Below are positions 1 to 64,000 of a DNA stretch of 64,000 nucleotides, one piece after another. The stretch is taken from positions 11,842,001 through 11,906,000 of the forward strand of contig OZ059894.1 of assembly GCA_964057225.1 (NCBI GenBank), in the 5' to 3' direction. Source of the stretch: Auanema rhodensis (lineage: Eukaryota; Animalia; Nematoda). The notes beneath the pieces were generated by a model. It was given only the letters and a program-made list of their open reading frames with translations, was not told where the DNA came from and did not search any database. Made by a program: the position numbers and the translations under genes. Each line of letters starts with the position of its first letter. The stretch's first letter is position 1.

Positions 1-810
1 TAAAAAGTCCAATCAAGAGAGAAATTTTTTCAACACATAGTTGTTTTTTTTTTAAATATCATTGTTTTTCCTCATAACTCGGTTTAAACTCGTTCTAACC
101 CGTTGAAATACGTCTAGAAAGTCTTTATAACATGCATATGTATGATAGAACTTCATATTTATTGTAATAGAAAATTTTATTTTCAGACGTCTTGGTTAAC
201 AATGATATGTTTTACCCCCTTATAATTTTTATCATAATGTTCCTTATACGGAACGCTCAATGAAACTTGCTTCCAGAAAAATTTCTTTCTATTTTTTCTT
301 CATATGTACGTAGATACTATAGAGAACTATGATAGAAAACTTTAACATTCACGAAATCATCATTTCTCATTACGCTACGGAGGTTTAAAAAGCTGTGTTT
401 TACCTTATAATAGACCGGAAAACCCTTGTGTTAAAACTGGACCGTTTTTACACATATAAAAATGTCCCGTATTCGGGACCCTAATGTAACTTTTGATTCC
501 CTATATTTTTTTTCATGAAATTTACAATCTACTGTAGAAAGAAGAATTATTTTTATAAAAACTGTAAATTTTTGAAAAATGAAAACAAAACGAAAACAAA
601 AACAACTTTTTTTTGAACATTTTCTCACACAAGGGTCCCCCCTTACCTACTTTTTTTCTCATTACTCGTTTCAACCTCATCCGATCACTCTGCAAACATG
701 TTTAATCGTTCTAACTTGTTGAAATACGTCTTAAAAGTCTAAACAACATGCATATGCATAATAGAAACCACCCGAATAGGCCCCCACGCACTAAACGAGA
801 TATATACATT

Positions 811-1040
811 ACCAGTATAGTAATAGAACACATATTGAAGATTAATTCGATAAGAACAATTTATTGACGTAGAGAATGTTTGTTCCGAAAAACTACAATA
901 TTAAACTATAAAAGTAACAAAAGCGTAGAGGCAGCAAAGACATGAATAAACATAAATGTAAATACAGAATTACCAGGTAGTACATAAGTATGACAAAAAA
1001 TTATAAGAAAGCCATGAAAATAGAAGGTTTGTGAACAAAT
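811..1040 (-). mobile_element. Decayed relic of the 788-bp element family with a U2 nt 39-79 fragment (present in every standard unit)
   Basis: 811-820 matches the element's right end (10/10), 821-861 matches U2 nt 39-79 (36/41) and 862-905 matches the element's left end (38/44). Patchy similarity continues to about 1040. Confidence 0.8.
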
Positions 1041-1176
1041 GAGAGGTACATCTTTGATCGTATAGTCATTTCTAAACCGTTCGTATGCTGCAGCATCGTC
1101 ATAAGCGTCACTCAAGTTGAATTTCCATGTGTACTACACGATTTTCATTCTTATTGTTACATTCTTTCCCTGAGGG

Positions 1177-1362
1177 AATGGGCCGTTCCCGCCAGCAGTG
1201 CAAGAGCGGGTCGACCCGTGAGGTGGAGCTAGCAAGCCAGCATCTACCTCAAGTCTCAAAAATCGGTTAACCTTATTGTGAACCAATGGAACACATATCG
1301 AAGGTTAATTCGATAAGAACGATTACTACACTTTGATCTTAGCCAAAAGGCCGAGAAGCGAT
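1177..1362 (-). ncRNA. U2: U2 spliceosomal snRNA (unit 1)
   Basis: Minus strand reads AUCGCUUCUCGGCCUUUUGGCUAAGAUCAAAGUGUAGUA. It has stem IIa UAUCGAA-UUAACC-UUCGAUA with downstream complement GGUUAA, Sm site AUUUUUG, stem III and stem IV with a UUGCAC loop. About 186 nt; 3' end approximate. Confidence 0.97.
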
Positions 1363-1794
1363 ACAGCATAGCCATGAGTATCAAAGACATCAAGCAAATG
1401 TATCGTACTTGTTACGAGTGCACTCTCTCATTTGAATATAAAAGTGTGGTTTGACAATCTTGACTGTACAGGTCATAAATGGCTCATATAAACTGTGGAT
1501 TTACTCAACTTTTGGACTTATTTTTTTCTTATTCGAAGCGCTGCACTTTTTTCTATTCTTTTTATTCAAATACTTGTATATAGTTTTATATGTACGGTTG
1601 CAAAGTTTCCGAATATTTTATATATTTTTATACAATAATTAGGAGAAGGTTAATACAATGAAATCTCCCAACTTTACAGTGTTTGTATTGCTTACAGTAT
1701 CTAGAACAACCACTCTTGTAATATTAGAGCACATATCAATCAACAACTTTTTCTAGTTATCAAAGCTTTTTTATTTCTTCAAGATATTTCAAAT

Positions 1795-1805
1795 AAAATA
1801 TAAAA
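1795..1805 (-). terminator. Pol III oligo-T terminator after 5S (representative of all copies)
   Basis: Minus strand TTTT-ATA-TTTT directly at the 5S 3' end, with the first T shared with the gene. Confidence 0.75.
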
Positions 1806-1923
1806 GCTTACGACACCCGGGATTCCCAAGCCGTCTCCGATCCAAGTACTAACCGGGCCCAACGTTGCTTGACTTGCCAGATCGGACGGGATGGCGTACT
1901 TTCAACGTGGTATGGTCGTAAGC
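1805..1923 (-). rRNA. 5S rRNA (unit 1, A)
   Basis: Minus strand GCUUACGACCAUACCACGUUGAAAGUACGCCAUCCCGUCCGAUCUGGCAAGUCAAGC...GUUAGUACUUGGAUCGGAGACGGCUUGGGAAUCCCGGGUGUCGUAAGCU. 119 nt, terminal helix pairs, nematode-like sequence. Confidence 0.98.
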
Positions 1924-1946
1924 AATGTTATATTCTTCATTATCAG

Positions 1947-1951
1947 TTATA
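1947..1951 (-). promoter_or_regulatory. TATA-like element at -28 to -24 of 5S (representative)
   Basis: Minus-strand TATAA at the same position upstream of both 5S-A and 5S-B; the AT-rich background limits confidence. Confidence 0.4.
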
Positions 1952-2164
1952 TCACTCTAAATCTTGTTGTTAATAGTTAGGACCACAAAGAAAACAACAG
2001 GAACAGTAACAAATGAAATGCCCAAACTTTACAGTGTTCGAGTTATTTACAGTATCTAAGACTACCTCTGTCGTGTTATTAGAGCAAACATTCGATTAAC
2101 AACAACTTTTTTTTAGTTATCAAAGCTTTTTTATTTCTTCAAAAAATTTCAAATAAAATATAAA

Positions 2165-2283
2165 AGCTTACGACACCCGGGATTCCCAAGCCGTCTCCGA
2201 TCCAAGTACTAACCGGGCCCAACGTTGCTTGACTTGCCAGATCGGACGGGATGGCGTACTTTCAACGTGGTATGGTCGTAAGC
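2165..2283 (-). rRNA. 5S rRNA (unit 1, B)
   Basis: Same as 1805-1923. Confidence 0.97.
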
Positions 2284-2425
2284 AATGTCATATTCTTCAT
2301 TATCAGTTATATCACTCTAAATCTTGTTGTTAATAGATACGACCACAAAGAAAACAACAGGAACAGTAACAATAACAAAAAAAATTTTTTTTTCACCTAT
2401 GTGTCTAAAGGTTAGCCATGTATCC

Positions 2426-2428
<3 letters not shown>

Positions 2429-2477
<49 letters not shown>
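2429..2477. repeat. (TA)n microsatellite, one per unit, variable length
   Basis: Perfect TA run between tatccgt and caacagta; length differs among units (short at ~12342-12366, long at ~9855-9907). Confidence 0.98.
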
Positions 2478-2479
<2 letters not shown>

Positions 2480-3659
2480 ACAGTAAAAAGTCCAATCAAG
2501 AGAGAAATTTTTTCAACACATAGTTGTTTTTTTTTTAAATATCATTGTTTTTCCTCATAACTCGGTTTAAACTCGTTCTAACCCGTTGAAATACGTCTAG
2601 AAAGTCTTTATAACATGCATATGTATGATAGAACTTCATATTTATTGTAATAGAAAATTTTATTTTCAGACGTCTTGGTTAACAATGATATGTTTTACCC
2701 CCTTATAATTTTTATCATAATGTTCCTTATACGGAACGCTCAATGAAACTTGCTTCCAGAAAAATTTCTTTCTATTTTTTCTTCATATGTACGTAGATAC
2801 TATAGAGAACTATGATAGAAAACTTTAACATTCACGAAATCATCATTTCTCATTACGCTACGGAGGTTTAAAAAGCTGTGTTTTACCTTATAATAGACCG
2901 GAAAACCCTTGTGTTAAAACTGGACCGTTTTTACACATATAAAAATGTCCCGTATTCGGGACCCTAATGTAACTTTTGATTCCCTATATTTTTTTTCATG
3001 AAATTTACAATCTACTGTAGAAAGAAGAATTATTTTTATAAAAACTGTAAATTTTTGAAAAATGAAAACAAAACGAAAACAAAAACAACTTTTTTTTGAA
3101 CATTTTCTCACACAAGGGTCCCCCCTTACCTACTTTTTTTCTCATTACTCGTTTCAACCTCATCCGATCACTCTGCAAACATGTTTAATCGTTCTAACTT
3201 GTTGAAATACGTCTTAAAAGTCTAAACAACATGCATATGCATAATAGAAACCACCCGAATAGGCCCCCACGCACTAAACGAGATATATACATTACCAGTA
3301 TAGTAATAGAACACATATTGAAGATTAATTCGATAAGAACAATTTATTGACGTAGAGAATGTTTGTTCCGAAAAACTACAATATTAAACTATAAAAGTAA
3401 CAAAAGCGTAGAGGCAGCAAAGACATGAATAAACATAAATGTAAATACAGAATTACCAGGTAGTACATAAGTATGACAAAAAATTATAAGAAAGCCATGA
3501 AAATAGAAGGTTTGTGAACAAATGAGAGGTACATCTTTGATCGTATAGTCATTTCTAAACCGTTCGTATGCTGCAGCATCGTCATAAGCGTCACTCAAGT
3601 TGAATTTCCATGTGTACTACACGATTTTCATTCTTATTGTTACATTCTTTCCCTGAGGG

Positions 3660-3845
3660 AATGGGCCGTTCCCGCCAGCAGTGCAAGAGCGGGTCGACCC
3701 GTGAGGTGGAGCTAGCAAGCCAGCATCTACCTCAAGTCTCAAAAATCGGTTAACCTTATTGTGAACCAATGGAACACATATCGAAGGTTAATTCGATAAG
3801 AACGATTACTACACTTTGATCTTAGCCAAAAGGCCGAGAAGCGAT
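3660..3845 (-). ncRNA. U2: U2 snRNA
   Basis: Same sequence as 1177-1362. Confidence 0.96.
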
Positions 3846-4287
3846 ACAGCATAGCCATGAGTATCAAAGACATCAAGCAAATGTATCGTACTTGTTACGA
3901 GTGCACTCTCTCATTTGAATATAAAAGTGTGGTTTGACAATCTTGACTGTACAGGTCATAAATGGCTCATATAAACTGTGGATTTACTCAACTTTTGGAC
4001 TTATTTTTTTCTTATTCGAAGCGCTGCACTTTTTTCTATTCTTTTTATTCAAATACTTGTATATAGTTTTATATGTACGGTTGCAAAGTTTCCGAATATT
4101 TTATATATTTTTATACAATAATTAGGAGAAGGTTAATACAATGAAATCTCCCAACTTTACAGTGTTTGTATTGCTTACAGTATCTAGAACAACCACTCTT
4201 GTAATATTAGAGCACATATCAATCAACAACTTTTTCTAGTTATCAAAGCTTTTTTATTTCTTCAAGATATTTCAAATAAAATATAAA

Positions 4288-4406
4288 AGCTTACGACACC
4301 CGGGATTCCCAAGCCGTCTCCGATCCAAGTACTAACCGGGCCCAACGTTGCTTGACTTGCCAGATCGGACGGGATGGCGTACTTTCAACGTGGTATGGTC
4401 GTAAGC
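4288..4406 (-). rRNA. 5S rRNA
   Basis: Same as 1805-1923. Confidence 0.97.
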
Positions 4407-4647
4407 AATGTTATATTCTTCATTATCAGTTATATCACTCTAAATCTTGTTGTTAATAGTTAGGACCACAAAGAAAACAACAGGAACAGTAACAAATGAA
4501 ATGCCCAAACTTTACAGTGTTCGAGTTATTTACAGTATCTAAGACTACCTCTGTCGTGTTATTAGAGCAAACATTCGATTAACAACAACTTTTTTTTAGT
4601 TATCAAAGCTTTTTTATTTCTTCAAAAAATTTCAAATAAAATATAAA

Positions 4648-4765
4648 AGCTTACGACACCCGGGATTCCCAAGCCGTCTCGATCCAAGTACTAACCGGGC
4701 CCAACGTTGCTTGACTTGCCAGATCGGACGGGATGGCGTACTTTCAACGTGGTATGGTCGTAAGC
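4648..4765 (-). rRNA. 5S rRNA with a 1-nt deletion
   Basis: gtctcgatcc instead of gtctccgatcc at 4680; variant or sequencing error. Confidence 0.9.
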
Positions 4766-4907
4766 AATGTCATATTCTTCATTATCAGTTATATCACTCT
4801 AAATCTTGTTGTTAATAGATACGACCACAAAGAAAACAACAGGAACAGTAACAATAACAAAAAAAATTTTTTTTTCACCTATGTGTCTAAAGGTTAGCCA
4901 TGTATCC

Positions 4908-4945
<38 letters not shown>

Positions 4946-6125
4946 ACAGTAAAAAGTCCAATCAAGAGAGAAATTTTTTCAACACATAGTTGTTTTTTTT
5001 TTAAATATCATTGTTTTTCCTCATAACTCGGTTTAAACTCGTTCTAACCCGTTGAAATACGTCTAGAAAGTCTTTATAACATGCATATGTATGATAGAAC
5101 TTCATATTTATTGTAATAGAAAATTTTATTTTCAGACGTCTTGGTTAACAATGATATGTTTTACCCCCTTATAATTTTTATCATAATGTTCCTTATACGG
5201 AACGCTCAATGAAACTTGCTTCCAGAAAAATTTCTTTCTATTTTTTCTTCATATGTACGTAGATACTATAGAGAACTATGATAGAAAACTTTAACATTCA
5301 CGAAATCATCATTTCTCATTACGCTACGGAGGTTTAAAAAGCTGTGTTTTACCTTATAATAGACCGGAAAACCCTTGTGTTAAAACTGGACCGTTTTTAC
5401 ACATATAAAAATGTCCCGTATTCGGGACCCTAATGTAACTTTTGATTCCCTATATTTTTTTTCATGAAATTTACAATCTACTGTAGAAAGAAGAATTATT
5501 TTTATAAAAACTGTAAATTTTTGAAAAATGAAAACAAAACGAAAACAAAAACAACTTTTTTTTGAACATTTTCTCACACAAGGGTCCCCCCTTACCTACT
5601 TTTTTTCTCATTACTCGTTTCAACCTCATCCGATCACTCTGCAAACATGTTTAATCGTTCTAACTTGTTGAAATACGTCTTAAAAGTCTAAACAACATGC
5701 ATATGCATAATAGAAACCACCCGAATAGGCCCCCACGCACTAAACGAGATATATACATTACCAGTATAGTAATAGAACACATATTGAAGATTAATTCGAT
5801 AAGAACAATTTATTGACGTAGAGAATGTTTGTTCCGAAAAACTACAATATTAAACTATAAAAGTAACAAAAGCGTAGAGGCAGCAAAGACATGAATAAAC
5901 ATAAATGTAAATACAGAATTACCAGGTAGTACATAAGTATGACAAAAAATTATAAGAAAGCCATGAAAATAGAAGGTTTGTGAACAAATGAGAGGTACAT
6001 CTTTGATCGTATAGTCATTTCTAAACCGTTCGTATGCTGCAGCATCGTCATAAGCGTCACTCAAGTTGAATTTCCATGTGTACTACACGATTTTCATTCT
6101 TATTGTTACATTCTTTCCCTGAGGG

Positions 6126-6311
6126 AATGGGCCGTTCCCGCCAGCAGTGCAAGAGCGGGTCGACCCGTGAGGTGGAGCTAGCAAGCCAGCATCTACCTCA
6201 AGTCTCAAAAATCGGTTAACCTTATTGTGAACCAATGGAACACATATCGAAGGTTAATTCGATAAGAACGATTACTACACTTTGATCTTAGCCAAAAGGC
6301 CGAGAAGCGAT
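6126..6311 (-). ncRNA. U2: U2 snRNA
   Basis: Same sequence as 1177-1362. Confidence 0.96.
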
Positions 6312-6753
6312 ACAGCATAGCCATGAGTATCAAAGACATCAAGCAAATGTATCGTACTTGTTACGAGTGCACTCTCTCATTTGAATATAAAAGTGTGGTT
6401 TGACAATCTTGACTGTACAGGTCATAAATGGCTCATATAAACTGTGGATTTACTCAACTTTTGGACTTATTTTTTTCTTATTCGAAGCGCTGCACTTTTT
6501 TCTATTCTTTTTATTCAAATACTTGTATATAGTTTTATATGTACGGTTGCAAAGTTTCCGAATATTTTATATATTTTTATACAATAATTAGGAGAAGGTT
6601 AATACAATGAAATCTCCCAACTTTACAGTGTTTGTATTGCTTACAGTATCTAGAACAACCACTCTTGTAATATTAGAGCACATATCAATCAACAACTTTT
6701 TCTAGTTATCAAAGCTTTTTTATTTCTTCAAGATATTTCAAATAAAATATAAA

Positions 6754-6872
6754 AGCTTACGACACCCGGGATTCCCAAGCCGTCTCCGATCCAAGTACTA
6801 ACCGGGCCCAACGTTGCTTGACTTGCCAGATCGGACGGGATGGCGTACTTTCAACGTGGTATGGTCGTAAGC
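6754..6872 (-). rRNA. 5S rRNA
   Basis: Same as 1805-1923. Confidence 0.97.
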
Positions 6873-7113
6873 AATGTTATATTCTTCATTATCAGTTATA
6901 TCACTCTAAATCTTGTTGTTAATAGTTAGGACCACAAAGAAAACAACAGGAACAGTAACAAATGAAATGCCCAAACTTTACAGTGTTCGAGTTATTTACA
7001 GTATCTAAGACTACCTCTGTCGTGTTATTAGAGCAAACATTCGATTAACAACAACTTTTTTTTAGTTATCAAAGCTTTTTTATTTCTTCAAAAAATTTCA
7101 AATAAAATATAAA

Positions 7114-7232
7114 AGCTTACGACACCCGGGATTCCCAAGCCGTCTCCGATCCAAGTACTAACCGGGCCCAACGTTGCTTGACTTGCCAGATCGGACGGGA
7201 TGGCGTACTTTCAACGTGGTATGGTCGTAAGC
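7114..7232 (-). rRNA. 5S rRNA
   Basis: Same as 1805-1923. Confidence 0.97.
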
Positions 7233-7374
7233 AATGTCATATTCTTCATTATCAGTTATATCACTCTAAATCTTGTTGTTAATAGATACGACCACAAAGA
7301 AAACAACAGGAACAGTAACAATAACAAAAAAAAATTTTTTTTCACCTATGTGTCTAAAGGTTAGCCATGTATCC

Positions 7375-7422
<48 letters not shown>

Positions 7423-8602
7423 ACAGTAAAAAGTCCAATCAAGAGAGAAATTTTTTCAACACATAGTTGTTTTTTTTTTAAATATCATTGTTTTTCCTCA
7501 TAACTCGGTTTAAACTCGTTCTAACCCGTTGAAATACGTCTAGAAAGTCTTTATAACATGCATATGTATGATAGAACTTCATATTTATTGTAATAGAAAA
7601 TTTTATTTTCAGACGTCTTGGTTAACAATGATATGTTTTACCCCCTTATAATTTTTATCATAATGTTCCTTATACGGAACGCTCAATGAAACTTGCTTCC
7701 AGAAAAATTTCTTTCTATTTTTTCTTCATATGTACGTAGATACTATAGAGAACTATGATAGAAAACTTTAACATTCACGAAATCATCATTTCTCATTACG
7801 CTACGGAGGTTTAAAAAGCTGTGTTTTACCTTATAATAGACCGGAAAACCCTTGTGTTAAAACTGGACCGTTTTTACACATATAAAAATGTCCCGTATTC
7901 GGGACCCTAATGTAACTTTTGATTCCCTATATTTTTTTTCATGAAATTTACAATCTACTGTAGAAAGAAGAATTATTTTTATAAAAACTGTAAATTTTTG
8001 AAAAATGAAAACAAAACGAAAACAAAAACAACTTTTTTTTGAACATTTTCTCACACAAGGGTCCCCCCTTACCTACTTTTTTTCTCATTACTCGTTTCAA
8101 CCTCATCCGATCACTCTGCAAACATGTTTAATCGTTCTAACTTGTTGAAATACGTCTTAAAAGTCTAAACAACATGCATATGCATAATAGAAACCACCCG
8201 AATAGGCCCCCACGCACTAAACGAGATATATACATTACCAGTATAGTAATAGAACACATATTGAAGATTAATTCGATAAGAACAATTTATTGACGTAGAG
8301 AATGTTTGTTCCGAAAAACTACAATATTAAACTATAAAAGTAACAAAAGCGTAGAGGCAGCAAAGACATGAATAAACATAAATGTAAATACAGAATTACC
8401 AGGTAGTACATAAGTATGACAAAAAATTATAAGAAAGCCATGAAAATAGAAGGTTTGTGAACAAATGAGAGGTACATCTTTGATCGTATAGTCATTTCTA
8501 AACCGTTCGTATGCTGCAGCATCGTCATAAGCGTCACTCAAGTTGAATTTCCATGTGTACTACACGATTTTCATTCTTATTGTTACATTCTTTCCCTGAG
8601 GG

Positions 8603-8788
8603 AATGGGCCGTTCCCGCCAGCAGTGCAAGAGCGGGTCGACCCGTGAGGTGGAGCTAGCAAGCCAGCATCTACCTCAAGTCTCAAAAATCGGTTAACCTT
8701 ATTGTGAACCAATGGAACACATATCGAAGGTTAATTCGATAAGAACGATTACTACACTTTGATCTTAGCCAAAAGGCCGAGAAGCGAT
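8603..8788 (-). ncRNA. U2: U2 snRNA
   Basis: Same sequence as 1177-1362. Confidence 0.96.
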
Positions 8789-9230
8789 ACAGCATAGCCA
8801 TGAGTATCAAAGACATCAAGCAAATGTATCGTACTTGTTACGAGTGCACTCTCTCATTTGAATATAAAAGTGTGGTTTGACAATCTTGACTGTACAGGTC
8901 ATAAATGGCTCATATAAACTGTGGATTTACTCAACTTTTGGACTTATTTTTTTCTTATTCGAAGCGCTGCACTTTTTTCTATTCTTTTTATTCAAATACT
9001 TGTATATAGTTTTATATGTACGGTTGCAAAGTTTCCGAATATTTTATATATTTTTATACAATAATTAGGAGAAGGTTAATACAATGAAATCTCCCAACTT
9101 TACAGTGTTTGTATTGCTTACAGTATCTAGAACAACCACTCTTGTAATATTAGAGCACATATCAATCAACAACTTTTTCTAGTTATCAAAGCTTTTTTAT
9201 TTCTTCAAGATATTTCAAATAAAATATAAA

Positions 9231-9349
9231 AGCTTACGACACCCGGGATTCCCAAGCCGTCTCCGATCCAAGTACTAACCGGGCCCAACGTTGCTTGACT
9301 TGCCAGATCGGACGGGATGGCGTACTTTCAACGTGGTATGGTCGTAAGC
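9231..9349 (-). rRNA. 5S rRNA
   Basis: Same as 1805-1923. Confidence 0.97.
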
Positions 9350-9590
9350 AATGTTATATTCTTCATTATCAGTTATATCACTCTAAATCTTGTTGTTAAT
9401 AGTTAGGACCACAAAGAAAACAACAGGAACAGTAACAAATGAAATGCCCAAACTTTACAGTGTTCGAGTTATTTACAGTATCTAAGACTACCTCTGTCGT
9501 GTTATTAGAGCAAACATTCGATTAACAACAACTTTTTTTTAGTTATCAAAGCTTTTTTATTTCTTCAAAAAATTTCAAATAAAATATAAA

Positions 9591-9709
9591 AGCTTACGAC
9601 ACCCGGGATTCCCAAGCCGTCTCCGATCCAAGTACTAACCGGGCCCAACGTTGCTTGACTTGCCAGATCGGACGGGATGGCGTACTTTCAACGTGGTATG
9701 GTCGTAAGC
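9591..9709 (-). rRNA. 5S rRNA
   Basis: Same as 1805-1923. Confidence 0.97.
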
Positions 9710-9851
9710 AATGTCATATTCTTCATTATCAGTTATATCACTCTAAATCTTGTTGTTAATAGATACGACCACAAAGAAAACAACAGGAACAGTAACAATA
9801 ACAAAAAAAATTTTTTTTTCACCTATGTGTCTAAAGGTTAGCCATGTATCC

Positions 9852-9909
<58 letters not shown>

Positions 9910-11089
9910 ACAGTAAAAAGTCCAATCAAGAGAGAAATTTTTTCAACACATAGTTGTTTTTTTTTTAAATATCATTGTTTTTCCTCATAACTCGGTTTAA
10001 ACTCGTTCTAACCCGTTGAAATACGTCTAGAAAGTCTTTATAACATGCATATGTATGATAGAACTTCATATTTATTGTAATAGAAAATTTTATTTTCAGA
10101 CGTCTTGGTTAACAATGATATGTTTTACCCCCTTATAATTTTTATCATAATGTTCCTTATACGGAACGCTCAATGAAACTTGCTTCCAGAAAAATTTCTT
10201 TCTATTTTTTCTTCATATGTACGTAGATACTATAGAGAACTATGATAGAAAACTTTAACATTCACGAAATCATCATTTCTCATTACGCTACGGAGGTTTA
10301 AAAAGCTGTGTTTTACCTTATAATAGACCGGAAAACCCTTGTGTTAAAACTGGACCGTTTTTACACATATAAAAATGTCCCGTATTCGGGACCCTAATGT
10401 AACTTTTGATTCCCTATATTTTTTTTCATGAAATTTACAATCTACTGTAGAAAGAAGAATTATTTTTATAAAAACTGTAAATTTTTGAAAAATGAAAACA
10501 AAACGAAAACAAAAACAACTTTTTTTTGAACATTTTCTCACACAAGGGTCCCCCCTTACCTACTTTTTTTCTCATTACTCGTTTCAACCTCATCCGATCA
10601 CTCTGCAAACATGTTTAATCGTTCTAACTTGTTGAAATACGTCTTAAAAGTCTAAACAACATGCATATGCATAATAGAAACCACCCGAATAGGCCCCCAC
10701 GCACTAAACGAGATATATACATTACCAGTATAGTAATAGAACACATATTGAAGATTAATTCGATAAGAACAATTTATTGACGTAGAGAATGTTTGTTCCG
10801 AAAAACTACAATATTAAACTATAAAAGTAACAAAAGCGTAGAGGCAGCAAAGACATGAATAAACATAAATGTAAATACAGAATTACCAGGTAGTACATAA
10901 GTATGACAAAAAATTATAAGAAAGCCATGAAAATAGAAGGTTTGTGAACAAATGAGAGGTACATCTTTGATCGTATAGTCATTTCTAAACCGTTCGTATG
11001 CTGCAGCATCGTCATAAGCGTCACTCAAGTTGAATTTCCATGTGTACTACACGATTTTCATTCTTATTGTTACATTCTTTCCCTGAGGG

Positions 11090-11275
11090 AATGGGCCGTT
11101 CCCGCCAGCAGTGCAAGAGCGGGTCGACCCGTGAGGTGGAGCTAGCAAGCCAGCATCTACCTCAAGTCTCAAAAATCGGTTAACCTTATTGTGAACCAAT
11201 GGAACACATATCGAAGGTTAATTCGATAAGAACGATTACTACACTTTGATCTTAGCCAAAAGGCCGAGAAGCGAT
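11090..11275 (-). ncRNA. U2: U2 snRNA
   Basis: Same sequence as 1177-1362. Confidence 0.96.
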
Positions 11276-11717
11276 ACAGCATAGCCATGAGTATCAAAGA
11301 CATCAAGCAAATGTATCGTACTTGTTACGAGTGCACTCTCTCATTTGAATATAAAAGTGTGGTTTGACAATCTTGACTGTACAGGTCATAAATGGCTCAT
11401 ATAAACTGTGGATTTACTCAACTTTTGGACTTATTTTTTTCTTATTCGAAGCGCTGCACTTTTTTCTATTCTTTTTATTCAAATACTTGTATATAGTTTT
11501 ATATGTACGGTTGCAAAGTTTCCGAATATTTTATATATTTTTATACAATAATTAGGAGAAGGTTAATACAATGAAATCTCCCAACTTTACAGTGTTTGTA
11601 TTGCTTACAGTATCTAGAACAACCACTCTTGTAATATTAGAGCACATATCAATCAACAACTTTTTCTAGTTATCAAAGCTTTTTTATTTCTTCAAGATAT
11701 TTCAAATAAAATATAAA

Positions 11718-11836
11718 AGCTTACGACACCCGGGATTCCCAAGCCGTCTCCGATCCAAGTACTAACCGGGCCCAACGTTGCTTGACTTGCCAGATCGGAC
11801 GGGATGGCGTACTTTCAACGTGGTATGGTCGTAAGC
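11718..11836 (-). rRNA. 5S rRNA
   Basis: Same as 1805-1923. Confidence 0.97.
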
Positions 11837-12077
11837 AATGTTATATTCTTCATTATCAGTTATATCACTCTAAATCTTGTTGTTAATAGTTAGGACCACA
11901 AAGAAAACAACAGGAACAGTAACAAATGAAATGCCCAAACTTTACAGTGTTCGAGTTATTTACAGTATCTAAGACTACCTCTGTCGTGTTATTAGAGCAA
12001 ACATTCGATTAACAACAACTTTTTTTTAGTTATCAAAGCTTTTTTATTTCTTCAAAAAATTTCAAATAAAATATAAA

Positions 12078-12196
12078 AGCTTACGACACCCGGGATTCCC
12101 AAGCCGTCTCCGATCCAAGTACTAACCGGGCCCAACGTTGCTTGACTTGCCAGATCGGACGGGATGGCGTACTTTCAACGTGGTATGGTCGTAAGC
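12078..12196 (-). rRNA. 5S rRNA
   Basis: Same as 1805-1923. Confidence 0.97.
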
Positions 12197-13548
12197 AATG
12201 TCATATTCTTCATTATCAGTTATATCACTCTAAATCTTGTTGTTAATAGATACGACCACAAAGAAAACAACAGGAACAGTAACAATAACAAAAAAAATTT
12301 TTTTTTCACCTATGTGTCTAAAGGTTAGCCATGTATCCGTTTATATATATATATATATATATATATCAACAGTAAAAAGTCCAATCAAGAGAGAAATTTT
12401 TTCAACACATAGTTGTTTTTTTTTTAAATATCATTGTTTTTCCTCATAACTCGGTTTAAACTCGTTCTAACCCGTTGAAATACGTCTAGAAAGTCTTTAT
12501 AACATGCATATGTATGATAGAACTTCATATTTATTGTAATAGAAAATTTTATTTTCAGACGTCTTGGTTAACAATGATATGTTTTACCCCCTTATAATTT
12601 TTATCATAATGTTCCTTATACGGAACGCTCAATGAAACTTGCTTCCAGAAAAATTTCTTTCTATTTTTTCTTCATATGTACGTAGATACTATAGAGAACT
12701 ATGATAGAAAACTTTAACATTCACGAAATCATCATTTCTCATTACGCTACGGAGGTTTAAAAAGCTGTGTTTTACCTTATAATAGACCGGAAAACCCTTG
12801 TGTTAAAACTGGACCGTTTTTACACATATAAAAATGTCCCGTATTCGGGACCCTAATGTAACTTTTGATTCCCTATATTTTTTTTCATGAAATTTACAAT
12901 CTACTGTAGAAAGAAGAATTATTTTTATAAAAACTGTAAATTTTTGAAAAATGAAAACAAAACGAAAACAAAAACAACTTTTTTTTGAACATTTTCTCAC
13001 ACAAGGGTCCCCCCTTACCTACTTTTTTTCTCATTACTCGTTTCAACCTCATCCGATCACTCTGCAAACATGTTTAATCGTTCTAACTTGTTGAAATACG
13101 TCTTAAAAGTCTAAACAACATGCATATGCATAATAGAAACCACCCGAATAGGCCCCCACGCACTAAACGAGATATATACATTACCAGTATAGTAATAGAA
13201 CACATATTGAAGATTAATTCGATAAGAACAATTTATTGACGTAGAGAATGTTTGTTCCGAAAAACTACAATATTAAACTATAAAAGTAACAAAAGCGTAG
13301 AGGCAGCAAAGACATGAATAAACATAAATGTAAATACAGAATTACCAGGTAGTACATAAGTATGACAAAAAATTATAAGAAAGCCATGAAAATAGAAGGT
13401 TTGTGAACAAATGAGAGGTACATCTTTGATCGTATAGTCATTTCTAAACCGTTCGTATGCTGCAGCATCGTCATAAGCGTCACTCAAGTTGAATTTCCAT
13501 GTGTACTACACGATTTTCATTCTTATTGTTACATTCTTTCCCTGAGGG

Positions 13549-13734
13549 AATGGGCCGTTCCCGCCAGCAGTGCAAGAGCGGGTCGACCCGTGAGGTGGAG
13601 CTAGCAAGCCAGCATCTACCTCAAGTCTCAAAAATCGGTTAACCTTATTGTGAACCAATGGAACACATATCGAAGGTTAATTCGATAAGAACGATTACTA
13701 CACTTTGATCTTAGCCAAAAGGCCGAGAAGCGAT
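13549..13734 (-). ncRNA. U2: U2 snRNA
   Basis: Same sequence as 1177-1362. Confidence 0.96.
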
Positions 13735-14176
13735 ACAGCATAGCCATGAGTATCAAAGACATCAAGCAAATGTATCGTACTTGTTACGAGTGCACTCTCT
13801 CATTTGAATATAAAAGTGTGGTTTGACAATCTTGACTGTACAGGTCATAAATGGCTCATATAAACTGTGGATTTACTCAACTTTTGGACTTATTTTTTTC
13901 TTATTCGAAGCGCTGCACTTTTTTCTATTCTTTTTATTCAAATACTTGTATATAGTTTTATATGTACGGTTGCAAAGTTTCCGAATATTTTATATATTTT
14001 TATACAATAATTAGGAGAAGGTTAATACAATGAAATCTCCCAACTTTACAGTGTTTGTATTGCTTACAGTATCTAGAACAACCACTCTTGTAATATTAGA
14101 GCACATATCAATCAACAACTTTTTCTAGTTATCAAAGCTTTTTTATTTCTTCAAGATATTTCAAATAAAATATAAA

Positions 14177-14295
14177 AGCTTACGACACCCGGGATTCCCA
14201 AGCCGTCTCCGATCCAAGTACTAACCGGGCCCAACGTTGCTTGACTTGCCAGATCGGACGGGATGGCGTACTTTCAACGTGGTATGGTCGTAAGC
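14177..14295 (-). rRNA. 5S rRNA
   Basis: Same as 1805-1923. Confidence 0.97.
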
Positions 14296-14536
14296 AATGT
14301 TATATTCTTCATTATCAGTTATATCACTCTAAATCTTGTTGTTAATAGTTAGGACCACAAAGAAAACAACAGGAACAGTAACAAATGAAATGCCCAAACT
14401 TTACAGTGTTCGAGTTATTTACAGTATCTAAGACTACCTCTGTCGTGTTATTAGAGCAAACATTCGATTAACAACAACTTTTTTTTAGTTATCAAAGCTT
14501 TTTTATTTCTTCAAAAAATTTCAAATAAAATATAAA

Positions 14537-14655
14537 AGCTTACGACACCCGGGATTCCCAAGCCGTCTCCGATCCAAGTACTAACCGGGCCCAACGTTGC
14601 TTGACTTGCCAGATCGGACGGGATGGCGTACTTTCAACGTGGTATGGTCGTAAGC
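14537..14655 (-). rRNA. 5S rRNA
   Basis: Same as 1805-1923. Confidence 0.97.
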
Positions 14656-14797
14656 AATGTCATATTCTTCATTATCAGTTATATCACTCTAAATCTTGTT
14701 GTTAATAGATACGACCACAAAGAAAACAACAGGAACAGTAACAATAACAAAAAAAATTTTTTTTTCACCTATGTGTCTAAAGGTTAGCCATGTATCC

Positions 14798-14845
<48 letters not shown>

Positions 14846-16025
14846 ACAGTAAAAAGTCCAATCAAGAGAGAAATTTTTTCAACACATAGTTGTTTTTTTT
14901 TTAAATATCATTGTTTTTCCTCATAACTCGGTTTAAACTCGTTCTAACCCGTTGAAATACGTCTAGAAAGTCTTTATAACATGCATATGTATGATAGAAC
15001 TTCATATTTATTGTAATAGAAAATTTTATTTTCAGACGTCTTGGTTAACAATGATATGTTTTACCCCCTTATAATTTTTATCATAATGTTCCTTATACGG
15101 AACGCTCAATGAAACTTGCTTCCAGAAAAATTTCTTTCTATTTTTTCTTCATATGTACGTAGATACTATAGAGAACTATGATAGAAAACTTTAACATTCA
15201 CGAAATCATCATTTCTCATTACGCTACGGAGGTTTAAAAAGCTGTGTTTTACCTTATAATAGACCGGAAAACCCTTGTGTTAAAACTGGACCGTTTTTAC
15301 ACATATAAAAATGTCCCGTATTCGGGACCCTAATGTAACTTTTGATTCCCTATATTTTTTTTCATGAAATTTACAATCTACTGTAGAAAGAAGAATTATT
15401 TTTATAAAAACTGTAAATTTTTGAAAAATGAAAACAAAACGAAAACAAAAACAACTTTTTTTTGAACATTTTCTCACACAAGGGTCCCCCCTTACCTACT
15501 TTTTTTCTCATTACTCGTTTCAACCTCATCCGATCACTCTGCAAACATGTTTAATCGTTCTAACTTGTTGAAATACGTCTTAAAAGTCTAAACAACATGC
15601 ATATGCATAATAGAAACCACCCGAATAGGCCCCCACGCACTAAACGAGATATATACATTACCAGTATAGTAATAGAACACATATTGAAGATTAATTCGAT
15701 AAGAACAATTTATTGACGTAGAGAATGTTTGTTCCGAAAAACTACAATATTAAACTATAAAAGTAACAAAAGCGTAGAGGCAGCAAAGACATGAATAAAC
15801 ATAAATGTAAATACAGAATTACCAGGTAGTACATAAGTATGACAAAAAATTATAAGAAAGCCATGAAAATAGAAGGTTTGTGAACAAATGAGAGGTACAT
15901 CTTTGATCGTATAGTCATTTCTAAACCGTTCGTATGCTGCAGCATCGTCATAAGCGTCACTCAAGTTGAATTTCCATGTGTACTACACGATTTTCATTCT
16001 TATTGTTACATTCTTTCCCTGAGGG

Positions 16026-16211
16026 AATGGGCCGTTCCCGCCAGCAGTGCAAGAGCGGGTCGACCCGTGAGGTGGAGCTAGCAAGCCAGCATCTACCTCA
16101 AGTCTCAAAAATCGGTTAACCTTATTGTGAACCAATGGAACACATATCGAAGGTTAATTCGATAAGAACGATTACTACACTTTGATCTTAGCCAAAAGGC
16201 CGAGAAGCGAT
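16026..16211 (-). ncRNA. U2: U2 snRNA
   Basis: Same sequence as 1177-1362. Confidence 0.96.
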
Positions 16212-16653
16212 ACAGCATAGCCATGAGTATCAAAGACATCAAGCAAATGTATCGTACTTGTTACGAGTGCACTCTCTCATTTGAATATAAAAGTGTGGTT
16301 TGACAATCTTGACTGTACAGGTCATAAATGGCTCATATAAACTGTGGATTTACTCAACTTTTGGACTTATTTTTTTCTTATTCGAAGCGCTGCACTTTTT
16401 TCTATTCTTTTTATTCAAATACTTGTATATAGTTTTATATGTACGGTTGCAAAGTTTCCGAATATTTTATATATTTTTATACAATAATTAGGAGAAGGTT
16501 AATACAATGAAATCTCCCAACTTTACAGTGTTTGTATTGCTTACAGTATCTAGAACAACCACTCTTGTAATATTAGAGCACATATCAATCAACAACTTTT
16601 TCTAGTTATCAAAGCTTTTTTATTTCTTCAAGATATTTCAAATAAAATATAAA

Positions 16654-16772
16654 AGCTTACGACACCCGGGATTCCCAAGCCGTCTCCGATCCAAGTACTA
16701 ACCGGGCCCAACGTTGCTTGACTTGCCAGATCGGACGGGATGGCGTACTTTCAACGTGGTATGGTCGTAAGC
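16654..16772 (-). rRNA. 5S rRNA
   Basis: Same as 1805-1923. Confidence 0.97.
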
Positions 16773-17013
16773 AATGTTATATTCTTCATTATCAGTTATA
16801 TCACTCTAAATCTTGTTGTTAATAGTTAGGACCACAAAGAAAACAACAGGAACAGTAACAAATGAAATGCCCAAACTTTACAGTGTTCGAGTTATTTACA
16901 GTATCTAAGACTACCTCTGTCGTGTTATTAGAGCAAACATTCGATTAACAACAACTTTTTTTTAGTTATCAAAGCTTTTTTATTTCTTCAAAAAATTTCA
17001 AATAAAATATAAA

Positions 17014-17132
17014 AGCTTACGACACCCGGGATTCCCAAGCCGTCTCCGATCCAAGTACTAACCGGGCCCAACGTTGCTTGACTTGCCAGATCGGACGGGA
17101 TGGCGTACTTTCAACGTGGTATGGTCGTAAGC
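17014..17132 (-). rRNA. 5S rRNA
   Basis: Same as 1805-1923. Confidence 0.97.
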
Positions 17133-17274
17133 AATGTCATATTCTTCATTATCAGTTATATCACTCTAAATCTTGTTGTTAATAGATACGACCACAAAGA
17201 AAACAACAGGAACAGTAACAATAACAAAAAAAATTTTTTTTTCACCTATGTGTCTAAAGGTTAGCCATGTATCC

Positions 17275-17320
<46 letters not shown>

Positions 17321-18500
17321 ACAGTAAAAAGTCCAATCAAGAGAGAAATTTTTTCAACACATAGTTGTTTTTTTTTTAAATATCATTGTTTTTCCTCATA
17401 ACTCGGTTTAAACTCGTTCTAACCCGTTGAAATACGTCTAGAAAGTCTTTATAACATGCATATGTATGATAGAACTTCATATTTATTGTAATAGAAAATT
17501 TTATTTTCAGACGTCTTGGTTAACAATGATATGTTTTACCCCCTTATAATTTTTATCATAATGTTCCTTATACGGAACGCTCAATGAAACTTGCTTCCAG
17601 AAAAATTTCTTTCTATTTTTTCTTCATATGTACGTAGATACTATAGAGAACTATGATAGAAAACTTTAACATTCACGAAATCATCATTTCTCATTACGCT
17701 ACGGAGGTTTAAAAAGCTGTGTTTTACCTTATAATAGACCGGAAAACCCTTGTGTTAAAACTGGACCGTTTTTACACATATAAAAATGTCCCGTATTCGG
17801 GACCCTAATGTAACTTTTGATTCCCTATATTTTTTTTCATGAAATTTACAATCTACTGTAGAAAGAAGAATTATTTTTATAAAAACTGTAAATTTTTGAA
17901 AAATGAAAACAAAACGAAAACAAAAACAACTTTTTTTTGAACATTTTCTCACACAAGGGTCCCCCCTTACCTACTTTTTTTCTCATTACTCGTTTCAACC
18001 TCATCCGATCACTCTGCAAACATGTTTAATCGTTCTAACTTGTTGAAATACGTCTTAAAAGTCTAAACAACATGCATATGCATAATAGAAACCACCCGAA
18101 TAGGCCCCCACGCACTAAACGAGATATATACATTACCAGTATAGTAATAGAACACATATTGAAGATTAATTCGATAAGAACAATTTATTGACGTAGAGAA
18201 TGTTTGTTCCGAAAAACTACAATATTAAACTATAAAAGTAACAAAAGCGTAGAGGCAGCAAAGACATGAATAAACATAAATGTAAATACAGAATTACCAG
18301 GTAGTACATAAGTATGACAAAAAATTATAAGAAAGCCATGAAAATAGAAGGTTTGTGAACAAATGAGAGGTACATCTTTGATCGTATAGTCATTTCTAAA
18401 CCGTTCGTATGCTGCAGCATCGTCATAAGCGTCACTCAAGTTGAATTTCCATGTGTACTACACGATTTTCATTCTTATTGTTACATTCTTTCCCTGAGGG

Positions 18501-18649
18501 AATGGGCCGTTCCCGCCAGCAGTGCAAGAGCGGGTCGACCCGTGAGGTGGAACTAGCAAGCCAGCATCTACCTCAAGTCTCAAAAATCGGTTAACCTTAT
18601 TGTGAACCAATGGAACACATATCGAAGGTTAATTCGATAAGAACGATTA
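18501..18649 (-). pseudogene. U2: U2 remnant (nt 38 to end); 5' part and promoter deleted at the retrotransposon insertion
   Basis: U2 match stops at gaacgatta (18649) and nt 1-37 are absent. Private G>A change at 18552. Confidence 0.93.
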
Positions 18650-19045
18650 ATGGTTTATTGAATAACTAATGTTATGAAACAATAAATAACCAATAAAAAA
18701 GAGCCCAGAATCGGGGAGACGGTATTACCAGTACAACTTAAAACAGCAAGTGATTAAAAAGTACAAAATAAAACACATTACCAACAGAGGCTAAAACGAC
18801 TCAAGAGTCGGGGGAGTGGGTTAAAAAAAGTAATGAATAACAAAAAAAATGAATAATAAAGCAGACCAGTGAAAAGTAAATATCAAGTGCCGCTATGATC
18901 AAACAATTTGAGTGCCTACGGCAATGGTGTTAAAAATAAACAACAAAATACATGTACCAATGAAGGTCAGAAAGAGAGAAAGAAAAAAGACAAAAATAAG
19001 TAATACAAAAAGTAAAAAATATATTACAATCAAATCACAAACAAG

Positions 19046-19840
19046 TCAATGGATAATTTCTTCTTCATACTGCCTTACACCAGAAACATGTTCCACGTAG
19101 ATATTCCTGGCCCACTTGATGGTATCGGCGACGACGAGCTTCTCCATTAGCCGGTTGTAGTGGCTGCTGATCTTGAGTGATCGGAGGGCTTGTACGTTGA
19201 GCGGGTCCATAGTTCCAAGCATTCCTACGACATACGCTTCTACACTAGTCTTATAACCAAGACATTGGTATTGGCTGGCTATGTCAGCATATTTCCTCTC
19301 CTTTATCATACGCGCGGCTATCATGGCTTGTCGGCGGTTTTCATAGCTCACTGTAACATCAACGATACTACAGTGTTTTGCGTCATGATCGACCACTACT
19401 ATGTCAGGTCGGAGTGTACTATTAATGCCAGGAAGAGGCTGGTTAGTGTAAACTTCTCCGTTTTTAGGCTCTGGCAGGGCTTTGATAAGACGGTCCACGA
19501 TGTTGTTGTGGCGGAGTTGGATTGCTCTCGTGTGAAAGTGGCAGTGTCCAAGAACATGTGCAGCAGTTTCGTTGGGGTAACTACACCTGCGGCACTGTTT
19601 GTTTCCTTCTCCGTGTCTTCTACAGCCATTGAGCTGGAGAGTATTAAGTCGAGCCTTGTGGATGAATCGCCAATCAGCAAACCGTATGAAATCTCCCTTC
19701 GCCATAAAGTGATTGGACGCTTTGTTGAGCATTGTGACATCAAAGACTTTCCCTTGATCCGGTTTTTGAAGAAGGATCCGAAGGTCTTTCAGCCATAATG
19801 CACGTCGCAGGCTTCTGTGGCATAGTGAAGGTGTTAACAG
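19046..19840 (-). CDS. C-terminal fragment of the retrotransposon polyprotein: zinc knuckle + restriction-like endonuclease (truncated)
   Basis: KPDQGK...RFADWRFIHKARLN, CRRCSYPNETAAHVLGHC (CCHC), RHN, RPDIV, IVDVT, K-x2-KY. The frame is uninterrupted. The first ~30 aa of the 294-aa track ORF are read-through of the inverted segment and not native. Confidence 0.9.
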   Translation of the reverse strand: MLTPSLCHRSLRRALWLKDLRILLQKPDQGKVFDVTMLNKASNHFMAKGDFIRFADWRFIHKARLNTLQLNGCRRHGEGNKQCRRCSYPNETAAHVLGHCHFHTRAIQLRHNNIVDRLIKALPEPKNGEVYTNQPLPGINSTLRPDIVVVDHDAKHCSIVDVTVSYENRRQAMIAARMIKERKYADIASQYQCLGYKTSVEAYVVGMLGTMDPLNVQALRSLKISSHYNRLMEKLVVADTIKWARNIYVEHVSGVRQYEEEIIH

Positions 19841-19852
19841 TTGGTTCAGCAC

Positions 19853-20150
19853 TATCCTCCAAACGCCAGTGCTGAACCAATCTACCTGCCAACCAACTAC
19901 GGCGGACTTGGTCTCTCTCGACTCCAACACCTGTCAGACGTCTGTGAAGTCACTCATGCCTACCAACTTTTGAAGTCATCTGATCTTGTAGTAGCTGATA
20001 TTGCGCATCAAGACTCAATAAAAGTAGCATCAAAAAGGATTAAACGTCAAGCCAGTAACGATGAGACAGCTGCATATTACAACGGTTCCGTTGATGGCAT
20101 TTTCGACACCGAAACATCTGATGTTTCCTCCATCTGGACTAGAGTAAGAG
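19853..20150 (+). CDS. Inverted internal fragment of the same polyprotein (post-RT thumb/linker region)
   Basis: ASAEPIYLPTNYGGLGL...AYQLLKSSD...SIWTRVR. The YLP-x3-GGLG motif is typical of the end of non-LTR RT domains and normally lies just upstream of the KPDQGK region. Confidence 0.82.
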
Positions 20151-20183
20151 TATTTCTTCAAGATATTTCAAATAAAATATAAA

Positions 20184-20302
20184 AGCTTACGACACCCGGG
20201 ATTCCCAAGCCGTCTCCGATCCAAGTACTAACCGGGCCCAACGTTGCTTGACTTGCCAGATCGGACGGGATGGCGTACTTTCAACGTGGTATGGTCGTAA
20301 GC
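20184..20302 (-). rRNA. 5S rRNA
   Basis: Same as 1805-1923. Confidence 0.97.
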
Positions 20303-20543
20303 AATGTTATATTCTTCATTATCAGTTATATCACTCTAAATCTTGTTGTTAATAGTTAGGACCACAAAGAAAACAACAGGAACAGTAACAAATGAAATGC
20401 CCAAACTTTACAGTGTTCGAGTTATTTACAGTATCTAAGACTACCTCTGTCGTGTTATTAGAGCAAACATTCGATTAACAACAACTTTTTTTTAGTTATC
20501 AAAGCTTTTTTATTTCTTCAAAAAATTTCAAATAAAATATAAA

Positions 20544-20662
20544 AGCTTACGACACCCGGGATTCCCAAGCCGTCTCCGATCCAAGTACTAACCGGGCCCA
20601 ACGTTGCTTGACTTGCCAGATCGGACGGGATGGCGTACTTTCAACGTGGTATGGTCGTAAGC
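20544..20662 (-). rRNA. 5S rRNA
   Basis: Same as 1805-1923. Confidence 0.97.
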
Positions 20663-20804
20663 AATGTCATATTCTTCATTATCAGTTATATCACTCTAAA
20701 TCTTGTTGTTAATAGATACGACCACAAAGAAAACAACAGGAACAGTAACAATAACAAAAAAAATTTTTTTTTCACCTATGTGTCTAAAGGTTAGCCATGT
20801 ATCC

Positions 20805-20854
<50 letters not shown>

Positions 20855-22033
20855 ACAGTAAAAAGTCCAATCAAGAGAGAAATTTTTTCAACACATAGTT
20901 GTTTTTTTTTAAATATCATTGTTTTTCCTCATAACTCGGTTTAAACTCGTTCTAACCCGTTGAAATACGTCTAGAAAGTCTTTATAACATGCATATGTAT
21001 GATAGAACTTCATATTTATTGTAATAGAAAATTTTATTTTCAGACGTCTTGGTTAACAATGATATGTTTTACCCCCTTATAATTTTTATCATAATGTTCC
21101 TTATACGGAACGCTCAATGAAACTTGCTTCCAGAAAAATTTCTTTCTATTTTTTCTTCATATGTACGTAGATACTATAGAGAACTATGATAGAAAACTTT
21201 AACATTCACGAAATCATCATTTCTCATTACGCTACGGAGGTTTAAAAAGCTGTGTTTTACCTTATAATAGACCGGAAAACCCTTGTGTTAAAACTGGACC
21301 GTTTTTACACATATAAAAATGTCCCGTATTCGGGACCCTAATGTAACTTTTGATTCCCTATATTTTTTTTCATGAAATTTACAATCTACTGTAGAAAGAA
21401 GAATTATTTTTATAAAAACTGTAAATTTTTGAAAAATGAAAACAAAACGAAAACAAAAACAACTTTTTTTTGAACATTTTCTCACACAAGGGTCCCCCCT
21501 TACCTACTTTTTTTCTCATTACTCGTTTCAACCTCATCCGATCACTCTGCAAACATGTTTAATCGTTCTAACTTGTTGAAATACGTCTTAAAAGTCTAAA
21601 CAACATGCATATGCATAATAGAAACCACCCGAATAGGCTCCCACGCACTAAACGAGATATATACATTACCAGTATAGTAATAGAACACATATTGAAGATT
21701 AATTCGATAAAAACAATTTATTGACGTAGAGAATGTTTGTTCCGAAAAACTACAATATTAAACTATAAAAGTAACAAAAGCGTAGAGGCAGCAAAGACAT
21801 GAATAAACATAAATGTAAATACAGAATTACCAGGTAGTACATAAGTATGACAAAAAATTATAAGAAAGCCATGAAAATAGAAGGTTTGTGAACAAATGAG
21901 AGGTACATCTTTGATCGTATAGTCATTTCTAAACCGTTCGTATGCTGCAGCATCGTCATAAGCGTCACTCAAGTTGAATTTCCATGTGTACTACACGATT
22001 TTCATTCTTATTGTTACATTCTTTCCCTGAGGG

Positions 22034-23048
22034 AATGGGCCGTTCCCGCCAGCAGTGCAAGAGCGGGTCGACCCGTGAGGTGGAGCTAGCAAGCCAGCAT
22101 CTACCTCAAGTCTCAAAAATCGGTTAACCTTATTGTGAACCAATGGAACACATATCGAAGGTTAATTCGATAAGAACGATTTATTGAAGTAGATAATGTT
22201 TGTCCCGGAGGACTACAATATTAAAATAATTACTGAAGCCCGAAGGCAGCGAGAAATAGTAAGGATACTACCTGCACTGAGTGCGTCGTATCATAAAAAA
22301 AGAGATAGCTAATGGGCAAGTTGAAGAGCTTGAAATTAACAATGACGTCACTAGAAGTAAAGTTTTCTATCTGCAGCTGCGGGTAAAGAGGGTCAGCGTA
22401 AGCAGAATTCAATTCTACCAACAATTAGTGGGAACATTGAGAGAACAGATGAAGGAGGAAATTGTAACTTCAAGTAAAATAGATTATATCTTCAGCTGCG
22501 GGTAAAGAGAGTCAGCTTTGTACAGATTACTAGTTTACATAAGAAGTGGTAACATTTCAAAAAAGGAGCACAACATAAAAAACGAGACTACGGACTATGA
22601 GGTAAATGTTATCATTGTCTGGATCGATGATTCGGCATTTGATTGCAGCTGCGGATTGAGTGGATCAGCTTGCATGGCGTCCGCATTCGACATCAGGGAA
22701 AATGATGAGTTTCTTGAGGTCCGGCTCGGCGGGCTGTTATGTCCTATTCCCTGTTGATGGTGTTGTTGTCCTTGAGCTTGTTCTTCTTCCCAGAAAAAAA
22801 AAAACTGTGAAGCTGAAGAGTCCTATTAAACGTCTTTAAACGCAAGATTAATAAGAAGCTACTACAGCTAACACAGGACCGCCTCAAGGCCTGGTAGATC
22901 AACCAGTGTTGCTTCAATCACCAAGTATTGCGGCCTGGGCCCTTGGATCAATTCACAACACCAGTATAGCAATGGAACACATATCGAAGGTTAATTCGAT
23001 AAGAACGATTACTACACTTTGATCTTAGCCAAAAGGCCGAGAAGCGAT
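22034..23048 (-). pseudogene. U2: U2 gene interrupted by the 788-bp element
   Basis: U2 nt 1-79 at 23048-22970, then the insert, then U2 nt 39 to end at 22181-22034. Confidence 0.92.
22182..22969 (-). mobile_element. 788-bp non-autonomous U2-targeting element (SINE/SIDE-like) between 41-bp direct repeats
   Basis: Absent from standard units. Flanked by exact repeats caatggaacacatatcgaaggttaattcgataagaacgatt at 22141-22181 and 22970-23010. No long ORF. The minus-strand 3' end ...TTCAATAA(A) joins U2 at nt 39. Confidence 0.88.
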
Positions 23049-23490
23049 ACAGCATAGCCATGAGTATCAAAGACATCAAGCAAATGTATCGTACTTGTTA
23101 CGAGTGCACTCTCTCATTTGAATATAAAAGTGTGGTTTGACAATCTTGACTGTACAGGTCATAAATGGCTCATATAAACTGTGGATTTACTCAACTTTTG
23201 GACTTATTTTTTTCTTATTCGAAGCGCTGCACTTTTTTCTATTCTTTTTATTCAAATACTTGTATATAGTTTTATATGTACGGTTGCAAAGTTTCCGAAT
23301 ATTTTATATATTTTTATACAATAATTAGGAGAAGGTTAATACAATGAAATCTCCCAACTTTACAGTGTTTGTATTGCTTACAGTATCTAGAACAACCACT
23401 CTTGTAATATTAGAGCACATATCAATCAACAACTTTTTCTAGTTATCAAAGCTTTTTTATTTCTTCAAGATATTTCAAATAAAATATAAA

Positions 23491-23609
23491 AGCTTACGAC
23501 ACCCGGGATTCCCAAGCCGTCTCCGATCCAAGTACTAACCGGGCCCAACGTTGCTTGACTTGCCAGATCGGACGGGATGGCGTACTTTCAACGTGGTATG
23601 GTCGTAAGC
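23491..23609 (-). rRNA. 5S rRNA
   Basis: Same as 1805-1923. Confidence 0.97.
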
Positions 23610-23850
23610 AATGTTATATTCTTCATTATCAGTTATATCACTCTAAATCTTGTTGTTAATAGTTAGGACCACAAAGAAAACAACAGGAACAGTAACAAAT
23701 GAAATGCCCAAACTTTACAGTGTTCGAGTTATTTACAGTATCTAAGACTACCTCTGTCGTGTTATTAGAGCAAACATTCGATTAACAACAACTTTTTTTT
23801 AGTTATCAAAGCTTTTTTATTTCTTCAAAAAATTTCAAATAAAATATAAA

Positions 23851-23969
23851 AGCTTACGACACCCGGGATTCCCAAGCCGTCTCCGATCCAAGTACTAACC
23901 GGGCCCAACGTTGCTTGACTTGCCAGATCGGACGGGATGGCGTACTTTCAACGTGGTATGGTCGTAAGC
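23851..23969 (-). rRNA. 5S rRNA
   Basis: Same as 1805-1923. Confidence 0.97.
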
Positions 23970-24111
23970 AATGTCATATTCTTCATTATCAGTTATATCA
24001 CTCTAAATCTTGTTGTTAATAGATACGACCACAAAGAAAACAACAGGAACAGTAACAATAACAAAAAAAATTTTTTTTTCACCTATGTGTCTAAAGGTTA
24101 GCCATGTATCC

Positions 24112-24163
<52 letters not shown>

Positions 24164-25342
24164 ACAGTAAAAAGTCCAATCAAGAGAGAAATTTTTTCAA
24201 CACATAGTTGTTTTTTTTTAAATATCATTGTTTTTCCTCATAACTCGGTTTAAACTCGTTCTAACCCGTTGAAATACGTCTAGAAAGTCTTTATAACATG
24301 CATATGTATGATAGAACTTCATATTTATTGTAATAGAAAATTTTATTTTCAGACGTCTTGGTTAACAATGATATGTTTTACCCCCTTATAATTTTTATCA
24401 TAATGTTCCTTATACGGAACGCTCAATGAAACTTGCTTCCAGAAAAATTTCTTTCTATTTTTTCTTCATATGTACGTAGATACTATAGAGAACTATGATA
24501 GAAAACTTTAACATTCACGAAATCATCATTTCTCATTACGCTACGGAGGTTTAAAAAGCTGTGTTTTACCTTATAATAGACCGGAAAACCCTTGTGTTAA
24601 AACTGGACCGTTTTTACACATATAAAAATGTCCCGTATTCGGGACCCTAATGTAACTTTTGATTCCCTATATTTTTTTTCATGAAATTTACAATCTACTG
24701 TAGAAAGAAGAATTATTTTTATAAAAACTGTAAATTTTTGAAAAATGAAAACAAAACGAAAACAAAAACAACTTTTTTTTGAACATTTTCTCACACAAGG
24801 GTCCCCCCTTACCTACTTTTTTTCTCATTACTCGTTTCAACCTCATCCGATCACTCTGCAAACATGTTTAATCGTTCTAACTTGTTGAAATACGTCTTAA
24901 AAGTCTAAACAACATGCATATGCATAATAGAAACCACCCGAATAGGCCCCCACGCACTAAACGAGATATATACATTACCAGTATAGTAATAGAACACATA
25001 TTGAAGATTAATTCGATAAGAACAATTTATTGACGTAGAGAATGTTTGTTCCGAAAAACTACAATATTAAACTATAAAAGTAACAAAAGCGTAGAGGCAG
25101 CAAAGACATGAATAAACATAAATGTAAATACAGAATTACCAGGTAGTACATAAGTATGACAAAAAATTATAAGAAAGCCATGAAAATAGAAGGTTTGTGA
25201 ACAAATGAGAGGTACATCTTTGATCGTATAGTCATTTCTAAACCGTTCGTATGCTGCAGCATCGTCATAAGCGTCACTCAAGTTGAATTTCCATGTGTAC
25301 TACACGATTTTCATTCTTATTGTTACATTCTTTCCCTGAGGG

Positions 25343-25528
25343 AATGGGCCGTTCCCGCCAGCAGTGCAAGAGCGGGTCGACCCGTGAGGTGGAGCTAGCA
25401 AGCCAGCATCTACCTCAAGTCTCAAAAATCGGTTAACCTTATTGTGAACCAATGGAACACATATCGAAGGTTAATTCGATAAGAACGATTACTACACTTT
25501 GATCTTAGCCAAAAGGCCGAGAAGCGAT
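25343..25528 (-). ncRNA. U2: U2 snRNA
   Basis: Same sequence as 1177-1362. Confidence 0.96.
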
Positions 25529-25970
25529 ACAGCATAGCCATGAGTATCAAAGACATCAAGCAAATGTATCGTACTTGTTACGAGTGCACTCTCTCATTTG
25601 AATATAAAAGTGTGGTTTGACAATCTTGACTGTACAGGTCATAAATGGCTCATATAAACTGTGGATTTACTCAACTTTTGGACTTATTTTTTTCTTATTC
25701 GAAGCGCTGCACTTTTTTCTATTCTTTTTATTCAAATACTTGTATATAGTTTTATATGTACGGTTGCAAAGTTTCCGAATATTTTATATATTTTTATACA
25801 ATAATTAGGAGAAGGTTAATACAATGAAATCTCCCAACTTTACAGTGTTTGTATTGCTTACAGTATCTAGAACAACCACTCTTGTAATATTAGAGCACAT
25901 ATCAATCAACAACTTTTTCTAGTTATCAAAGCTTTTTTATTTCTTCAAGATATTTCAAATAAAATATAAA

Positions 25971-26089
25971 AGCTTACGACACCCGGGATTCCCAAGCCGT
26001 CTCCGATCCAAGTACTAACCGGGCCCAACGTTGCTTGACTTGCCAGATCGGACGGGATGGCGTACTTTCAACGTGGTATGGTCGTAAGC
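25971..26089 (-). rRNA. 5S rRNA
   Basis: Same as 1805-1923. Confidence 0.97.
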
Positions 26090-26330
26090 AATGTTATATT
26101 CTTCATTATCAGTTATATCACTCTAAATCTTGTTGTTAATAGTTAGGACCACAAAGAAAACAACAGGAACAGTAACAAATGAAATGCCCAAACTTTACAG
26201 TGTTCGAGTTATTTACAGTATCTAAGACTACCTCTGTCGTGTTATTAGAGCAAACATTCGATTAACAACAACTTTTTTTTAGTTATCAAAGCTTTTTTAT
26301 TTCTTCAAAAAATTTCAAATAAAATATAAA

Positions 26331-26449
26331 AGCTTACGACACCCGGGATTCCCAAGCCGTCTCCGATCCAAGTACTAACCGGGCCCAACGTTGCTTGACT
26401 TGCCAGATCGGACGGGATGGCGTACTTTCAACGTGGTATGGTCGTAAGC
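26331..26449 (-). rRNA. 5S rRNA
   Basis: Same as 1805-1923. Confidence 0.97.
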
Positions 26450-26591
26450 AATGTCATATTCTTCATTATCAGTTATATCACTCTAAATCTTGTTGTTAAT
26501 AGATACGACCACAAAGAAAACAACAGGAACAGTAACAATAACAAAAAAAATTTTTTTTTCACCTATGTGTCTAAAGGTTAGCCATGTATCC

Positions 26592-26631
<40 letters not shown>

Positions 26632-27810
26632 ACAGTAAAAAGTCCAATCAAGAGAGAAATTTTTTCAACACATAGTTGTTTTTTTTTAAATATCATTGTT
26701 TTTCCTCATAACTCGGTTTAAACTCGTTCTAACCCGTTGAAATACGTCTAGAAAGTCTTTATAACATGCATATGTATGATAGAACTTCATATTTATTGTA
26801 ATAGAAAATTTTATTTTCAGACGTCTTGGTTAACAATGATATGTTTTACCCCCTTATAATTTTTATCATAATGTTCCTTATACGGAACGCTCAATGAAAC
26901 TTGCTTCCAGAAAAATTTCTTTCTATTTTTTCTTCATATGTACGTAGATACTATAGAGAACTATGATAGAAAACTTTAACATTCACGAAATCATCATTTC
27001 TCATTACGCTACGGAGGTTTAAAAAGCTGTGTTTTACCTTATAATAGACCGGAAAACCCTTGTGTTAAAACTGGACCGTTTTTACACATATAAAAATGTC
27101 CCGTATTCGGGACCCTAATGTAACTTTTGATTCCCTATATTTTTTTTCATGAAATTTACAATCTACTGTAGAAAGAAGAATTATTTTTATAAAAACTGTA
27201 AATTTTTGAAAAATGAAAACAAAACGAAAACAAAAACAACTTTTTTTTGAACATTTTCTCACACAAGGGTCCCCCCTTACCTACTTTTTTTCTCATTACT
27301 CGTTTCAACCTCATCCGATCACTCTGCAAACATGTTTAATCGTTCTAACTTGTTGAAATACGTCTTAAAAGTCTAAACAACATGCATATGCATAATAGAA
27401 ACCACCCGAATAGGCCCCCACGCACTAAACGAGATATATACATTACCAGTATAGTAATAGAACACATATTGAAGATTAATTCGATAAGAACAATTTATTG
27501 ACGTAGAGAATGTTTGTTCCGAAAAACTACAATATTAAACTATAAAAGTAACAAAAGCGTAGAGGCAGCAAAGACATGAATAAACATAAATGTAAATACA
27601 GAATTACCAGGTAGTACATAAGTATGACAAAAAATTATAAGAAAGCCATGAAAATAGAAGGTTTGTGAACAAATGAGAGGTACATCTTTGATCGTATAGT
27701 CATTTCTAAACCGTTCGTATGCTGCAGCATCGTCATAAGCGTCACTCAAGTTGAATTTCCATGTGTACTACACGATTTTCATTCTTATTGTTACATTCTT
27801 TCCCTGAGGG

Positions 27811-27996
27811 AATGGGCCGTTCCCGCCAGCAGTGCAAGAGCGGGTCGACCCGTGAGGTGGAGCTAGCAAGCCAGCATCTACCTCAAGTCTCAAAAATCGG
27901 TTAACCTTATTGTGAACCAATGGAACACATATCGAAGGTTAATTCGATAAGAACGATTACTACACTTTGATCTTAGCCAAAAGGCCGAGAAGCGAT
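27811..27996 (-). ncRNA. U2: U2 snRNA
   Basis: Same sequence as 1177-1362. Confidence 0.96.
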
Positions 27997-28438
27997 ACAG
28001 CATAGCCATGAGTATCAAAGACATCAAGCAAATGTATCGTACTTGTTACGAGTGCACTCTCTCATTTGAATATAAAAGTGTGGTTTGACAATCTTGACTG
28101 TACAGGTCATAAATGGCTCATATAAACTGTGGATTTACTCAACTTTTGGACTTATTTTTTTCTTATTCGAAGCGCTGCACTTTTTTCTATTCTTTTTATT
28201 CAAATACTTGTATATAGTTTTATATGTACGGTTGCAAAGTTTCCGAATATTTTATATATTTTTATACAATAATTAGGAGAAGGTTAATACAATGAAATCT
28301 CCCAACTTTACAGTGTTTGTATTGCTTACAGTATTTAGAACAACCACTCTTGTAATATTAGAGCACATATCAATCAACAACTTTTTCTAGTTATCAAAGC
28401 TTTTTTATTTCTTCAAGATATTTCAAATAAAATATAAA

Positions 28439-28557
28439 AGCTTACGACACCCGGGATTCCCAAGCCGTCTCCGATCCAAGTACTAACCGGGCCCAACGTT
28501 GCTTGACTTGCCAGATCGGACGGGATGGCGTACTTTCAACGTGGTATGGTCGTAAGC
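28439..28557 (-). rRNA. 5S rRNA
   Basis: Same as 1805-1923. Confidence 0.97.
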
Positions 28558-28798
28558 AATGTTATATTCTTCATTATCAGTTATATCACTCTAAATCTTG
28601 TTGTTAATAGTTAGGACCACAAAGAAAACAACAGGAACAGTAACAAATGAAATGCCCAAACTTTACAGTGTTCGAGTTATTTACAGTATCTAAGACTACC
28701 TCTGTCGTGTTATTAGAGCAAACATTCGATTAACAACAACTTTTTTTTAGTTATCAAAGCTTTTTTATTTCTTCAAAAAATTTCAAATAAAATATAAA

Positions 28799-28917
28799 AG
28801 CTTACGACACCCGGGATTCCCAAGCCGTCTCCGATCCAAGTACTAACCGGGCCCAACGTTGCTTGACTTGCCAGATCGGACGGGATGGCGTACTTTCAAC
28901 GTGGTATGGTCGTAAGC
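28799..28917 (-). rRNA. 5S rRNA
   Basis: Same as 1805-1923. Confidence 0.97.
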
Positions 28918-29059
28918 AATGTCATATTCTTCATTATCAGTTATATCACTCTAAATCTTGTTGTTAATAGATACGACCACAAAGAAAACAACAGGAACAG
29001 TAACAATAACAAAAAAAATTTTTTTTTCACCTATGTGTCTAAAGGTTAGCCATGTATCC

Positions 29060-29111
<52 letters not shown>

Positions 29112-30291
29112 ACAGTAAAAAGTCCAATCAAGAGAGAAATTTTTTCAACACATAGTTGTTTTTTTTTTAAATATCATTGTTTTTCCTCATAACTCGGTTT
29201 AAACTCGTTCTAACCCGTTGAAATACGTCTAGAAAGTCTTTATAACATGCATATGTATGATAGAACTTCATATTTATTGTAATAGAAAATTTTATTTTCA
29301 GACGTCTTGGTTAACAATGATATGTTTTACCCCCTTATAATTTTTATCATAATGTTCCTTATACGGAACGCTCAATGAAACTTGCTTCCAGAAAAATTTC
29401 TTTCTATTTTTTCTTCATATGTACGTAGATACTATAGAGAACTATGATAGAAAACTTTAACATTCACGAAATCATCATTTCTCATTACGCTACGGAGGTT
29501 TAAAAAGCTGTGTTTTACCTTATAATAGACCGGAAAACCCTTGTGTTAAAACTGGACCGTTTTTACACATATAAAAATGTCCCGTATTCGGGACCCTAAT
29601 GTAACTTTTGATTCCCTATATTTTTTTTCATGAAATTTACAATCTACTGTAGAAAGAAGAATTATTTTTATAAAAACTGTAAATTTTTGAAAAATGAAAA
29701 CAAAACGAAAACAAAAACAACTTTTTTTTGAACATTTTCTCACACAAGGGTCCCCCCTTACCTACTTTTTTTCTCATTACTCGTTTCAACCTCATCCGAT
29801 CACTCTGCAAACATGTTTAATCGTTCTAACTTGTTGAAATACGTCTTAAAAGTCTAAACAACATGCATATGCATAATAGAAACCACCCGAATAGGCCCCC
29901 ACGCACTAAACGAGATATATACATTACCAGTATAGTAATAGAACACATATTGAAGATTAATTCGATAAGAACAATTTATTGACGTAGAGAATGTTTGTTC
30001 CGAAAAACTACAATATTAAACTATAAAAGTAACAAAAGCGTAGAGGCAGCAAAGACATGAATAAACATAAATGTAAATACAGAATTACCAGGTAGTACAT
30101 AAGTATGACAAAAAATTATAAGAAAGCCATGAAAATAGAAGGTTTGTGAACAAATGAGAGGTACATCTTTGATCGTATAGTCATTTCTAAACCGTTCGTA
30201 TGCTGCAGCATCGTCATAAGCGTCACTCAAGTTGAATTTCCATGTGTACTACACGATTTTCATTCTTATTGTTACATTCTTTCCCTGAGGG

Positions 30292-30477
30292 AATGGGCCG
30301 TTCCCGCCAGCAGTGCAAGAGCGGGTCGACCCGTGAGGTGGAGCTAGCAAGCCAGCATCTACCTCAAGTCTCAAAAATCGGTTAACCTTATTGTGAACCA
30401 ATGGAACACATATCGAAGGTTAATTCGATAAGAACGATTACTACACTTTGATCTTAGCCAAAAGGCCGAGAAGCGAT
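30292..30477 (-). ncRNA. U2: U2 snRNA
   Basis: Same sequence as 1177-1362. Confidence 0.96.
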
Positions 30478-30919
30478 ACAGCATAGCCATGAGTATCAAA
30501 GACATCAAGCAAATGTATCGTACTTGTTACGAGTGCACTCTCTCATTTGAATATAAAAGTGTGGTTTGACAATCTTGACTGTACAGGTCATAAATGGCTC
30601 ATATAAACTGTGGATTTACTCAACTTTTGGACTTATTTTTTTCTTATTCGAAGCGCTGCACTTTTTTCTATTCTTTTTATTCAAATACTTGTATATAGTT
30701 TTATATGTACGGTTGCAAAGTTTCCGAATATTTTATATATTTTTATACAATAATTAGGAGAAGGTTAATACAATGAAATCTCCCAACTTTACAGTGTTTG
30801 TATTGCTTACAGTATCTAGAACAACCACTCTTGTAATATTAGAGCACATATCAATCAACAACTTTTTCTAGTTATCAAAGCTTTTTTATTTCTTCAAGAT
30901 ATTTCAAATAAAATATAAA

Positions 30920-31038
30920 AGCTTACGACACCCGGGATTCCCAAGCCGTCTCCGATCCAAGTACTAACCGGGCCCAACGTTGCTTGACTTGCCAGATCGG
31001 ACGGGATGGCGTACTTTCAACGTGGTATGGTCGTAAGC
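30920..31038 (-). rRNA. 5S rRNA
   Basis: Same as 1805-1923. Confidence 0.97.
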
Positions 31039-31279
31039 AATGTTATATTCTTCATTATCAGTTATATCACTCTAAATCTTGTTGTTAATAGATACGACCA
31101 CAAAGAAAACAACAGGAACAGTAACAAATGAAATGCCCAAACTTTACAGTGTTCGAGTTATTTACAGTATCTAAGACTACCTCTGTCGTGTTATTAGAGC
31201 AAACATTCGATTAACAACAACTTTTTTTTAGTTATCAAAGCTTTTTTATTTCTTCAAAAAATTTCAAATAAAATATAAA

Positions 31280-31398
31280 AGCTTACGACACCCGGGATTC
31301 CCAAGCCGTCTCCGATCCAAGTACTAACCGGGCCCAACGTTGCTTGACTTGCCAGATCGGACGGGATGGCGTACTTTCAACGTGGTATGGTCGTAAGC
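31280..31398 (-). rRNA. 5S rRNA
   Basis: Same as 1805-1923. Confidence 0.97.
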
Positions 31399-31540
31399 AA
31401 TGTCATATTCTTCATTATCAGTTATATCACTCTAAATCTTGTTGTTAATAGATACGACCACAAAGAAAACAACAGGAACAGTAACAATAACAAAAAAAAT
31501 TTTTTTTTCACCTATGTGTCTAAAGGTTAGCCATGTATCC

Positions 31541-31592
<52 letters not shown>

Positions 31593-32772
31593 ACAGTAAA
31601 AAGTCCAATCAAGAGAGAAATTTTTTCAACACATAGTTGTTTTTTTTTTAAATATCATTGTTTTTCCTCATAACTCGGTTTAAACTCGTTCTAACCCGTT
31701 GAAATACGTCTAGAAAGTCTTTATAACATGCATATGTATGATAGAACTTCATATTTATTGTAATAGAAAATTTTATTTTCAGACGTCTTGGTTAACAATG
31801 ATATGTTTTACCCCCTTATAATTTTTATCATAATGTTCCTTATACGGAACGCTCAATGAAACTTGCTTCCAGAAAAATTTCTTTCTATTTTTTCTTCATA
31901 TGTACGTAGATACTATAGAGAACTATGATAGAAAACTTTAACATTCACGAAATCATCATTTCTCATTACGCTACGGAGGTTTAAAAAGCTGTGTTTTACC
32001 TTATAATAGACCGGAAAACCCTTGTGTTAAAACTGGACCGTTTTTACACATATAAAAATGTCCCGTATTCGGGACCCTAATGTAACTTTTGATTCCCTAT
32101 ATTTTTTTTCATGAAATTTACAATCTACTGTAGAAAGAAGAATTATTTTTATAAAAACTGTAAATTTTTGAAAAATGAAAACAAAACGAAAACAAAAACA
32201 ACTTTTTTTTGAACATTTTCTCACACAAGGGTCCCCCCTTACCTACTTTTTTTCTCATTACTCGTTTCAACCTCATCCGATCACTCTGCAAACATGTTTA
32301 ATCGTTCTAACTTGTTGAAATACGTCTTAAAAGTCTAAACAACATGCATATGCATAATAGAAACCACCCGAATAGGCCCCCACGCACTAAACGAGATATA
32401 TACATTACCAGTATAGTAATAGAACACATATTGAAGATTAATTCGATAAGAACAATTTATTGACGTAGAGAATGTTTGTTCCGAAAAACTACAATATTAA
32501 ACTATAAAAGTAACAAAAGCGTAGAGGCAGCAAAGACATGAATAAACATAAATGTAAATACAGAATTACCAGGTAGTACATAAGTATGACAAAAAATTAT
32601 AAGAAAGCCATGAAAATAGAAGGTTTGTGAACAAATGAGAGGTACATCTTTGATCGTATAGTCATTTCTAAACCGTTCGTATGCTGCAGCATCGTCATAA
32701 GCGTCACTCAAGTTGAATTTCCATGTGTACTACACGATTTTCATTCTTATTGTTACATTCTTTCCCTGAGGG

Positions 32773-32958
32773 AATGGGCCGTTCCCGCCAGCAGTGCAAG
32801 AGCGGGTCGACCCGTGAGGTGGAGCTAGCAAGCCAGCATCTACCTCAAGTCTCAAAAATCGGTTAACCTTATTGTGAACCAATGGAACACATATCGAAGG
32901 TTAATTCGATAAGAACGATTACTACACTTTGATCTTAGCCAAAAGGCCGAGAAGCGAT
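32773..32958 (-). ncRNA. U2: U2 snRNA
   Basis: Same sequence as 1177-1362. Confidence 0.96.
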
Positions 32959-33400
32959 ACAGCATAGCCATGAGTATCAAAGACATCAAGCAAATGTATC
33001 GTACTTGTTACGAGTGCACTCTCTCATTTGAATATAAAAGTGTGGTTTGACAATCTTGACTGTACAGGTCATAAATGGCTCATATAAACTGTGGATTTAC
33101 TCAACTTTTGGACTTATTTTTTTCTTATTCGAAGCGCTGCACTTTTTTCTATTCTTTTTATTCAAATACTTGTATATAGTTTTATATGTACGGTTGCAAA
33201 GTTTCCGAATATTTTATATATTTTTATACAATAATTAGGAGAAGGTTAATACAATGAAATCTCCCAACTTTACAGTGTTTGTATTGCTTACAGTATCTAG
33301 AACAACCACTCTTGTAATATTAGAGCACATATCAATCAACAACTTTTTCTAGTTATCAAAGCTTTTTTATTTCTTCAAGATATTTCAAATAAAATATAAA

Positions 33401-33519
33401 AGCTTACGACACCCGGGATTCCCAAGCCGTCTCCGATCCAAGTACTAACCGGGCCCAACGTTGCTTGACTTGCCAGATCGGACGGGATGGCGTACTTTCA
33501 ACGTGGTATGGTCGTAAGC
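33401..33519 (-). rRNA. 5S rRNA
   Basis: Same as 1805-1923. Confidence 0.97.
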
Positions 33520-33760
33520 AATGTTATATTCTTCATTATCAGTTATATCACTCTAAATCTTGTTGTTAATAGTTAGGACCACAAAGAAAACAACAGGAAC
33601 AGTAACAAATGAAATGCCCAAACTTTACAGTGTTCGAGTTATTTACAGTATCTAAGACTACCTCTGTCGTGTTATTAGAGCAAACATTCGATTAACAACA
33701 ACTTTTTTTTAGTTATCAAAGCTTTTTTATTTCTTCAAAAAATTTCAAATAAAATATAAA

Positions 33761-33879
33761 AGCTTACGACACCCGGGATTCCCAAGCCGTCTCCGATCCA
33801 AGTACTAACCGGGCCCAACGTTGCTTGACTTGCCAGATCGGACGGGATGGCGTACTTTCAACGTGGTATGGTCGTAAGC
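33761..33879 (-). rRNA. 5S rRNA
   Basis: Same as 1805-1923. Confidence 0.97.
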
Positions 33880-34021
33880 AATGTCATATTCTTCATTATC
33901 AGTTATATCACTCTAAATCTTGTTGTTAATAGATACGACCACAAAGAAAACAACAGGAACAGTAACAATAACAAAAAAAATTTTTTTTTCACCTATGTGT
34001 CTAAAGGTTAGCCATGTATCC

Positions 34022-34073
<52 letters not shown>

Positions 34074-35253
34074 ACAGTAAAAAGTCCAATCAAGAGAGAA
34101 ATTTTTTCAACACATAGTTGTTTTTTTTTTAAATATCATTGTTTTTCCTCATAACTCGGTTTAAACTCGTTCTAACCCGTTGAAATACGTCTAGAAAGTC
34201 TTTATAACATGCATATGTATGATAGAACTTCATATTTATTGTAATAGAAAATTTTATTTTCAGACGTCTTGGTTAACAATGATATGTTTTACCCCCTTAT
34301 AATTTTTATCATAATGTTCCTTATACGGAACGCTCAATGAAACTTGCTTCCAGAAAAATTTCTTTCTATTTTTTCTTCATATGTACGTAGATACTATAGA
34401 GAACTATGATAGAAAACTTTAACATTCACGAAATCATCATTTCTCATTACGCTACGGAGGTTTAAAAAGCTGTGTTTTACCTTATAATAGACCGGAAAAC
34501 CCTTGTGTTAAAACTGGACCGTTTTTACACATATAAAAATGTCCCGTATTCGGGACCCTAATGTAACTTTTGATTCCCTATATTTTTTTTCATGAAATTT
34601 ACAATCTACTGTAGAAAGAAGAATTATTTTTATAAAAACTGTAAATTTTTGAAAAATGAAAACAAAACGAAAACAAAAACAACTTTTTTTTGAACATTTT
34701 CTCACACAAGGGTCCCCCCTTACCTACTTTTTTTCTCATTACTCGTTTCAACCTCATCCGATCACTCTGCAAACATGTTTAATCGTTCTAACTTGTTGAA
34801 ATACGTCTTAAAAGTCTAAACAACATGCATATGCATAATAGAAACCACCCGAATAGGCCCCCACGCACTAAACGAGATATATACATTACCAGTATAGTAA
34901 TAGAACACATATTGAAGATTAATTCGATAAGAACAATTTATTGACGTAGAGAATGTTTGTTCCGAAAAACTACAATATTAAACTATAAAAGTAACAAAAG
35001 CGTAGAGGCAGCAAAGACATGAATAAACATAAATGTAAATACAGAATTACCAGGTAGTACATAAGTATGACAAAAAATTATAAGAAAGCCATGAAAATAG
35101 AAGGTTTGTGAACAAATGAGAGGTACATCTTTGATCGTATAGTCATTTCTAAACCGTTCGTATGCTGCAGCATCGTCATAAGCGTCACTCAAGTTGAATT
35201 TCCATGTGTACTACACGATTTTCATTCTTATTGTTACATTCTTTCCCTGAGGG

Positions 35254-35439
35254 AATGGGCCGTTCCCGCCAGCAGTGCAAGAGCGGGTCGACCCGTGAGG
35301 TGGAGCTAGCAAGCCAGCATCTACCTCAAGTCTCAAAAATCGGTTAACCTTATTGTGAACCAATGGAACACATATCGAAGGTTAATTCGATAAGAACGAT
35401 TACTACACTTTGATCTTAGCCAAAAGGCCGAGAAGCGAT
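35254..35439 (-). ncRNA. U2: U2 snRNA
   Basis: Same sequence as 1177-1362. Confidence 0.96.
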
Positions 35440-35881
35440 ACAGCATAGCCATGAGTATCAAAGACATCAAGCAAATGTATCGTACTTGTTACGAGTGCAC
35501 TCTCTCATTTGAATATAAAAGTGTGGTTTGACAATCTTGACTGTACAGGTCATAAATGGCTCATATAAACTGTGGATTTACTCAACTTTTGGACTTATTT
35601 TTTTCTTATTCGAAGCGCTGCACTTTTTTCTATTCTTTTTATTCAAATACTTGTATATAGTTTTATATGTACGGTTGCAAAGTTTCCGAATATTTTATAT
35701 ATTTTTATACAATAATTAGGAGAAGGTTAATACAATGAAATCTCCCAACTTTACAGTGTTTGTATTGCTTACAGTATCTAGAACAACCACTCTTGTAATA
35801 TTAGAGCACATATCAATCAACAACTTTTTCTAGTTATCAAAGCTTTTTTATTTCTTCAAGATATTTCAAATAAAATATAAA

Positions 35882-36000
35882 AGCTTACGACACCCGGGAT
35901 TCCCAAGCCGTCTCCGATCCAAGTACTAACCGGGCCCAACGTTGCTTGACTTGCCAGATCGGACGGGATGGCGTACTTTCAACGTGGTATGGTCGTAAGC
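35882..36000 (-). rRNA. 5S rRNA
   Basis: Same as 1805-1923. Confidence 0.97.
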
Positions 36001-36241
36001 AATGTTATATTCTTCATTATCAGTTATATCACTCTAAATCTTGTTGTTAATAGTTAGGACCACAAAGAAAACAACAGGAACAGTAACAAATGAAATGCCC
36101 AAACTTTACAGTGTTCGAGTTATTTACAGTATCTAAGACTACCTCTGTCGTGTTATTAGAGCAAACATTCGATTAACAACAACTTTTTTTTAGTTATCAA
36201 AGCTTTTTTATTTCTTCAAAAAATTTCAAATAAAATATAAA

Positions 36242-36360
36242 AGCTTACGACACCCGGGATTCCCAAGCCGTCTCCGATCCAAGTACTAACCGGGCCCAAC
36301 GTTGCTTGACTTGCCAGATCGGACGGGATGGCGTACTTTCAACGTGGTATGGTCGTAAGC
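36242..36360 (-). rRNA. 5S rRNA
   Basis: Same as 1805-1923. Confidence 0.97.
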
Positions 36361-36502
36361 AATGTCATATTCTTCATTATCAGTTATATCACTCTAAATC
36401 TTGTTGTTAATAGATACGACCACAAAGAAAACAACAGGAACAGTAACAATAACAAAAAAAATTTTTTTTTCACCTATGTGTCTAAAGGTTAGCCATGTAT
36501 CC

Positions 36503-36548
<46 letters not shown>

Positions 36549-37728
36549 ACAGTAAAAAGTCCAATCAAGAGAGAAATTTTTTCAACACATAGTTGTTTTT
36601 TTTTTAAATATCATTGTTTTTCCTCATAACTCGGTTTAAACTCGTTCTAACCCGTTGAAATACGTCTAGAAAGTCTTTATAACATGCATATGTATGATAG
36701 AACTTCATATTTATTGTAATAGAAAATTTTATTTTCAGACGTCTTGGTTAACAATGATATGTTTTACCCCCTTATAATTTTTATCATAATGTTCCTTATA
36801 CGGAACGCTCAATGAAACTTGCTTCCAGAAAAATTTCTTTCTATTTTTTCTTCATATGTACGTAGATACTATAGAGAACTATGATAGAAAACTTTAACAT
36901 TCACGAAATCATCATTTCTCATTACGCTACGGAGGTTTAAAAAGCTGTGTTTTACCTTATAATAGACCGGAAAACCCTTGTGTTAAAACTGGACCGTTTT
37001 TACACATATAAAAATGTCCCGTATTCGGGACCCTAATGTAACTTTTGATTCCCTATATTTTTTTTCATGAAATTTACAATCTACTGTAGAAAGAAGAATT
37101 ATTTTTATAAAAACTGTAAATTTTTGAAAAATGAAAACAAAACGAAAACAAAAACAACTTTTTTTTGAACATTTTCTCACACAAGGGTCCCCCCTTACCT
37201 ACTTTTTTTCTCATTACTCGTTTCAACCTCATCCGATCACTCTGCAAACATGTTTAATCGTTCTAACTTGTTGAAATACGTCTTAAAAGTCTAAACAACA
37301 TGCATATGCATAATAGAAACCACCCGAATAGGCCCCCACGCACTAAACGAGATATATACATTACCAGTATAGTAATAGAACACATATTGAAGATTAATTC
37401 GATAAGAACAATTTATTGACGTAGAGAATGTTTGTTCCGAAAAACTACAATATTAAACTATAAAAGTAACAAAAGCGTAGAGGCAGCAAAGACATGAATA
37501 AACATAAATGTAAATACAGAATTACCAGGTAGTACATAAGTATGACAAAAAATTATAAGAAAGCCATGAAAATAGAAGGTTTGTGAACAAATGAGAGGTA
37601 CATCTTTGATCGTATAGTCATTTCTAAACCGTTCGTATGCTGCAGCATCGTCATAAGCGTCACTCAAGTTGAATTTCCATGTGTACTACACGATTTTCAT
37701 TCTTATTGTTACATTCTTTCCCTGAGGG

Positions 37729-37914
37729 AATGGGCCGTTCCCGCCAGCAGTGCAAGAGCGGGTCGACCCGTGAGGTGGAGCTAGCAAGCCAGCATCTACC
37801 TCAAGTCTCAAAAATCGGTTAACCTTATTGTGAACCAATGGAACACATATCGAAGGTTAATTCGATAAGAACGATTACTACACTTTGATCTTAGCCAAAA
37901 GGCCGAGAAGCGAT
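37729..37914 (-). ncRNA. U2: U2 snRNA
   Basis: Same sequence as 1177-1362. Confidence 0.96.
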
Positions 37915-38356
37915 ACAGCATAGCCATGAGTATCAAAGACATCAAGCAAATGTATCGTACTTGTTACGAGTGCACTCTCTCATTTGAATATAAAAGTGTG
38001 GTTTGACAATCTTGACTGTACAGGTCATAAATGGCTCATATAAACTGTGGATTTACTCAACTTTTGGACTTATTTTTTTCTTATTCGAAGCGCTGCACTT
38101 TTTTCTATTCTTTTTATTCAAATACTTGTATATAGTTTTATATGTACGGTTGCAAAGTTTCCGAATATTTTATATATTTTTATACAATAATTAGGAGAAG
38201 GTTAATACAATGAAATCTCCCAACTTTACAGTGTTTGTATTGCTTACAGTATCTAGAACAACCACTCTTGTAATATTAGAGCACATATCAATCAACAACT
38301 TTTTCTAGTTATCAAAGCTTTTTTATTTCTTCAAGATATTTCAAATAAAATATAAA

Positions 38357-38475
38357 AGCTTACGACACCCGGGATTCCCAAGCCGTCTCCGATCCAAGTA
38401 CTAACCGGGCCCAACGTTGCTTGACTTGCCAGATCGGACGGGATGGCGTACTTTCAACGTGGTATGGTCGTAAGC
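38357..38475 (-). rRNA. 5S rRNA
   Basis: Same as 1805-1923. Confidence 0.97.
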
Positions 38476-38716
38476 AATGTTATATTCTTCATTATCAGTT
38501 ATATCACTCTAAATCTTGTTGTTAATAGTTAGGACCACAAAGAAAACAACAGGAACAGTAACAAATGAAATGCCCAAACTTTACAGTGTTCGAGTTATTT
38601 ACAGTATCTAAGACTACCTCTGTCGTGTTATTAGAGCAAACATTCGATTAACAACAACTTTTTTTTAGTTATCAAAGCTTTTTTATTTCTTCAAAAAATT
38701 TCAAATAAAATATAAA

Positions 38717-38835
38717 AGCTTACGACACCCGGGATTCCCAAGCCGTCTCCGATCCAAGTACTAACCGGGCCCAACGTTGCTTGACTTGCCAGATCGGACG
38801 GGATGGCGTACTTTCAACGTGGTATGGTCGTAAGC
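38717..38835 (-). rRNA. 5S rRNA
   Basis: Same as 1805-1923. Confidence 0.97.
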
Positions 38836-38977
38836 AATGTCATATTCTTCATTATCAGTTATATCACTCTAAATCTTGTTGTTAATAGATACGACCACAA
38901 AGAAAACAACAGGAACAGTAACAATAACAAAAAAAATTTTTTTTTCACCTATGTGTCTAAAGGTTAGCCATGTATCC

Positions 38978-39025
<48 letters not shown>

Positions 39026-40205
39026 ACAGTAAAAAGTCCAATCAAGAGAGAAATTTTTTCAACACATAGTTTTTTTTTTTTTAAATATCATTGTTTTTCC
39101 TCATAACTCGGTTTAAACTCGTTCTAACCCGTTGAAATACGTCTAGAAAGTCTTTATAACATGCATATGTATGATAGAACTTCATATTTATTGTAATAGA
39201 AAATTTTATTTTCAGACGTCTTGGTTAACAATGATATGTTTTACCCCCTTATAATTTTTATCATAATGTTCCTTATACGGAACGCTCAATGAAACTTGCT
39301 TCCAGAAAAATTTCTTTCTATTTTTTCTTCATATGTACGTAGATACTATAGAGAACTATGATAGAAAACTTTAACATTCACGAAATCATCATTTCTCATT
39401 ACGCTACGGAGGTTTAAAAAGCTGTGTTTTACCTTATAATAGACCGGAAAACCCTTGTGTTAAAACTGGACCGTTTTTACACATATAAAAATGTCCCGTA
39501 TTCGGGACCCTAATGTAACTTTTGATTCCCTATATTTTTTTTCATGAAATTTACAATCTACTGTAGAAAGAAGAATTATTTTTATAAAAACTGTAAATTT
39601 TTGAAAAATGAAAACAAAACGAAAACAAAAACAACTTTTTTTTGAACATTTTCTCACACAAGGGTCCCCCCTTACCTACTTTTTTTCTCATTACTCGTTT
39701 CAACCTCATCCGATCACTCTGCAAACATGTTTAATCGTTCTAACTTGTTGAAATACGTCTTAAAAGTCTAAACAACATGCATATGCATAATAGAAACCAC
39801 CCGAATAGGCCCCCACGCACTAAACGAGATATATACATTACCAGTATAGTAATAGAACACATATTGAAGATTAATTCGATAAGAACAATTTATTGACGTA
39901 GAGAATGTTTGTTCCGAAAAACTACAATATTAAACTATAAAAGTAACAAAAGCGTAGAGGCAGCAAAGACATGAATAAACATAAATGTAAATACAGAATT
40001 ACCAGGTAGTACATAAGTATGACAAAAAATTATAAGAAAGCCATGAAAATAGAAGGTTTGTGAACAAATGAGAGGTACATCTTTGATCGTATAGTCATTT
40101 CTAAACCGTTCGTATGCTGCAGCATCGTCATAAGCGTCACTCAAGTTGAATTTCCATGTGTACTACACGATTTTCATTCTTATTGTTACATTCTTTCCCT
40201 GAGGG

Positions 40206-40391
40206 AATGGGCCGTTCCCGCCAGCAGTGCAAGAGCGGGTCGACCCGTGAGGTGGAGCTAGCAAGCCAGCATCTACCTCAAGTCTCAAAAATCGGTTAAC
40301 CTTATTGTGAACCAATGGAACACATATCGAAGGTTAATTCGATAAGAACGATTACTACACTTTGATCTTAGCCAAAAGGCCGAGAAGCGAT
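40206..40391 (-). ncRNA. U2: U2 snRNA
   Basis: Same sequence as 1177-1362. Confidence 0.96.
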
Positions 40392-40833
40392 ACAGCATAG
40401 CCATGAGTATCAAAGACATCAAGCAAATGTATCGTACTTGTTACGAGTGCACTCTCTCATTTGAATATAAAAGTGTGGTTTGACAATCTTGACTGTACAG
40501 GTCATAAATGGCTCATATAAACTGTGGATTTACTCAACTTTTGGACTTATTTTTTTCTTATTCGAAGCGCTGCACTTTTTTCTATTCTTTTTATTCAAAT
40601 ACTTGTATATAGTTTTATATGTACGGTTGCAAAGTTTCCGAATATTTTATATATTTTTATACAATAATTAGGAGAAGGTTAATACAATGAAATCTCCCAA
40701 CTTTACAGTGTTTGTATTGCTTACAGTATCTAGAACAACCACTCTTGTAATATTAGAGCACATATCAATCAACAACTTTTTCTAGTTATCAAAGCTTTTT
40801 TATTTCTTCAAGATATTTCAAATAAAATATAAA

Positions 40834-40942
40834 AGCTTACGACACCCGGGATTCTCCGATCCAAGTACTAACCGGGCCCAACGTTGCTTGACTTGCCAGA
40901 TCGGACGGGATGGCGTACTTTCAACGTGGTATGGTCGTAAGC
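40834..40942 (-). pseudogene. 5S rRNA copy with a 10-bp internal deletion
   Basis: gggattctccgat instead of gggattcccaagccgtctccgat at ~40854. Confidence 0.88.
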
Positions 40943-41183
40943 AATGTTATATTCTTCATTATCAGTTATATCACTCTAAATCTTGTTGTTAATAGTTAGG
41001 ACCACAAAGAAAACAACAGGAACAGTAACAAATGAAATGCCCAAACTTTACAGTGTTCGAGTTATTTACAGTATCTAAGACTACCTCTGTCGTGTTATTA
41101 GAGCAAACATTCGATTAACAACAACTTTTTTTTAGTTATCAAAGCTTTTTTATTTCTTCAAAAAATTTCAAATAAAATATAAA

Positions 41184-41302
41184 AGCTTACGACACCCGGG
41201 ATTCCCAAGCCGTCTCCGATCCAAGTACTAACCGGGCCCAACGTTGCTTGACTTGCCAGATCGGACGGGATGGCGTACTTTCAACGTGGTATGGTCGTAA
41301 GC
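41184..41302 (-). rRNA. 5S rRNA
   Basis: Same as 1805-1923. Confidence 0.97.
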
Positions 41303-41444
41303 AATGTCATATTCTTCATTATCAGTTATATCACTCTAAATCTTGTTGTTAATAGATACGACCACAAAGAAAACAACAGGAACAGTAACAATAACAAAAA
41401 AAATTTTTTTTTCACCTATGTGTCTAAAGGTTAGCCATGTATCC

Positions 41445-41492
<48 letters not shown>

Positions 41493-42672
41493 ACAGTAAA
41501 AAGTCCAATCAAGAGAGAAATTTTTTCAACACATAGTTGTTTTTTTTTTAAATATCATTGTTTTTCCTCATAACTCGGTTTAAACTCGTTCTAACCCGTT
41601 GAAATACGTCTAGAAAGTCTTTATAACATGCATATGTATGATAGAACTTCATATTTATTGTAATAGAAAATTTTATTTTCAGACGTCTTGGTTAACAATG
41701 ATATGTTTTACCCCCTTATAATTTTTATCATAATGTTCCTTATACGGAACGCTCAATGAAACTTGCTTCCAGAAAAATTTCTTTCTATTTTTTCTTCATA
41801 TGTACGTAGATACTATAGAGAACTATGATAGAAAACTTTAACATTCACGAAATCATCATTTCTCATTACGCTACGGAGGTTTAAAAAGCTGTGTTTTACC
41901 TTATAATAGACCGGAAAACCCTTGTGTTAAAACTGGACCGTTTTTACACATATAAAAATGTCCCGTATTCGGGACCCTAATGTAACTTTTGATTCCCTAT
42001 ATTTTTTTTCATGAAATTTACAATCTACTGTAGAAAGAAGAATTATTTTTATAAAAACTGTAAATTTTTGAAAAATGAAAACAAAACGAAAACAAAAACA
42101 ACTTTTTTTTGAACATTTTCTCACACAAGGGTCCCCCCTTACCTACTTTTTTTCTCATTACTCGTTTCAACCTCATCCGATCACTCTGCAAACATGTTTA
42201 ATCGTTCTAACTTGTTGAAATACGTCTTAAAAGTCTAAACAACATGCATATGCATAATAGAAACCACCCGAATAGGCCCCCACGCACTAAACGAGATATA
42301 TACATTACCAGTATAGTAATAGAACACATATTGAAGATTAATTCGATAAGAACAATTTATTGACGTAGAGAATGTTTGTTCCGAAAAACTACAATATTAA
42401 ACTATAAAAGTAACAAAAGCGTAGAGGCAGCAAAGACATGAATAAACATAAATGTAAATACAGAATTACCAGGTAGTACATAAGTATGACAAAAAATTAT
42501 AAGAAAGCCATGAAAATAGAAGGTTTGTGAACAAATGAGAGGTACATCTTTGATCGTATAGTCATTTCTAAACCGTTCGTATGCTGCAGCATCGTCATAA
42601 GCGTCACTCAAGTTGAATTTCCATGTGTACTACACGATTTTCATTCTTATTGTTACATTCTTTCCCTGAGGG

Positions 42673-42858
42673 AATGGGCCGTTCCCGCCAGCAGTGCAAG
42701 AGCGGGTCGACCCGTGAGGTGGAGCTAGCAAGCCAGCATCTACCTCAAGTCTCAAAAATCGGTTAACCTTATTGTGAACCAATGGAACACATATCGAAGG
42801 TTAATTCGATAAGAACGATTACTACACTTTGATCTTAGCCAAAAGGCCGAGAAGCGAT
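42673..42858 (-). ncRNA. U2: U2 snRNA
   Basis: Same sequence as 1177-1362. Confidence 0.96.
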
Positions 42859-43300
42859 ACAGCATAGCCATGAGTATCAAAGACATCAAGCAAATGTATC
42901 GTACTTGTTACGAGTGCACTCTCTCATTTGAATATAAAAGTGTGGTTTGACAATCTTGACTGTACAGGTCATAAATGGCTCATATAAACTGTGGATTTAC
43001 TCAACTTTTGGACTTATTTTTTTCTTATTCGAAGCGCTGCACTTTTTTCTATTCTTTTTATTCAAATACTTGTATATAGTTTTATATGTACGGTTGCAAA
43101 GTTTCCGAATATTTTATATATTTTTATACAATAATTAGGAGAAGGTTAATACAATGAAATCTCCCAACTTTACAGTGTTTGTATTGCTTACAGTATCTAG
43201 AACAACCACTCTTGTAATATTAGAGCACATATCAATCAACAACTTTTTCTAGTTATCAAAGCTTTTTTATTTCTTCAAGATATTTCAAATAAAATATAAA

Positions 43301-43419
43301 AGCTTACGACACCCGGGATTCCCAAGCCGTCTCCGATCCAAGTACTAACCGGGCCCAACGTTGCTTGACTTGCCAGATCGGACGGGATGGCGTACTTTCA
43401 ACGTGGTATGGTCGTAAGC
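43301..43419 (-). rRNA. 5S rRNA
   Basis: Same as 1805-1923. Confidence 0.97.
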
Positions 43420-43660
43420 AATGTTATATTCTTCATTATCAGTTATATCACTCTAAATCTTGTTGTTAATAGTTAGGACCACAAAGAAAACAACAGGAAC
43501 AGTAACAAATGAAATGCCCAAACTTTACAGTGTTCGAGTTATTTACAGTATCTAAGACTACCTCTGTCGTGTTATTAGAGCAAACATTCGATTAACAACA
43601 ACTTTTTTTTAGTTATCAAAGCTTTTTTATTTCTTCAAAAAATTTCAAATAAAATATAAA

Positions 43661-43779
43661 AGCTTACGACACCCGGGATTCCCAAGCCGTCTCCGATCCA
43701 AGTACTAACCGGGCCCAACGTTGCTTGACTTGCCAGATCGGACGGGATGGCGTACTTTCAACGTGGTATGGTCGTAAGC
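43661..43779 (-). rRNA. 5S rRNA
   Basis: Same as 1805-1923. Confidence 0.97.
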
Positions 43780-43921
43780 AATGTCATATTCTTCATTATC
43801 AGTTATATCACTCTAAATCTTGTTGTTAATAGATACGACCACAAAGAAAACAACAGGAACAGTAACAATAACAAAAAAAATTTTTTTTTCACCTATGTGT
43901 CTAAAGGTTAGCCATGTATCC

Positions 43922-43973
<52 letters not shown>

Positions 43974-45152
43974 ACAGTAAAAAGTCCAATCAAGAGAGAA
44001 ATTTTTTCAACACATAGTTGTTTTTTTTTAAATATCATTGTTTTTCCTCATAACTCGGTTTAAACTCGTTCTAACCCGTTGAAATACGTCTAGAAAGTCT
44101 TTATAACATGCATATGTATGATAGAACTTCATATTTATTGTAATAGAAAATTTTATTTTCAGACGTCTTGGTTAACAATGATATGTTTTACCCCCTTATA
44201 ATTTTTATCATAATGTTCCTTATACGGAACGCTCAATGAAACTTGCTTCCAGAAAAATTTCTTTCTATTTTTTCTTCATATGTACGTAGATACTATAGAG
44301 AACTATGATAGAAAACTTTAACATTCACGAAATCATCATTTCTCATTACGCTACGGAGGTTTAAAAAGCTGTGTTTTACCTTATAATAGACCGGAAAACC
44401 CTTGTGTTAAAACTGGACCGTTTTTACACATATAAAAATGTCCCGTATTCGGGACCCTAATGTAACTTTTGATTCCCTATATTTTTTTTCATGAAATTTA
44501 CAATCTACTGTAGAAAGAAGAATTATTTTTATAAAAACTGTAAATTTTTGAAAAATGAAAACAAAACGAAAACAAAAACAACTTTTTTTTGAACATTTTC
44601 TCACACAAGGGTCCCCCCTTACCTACTTTTTTTCTCATTACTCGTTTCAACCTCATCCGATCACTCTGCAAACATGTTTAATCGTTCTAACTTGTTGAAA
44701 TACGTCTTAAAAGTCTAAACAACATGCATATGCATAATAGAAACCACCCGAATAGGCCCCCACGCACTAAACGAGATATATACATTACCAGTATAGTAAT
44801 AGAACACATATTGAAGATTAATTCGATAAGAACAATTTATTGACGTAGAGAATGTTTGTTCCGAAAAACTACAATATTAAACTATAAAAGTAACAAAAGC
44901 GTAGAGGCAGCAAAGACATGAATAAACATAAATGTAAATACAGAATTACCAGGTAGTACATAAGTATGACAAAAAATTATAAGAAAGCCATGAAAATAGA
45001 AGGTTTGTGAACAAATGAGAGGTACATCTTTGATCGTATAGTCATTTCTAAACCGTTCGTATGCTGCAGCATCGTCATAAGCGTCACTCAAGTTGAATTT
45101 CCATGTGTACTACACGATTTTCATTCTTATTGTTACATTCTTTCCCTGAGGG

Positions 45153-46167
45153 AATGGGCCGTTCCCGCCAGCAGTGCAAGAGCGGGTCGACCCGTGAGGT
45201 GGAGCTAGCAAGCCAGCATCTACCTCAAGTCTCAAAAATCGGTTAACCTTATTGTGAACCAATGGAACACATATCGAAGGTTAATTCGATAAGAACGATT
45301 TATTGAAGTAGATAATGTTTGTCCCGGAGGACTACAATATTAAAATAATTACTGAAGCCCGAAGGCAGCGAGAAATAGTAAGGATACTACCTGCACTGAG
45401 TGCGTCGTATCATAAAAAAAGAGATAGCTAATGGGCAAGTTGAAGAGCTTGAAATTAACAATGACGTCACTAGAAGTAAAGTTTTCTATCTGCAGCTGCG
45501 GGTAAAGAGGGTCAGCGTAAGCAGAATTCAATTCTACCAACAATTAGTGGGAACATTGAGAGAACAGATGAAGGAGGAAATTGTAACTTCAAGTAAAATA
45601 GATTATATCTTCAGCTGCGGGTAAAGAGAGTCAGCTTTGTACAGATTACTAGTTTACATAAGAAGTGGTAACATTTCAAAAAAGGAGCACAACATAAAAA
45701 ACGAGACTACGGACTATGAGGTAAATGTTATCATTGTCTGGATCGATGATTCGGCATTTGATTGCAGCTGCGGATTGAGTGGATCAGCTTGCATGGCGTC
45801 CGCATTCGACATCAGGGAAAATGATGAGTTTCTTGAGGTCCGGCTCGGCGGGCTGTTATGTCCTATTCCCTGTTGATGGTGTTGTTGTCCTTGAGCTTGT
45901 TCTTCTTCCCAGAAAAAAAAAAACTGTGAAGCTGAAGAGTCCTATTAAACGTCTTTAAACGCAAGATTAATAAGAAGCTACTACAGCTAACACAGGACCG
46001 CCTCAAGGCCTGGTAGATCAACCAGTGTTGCTTCAATCACCAAGTATTGCGGCCTGGGCCCTTGGATCAATTCACAACACCAGTATAGCAATGGAACACA
46101 TATCGAAGGTTAATTCGATAAGAACGATTACTACACTTTGATCTTAGCCAAAAGGCCGAGAAGCGAT
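45153..46167 (-). pseudogene. U2: U2 gene interrupted by the 788-bp element
   Basis: Same structure as 22034-23048. Confidence 0.92.
45301..46088 (-). mobile_element. 788-bp U2-targeting element, copy 2
   Basis: Same sequence; direct repeats at 45260-45300 and 46089-46129. Confidence 0.88.
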
Positions 46168-46609
46168 ACAGCATAGCCATGAGTATCAAAGACATCAAGC
46201 AAATGTATCGTACTTGTTACGAGTGCACTCTCTCATTTGAATATAAAAGTGTGGTTTGACAATCTTGACTGTACAGGTCATAAATGGCTCATATAAACTG
46301 TGGATTTACTCAACTTTTGGACTTATTTTTTTCTTATTCGAAGCGCTGCACTTTTTTCTATTCTTTTTATTCAAATACTTGTATATAGTTTTATATGTAC
46401 GGTTGCAAAGTTTCCGAATATTTTATATATTTTTATACAATAATTAGGAGAAGGTTAATACAATGAAATCTCCCAACTTTACAGTGTTTGTATTGCTTAC
46501 AGTATCTAGAACAACCACTCTTGTAATATTAGAGCACATATCAATCAACAACTTTTTCTAGTTATCAAAGCTTTTTTATTTCTTCAAGATATTTCAAATA
46601 AAATATAAA

Positions 46610-46728
46610 AGCTTACGACACCCGGGATTCCCAAGCCGTCTCCGATCCAAGTACTAACCGGGCCCAACGTTGCTTGACTTGCCAGATCGGACGGGATGGC
46701 GTACTTTCAACGTGGTATGGTCGTAAGC
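46610..46728 (-). rRNA. 5S rRNA
   Basis: Same as 1805-1923. Confidence 0.97.
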
Positions 46729-46969
46729 AATGTTATATTCTTCATTATCAGTTATATCACTCTAAATCTTGTTGTTAATAGTTAGGACCACAAAGAAAAC
46801 AACAGGAACAGTAACAAATGAAATGCCCAAACTTTACAGTGTTCGAGTTATTTACAGTATCTAAGACTACCTCTGTCGTGTTATTAGAGCAAACATTCGA
46901 TTAACAACAACTTTTTTTTAGTTATCAAAGCTTTTTTATTTCTTCAAAAAATTTCAAATAAAATATAAA

Positions 46970-47088
46970 AGCTTACGACACCCGGGATTCCCAAGCCGTC
47001 TCCGATCCAAGTACTAACCGGGCCCAACGTTGCTTGACTTGCCAGATCGGACGGGATGGCGTACTTTCAACGTGGTATGGTCGTAAGC
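46970..47088 (-). rRNA. 5S rRNA
   Basis: Same as 1805-1923. Confidence 0.97.
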
Positions 47089-47231
47089 AATGTCATATTC
47101 TTCATTATCAGTTATATCACTCTAAATCTTGTTGTTAATAGATACGACCACAAAGAAAACAACAGGAACAGTAACAATAACAAAAAAAATTTTTTTTTCA
47201 CCTATGTGTCTAAAGGTTAGCCATGTATCCG

Positions 47232-47277
<46 letters not shown>

Positions 47278-48457
47278 ACAGTAAAAAGTCCAATCAAGAG
47301 AGAAATTTTTTCAACACATAGTTGTTTTTTTTTTAAATATCATTGTTTTTCCTCATAACTCGGTTTAAACTCGTTCTAACCCGTTGAAATACGTCTAGAA
47401 AGTCTTTATAACATGCATATGTATGATAGAACTTCATATTTATTGTAATAGAAAATTTTATTTTCAGACGTCTTGGTTAACAATGATATGTTTTACCCCC
47501 TTATAATTTTTATCATAATGTTCCTTATACGGAACGCTCAATGAAACTTGCTTCCAGAAAAATTTCTTTCTATTTTTTCTTCATATGTACGTAGATACTA
47601 TAGAGAACTATGATAGAAAACTTTAACATTCACGAAATCATCATTTCTCATTACGCTACGGAGGTTTAAAAAGCTGTGTTTTACCTTATAATAGACCGGA
47701 AAACCCTTGTGTTAAAACTGGACCGTTTTTACACATATAAAAATGTCCCGTATTCGGGACCCTAATGTAACTTTTGATTCCCTATATTTTTTTTCATGAA
47801 ATTTACAATCTACTGTAGAAAGAAGAATTATTTTTATAAAAACTGTAAATTTTTGAAAAATGAAAACAAAACGAAAACAAAAACAACTTTTTTTTGAACA
47901 TTTTCTCACACAAGGGTCCCCCCTTACCTACTTTTTTTCTCATTACTCGTTTCAACCTCATCCGATCACTCTGCAAACATGTTTAATCGTTCTAACTTGT
48001 TGAAATACGTCTTAAAAGTCTAAACAACATGCATATGCATAATAGAAACCACCCGAATAGGCCCCCACGCACTAAACGAGATATATACATTACCAGTATA
48101 GTAATAGAACACATATTGAAGATTAATTCGATAAGAACAATTTATTGACGTAGAGAATGTTTGTTCCGAAAAACTACAATATTGAACTATAAAAGTAACA
48201 AAAGCGTAGAGGCAGCAAAGACATGAATAAACATAAATGTAAATACAGAATTACCAGGTAGTACATAAGTATGACAAAAAATTATAAGAAAGCCATGAAA
48301 ATAGAAGGTTTGTGAACAAATGAGAGGTACATCTTTGATCGTATAGTCATTTCTAAACCGTTCGTATGCTGCAGCATCGTCATAAGCGTCACTCAAGTTG
48401 AATTTCCATGTGTACTACACGATTTTCATTCTTATTGTTACATTCTTTCCCTGAGGG

Positions 48458-48643
48458 AATGGGCCGTTCCCGCCAGCAGTGCAAGAGCGGGTCGACCCGT
48501 GAGGTGGAGCTAGCAAGCCAGCATCTACCTCAAGTCTCAAAAATCGGTTAACCTTATTGTGAACCAATGGAACACATATCGAAGGTTAATTCGATAAGAA
48601 CGATTACTACACTTTGATCTTAGCCAAAAGGCCGAGAAGCGAT
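48458..48643 (-). ncRNA. U2: U2 snRNA
   Basis: Same sequence as 1177-1362. Confidence 0.96.
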
Positions 48644-49085
48644 ACAGCATAGCCATGAGTATCAAAGACATCAAGCAAATGTATCGTACTTGTTACGAGT
48701 GCACTCTCTCATTTGAATATAAAAGTGTGGTTTGACAATCTTGACTGTACAGGTCATAAATGGCTCATATAAACTGTGGATTTACTCAACTTTTGGACTT
48801 ATTTTTTTCTTATTCGAAGCGCTGCACTTTTTTCTATTCTTTTTATTCAAATACTTGTATATAGTTTTATATGTACGGTTGCAAAGTTTCCGAATATTTT
48901 ATATATTTTTATACAATAATTAGGAGAAGGTTAATACAATGAAATCTCCCAACTTTACAGTGTTTGTATTGCTTACAGTATCTAGAACAACCACTCTTGT
49001 AATATTAGAGCACATATCAATCAACAACTTTTTCTAGTTATCAAAGCTTTTTTATTTCTTCAAGATATTTCAAATAAAATATAAA

Positions 49086-49204
49086 AGCTTACGACACCCG
49101 GGATTCCCAAGCCGTCTCCGATCCAAGTACTAACCGGGCCCAACGTTGCTTGACTTGCCAGATCGGACGGGATGGCGTACTTTCAACGTGGTATGGTCGT
49201 AAGC
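49086..49204 (-). rRNA. 5S rRNA
   Basis: Same as 1805-1923. Confidence 0.97.
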
Positions 49205-49445
49205 AATGTTATATTCTTCATTATCAGTTATATCACTCTAAATCTTGTTGTTAATAGTTAGGACCACAAAGAAAACAACAGGAACAGTAACAAATGAAAT
49301 GCCCAAACTTTACAGTGTTCGAGTTATTTACAGTATCTAAGACTACCTCTGTCGTGTTATTAGAGCAAACATTCGATTAACAACAACTTTTTTTTAGTTA
49401 TCAAAGCTTTTTTATTTCTTCAAAAAATTTCAAATAAAATATAAA

Positions 49446-49564
49446 AGCTTACGACACCCGGGATTCCCAAGCCGTCTCCGATCCAAGTACTAACCGGGCC
49501 CAACGTTGCTTGACTTGCCAGATCGGACGGGATGGCGTACTTTCAACGTGGTATGGTCGTAAGC
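49446..49564 (-). rRNA. 5S rRNA
   Basis: Same as 1805-1923. Confidence 0.97.
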
Positions 49565-49706
49565 AATGTCATATTCTTCATTATCAGTTATATCACTCTA
49601 AATCTTGTTGTTAATAGATACGACCACAAAGAAAACAACAGGAACAGTAACAATAACAAAAAAAATTTTTTTTTCACCTATGTGTCTAAAGGTTAGCCAT
49701 GTATCC

Positions 49707-49754
<48 letters not shown>

Positions 49755-50934
49755 ACAGTAAAAAGTCCAATCAAGAGAGAAATTTTTTCAACACATAGTT
49801 GTTTTTTTTTTAAATATCATTGTTTTTCCTCATAACTCGGTTTAAACTCGTTCTAACCCGTTGAAATACGTCTAGAAAGTCTTTATAACATGCATATGTA
49901 TGATAGAACTTCATATTTATTGTAATAGAAAATTTTATTTTCAGACGTCTTGGTTAACAATGATATGTTTTACCCCCTTATAATTTTTATCATAATGTTC
50001 CTTATACGGAACGCTCAATGAAACTTGCTTCCAGAAAAATTTCTTTCTATTTTTTCTTCATATGTACGTAGATACTATAGAGAACTATGATAGAAAACTT
50101 TAACATTCACGAAATCATCATTTCTCATTACGCTACGGAGGTTTAAAAAGCTGTGTTTTACCTTATAATAGACCGGAAAACCCTTGTGTTAAAACTGGAC
50201 CGTTTTTACACATATAAAAATGTCCCGTATTCGGGACCCTAATGTAACTTTTGATTCCCTATATTTTTTTTCATGAAATTTACAATCTACTGTAGAAAGA
50301 AGAATTATTTTTATAAAAACTGTAAATTTTTGAAAAATGAAAACAAAACGAAAACAAAAACAACTTTTTTTTGAACATTTTCTCACACAAGGGTCCCCCC
50401 TTACCTACTTTTTTTCTCATTACTCGTTTCAACCTCATCCGATCACTCTGCAAACATGTTTAATCGTTCTAACTTGTTGAAATACGTCTTAAAAGTCTAA
50501 ACAACATGCATATGCATAATAGAAACCACCCGAATAGGCCCCCACGCACTAAACGAGATATATACATTACCAGTATAGTAATAGAACACATATTGAAGAT
50601 TAATTCGATAAGAACAATTTATTGACGTAGAGAATGTTTGTTCCGAAAAACTACAATATTAAACTATAAAAGTAACAAAAGCGTAGAGGCAGCAAAGACA
50701 TGAATAAACATAAATGTAAATACAGAATTACCAGGTAGTACATAAGTATGACAAAAAATTATAAGAAAGCCATGAAAATAGAAGGTTTGTGAACAAATGA
50801 GAGGTACATCTTTGATCGTATAGTCATTTCTAAACCGTTCGTATGCTGCAGCATCGTCATAAGCGTCACTCAAGTTGAATTTCCATGTGTACTACACGAT
50901 TTTCATTCTTATTGTTACATTCTTTCCCTGAGGG

Positions 50935-51083
50935 AATGGGCCGTTCCCGCCAGCAGTGCAAGAGCGGGTCGACCCGTGAGGTGGAACTAGCAAGCCAGCA
51001 TCTACCTCAAGTCTCAAAAATCGGTTAACCTTATTGTGAACCAATGGAACACATATCGAAGGTTAATTCGATAAGAACGATTA
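50935..51083 (-). pseudogene. U2: U2 remnant (nt 38 to end), second copy
   Basis: Same junction and same private SNP (50986) as 18501-18649. Confidence 0.93.
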
Positions 51084-51479
51084 ATGGTTTATTGAATAAC
51101 TAATGTTATGAAACAATAAATAACCAATAAAAAAGAGCCCAGAATCGGGGAGACGGTATTACCAGTACAACTTAAAACAGCAAGTGATTAAAAAGTACAA
51201 AATAAAACACATTACCAACAGAGGCTAAAACGACTCAAGAGTCGGGGGAGTGGGTTAAAAAAAGTAATGAATAACAAAAAAAATGAATAATAAAGCAGAC
51301 CAGTGAAAAGTAAATATCAAGTGCCGCTATGATCAAACAATTTGAGTGCCTACGGCAATGGTGTTAAAAATAAACAACAAAATACATGTACCAATGAAGG
51401 TCAGAAAGAGAGAAAGAAAAAAGACAAAAATAAGTAATACAAAAAGTAAAAAATATATTACAATCAAATCACAAACAAG

Positions 51480-52274
51480 TCAATGGATAATTTCTTCTTC
51501 ATACTGCCTTACACCAGAAACATGTTCCACGTAGATATTCCTGGCCCACTTGATGGTATCGGCGACGACGAGCTTCTCCATTAGCCGGTTGTAGTGGCTG
51601 CTGATCTTGAGTGATCGGAGGGCTTGTACGTTGAGCGGGTCCATAGTTCCAAGCATTCCTACGACATACGCTTCTACACTAGTCTTATAACCAAGACATT
51701 GGTATTGGCTGGCTATGTCAGCATATTTCCTCTCCTTTATCATACGCGCGGCTATCATGGCTTGTCGGCGGTTTTCATAGCTCACTGTAACATCAACGAT
51801 ACTACAGTGTTTTGCGTCATGATCGACCACTACTATGTCAGGTCGGAGTGTACTATTAATGCCAGGAAGAGGCTGGTTAGTGTAAACTTCTCCGTTTTTA
51901 GGCTCTGGCAGGGCTTTGATAAGACGGTCCACGATGTTGTTGTGGCGGAGTTGGATTGCTCTCGTGTGAAAGTGGCAGTGTCCAAGAACATGTGCAGCAG
52001 TTTCGTTGGGGTAACTACACCTGCGGCACTGTTTGTTTCCTTCTCCGTGTCTTCTACAGCCATTGAGCTGGAGAGTATTAAGTCGAGCCTTGTGGATGAA
52101 TCGCCAATCAGCAAACCGTATGAAATCTCCCTTCGCCATAAAGTGATTGGACGCTTTGTTGAGCATTGTGACATCAAAGACTTTCCCTTGATCCGGTTTT
52201 TGAAGAAGGATCCGAAGGTCTTTCAGCCATAATGCACGTCGCAGGCTTCTGTGGCATAGTGAAGGTGTTAACAG
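51480..52274 (-). CDS. C-terminal CCHC + RLE fragment, second copy
   Basis: Identical translation to 19046-19840. Confidence 0.9.
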   Translation of the reverse strand: MLTPSLCHRSLRRALWLKDLRILLQKPDQGKVFDVTMLNKASNHFMAKGDFIRFADWRFIHKARLNTLQLNGCRRHGEGNKQCRRCSYPNETAAHVLGHCHFHTRAIQLRHNNIVDRLIKALPEPKNGEVYTNQPLPGINSTLRPDIVVVDHDAKHCSIVDVTVSYENRRQAMIAARMIKERKYADIASQYQCLGYKTSVEAYVVGMLGTMDPLNVQALRSLKISSHYNRLMEKLVVADTIKWARNIYVEHVSGVRQYEEEIIH

Positions 52275-52286
52275 TTGGTTCAGCAC

Positions 52287-52584
52287 TATCCTCCAAACGC
52301 CAGTGCTGAACCAATCTACCTGCCAACCAACTACGGCGGACTTGGTCTCTCTCGACTCCAACACCTGTCAGACGTCTGTGAAGTCACTCATGCCTACCAA
52401 CTTTTGAAGTCATCTGATCTTGTAGTAGCTGATATTGCGCATCAAGACTCAATAAAAGTAGCATCAAAAAGGATTAAACGTCAAGCCAGTAACGATGAGA
52501 CAGCTGCATATTACAACGGTTCCGTTGATGGCATTTTCGACACCGAAACATCTGATGTTTCCTCCATCTGGACTAGAGTAAGAG
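52287..52584 (+). CDS. Inverted thumb/linker fragment, second copy
   Basis: Identical translation to 19853-20150. Confidence 0.82.
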
Positions 52585-52617
52585 TATTTCTTCAAGATAT
52601 TTCAAATAAAATATAAA

Positions 52618-52736
52618 AGCTTACGACACCCGGGATTCCCAAGCCGTCTCCGATCCAAGTACTAACCGGGCCCAACGTTGCTTGACTTGCCAGATCGGAC
52701 GGGATGGCGTACTTTCAACGTGGTATGGTCGTAAGC
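52618..52736 (-). rRNA. 5S rRNA
   Basis: Same as 1805-1923. Confidence 0.97.
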
Positions 52737-52977
52737 AATGTTATATTCTTCATTATCAGTTATATCACTCTAAATCTTGTTGTTAATAGTTAGGACCACA
52801 AAGAAAACAACAGGAACAGTAACAAATGAAATGCCCAAACTTTACAGTGTTCGAGTTATTTACAGTATCTAAGACTACCTCTGTCGTGTTATTAGAGCAA
52901 ACATTCGATTAACAACAACTTTTTTTTAGTTATCAAAGCTTTTTTATTTCTTCAAAAAATTTCAAATAAAATATAAA

Positions 52978-53096
52978 AGCTTACGACACCCGGGATTCCC
53001 AAGCCGTCTCCGATCCAAGTACTAACCGGGCCCAACGTTGCTTGACTTGCCAGATCGGACGGGATGGCGTACTTTCAACGTGGTATGGTCGTAAGC
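52978..53096 (-). rRNA. 5S rRNA
   Basis: Same as 1805-1923. Confidence 0.97.
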
Positions 53097-53238
53097 AATG
53101 TCATATTCTTCATTATCAGTTATATCACTCTAAATCTTGTTGTTAATAGATACGACCACAAAGAAAACAACAGGAACAGTAACAATAACAAAAAAAATTT
53201 TTTTTTCACCTATGTGTCTAAAGGTTAGCCATGTATCC

Positions 53239-53288
<50 letters not shown>

Positions 53289-53416
53289 ACAGTAAAAAGT
53301 CCAATCAAGAGAGAAATTTTTTCAACACATAGTTGTTTTTTTTTAAATATCATTGTTTTTCCTCATAACTCGGTTTAAACTCGTTCTAACCCGTTGAAAT
53401 ACGTCTAGAAAGTCTT

Positions 53417-53958
53417 TATAACATGCATATGTATGATAGAACTTCATATTTATTGTAATAGAAAATTTTATTTTCAGACGTCTTGGTTAACAATGATATG
53501 TTTTACCCCCTTATAATTTTTATCATAATGTTCCTTATACGGAACGCTCAATGAAACTTGCTTCCAGAAAAATTTCTTTCTATTTTTTCTTCATATGTAC
53601 GTAGATACTATAGAGAACTATGATAGAAAACTTTAACATTCACGAAATCATCATTTCTCATTACGCTACGGAGGTTTAAAAAGCTGTGTTTTACCTTATA
53701 CCTCCGTAGCGTAATGAGAAATGATGATTTCGTGAATGTTAAAGTTTTCTATCATAGTTCTCTATAGTATCTACGTACATATGAAGAAAAAATAGAAAGA
53801 AATTTTTCTGGAAGCAAGTTTCATTGAGCGTTCCGTATAAGGAACATTATGATAAAAATTATAAGGGGGTAAAACATATCATTGTTAACCAAGACGTCTG
53901 AAAATAAAATTTTCTATTACAATAAATATGAAGTTCTATCATACATATGCATGTTATA
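53417..53958. repeat. 259-bp inverted repeat (arms 53417-53675 and 53700-53958, 24-nt spacer)
   Basis: 53701 onward (cctccgtagcgtaatgag...) is the reverse complement of the preceding spacer. The sequence then resumes at tagagcacatatc, just before 5S-A. Confidence 0.95.
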
Positions 53959-54036
53959 GAGCACATATCAATCAACAACTTTTTCTAGTTATCAAAGCTT
54001 TTTTATTTCTTCAAGATATTTCAAATAAAATATAAA

Positions 54037-54155
54037 AGCTTACGACACCCGGGATTCCCAAGCCGTCTCCGATCCAAGTACTAACCGGGCCCAACGTTGC
54101 TTGACTTGCCAGATCGGACGGGATGGCGTACTTTCAACGTGGTATGGTCGTAAGC
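54037..54155 (-). rRNA. 5S rRNA
   Basis: Same as 1805-1923. Confidence 0.97.
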
Positions 54156-54396
54156 AATGTTATATTCTTCATTATCAGTTATATCACTCTAAATCTTGTT
54201 GTTAATAGTTAGGACCACAAAGAAAACAACAGGAACAGTAACAAATGAAATGCCCAAACTTTACAGTGTTCGAGTTATTTACAGTATCTAAGACTACCTC
54301 TGTCGTGTTATTAGAGCAAACATTCGATTAACAACAACTTTTTTTTAGTTATCAAAGCTTTTTTATTTCTTCAAAAAATTTCAAATAAAATATAAA

Positions 54397-54515
54397 AGCT
54401 TACGACACCCGGGATTCCCAAGCCGTCTCCGATCCAAGTACTAACCGGGCCCAACGTTGCTTGACTTGCCAGATCGGACGGGATGGCGTACTTTCAACGT
54501 GGTATGGTCGTAAGC
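54397..54515 (-). rRNA. 5S rRNA
   Basis: Same as 1805-1923. Confidence 0.97.
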
Positions 54516-54657
54516 AATGTCATATTCTTCATTATCAGTTATATCACTCTAAATCTTGTTGTTAATAGATACGACCACAAAGAAAACAACAGGAACAGTA
54601 ACAATAACAAAAAAAATTTTTTTTTCACCTATGTGTCTAAAGGTTAGCCATGTATCC

Positions 54658-54707
<50 letters not shown>

Positions 54708-55886
54708 ACAGTAAAAAGTCCAATCAAGAGAGAAATTTTTTCAACACATAGTTGTTTTTTTTTAAATATCATTGTTTTTCCTCATAACTCGGTTTAAACT
54801 CGTTCTAACCCGTTGAAATACGTCTAGAAAGTCTTTATAACATGCATATGTATGATAGAACTTCATATTTATTGTAATAGAAAATTTTATTTTCAGACGT
54901 CTTGGTTAACAATGATATGTTTTACCCCCTTATAATTTTTATCATAATGTTCCTTATACGGAACGCTCAATGAAACTTGCTTCCAGAAAAATTTCTTTCT
55001 ATTTTTTCTTCATATGTACGTAGATACTATAGAGAACTATGATAGAAAACTTTAACATTCACGAAATCATCATTTCTCATTACGCTACGGAGGTTTAAAA
55101 AGCTGTGTTTTACCTTATAATAGACCGGAAAACCCTTGTGTTAAAACTGGACCGTTTTTACACATATAAAAATGTCCCGTATTCGGGACCCTAATGTAAC
55201 TTTTGATTCCCTATATTTTTTTTCATGAAATTTACAATCTACTGTAGAAAGAAGAATTATTTTTATAAAAACTGTAAATTTTTGAAAAATGAAAACAAAA
55301 CGAAAACAAAAACAACTTTTTTTTGAACATTTTCTCACACAAGGGTCCCCCCTTACCTACTTTTTTTCTCATTACTCGTTTCAACCTCATCCGATCACTC
55401 TGCAAACATGTTTAATCGTTCTAACTTGTTGAAATACGTCTTAAAAGTCTAAACAACATGCATATGCATAATAGAAACCACCCGAATAGGCTCCCACGCA
55501 CTAAACGAGATATATACATTACCAGTATAGTAATAGAACACATATTGAAGATTAATTCGATAAAAACAATTTATTGACGTAGAGAATGTTTGTTCCGAAA
55601 AACTACAATATTAAACTATAAAAGTAACAAAAGCGTAGAGGCAGCAAAGACATGAATAAACATAAATGTAAATACAGAATTACCAGGTAGTACATAAGTA
55701 TGACAAAAAATTATAAGAAAGCCATGAAAATAGAAGGTTTGTGAACAAATGAGAGGTACATCTTTGATCGTATAGTCATTTCTAAACCGTTCGTATGCTG
55801 CAGCATCGTCATAAGCGTCACTCAAGTTGAATTTCCATGTGTACTACACGATTTTCATTCTTATTGTTACATTCTTTCCCTGAGGG

Positions 55887-56901
55887 AATGGGCCGTTCCC
55901 GCCAGCAGTGCAAGAGCGGGTCGACCCGTGAGGTGGAGCTAGCAAGCCAGCATCTACCTCAAGTCTCAAAAATCGGTTAACCTTATTGTGAACCAATGGA
56001 ACACATATCGAAGGTTAATTCGATAAGAACGATTTATTGAAGTAGATAATGTTTGTCCCGGAGGACTACAATATTAAAATAATTACTGAAGCCCGAAGGC
56101 AGCGAGAAATAGTAAGGATACTACCTGCACTGAGTGCGTCGTATCATAAAAAAAGAGATAGCTAATGGGCAAGTTGAAGAGCTTGAAATTAACAATGACG
56201 TCACTAGAAGTAAAGTTTTCTATCTGCAGCTGCGGGTAAAGAGGGTCAGCGTAAGCAGAATTCAATTCTACCAACAATTAGTGGGAACATTGAGAGAACA
56301 GATGAAGGAGGAAATTGTAACTTCAAGTAAAATAGATTATATCTTCAGCTGCGGGTAAAGAGAGTCAGCTTTGTACAGATTACTAGTTTACATAAGAAGT
56401 GGTAACATTTCAAAAAAGGAGCACAACATAAAAAACGAGACTACGGACTATGAGGTAAATGTTATCATTGTCTGGATCGATGATTCGGCATTTGATTGCA
56501 GCTGCGGATTGAGTGGATCAGCTTGCATGGCGTCCGCATTCGACATCAGGGAAAATGATGAGTTTCTTGAGGTCCGGCTCGGCGGGCTGTTATGTCCTAT
56601 TCCCTGTTGATGGTGTTGTTGTCCTTGAGCTTGTTCTTCTTCCCAGAAAAAAAAAAACTGTGAAGCTGAAGAGTCCTATTAAACGTCTTTAAACGCAAGA
56701 TTAATAAGAAGCTACTACAGCTAACACAGGACCGCCTCAAGGCCTGGTAGATCAACCAGTGTTGCTTCAATCACCAAGTATTGCGGCCTGGGCCCTTGGA
56801 TCAATTCACAACACCAGTATAGCAATGGAACACATATCGAAGGTTAATTCGATAAGAACGATTACTACACTTTGATCTTAGCCAAAAGGCCGAGAAGCGA
56901 T
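55887..56901 (-). pseudogene. U2: U2 gene interrupted by the 788-bp element
   Basis: Same structure as 22034-23048. Confidence 0.92.
56035..56822 (-). mobile_element. 788-bp U2-targeting element, copy 3
   Basis: Same sequence; direct repeats at 55994-56034 and 56823-56863. Confidence 0.88.
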
Positions 56902-57343
56902 ACAGCATAGCCATGAGTATCAAAGACATCAAGCAAATGTATCGTACTTGTTACGAGTGCACTCTCTCATTTGAATATAAAAGTGTGGTTTGACAATCTT
57001 GACTGTACAGGTCATAAATGGCTCATATAAACTGTGGATTTACTCAACTTTTGGACTTATTTTTTTCTTATTCGAAGCGCTGCACTTTTTTCTATTCTTT
57101 TTATTCAAATACTTGTATATAGTTTTATATGTACGGTTGCAAAGTTTCCGAATATTTTATATATTTTTATACAATAATTAGGAGAAGGTTAATACAATGA
57201 AATCTCCCAACTTTACAGTGTTTGTATTGCTTACAGTATCTAGAACAACCACTCTTGTAATATTAGAGCACATATCAATCAACAACTTTTTCTAGTTATC
57301 AAAGCTTTTTTATTTCTTCAAGATATTTCAAATAAAATATAAA

Positions 57344-57462
57344 AGCTTACGACACCCGGGATTCCCAAGCCGTCTCCGATCCAAGTACTAACCGGGCCCA
57401 ACGTTGCTTGACTTGCCAGATCGGACGGGATGGCGTACTTTCAACGTGGTATGGTCGTAAGC
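57344..57462 (-). rRNA. 5S rRNA
   Basis: Same as 1805-1923. Confidence 0.97.
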
Positions 57463-57703
57463 AATGTTATATTCTTCATTATCAGTTATATCACTCTAAA
57501 TCTTGTTGTTAATAGTTAGGACCACAAAGAAAACAACAGGAACAGTAACAAATGAAATGCCCAAACTTTACAGTGTTCGAGTTATTTACAGTATCTAAGA
57601 CTACCTCTGTCGTGTTATTAGAGCAAACATTCGATTAACAACAACTTTTTTTTAGTTATCAAAGCTTTTTTATTTCTTCAAAAAATTTCAAATAAAATAT
57701 AAA

Positions 57704-57822
57704 AGCTTACGACACCCGGGATTCCCAAGCCGTCTCCGATCCAAGTACTAACCGGGCCCAACGTTGCTTGACTTGCCAGATCGGACGGGATGGCGTACTT
57801 TCAACGTGGTATGGTCGTAAGC
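57704..57822 (-). rRNA. 5S rRNA
   Basis: Same as 1805-1923. Confidence 0.97.
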
Positions 57823-57964
57823 AATGTCATATTCTTCATTATCAGTTATATCACTCTAAATCTTGTTGTTAATAGATACGACCACAAAGAAAACAACAGG
57901 AACAGTAACAATAACAAAAAAAATTTTTTTTTCACCTATGTGTCTAAAGGTTAGCCATGTATCC

Positions 57965-58014
<50 letters not shown>

Positions 58015-59193
58015 ACAGTAAAAAGTCCAATCAAGAGAGAAATTTTTTCAACACATAGTTGTTTTTTTTTAAATATCATTGTTTTTCCTCATAACTCGGT
58101 TTAAACTCGTTCTAACCCGTTGAAATACGTCTAGAAAGTCTTTATAACATGCATATGTATGATAGAACTTCATATTTATTGTAATAGAAAATTTTATTTT
58201 CAGACGTCTTGGTTAACAATGATATGTTTTACCCCCTTATAATTTTTATCATAATGTTCCTTATACGGAACGCTCAATGAAACTTGCTTCCAGAAAAATT
58301 TCTTTCTATTTTTTCTTCATATGTACGTAGATACTATAGAGAACTATGATAGAAAACTTTAACATTCACGAAATCATCATTTCTCATTACGCTACGGAGG
58401 TTTAAAAAGCTGTGTTTTACCTTATAATAGACCGGAAAACCCTTGTGTTAAAACTGGACCGTTTTTACACATATAAAAATGTCCCGTATTCGGGACCCTA
58501 ATGTAACTTTTGATTCCCTATATTTTTTTTCATGAAATTTACAATCTACTGTAGAAAGAAGAATTATTTTTATAAAAACTGTAAATTTTTGAAAAATGAA
58601 AACAAAACGAAAACAAAAACAACTTTTTTTTGAACATTTTCTCACACAAGGGTCCCCCCTTACCTACTTTTTTTCTCATTACTCGTTTCAACCTCATCCG
58701 ATCACTCTGCAAACATGTTTAATCGTTCTAACTTGTTGAAATACGTCTTAAAAGTCTAAACAACATGCATATGCATAATAGAAACCACCCGAATAGGCCC
58801 CCACGCACTAAACGAGATATATACATTACCAGTATAGTAATAGAACACATATTGAAGATTAATTCGATAAGAACAATTTATTGACGTAGAGAATGTTTGT
58901 TCCGAAAAACTACAATATTAAACTATAAAAGTAACAAAAGCGTAGAGGCAGCAAAGACATGAATAAACATAAATGTAAATACAGAATTACCAGGTAGTAC
59001 ATAAGTATGACAAAAAATTATAAGAAAGCCATGAAAATAGAAGGTTTGTGAACAAATGAGAGGTACATCTTTGATCGTATAGTCATTTCTAAACCGTTCG
59101 TATGCTGCAGCATCGTCATAAGCGTCACTCAAGTTGAATTTCCATGTGTACTACACGATTTTCATTCTTATTGTTACATTCTTTCCCTGAGGG

Positions 59194-59379
59194 AATGGGC
59201 CGTTCCCGCCAGCAGTGCAAGAGCGGGTCGACCCGTGAGGTGGAGCTAGCAAGCCAGCATCTACCTCAAGTCTCAAAAATCGGTTAACCTTATTGTGAAC
59301 CAATGGAACACATATCGAAGGTTAATTCGATAAGAACGATTACTACACTTTGATCTTAGCCAAAAGGCCGAGAAGCGAT
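59194..59379 (-). ncRNA. U2: U2 snRNA
   Basis: Same sequence as 1177-1362. Confidence 0.96.
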
Positions 59380-59821
59380 ACAGCATAGCCATGAGTATCA
59401 AAGACATCAAGCAAATGTATCGTACTTGTTACGAGTGCACTCTCTCATTTGAATATAAAAGTGTGGTTTGACAATCTTGACTGTACAGGTCATAAATGGC
59501 TCATATAAACTGTGGATTTACTCAACTTTTGGACTTATTTTTTTCTTATTCGAAGCGCTGCACTTTTTTCTATTCTTTTTATTCAAATACTTGTATATAG
59601 TTTTATATGTACGGTTGCAAAGTTTCCGAATATTTTATATATTTTTATACAATAATTAGGAGAAGGTTAATACAATGAAATCTCCCAACTTTACAGTGTT
59701 TGTATTGCTTACAGTATCTAGAACAACCACTCTTGTAATATTAGAGCACATATCAATCAACAACTTTTTCTAGTTATCAAAGCTTTTTTATTTCTTCAAG
59801 ATATTTCAAATAAAATATAAA

Positions 59822-59930
59822 AGCTTACGACACCCGGGATTCTCCGATCCAAGTACTAACCGGGCCCAACGTTGCTTGACTTGCCAGATCGGACGGGATG
59901 GCGTACTTTCAACGTGGTATGGTCGTAAGC
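59822..59930 (-). pseudogene. 5S rRNA copy with the same 10-bp internal deletion
   Basis: gggattctccgat at ~59842. Confidence 0.88.
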
Positions 59931-60171
59931 AATGTTATATTCTTCATTATCAGTTATATCACTCTAAATCTTGTTGTTAATAGTTAGGACCACAAAGAAA
60001 ACAACAGGAACAGTAACAAATGAAATGCCCAAACTTTACAGTGTTCGAGTTATTTACAGTATCTAAGACTACCTCTGTCGTGTTATTAGAGCAAACATTC
60101 GATTAACAACAACTTTTTTTTAGTTATCAAAGCTTTTTTATTTCTTCAAAAAATTTCAAATAAAATATAAA

Positions 60172-60290
60172 AGCTTACGACACCCGGGATTCCCAAGCCG
60201 TCTCCGATCCAAGTACTAACCGGGCCCAACGTTGCTTGACTTGCCAGATCGGACGGGATGGCGTACTTTCAACGTGGTATGGTCGTAAGC
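60172..60290 (-). rRNA. 5S rRNA
   Basis: Same as 1805-1923. Confidence 0.97.
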
Positions 60291-60432
60291 AATGTCATAT
60301 TCTTCATTATCAGTTATATCACTCTAAATCTTGTTGTTAATAGATACGACCACAAAGAAAACAACAGGAACAGTAACAATAACAAAAAAAATTTTTTTTT
60401 CACCTATGTGTCTAAAGGTTAGCCATGTATCC

Positions 60433-60474
<42 letters not shown>

Positions 60475-61654
60475 ACAGTAAAAAGTCCAATCAAGAGAGA
60501 AATTTTTTCAACACATAGTTGTTTTTTTTTTAAATATCATTGTTTTTCCTCATAACTCGGTTTAAACTCGTTCTAACCCGTTGAAATACGTCTAGAAAGT
60601 CTTTATAACATGCATATGTATGATAGAACTTCATATTTATTGTAATAGAAAATTTTATTTTCAGACGTCTTGGTTAACAATGATATGTTTTACCCCCTTA
60701 TAATTTTTATCATAATGTTCCTTATACGGAACGCTCAATGAAACTTGCTTCCAGAAAAATTTCTTTCTATTTTTTCTTCATATGTACGTAGATACTATAG
60801 AGAACTATGATAGAAAACTTTAACATTCACGAAATCATCATTTCTCATTACGCTACGGAGGTTTAAAAAGCTGTGTTTTACCTTATAATAGACCGGAAAA
60901 CCCTTGTGTTAAAACTGGACCGTTTTTACACATATAAAAATGTCCCGTATTCGGGACCCTAATGTAACTTTTGATTCCCTATATTTTTTTTCATGAAATT
61001 TACAATCTACTGTAGAAAGAAGAATTATTTTTATAAAAACTGTAAATTTTTGAAAAATGAAAACAAAACGAAAACAAAAACAACTTTTTTTTGAACATTT
61101 TCTCACACAAGGGTCCCCCCTTACCTACTTTTTTTCTCATTACTCGTTTCAACCTCATCCGATCACTCTGCAAACATGTTTAATCGTTCTAACTTGTTGA
61201 AATACGTCTTAAAAGTCTAAACAACATGCATATGCATAATAGAAACCACCCGAATAGGCCCCCACGCACTAAACGAGATATATACATTACCAGTATAGTA
61301 ATAGAACACATATTGAAGATTAATTCGATAAGAACAATTTATTGACGTAGAGAATGTTTGTTCCGAAAAACTACAATATTAAACTATAAAAGTAACAAAA
61401 GCGTAGAGGCAGCAAAGACATGAATAAACATAAATGTAAATACAGAATTACCAGGTAGTACATAAGTATGACAAAAAATTATAAGAAAGCCATGAAAATA
61501 GAAGGTTTGTGAACAAATGAGAGGTACATCTTTGATCGTATAGTCATTTCTAAACCGTTCGTATGCTGCAGCATCGTCATAAGCGTCACTCAAGTTGAAT
61601 TTCCATGTGTACTACACGATTTTCATTCTTATTGTTACATTCTTTCCCTGAGGG

Positions 61655-61840
61655 AATGGGCCGTTCCCGCCAGCAGTGCAAGAGCGGGTCGACCCGTGAG
61701 GTGGAGCTAGCAAGCCAGCATCTACCTCAAGTCTCAAAAATCGGTTAACCTTATTGTGAACCAATGGAACACATATCGAAGGTTAATTCGATAAGAACGA
61801 TTACTACACTTTGATCTTAGCCAAAAGGCCGAGAAGCGAT
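61655..61840 (-). ncRNA. U2: U2 snRNA
   Basis: Same sequence as 1177-1362. Confidence 0.96.
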
Positions 61841-62282
61841 ACAGCATAGCCATGAGTATCAAAGACATCAAGCAAATGTATCGTACTTGTTACGAGTGCA
61901 CTCTCTCATTTGAATATAAAAGTGTGGTTTGACAATCTTGACTGTACAGGTCATAAATGGCTCATATAAACTGTGGATTTACTCAACTTTTGGACTTATT
62001 TTTTTCTTATTCGAAGCGCTGCACTTTTTTCTATTCTTTTTATTCAAATACTTGTATATAGTTTTATATGTACGGTTGCAAAGTTTCCGAATATTTTATA
62101 TATTTTTATACAATAATTAGGAGAAGGTTAATACAATGAAATCTCCCAACTTTACAGTGTTTGTATTGCTTACAGTATCTAGAACAACCACTCTTGTAAT
62201 ATTAGAGCACATATCAATCAACAACTTTTTCTAGTTATCAAAGCTTTTTTATTTCTTCAAGATATTTCAAATAAAATATAAA

Positions 62283-62401
62283 AGCTTACGACACCCGGGA
62301 TTCCCAAGCCGTCTCCGATCCAAGTACTAACCGGGCCCAACGTTGCTTGACTTGCCAGATCGGACGGGATGGCGTACTTTCAACGTGGTATGGTCGTAAG
62401 C
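62283..62401 (-). rRNA. 5S rRNA
   Basis: Same as 1805-1923. Confidence 0.97.
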
Positions 62402-62642
62402 AATGTTATATTCTTCATTATCAGTTATATCACTCTAAATCTTGTTGTTAATAGTTAGGACCACAAAGAAAACAACAGGAACAGTAACAAATGAAATGCC
62501 CAAACTTTACAGTGTTCGAGTTATTTACAGTATCTAAGACTACCTCTGTCGTGTTATTAGAGCAAACATTCGATTAACAACAACTTTTTTTTAGTTATCA
62601 AAGCTTTTTTATTTCTTCAAAAAATTTCAAATAAAATATAAA

Positions 62643-62761
62643 AGCTTACGACACCCGGGATTCCCAAGCCGTCTCCGATCCAAGTACTAACCGGGCCCAA
62701 CGTTGCTTGACTTGCCAGATCGGACGGGATGGCGTACTTTCAACGTGGTATGGTCGTAAGC
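62643..62761 (-). rRNA. 5S rRNA
   Basis: Same as 1805-1923. Confidence 0.97.
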
Positions 62762-62903
62762 AATGTCATATTCTTCATTATCAGTTATATCACTCTAAAT
62801 CTTGTTGTTAATAGATACGACCACAAAGAAAACAACAGGAACAGTAACAATAACAAAAAAAATTTTTTTTTCACCTATGTGTCTAAAGGTTAGCCATGTA
62901 TCC

Positions 62904-62939
<36 letters not shown>

Positions 62940-64000
62940 ACAGTAAAAAGTCCAATCAAGAGAGAAATTTTTTCAACACATAGTTGTTTTTTTTTAAATA
63001 TCATTGTTTTTCCTCATAACTCGGTTTAAACTCGTTCTAACCCGTTGAAATACGTCTAGAAAGTCTTTATAACATGCATATGTATGATAGAACTTCATAT
63101 TTATTGTAATAGAAAATTTTATTTTCAGACGTCTTGGTTAACAATGATATGTTTTACCCCCTTATAATTTTTATCATAATGTTCCTTATACGGAACGCTC
63201 AATGAAACTTGCTTCCAGAAAAATTTCTTTCTATTTTTTCTTCATATGTACGTAGATACTATAGAGAACTATGATAGAAAACTTTAACATTCACGAAATC
63301 ATCATTTCTCATTACGCTACGGAGGTTTAAAAAGCTGTGTTTTACCTTATAATAGACCGGAAAACCCTTGTGTTAAAACTGGACCGTTTTTACACATATA
63401 AAAATGTCCCGTATTCGGGACCCTAATGTAACTTTTGATTCCCTATATTTTTTTTCATGAAATTTACAATCTACTGTAGAAAGAAGAATTATTTTTATAA
63501 AAACTGTAAATTTTTGAAAAATGAAAACAAAACGAAAACAAAAACAACTTTTTTTTGAACATTTTCTCACACAAGGGTCCCCCCTTACCTACTTTTTTTC
63601 TCATTACTCGTTTCAACCTCATCCGATCACTCTGCAAACATGTTTAATCGTTCTAACTTGTTGAAATACGTCTTAAAAGTCTAAACAACATGCATATGCA
63701 TAATAGAAACCACCCGAATAGGCCCCCACGCACTAAACGAGATATATACATTACCAGTATAGTAATAGAACACATATTGAAGATTAATTCGATAAGAACA
63801 ATTTATTGACGTAGAGAATGTTTGTTCCGAAAAACTACAATATTAAACTATAAAAGTAACAAAAGCGTAGAGGCAGCAAAGACATGAATAAACATAAATG
63901 TAAATACAGAATTACCAGGTAGTACATAAGTATGACAAAAAATTATAAGAAAGCCATGAAAATAGAAGGTTTGTGAACAAATGAGAGGTACATCTTTGAT

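Follow-up and report, generated by a model that had tools for sequence, protein, structure and literature searches.

The window analysed here, which is the whole 64-kb stretch G000:C1:11,842,001-11,906,000 of a 181-Mb eukaryotic assembly, was found to consist of approximately 25 tandem units of about 2.48 kb each. Rfam placed three genes in each array unit, a U2 snRNA gene and a pair of 5S rRNA genes, and all three lay on the minus strand. The same units ran from approximately C1:10.91 Mb to beyond 12.27 Mb, giving an array of more than 1.4 Mb, and the spacers of the units were approximately 100% identical to one another. The array sample used below comprised 164 kb with 59 units, namely the window and 100 kb beyond it, and lies in the interior of the array. 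In window coordinates, the U2 gene next to the stretch under study was as follows.

1173-1362, minus strand: intact U2 snRNA gene (Rfam RF00004, 148 bits, full length)
1284-1324, minus strand: genuine U2 nt 39-79, with the landing site of the elements between 1324 (nt 39) and 1325 (nt 38)

One partial unit of 1.4 kb (window 53293-54711) contained neither a U2 gene nor the scar described below, and the 5S copies at 40834-40942 and 59822-59930 each had an internal deletion of approximately 10 nt. A 69-bp spacer segment was found to be duplicated just upstream of the scar (window 82-150 and 700-766, 84% identity). Additionally, the array was broken by a BEL/Pao-type LTR retroelement at L047:1-9156 (G000:C1:12080001-12089156), which contained a 1361-aa ORF with Pao peptidase, RT and integrase domains and a second ORF of 973 aa with a phlebovirus G2-like fusion glycoprotein domain.

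Some U2 genes of the array were occupied by elements that share a single site, between U2 nt 38 and nt 39. The short non-coding elements at this site are referred to here as riders, and the longer element, which encodes a reverse transcriptase (RT), is referred to as B. The following copies lie in the window.

22182-22969, minus strand: reference copy of the 788-bp rider E, non-coding, in the same sense as U2
22141-22181, minus strand: U2 nt 39-79 after the 3' end of E, continuous with U2 nt 80-190
22970-23010, minus strand: second copy of U2 nt 39-79, before E, part of the U2(1-79) head (pseudo-duplication)
18651-20150, minus strand: copy of B inserted at this U2 site, truncated at its 5' end and inverted in part; 446 bp of the target are deleted, and the tail carries CCHC and the restriction-like endonuclease

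Rider E contained no ORF longer than 79 aa, and a search of Rfam at E-values up to 1 revealed no known RNA family or HDV-like ribozyme in the rider. The genome search identified at least 29 copies of E at 99-100% identity, all of which were on C1 within the array. Further families had the same ends and different or diverged interiors, namely E2 (864 bp), E3 (742 bp) and E4 (783 bp), so that the riders form at least four families with lengths of approximately 740-865 bp. We also observed 12 consecutive units that each carried an identical 788-bp rider (G000:C1:11944360-11980104, L001-L012) at spacings of approximately 3.31 or 2.95 kb, which indicates that much of the rider copy number is owed to the amplification of units that were already occupied rather than to new jumps.

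The autonomous element B (3745 bp) used the same U2 site as the riders, and more than 70 copies or fragments of it were present in the array. Its ORF of 1092 aa showed a Pfam match to RVT_1 (5e-28) and a weak match to zf-RVT, and the best solved relatives of the B protein were R2 proteins, with an E-value of approximately 1e-67. The C-terminus contained a CCHC motif and a PD..D/ExK-like restriction-like endonuclease (RPD...D...K), the endonuclease motif being judged by eye in the translation. B, E, E2, E3 and E4 were all inserted in the same sense as U2, and the 3' ends of all five adjoined U2 nt 39. Complete copies were preceded by a U2 head, which covered nt 1-79 for the riders and nt 1-95 for B, and the flanking U2 repeat was 41 bp for the riders and 57 bp for B. 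In total, 116 occupied U2 nt 39 junctions were found.

Two identical truncated copies of B were observed at 18651-20150 and 51085-52585, 32.4 kb apart, with the same inverted segment (B 1577-1274) and the same 446-bp target deletion; such a pair suggests that the array contains a higher-order duplication. A second restriction-like-endonuclease tail, 60% identical to B and with an open frame of 274 aa, was located at G000:C1:10962226-10962996. This fragment may represent a second autonomous family, which could be the true partner of the riders.

These elements resemble Utopia, a group of non-LTR retrotransposons that are specific for U2 snRNA genes and encode a restriction-like endonuclease, and in which the flanking U2 sequence begins at nt 39 (Kojima & Jurka 2015, PMC4640811, section 6). 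In particular, B and the riders share with Utopia the 3' junction at U2 nt 39 and the home in a tandem U2 array, and B has a single ORF with an RT, a C-terminal zinc finger and a restriction-like endonuclease, as Utopia does. In contrast to Utopia, for which no target duplication in arthropods and one of 20 bp in reptiles were described (PMC4640811), complete copies of B had a flanking repeat of 57 bp here, and those of the riders one of 41 bp. Judged by its site and domain layout, B would be an R2-like, Utopia-type non-LTR retrotransposon, and the riders would be its non-coding passengers. Such passengers are reminiscent of R2 SIDEs, which are short internally deleted non-autonomous derivatives of R2 (Eickbush & Eickbush 2012, PMC3414825), in that short non-coding elements sit at the target site of an autonomous element. 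Unlike R2 SIDEs, the riders showed no sequence similarity to B that was detectable by BLAST, so that an origin by internal deletion of B is not supported.

The stretch under study lies in the spacer, 264 bp downstream of the 3' end of the intact U2 gene at 1173-1362 and in the same orientation. The original prediction was that every standard unit carries here, at 811-905, the relic of a tail-to-head junction of the 788-bp element joined by a 41-bp piece of U2. Its counts (10/10 for the tail, 36/41 for the U2 piece and 38/44 for the head) were reproduced exactly. We found that 811-908 could be aligned without gaps to 10 nt of the tail of the 788-bp element, U2 nt 79-39 and 47 nt of the element head, with 86 of the 98 positions identical. 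The local score of this match was 74, compared with a shuffle mean of 11.2 (sd 1.4); in this check against an element-41bp-element dimer, the 811-908 core thus stood out clearly, with z = 43 and 0 of 300 shuffles as high. For the 10/10 tail at its fixed position, hand arithmetic based on composition gave a chance probability of approximately 1e-6. The scar has the following parts.

811-820, minus strand: scar part 1, tail match, all 10 nt shared with the tails of E, E3 and E4
821-861, minus strand: scar part 2, decayed U2 nt 39-79, matching the genuine piece at 1284-1324 in 36 of 41 nt
862-935, minus strand: scar part 3, putative sense 3' terminus of the younger rider, solid at 862-908 and weak at 909-935

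Positions 811-820 probably correspond to the first 10 nt (the sense 5' start) of the older rider, which is the one downstream in the array, read here as the reverse complement 'accagtatag'. The left boundary of the scar was sharp, at 811, and its U2 piece was faintly matched by the Rfam U2 model at 815-858 (model positions 41-84). The boundaries of the three parts (10, 41 and 47 nt) fell on the same bases as in the eight live rider-tailed junctions described below.

The extent of the scar was examined by pairwise local, collinear semi-global and restricted local alignments and by an nhmmer profile of the four rider families. The profile matched 862-935 with an E-value of 2e-9 and a 5-nt insertion; its extension of the head to 935 had low posterior support, and its envelope reached 955. 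Two weaker matches had been proposed further downstream; 'aggcagc' lay within the reach of the profile to 935, and 'gtatgacaaaaaa' lay outside it and did not. The relic had also been drawn as far as 1040, which was not borne out: when 909-1040 and 909-1172 were compared with collinear E, E2, E3 and E4, neither was better than dinucleotide shuffles (p = 0.15-0.9). On the left, no similarity to the element body was found at 560-810, and in both directions the flanks, beyond 811 and beyond approximately 935, matched the bodies of the elements no better than shuffles, so that the flanking matches failed the comparison with shuffled controls that the core had passed. No significant further element-derived piece was found within the array unit, and a search of the spacer revealed no other U2 remnant. 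The alignments support an extent of 811-908, perhaps to 935 (approximately 98-125 bp), and by the same comparisons the scar is best described as a fragment and not a preserved dimer.

The stacked insertion proposed as the origin of this junction predicts a structure that should be seen among live elements, and pattern searches of the genome identified it. Exact junctions of an element tail, a U2 piece and an element head were found at 19 of the 116 occupied nt 39 junctions. Eight had the form rider tail, 41 bp and next head, and 11 had the form B tail, 57 bp and next head. The length of the U2 piece was set by the element next in the sense direction, so that a rider was preceded by 41 bp and B by 57 bp. 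Different families were joined in 10 of the 19 junctions. The search for intact tandem dimers, which had been suggested as a check, was therefore successful; for example, L027 had the order E-41-E2-41-B, and a single U2 gene at L058 (L058:265-3929; G000:C1:11633400-11637600) carried B-57-E2-41-E2-41-E2-41-E2. Tandem insertion as such is known from Utopia, as Utopia-1_NVit shows it occasionally (PMC4640811).

The 10 junctions between families support the reading as a stacked insertion, and a circular form of the element, which had been offered as an alternative, is unnecessary since chromosomal stacks with the same junction exist. On the circular account, a circle of one element and one U2 piece, excised between the 41-bp repeats, would have been re-integrated in the spacer. 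Such a one-copy circle would have the permuted order of tail, 41 bp and head that the scar shows. However, a monomer circle cannot give the heterotypic junctions that are common among the live stacks, the spacer contained no full permuted copy, and the elements are of the TPRT type; R2-like TPRT-type non-LTR retroelements are not known to form a circular intermediate. We consider this account very improbable.

A junction of the same kind could also arise if two occupied U2 genes crossed over unequally, either at their 41-bp U2 pieces or at their elements. In the L058 stack, the four E2 copies carried T, C, T and C at position 317. This alternation is the signature of a duplicated dimer and indicates that the four-copy stack came from duplication of a dimer and that unequal crossing-over, too, enlarges stacks. 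The 12 E-bearing units in a row likewise show that the dynamics of the array multiply occupied units. Against crossing-over as the source of the junction, 41 bp of homology is very short compared with a 2.5-kb unit, and the junctions between families, which include B in both orders, are simply explained by landing at a restored nt 38/39 site. Crossing-over is possible and is not negligible here, although we regard it as unlikely; it and a second insertion lead to identical products and are inseparable in the case of the scar.

The origin of the 41-bp and 57-bp repeats was addressed by one further copy of B. This 5'-truncated copy of 1421 bp joined U2 nt 38 with 3 extra nt and had neither a 41-bp nor a 57-bp repeat.

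L034:2440-2560 (G000:C1:10964574-10968365): junction of the truncated B copy, with no U2 duplication

This single truncated copy suggests that what looks like a 41-bp duplication was brought in as a U2 leader on the full-length element RNA and was not produced by a staggered cut. R9 of bdelloid rotifers has a 126-bp target duplication, which is ascribed to staggered cleavage. The elements here are similar to R9 in that the target repeat next to a site-specific restriction-like-endonuclease element is very long; in contrast to R9, the truncated copy of B without the repeat argues for an RNA-borne leader. In R2, upstream 28S sequence stays on the RNA once the ribozyme has cut it, and the carried piece is at most 36 nt, comes only from upstream of the site and gives no duplication (Eickbush et al. 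2013, PMC3774820). As in R2, target sequence at the 5' end of the RNA would lead to uniform, precise 5' junctions through annealing of the cDNA, as we propose here. Unlike the R2 piece, the head passes beyond the landing site (nt 1-79 or 1-95), rebuilds the site and would permit stacking, and, unlike in R2, no ribozyme was detected in the rider.

Based on these comparisons, the following course of events may be proposed. Insertion would proceed from an RNA begun at the U2 start site, the top strand would be cut near the nick, and the end of the cDNA would anneal to the target. Complete copies would thereby bring their own U2 head, so that the nt 38/39 landing site is restored ahead of each resident. 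A newcomer would then land at nt 38/39 in the head of the resident, or repeated U2 pieces would cross over unequally, and the product would be the 3' end of the younger element, U2 39-79 from the head of the older copy and the 5' start of the older element. Positions 811-908 would represent such a junction from an early E/E3-type family, which would have been trimmed to approximately 100-125 bp by deletions or illegitimate recombination and ended up 264 bp downstream of the functional U2 gene. Concerted evolution would then have spread the fragment into every unit. On one possible route into the spacer, the 3' flank of an intact U2 gene would have recombined illegitimately with the younger element in a stacked gene, and a deletion would then have removed the older element from its base 11 on. 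Another possible route is templated repair; both routes are compatible with the flanks, which do not discriminate between them. The order of these events was inferred from units that all come from the interior of this array.

With respect to the parent of the scar, the comparison among families was informative. The prediction named the 788-bp element, and that part which assigned the relic to a rider junction stood, whereas E itself did not appear to be the parent. The two non-transition differences between the scar and E (868 A>C and 874 T>G) were found to be the states of the sister family E3, which argues against E as the parent. The scar agreed with E and not with E3 at 900 and 902, and its tail was devoid of the extra 11 nt of E2. 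By these positions, the parent is best placed in the E/E3/E4 group, as a family (E/E3-type) that was early or has died out. No live family with a scar-type head was found, as none of the 34 E-type heads at genuine U2 junctions carried scar-specific bases.

The opposite polarity, with the riders assembled from an ancestral spacer stretch, is hardly credible. Nothing beyond the shared sequence itself favours it. The middle 41 bp is a degraded segment of the conserved U2 gene with all five changes directed away from U2, which contradicts this order; together with the lack of scar-like bases in the live heads, it indicates that the scar was derived from the elements. Moreover, four diverged rider families and B all use the nt 39 junction, and an element derived from the spacer would need a circular permutation.

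We then examined the substitutions in the scar. It had been noted that nine of the 11 differences in 811-905 were G>A or C>T, and our recount agreed. All nine scar-specific changes in this interval were G:C>A:T transitions, and they affected 9 of 34 G/C positions compared with none of the 61 A/T positions (Fisher p = 4e-5). The U2 piece leaves no doubt about the ancestral base, and all five of its changes were C>T or G>A away from U2. The four changes in the head could partly be features of an extinct family. Among recent array variants, 9 of 28 were of the G:C>A:T type, which differs from the scar (Fisher p = 4e-4), and the fixed differences between the duplicated spacer segments comprised 19 transitions and 13 transversions. 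By eye, the nine changes were interleaved as C>T and G>A and occurred in CpA, CpG, CpC and CpT contexts, and no RIP-like or single-strand editing signature and no strand or context clusters were evident in these nine positions. It is conceivable that the nine changes reflect a burst of cytosine deamination or repeat-directed hypermutation of retroelement DNA in a nematode-like genome, or that the scar is a transcribed small-RNA template that polices the riders, although we find this proposal, in either form, improbable.

The prediction that the scar is present in every standard unit held for nearly all of the units compared. It was found in 24 of the 25 window units, the exception being the 1.4-kb partial unit without U2, and in 56 of the 59 units of the 164-kb sampled array, where 53 copies were identical and three had a single change. 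The diagnostic scar junction occurred approximately 439 times genome-wide, and among the matches listed (100 of 439) all were on C1. This near-invariance, together with the polarity from U2 to scar, agrees with the claim of an old relic that has swept through the whole array.

Near-invariance of this kind, in approximately 439 units, could also mean that the scar is kept by a function, either as a decoy for the element endonuclease or as a small-RNA template directed against the riders, and its location downstream of a strongly transcribed gene and in the same orientation would fit such a role. The decoy role that had been suggested was contradicted by the insertions themselves. Genome-wide, we found no B head and no E-type head behind the U2 piece of the scar, that is, 0 insertions in approximately 439 scars, which is in sharp contrast to the 116 at genuine U2 nt 39. 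The scar is not used as a landing site and is not a working decoy. Furthermore, the rest of the spacer was equally uniform, at approximately 100%, which indicates that the invariance of the scar results from homogenisation and not from selection, and a quarter of the G/C positions of the scar were lost. Maintenance by function is consequently quite improbable. The scar is probably neutral, and no sign of present-day activity was found.

Taken together, the scar is very probably a decayed junction of stacked insertion that was homogenised through the array. Several observations weigh against this reading. Only 10 nt of the older element are left and the body of neither element is recognisable in the flanks, so that at least two further rearrangements that left no other trace must be assumed; the spacer holds no other U2 remnant; and the pattern of G:C>A:T changes alone is unlike the other substitutions of the array, which suggests that simple neutral decay may be an incomplete account.

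As a stacked-insertion junction, the scar is a by-product of a U2-headed Utopia with non-coding riders and involves no new mechanism, since tandem insertion of Utopia and RNA-borne target sequence in R2 are already known. The searched text of PMC4640811 mentions no non-autonomous partners of Utopia and does not describe a junction fossil fixed in a spacer. What is new is the instance, namely a junction fossil fixed across an snRNA/5S array through stacked site-specific insertion, decay and concerted evolution. The scar is a real, modest historical relic. It shows that riders were stacking in U2 genes before the last homogenisation of the present array from a single founder unit, an array of more than 1.4 Mb and approximately 440 or more units, and that the rider lineage is older than the split between the live E and E3 families. 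In addition, the scar provides a built-in negative control for target recognition: it differs from the genuine site by five changes, has no U2 sequence beyond nt 79 and has never been struck.

What the first reader, a model, noticed from the sequence alone, without database searches (positions are those of the whole stretch)
22141..23048. Non-coding U2-targeting element that rebuilds its own target site: candidate non-autonomous partner of a Utopia-like retrotransposon
Seen: a 788-bp insert with no long ORF, in three copies (22182-22969, 45301-46088, 56035-56822). On the minus strand the order is U2 nt 1-79, element, U2 nt 39 to end, so 41 bp of U2 is exactly duplicated. Its 3' junction (U2 nt 38/39) coincides with the 3' junction of the RLE retrotransposon in the same array. 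Known: RLE non-LTR elements prime reverse transcription at a fixed nick; Utopia elements target U2 genes; R2 has short non-autonomous dependants. Inference: the element is transcribed from the intact U2 promoter as a U2(1-79)-element chimera and mobilised in trans by the RLE protein. The 41-bp repeat is either an unusually long target-site duplication or a U2 segment carried at the element's own 5' end. Either way an intact target is regenerated upstream of each insertion, allowing serial insertion. I do not recognise this element family.
Basis: partly seen in the sequence, partly recalled or inferred. Interest (0 to 1): 0.88.

Follow-up and report, generated by a model that had tools for sequence, protein, structure and literature searches.

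The report
Non-coding rider in U2 snRNA genes
A family of short non-coding mobile elements sits inside U2 snRNA genes at the exact nucleotide used by a protein-coding Utopia-type retrotransposon. Each copy keeps a working-looking U2 front end ahead of it, so it most likely borrows both the U2 promoter and the Utopia enzyme to copy itself.

Summary
Three identical 788-bp inserts lie in the window, each ordered U2 nt 1-79 | insert | U2 nt 39-190, with an exact 41-bp duplicate.

The whole genome holds at least 44 copies. All lie in one array of about 1.3 Mb of U2/5S units. They form four subfamilies:
- A: 788 bp
- B: 742 bp
- C: 783 bp
- D: 864 bp

The subfamilies share a conserved 5' end of about 108 nt and a 3' end of about 120 nt, but their interiors are scrambled. 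All have the same U2 junctions.

The resident autonomous element is 3727 bp with an intact 1092-aa ORF, and at least 40 copies are present. It sits U2 1-96 | element | U2 38-end.

Mixed head-to-tail chains occur, which shows serial insertion. One Utopia copy carries U2 from nt 2-4 joined to ectopic spacer. This fits an RNA that starts at U2 +1.

I conclude that this is a non-autonomous, U2-specific rider of Utopia. Its "target duplication" is a U2 leader carried in the transcript and re-templated at integration, as proposed for R2 in earwig.

RNA evidence could not be obtained. Trans-mobilisation is inferred, not shown.

The scan had already noted this element elsewhere in the same genome (s1-378755, s1-391272).

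The parts
22970..23048 (-). U2 snRNA nt 1-79 upstream of the insert. It is contiguous with the normal U2 upstream region and is the proposed transcribed leader. It still contains the nt 38/39 target.
   Evidence: Exact match to unit positions 1-79, with canonical upstream flank.
22182..22969 (-). Short non-coding element, subfamily A, 788 bp, copy 1
22862..22969 (-). Conserved 5' domain (element nt 1-108), 83-97% identical between subfamilies A-D. A long irregular hairpin is predicted.
22182..22301 (-). Conserved 3' domain (element nt 669-788), 66-93% identical between subfamilies. It has three conserved hairpins and a single-stranded tail. The last 19 nt match the Utopia 3' end at 16 of 19 positions.
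22141..22181 (-). Second, exact copy of U2 nt 39-79 immediately 3' of the insert
22030..22181 (-). Promoter-less U2 nt 39-190 downstream of the insert
45301..46088 (-). Subfamily A copy 2, flanked by U2 1-79 at 46089-46167 and U2 39-190 at 45149-45300
56035..56822 (-). Subfamily A copy 3, flanked by U2 1-79 at 56823-56901 and U2 39-190 at 55883-56034
18650..20150 (-). Rearranged 5'-truncated Utopia-type copy. It joins inverted element nt 2455-2152 to element nt 2531-3727, including the CCHC and RLE coding part. Its 3' junction is at U2 nt 37/38-38/39. The upstream 446 bp of target is missing and there is no U2 duplication.
51084..52584 (-). Second copy of the same rearranged Utopia fragment. 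It has the same upstream breakpoint, so it arose by array duplication and not by a separate insertion.
21668..21793 (-). Fossil in the unit spacer: an element 3' tail of about 75 nt, then a decayed U2 39-79 piece (about 90% identical), then an element 5' head of about 10 nt. It is present in every standard unit, for example at 811-936.

Best explanation
The 788-bp insert is one subfamily (A) of a family of non-coding, non-autonomous retroelements (A-D). They insert only into U2 snRNA genes, at the bottom-strand nick between U2 nt 38 and 39 that the resident Utopia-type RT/RLE protein makes. They are most likely copied by that protein in trans.

Proposed cycle; all steps are inferred unless marked otherwise:
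1. Transcription starts at U2 +1 from the external U2 (Pol II snRNA-type) promoter of the interrupted gene. This gives an RNA of U2 1-79 plus the element, possibly running on into U2 39-190.
2. The Utopia protein nicks another U2 gene at 38/39 and primes reverse transcription at the element's 3' end. It is helped by the conserved 3' domain and the shared terminal motif.
3. The cDNA ends in the complement of the U2 leader. It anneals to the U2 sequence of the target's top strand, and second-strand synthesis starts at the end of that homology: nt 79 for A-D and nt 96 for Utopia.
4. The product is U2 1-79 | element | U2 39-end. This structure is shown directly by the sequence.

The 41-bp 'duplication' is thus a leader carried by the RNA and refreshed from the target at each insertion. 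It is not the product of a fixed 41-bp staggered cut. Because promoter, +1 and target site are rebuilt upstream, the new copy can be transcribed again and can be hit again. This explains the observed chains.
For: Family and selection on its ends:
- The four subfamilies have conserved ends and scrambled interiors. The 5' domain is 83-97% identical, the interior 32-57% and the 3' domain 66-93%.
- All have identical junctions, U2 1-79 | X | U2 39-end.
- The pattern of conserved ends points to selection for mobility. The decayed fossil in the spacer shows what neutral decay in place looks like.

Specificity:
- All 44 candidate matches in a 181-Mb genome lie in the U2/5S array.

Same site as Utopia:
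- The published Utopia 3' flank starts at U2 nt 39 (PMC4640811).
- The resident element has at least 40 copies with an intact 1092-aa ORF, an RVT_1 domain and CCHC plus RLE motifs.

Serial insertion:
- Uto | 38-79 | D | 39-79 | A | 39-end (L046/L027).
- Uto | 38-79 | A (L022).
- Uto | 38-79 | C | 39-96 | Uto (L048).

Leader model:
- The 5' boundary is specific to each element (79 versus 96) although the nick is shared.
- L049 has spacer position 1215 joined through a TC microhomology to U2 nt 2-4...96 | Utopia. This is as expected if a cDNA reached the RNA 5' end at U2 +1 and was joined without homology.
- Three 5'-truncated Utopia copies lack any duplication and have upstream deletions.
- A 44%-identical relative from another organism has the same 3' junction but a 5' flank that runs only to nt 53-54. 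It also forms tandem chains.

Precedent:
- Earwig R2 copies all carry 22 bp of downstream 28S at their 5' end. This is explained by co-transcribed target sequence and cDNA annealing (PMC3774820).

Not Pol III:
- T5-T12 runs occur on the sense strand of all subfamilies, and there is no tRNA, 7SL or 5S head.

Shared 3' end:
- The 3' terminal motif matches Utopia at 16 of 19 positions. Only 8 of 5000 shuffles and 0 of 692 background windows score as well.
Against: - There is no RNA evidence.
- Much of the A copy number comes from array amplification and not from insertion. Thirteen consecutive A-bearing units lie at 11.94-11.98 Mb.
- Units are too homogeneous to prove that the three window copies arose independently.
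- No 5'-truncated short copies were seen.
- Similarity to Utopia is limited to about 19 terminal nt. A profile of A-D does not hit Utopia.
- The leader-start junction is a single case. Another breakpoint, 74 nt upstream of U2, shows that rearrangements do occur near there.
- The carried 41 nt are perfect in all subfamilies. This needs refreshing from the target, or gene conversion, and pure inheritance would not give it.
- No covariation supports the predicted RNA folds.
Confidence: 0.68

Rival explanations
1. The element is a true non-autonomous rider, but the 41-bp repeat is a genuine target-site duplication made afresh at each insertion. The top strand would be cut 41 bp downstream of the bottom-strand nick, and the RNA would start at element nt 1.
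For: The duplicate is a perfect copy of the local U2 in every subfamily and every copy. That is what a fresh duplication gives. Long duplications are known among RLE elements, for example 20 bp for reptile Utopia. The chains are equally compatible with this reading.
Against: The same nick gives 59 bp for Utopia and 41 bp for A-D. Each value is constant across diverged subfamilies, so one enzyme would need two fixed second cuts. Truncated Utopia copies have deletions in place of the duplication. The L049 junction beginning at U2 nt 2-4 is not explained.
Confidence: 0.17
2. The rider depends on a different autonomous partner, such as a second and possibly extinct Utopia lineage from which A-D derive by internal deletion, as R2 SIDEs derive from R2. 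It would not depend on the abundant resident element.
For: A-D share no 5' or interior similarity with the resident Utopia, and only about 19 nt at the 3' end. Their 5' boundary also differs, at 79 versus 96.
Against: No other element in the genome shares the A-D termini; all 44 candidates are A-D themselves. A copies are 99.7-100% identical, which suggests recent activity while only the resident Utopia is seen with intact ORFs. The protein search scored only the top 42 of 205 candidates, so a rarer lineage is not excluded.
Confidence: 0.1
3. The element is not mobile now. A single old insertion or piece of filler DNA diverged in place and was spread through the array by unequal crossover and gene conversion.
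For: Runs of consecutive A-bearing units show amplification by crossover. Both truncated Utopia fragments in the window share one breakpoint. A fossil junction sits in every unit.
Against: Decay in place would not keep the two ends at 83-97% and 66-93% while the interior falls to 32-57%. It would not keep U2 flanks perfect while the fossil's flank decayed. It would not place A, C and D in different chain contexts next to Utopia.
Confidence: 0.05

Closest known systems
R2 SIDEs, the short internally deleted non-autonomous elements of R2 in Drosophila 28S genes (PMC3414825)
   Same: Both are non-coding. Both use the same site-specific insertion point as an RLE retrotransposon in a tandem multicopy RNA gene. 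Both depend on host-gene co-transcription and have conserved 5' and 3' ends.
   Different: A-D are not internal deletions of the resident autonomous element; they share only about 19 nt of 3' tail. No HDV-like ribozyme was detected. The host promoter is a Pol II snRNA promoter, not Pol I. They carry 79 nt of host gene as a leader.
R2 5' junctions propagated through co-transcribed target sequence, for example the 22-bp downstream 28S duplication on all earwig R2 copies (PMC3774820)
   Same: [quoted passage not shown] It is best explained by target sequence present on the RNA and by annealing of the cDNA to the target.
   Different: Here the duplications are 41 and 59 bp and are perfect, whereas the earwig copy carries substitutions. 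The upstream RNA end appears to be the host gene's own +1 and not a ribozyme cut. The same feature is seen on a non-autonomous element.
Utopia, the U2-targeting RLE non-LTR retrotransposons (Kojima and Jurka 2015, PMC4640811)
   Same: The autonomous partner has the Utopia target (3' flank starting at U2 nt 38/39), N-terminal zinc fingers, RT, CCHC and RLE. It has no Pfam Myb hit and occurs in tandem in U2 arrays.
   Different: That paper reports no duplication in arthropods, 20 bp in reptiles, and no non-autonomous partner. Here the duplication is 59 bp and there is a four-subfamily rider.
SINEU, crocodilian SINEs with U1- or U2-derived heads (PMC4494074)
   Same: Both are non-coding retroelements whose 5' part is U2 sequence. 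Both have oligo-T runs that exclude Pol III and have no internal promoter.
   Different: SINEU is dispersed, has poly(A) tails, is attributed to Tx1-type LINEs, and its promoter is unknown. A-D stay inside U2 genes, so each copy lands behind a real U2 promoter, and they have no poly(A).

Membership tests
Utopia (autonomous partner) | RT plus C-terminal CCHC and PD-(D/E)xK restriction-like endonuclease, with N-terminal zinc fingers | tested here: met
   1092-aa ORF. RVT_1 at E 5e-28 and a weak zf-RVT hit. CCHC and RLE motifs are read in the translation.
Utopia (autonomous partner) | 3' flank is U2 snRNA starting at nt 39 | tested here: met
   All copies examined abut U2 at nt 38 or 39, with one ambiguous T.
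Utopia (autonomous partner) | Lacks the R2-type Myb domain (criterion used in PMC13188248) | tested here: met
   No Myb family among Pfam hits at E <= 0.01.
Utopia (autonomous partner) | RT groups with reference Utopia families in a phylogeny | not tested
   No reference Utopia sequences were available as tool output. Indirect support: homologues include wasps, a tortoise and nematodes, and a 44%-identical relative is itself flanked by U2 from nt 39.
SIDE-type non-autonomous partner of an RLE element | No coding capacity, and the same insertion nucleotide as the autonomous element | tested here: met
SIDE-type non-autonomous partner of an RLE element | Derived from the autonomous element by internal deletion, sharing its 5' and 3' ends | tested here: not met
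   No significant 5' or interior similarity. Only a 16-of-19 nt terminal motif is shared.
SIDE-type non-autonomous partner of an RLE element | 5' self-cleaving (HDV-like) ribozyme | tested here: inconclusive
   No ribozyme family in Rfam at E <= 10. No dedicated HDV-like descriptor search or cleavage assay was run.
Classical SINE | Head derived from tRNA, 7SL or 5S, with an internal Pol III promoter | tested here: not met
   No such Rfam hit. Sense-strand T5-T12 runs occur in all subfamilies.
SINEU | snRNA-derived head carried to dispersed loci, with a poly(A) tail | tested here: not met
   All copies are in U2 genes. There is no A-run at the 3' end. The U2 1-79 'head' cannot be told apart from the target gene itself.
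Site-specific DNA transposon (e.g. Dada) | Terminal inverted repeats and a short fixed target duplication | tested here: not met
   Terminal inverted-repeat score is at shuffle level in A-D. The duplication is 41 bp.

The most novel reading that the evidence does not exclude
A-D are a new class of promoter-borrowing non-autonomous retroelement. They have no internal promoter, so they stay inside U2 genes and carry a U2 leader from +1 to nt 79. Every new copy is therefore installed behind a live Pol II snRNA promoter with its target site rebuilt. Their conserved 108-nt 5' domain, which is unrelated to Utopia, would be a new functional RNA module, for example one that recruits the Utopia protein or directs homology-guided 5' joining.
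Probability: 0.4. Interest if true: 0.75.

Novelty: new variant of a known kind. Interest (0 to 1): 0.62.

Why it matters
Non-autonomous partners are known for R2 but, as far as my searches reached, not for Utopia (one search found no paper with the three terms; one search found none in the Utopia paper).

This system is a natural experiment on two open points of RLE retrotransposition. The first is how the 5' junction and second strand are made. Here two elements use one nick but keep different, lineage-specific target leaders. The second is how a promoter-less short element secures transcription. Here it never leaves a gene with an external snRNA promoter.

The system also shows a very large U2/5S array, with roughly 600 or more U2 5' regions, that tolerates dozens of intact retrotransposons and their riders.

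The system is compact and testable. It consists of a 0.8-kb RNA, a defined 41-nt leader and an intact 1092-aa protein.

Tried and rejected
- **Reads.** No RNA or polymorphism evidence exists.
- **Full census.** Counts rest on the top 40 scored hits per search.
- **Ribozyme or known RNA.** Nothing in Rfam at E <= 10 apart from U2. By hand I found no convincing HDV-like nested pseudoknot.
- **RNA structure.** Consensus folds of the 5' domain, the 3' domain and the whole element show conserved hairpins but essentially no compensatory changes with four sequences. The single-sequence z-score is -0.3.
- **Similarity of A-D to Utopia.** Not significant by blastn, local alignment or profile search, beyond the terminal motif.
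- **Other tests.** Inverted repeats, conserved ORFs and remnants of the Utopia protein were all negative.
- **Unit haplotypes.** The window is too homogeneous to separate insertion from crossover.
- **Metagenome scans.** Two invariant motifs of the element gave no hits.
- **Spliceosomal intron in U2.** Rejected, because no GT-AG boundaries fit either way of placing the duplicate.

Full report
**What the window is.** Rfam finds 18 full U2 snRNA genes, several split U2 matches and about 45 5S rRNA genes, all on the minus strand. Self-alignment shows a tandem unit of about 2481 bp with one U2 gene and two 5S genes. The window is G000:C1:11842001-11906000 of a 181-Mb assembly. The closest named relatives of the retrotransposon protein are from nematodes such as Plectus and Diploscapter, and from arthropods.

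**The observation.** Three units are longer by 829 bp. Read in U2 sense, each is U2 nt 1-79, then a 788-bp insert, then U2 nt 39-190. The three inserts are identical and the 41-nt duplicate is exact. The insert has no open frame longer than 83 aa, no frame conserved between subfamilies, no similarity to the retrotransposon protein and no terminal inverted repeats.

**The neighbour.** The 1501-bp inserts at 18650-20150 and 51084-52584 encode the CCHC and restriction-like endonuclease end of a non-LTR element.
- They are rearranged 5'-truncated copies, with a 302-bp inverted piece followed by the last 1197 bp.
- Both share one upstream breakpoint at unit position 2072. They are therefore one event duplicated by the array.
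- Full-length copies elsewhere in the array are 3727 bp with an intact 1092-aa ORF. The ORF has two N-terminal zinc fingers, RVT_1, CCHC and RLE, and no Myb hit.
- At least 40 copies have an intact ORF at 98-100% identity, and all lie in the array.
- Their flanks are U2 1-96 | element | U2 38-end.
- The published Utopia families leave U2 starting at nt 39 on their 3' side.
- A 44%-identical relative from another organism ends against the same U2 nucleotides. Its 5' flank runs to about nt 53-54, and it also occurs head-to-tail separated by that U2 piece.

I therefore treat the autonomous element as Utopia-type. A formal RT phylogeny was not done.

**The short element is a family.**
- A genome search with the 788-bp insert found 44 candidates, all in C1 between 10.9 and 12.2 Mb.
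- They fall into four subfamilies. A is 788 bp with at least 29 copies at 99.7-100% identity. B is 742 bp with 3 copies. C is 783 bp with 3 copies. D is 864 bp with at least 9 copies.
- Between subfamilies the first 108 nt are 83-97% identical and the last 120 nt are 66-93% identical. The interior is only 32-57% identical.
- Every subfamily has the same junctions, U2 1-79 upstream and U2 39 downstream.
- Conserved ends around a free-running interior are the signature of a non-autonomous mobile element under selection for mobility.
- A contrast is built into every array unit. The spacer carries a fossil made of an element tail, a U2 39-79 piece and an element head. The U2 piece of the fossil has decayed to about 90% identity. 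I took this lead from note s1-391318 and verified it.

**Serial insertion is observed, not only predicted.**
- L046/L027 read U2 1-96 | Utopia | U2 38-79 | D | U2 39-79 | A | U2 39-end.
- L022 reads Utopia | U2 38-79 | A.
- L048 reads Utopia | U2 38-79 | C | U2 39-96 | Utopia.
- L029 holds a chimera of A nt 1 to about 745 joined, at a short T/A-rich microhomology, to the last 179 nt of Utopia. This is the insert described in note s1-391272. It could come from template switching or from a deletion between neighbours.
- Much of the A copy number is array amplification. Thirteen consecutive A-bearing units lie at 11.94-11.98 Mb, with spacings of 3309 and 2947 bp.

**Carried leader or fresh duplication.** Four observations favour a U2 leader carried on the RNA.
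1. Utopia and A-D share the nick but have different 5' boundaries, nt 96 and nt 79. Each boundary is constant across diverged subfamilies. The relative in L051 uses about nt 53-54. Published families show 0 or 20 bp.
2. In L049 a Utopia copy is preceded by U2 running back to nt 2-4, and this is fused through a TC microhomology to spacer position 1215 in place of the normal upstream sequence. That is what a cDNA reaching an RNA 5' end at U2 +1 and joined without homology would leave. It is a single case. Another breakpoint 74 nt upstream of U2 shows that rearrangements do occur nearby.
3. The three 5'-truncated Utopia copies I could read lack the duplication and carry upstream deletions of 446 bp or more.
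4. There is a worked precedent. R2 RNAs that retain upstream 28S sequence give uniform 5' junctions by cDNA-target annealing, and junction oddities are then propagated. These include 22 bp of downstream 28S on every earwig R2.

The carried 41 nt are perfect in all subfamilies. I therefore propose that the target's own top strand pairs with the leader complement on the cDNA and primes at the end of the homology. This refreshes the leader at every insertion and also explains chains that begin at nt 38 or 39.

**Transcription.** The element has sense-strand T5-T12 runs and no tRNA, 7SL or 5S head, which argues against Pol III. Each canonical copy sits 79 nt downstream of an intact U2 start with the normal upstream region. 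Use of the U2 promoter is inferred.

**Link to the enzyme.** Apart from the shared site, A-D and Utopia share only a near-terminal 3' motif, with 16 of 19 nt matching. Only 8 of 5000 shuffles and 0 of 692 background windows score as well. In both elements the motif is preceded by a hairpin. There is no wider similarity. A-D are therefore not simple deletion derivatives of the resident Utopia. This leaves room for a different, unseen partner.

**Comparison and novelty.**
- The element works like an R2 SIDE: non-coding, same site, co-transcribed with the host gene. It fails two SIDE features, namely derivation from the partner and a detectable 5' ribozyme.
- It resembles SINEU in having a U2 head and no Pol III promoter. 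Unlike SINEU it never leaves U2 genes.
- The Utopia paper and my text searches report no non-autonomous Utopia partner.
- I class it as a new variant of a known kind.
- Earlier agents of this scan reached the same general reading on neighbouring DNA. New here are the four subfamilies, the chains, the element-specific leader boundaries, the +1 junction and the R2 precedent.

**Limits.**
- There are no related genomes to search and no metagenome hits.
- Covariation is uninformative.

Noticed in passing
window 811-936, and the same position in every unit (e.g. 21668-21793): Each standard unit spacer holds a decayed junction made of an element tail, a U2 39-79 piece and an element head. The rider family therefore predates the homogenisation of the present array.
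   Followed up: yes
window 52585-53958: A complex rearrangement. A unit is truncated at position 2119, followed by an inverted spacer piece (unit 975-1237), then a partial unit (954-2072) leading into the truncated Utopia copy.
   Followed up: partly
L040/L041 (G000:C1:11224428-11230479): Two Utopia copies lie tail-to-tail around inverted U2 3' parts. Several copies are on the opposite strand. The array therefore contains inversions and palindromes.
   Followed up: partly
window 40834-40942, 59822-59930, 4648-4765: 5S gene variants with a deletion of about 10 nt (109 nt, 92 bits) or 1 nt. They lie among otherwise identical 119-nt 5S genes.
   Followed up: no
all U2 copies, U2 nt 39-56 (e.g. 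window 1307-1324): Immediately 3' of the branch-point recognition sequence, this U2 departs from the Rfam consensus. The Rfam alignment shows non-matching positions there. The Utopia relative in L051 is flanked by the same variant.
   Followed up: partly
L043 reverse strand, Utopia nt 29-42, upstream of the ATG at nt 53: A GTAAGT motif and a TTTAG motif sit in the 52-nt stretch between the U2 leader and the start codon. If the host is a nematode, the second could be a trans-splice acceptor that gives a translatable capped mRNA. This is pure speculation.
   Followed up: no
L046 reverse strand 4542-4552 (D subfamily 5' end): D carries 11 extra 5' nt. Eight of them match nt 7-14 of the Utopia 5' end and begin with the first five bases of U2 nt 39-43. 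They may be a remnant of an older junction.
   Followed up: no
unit spacer, (AT)n tract (e.g. window 20791-20861): Most length variation between units (2459-2487 bp) comes from one AT microsatellite and a 10-bp indel.
   Followed up: yes
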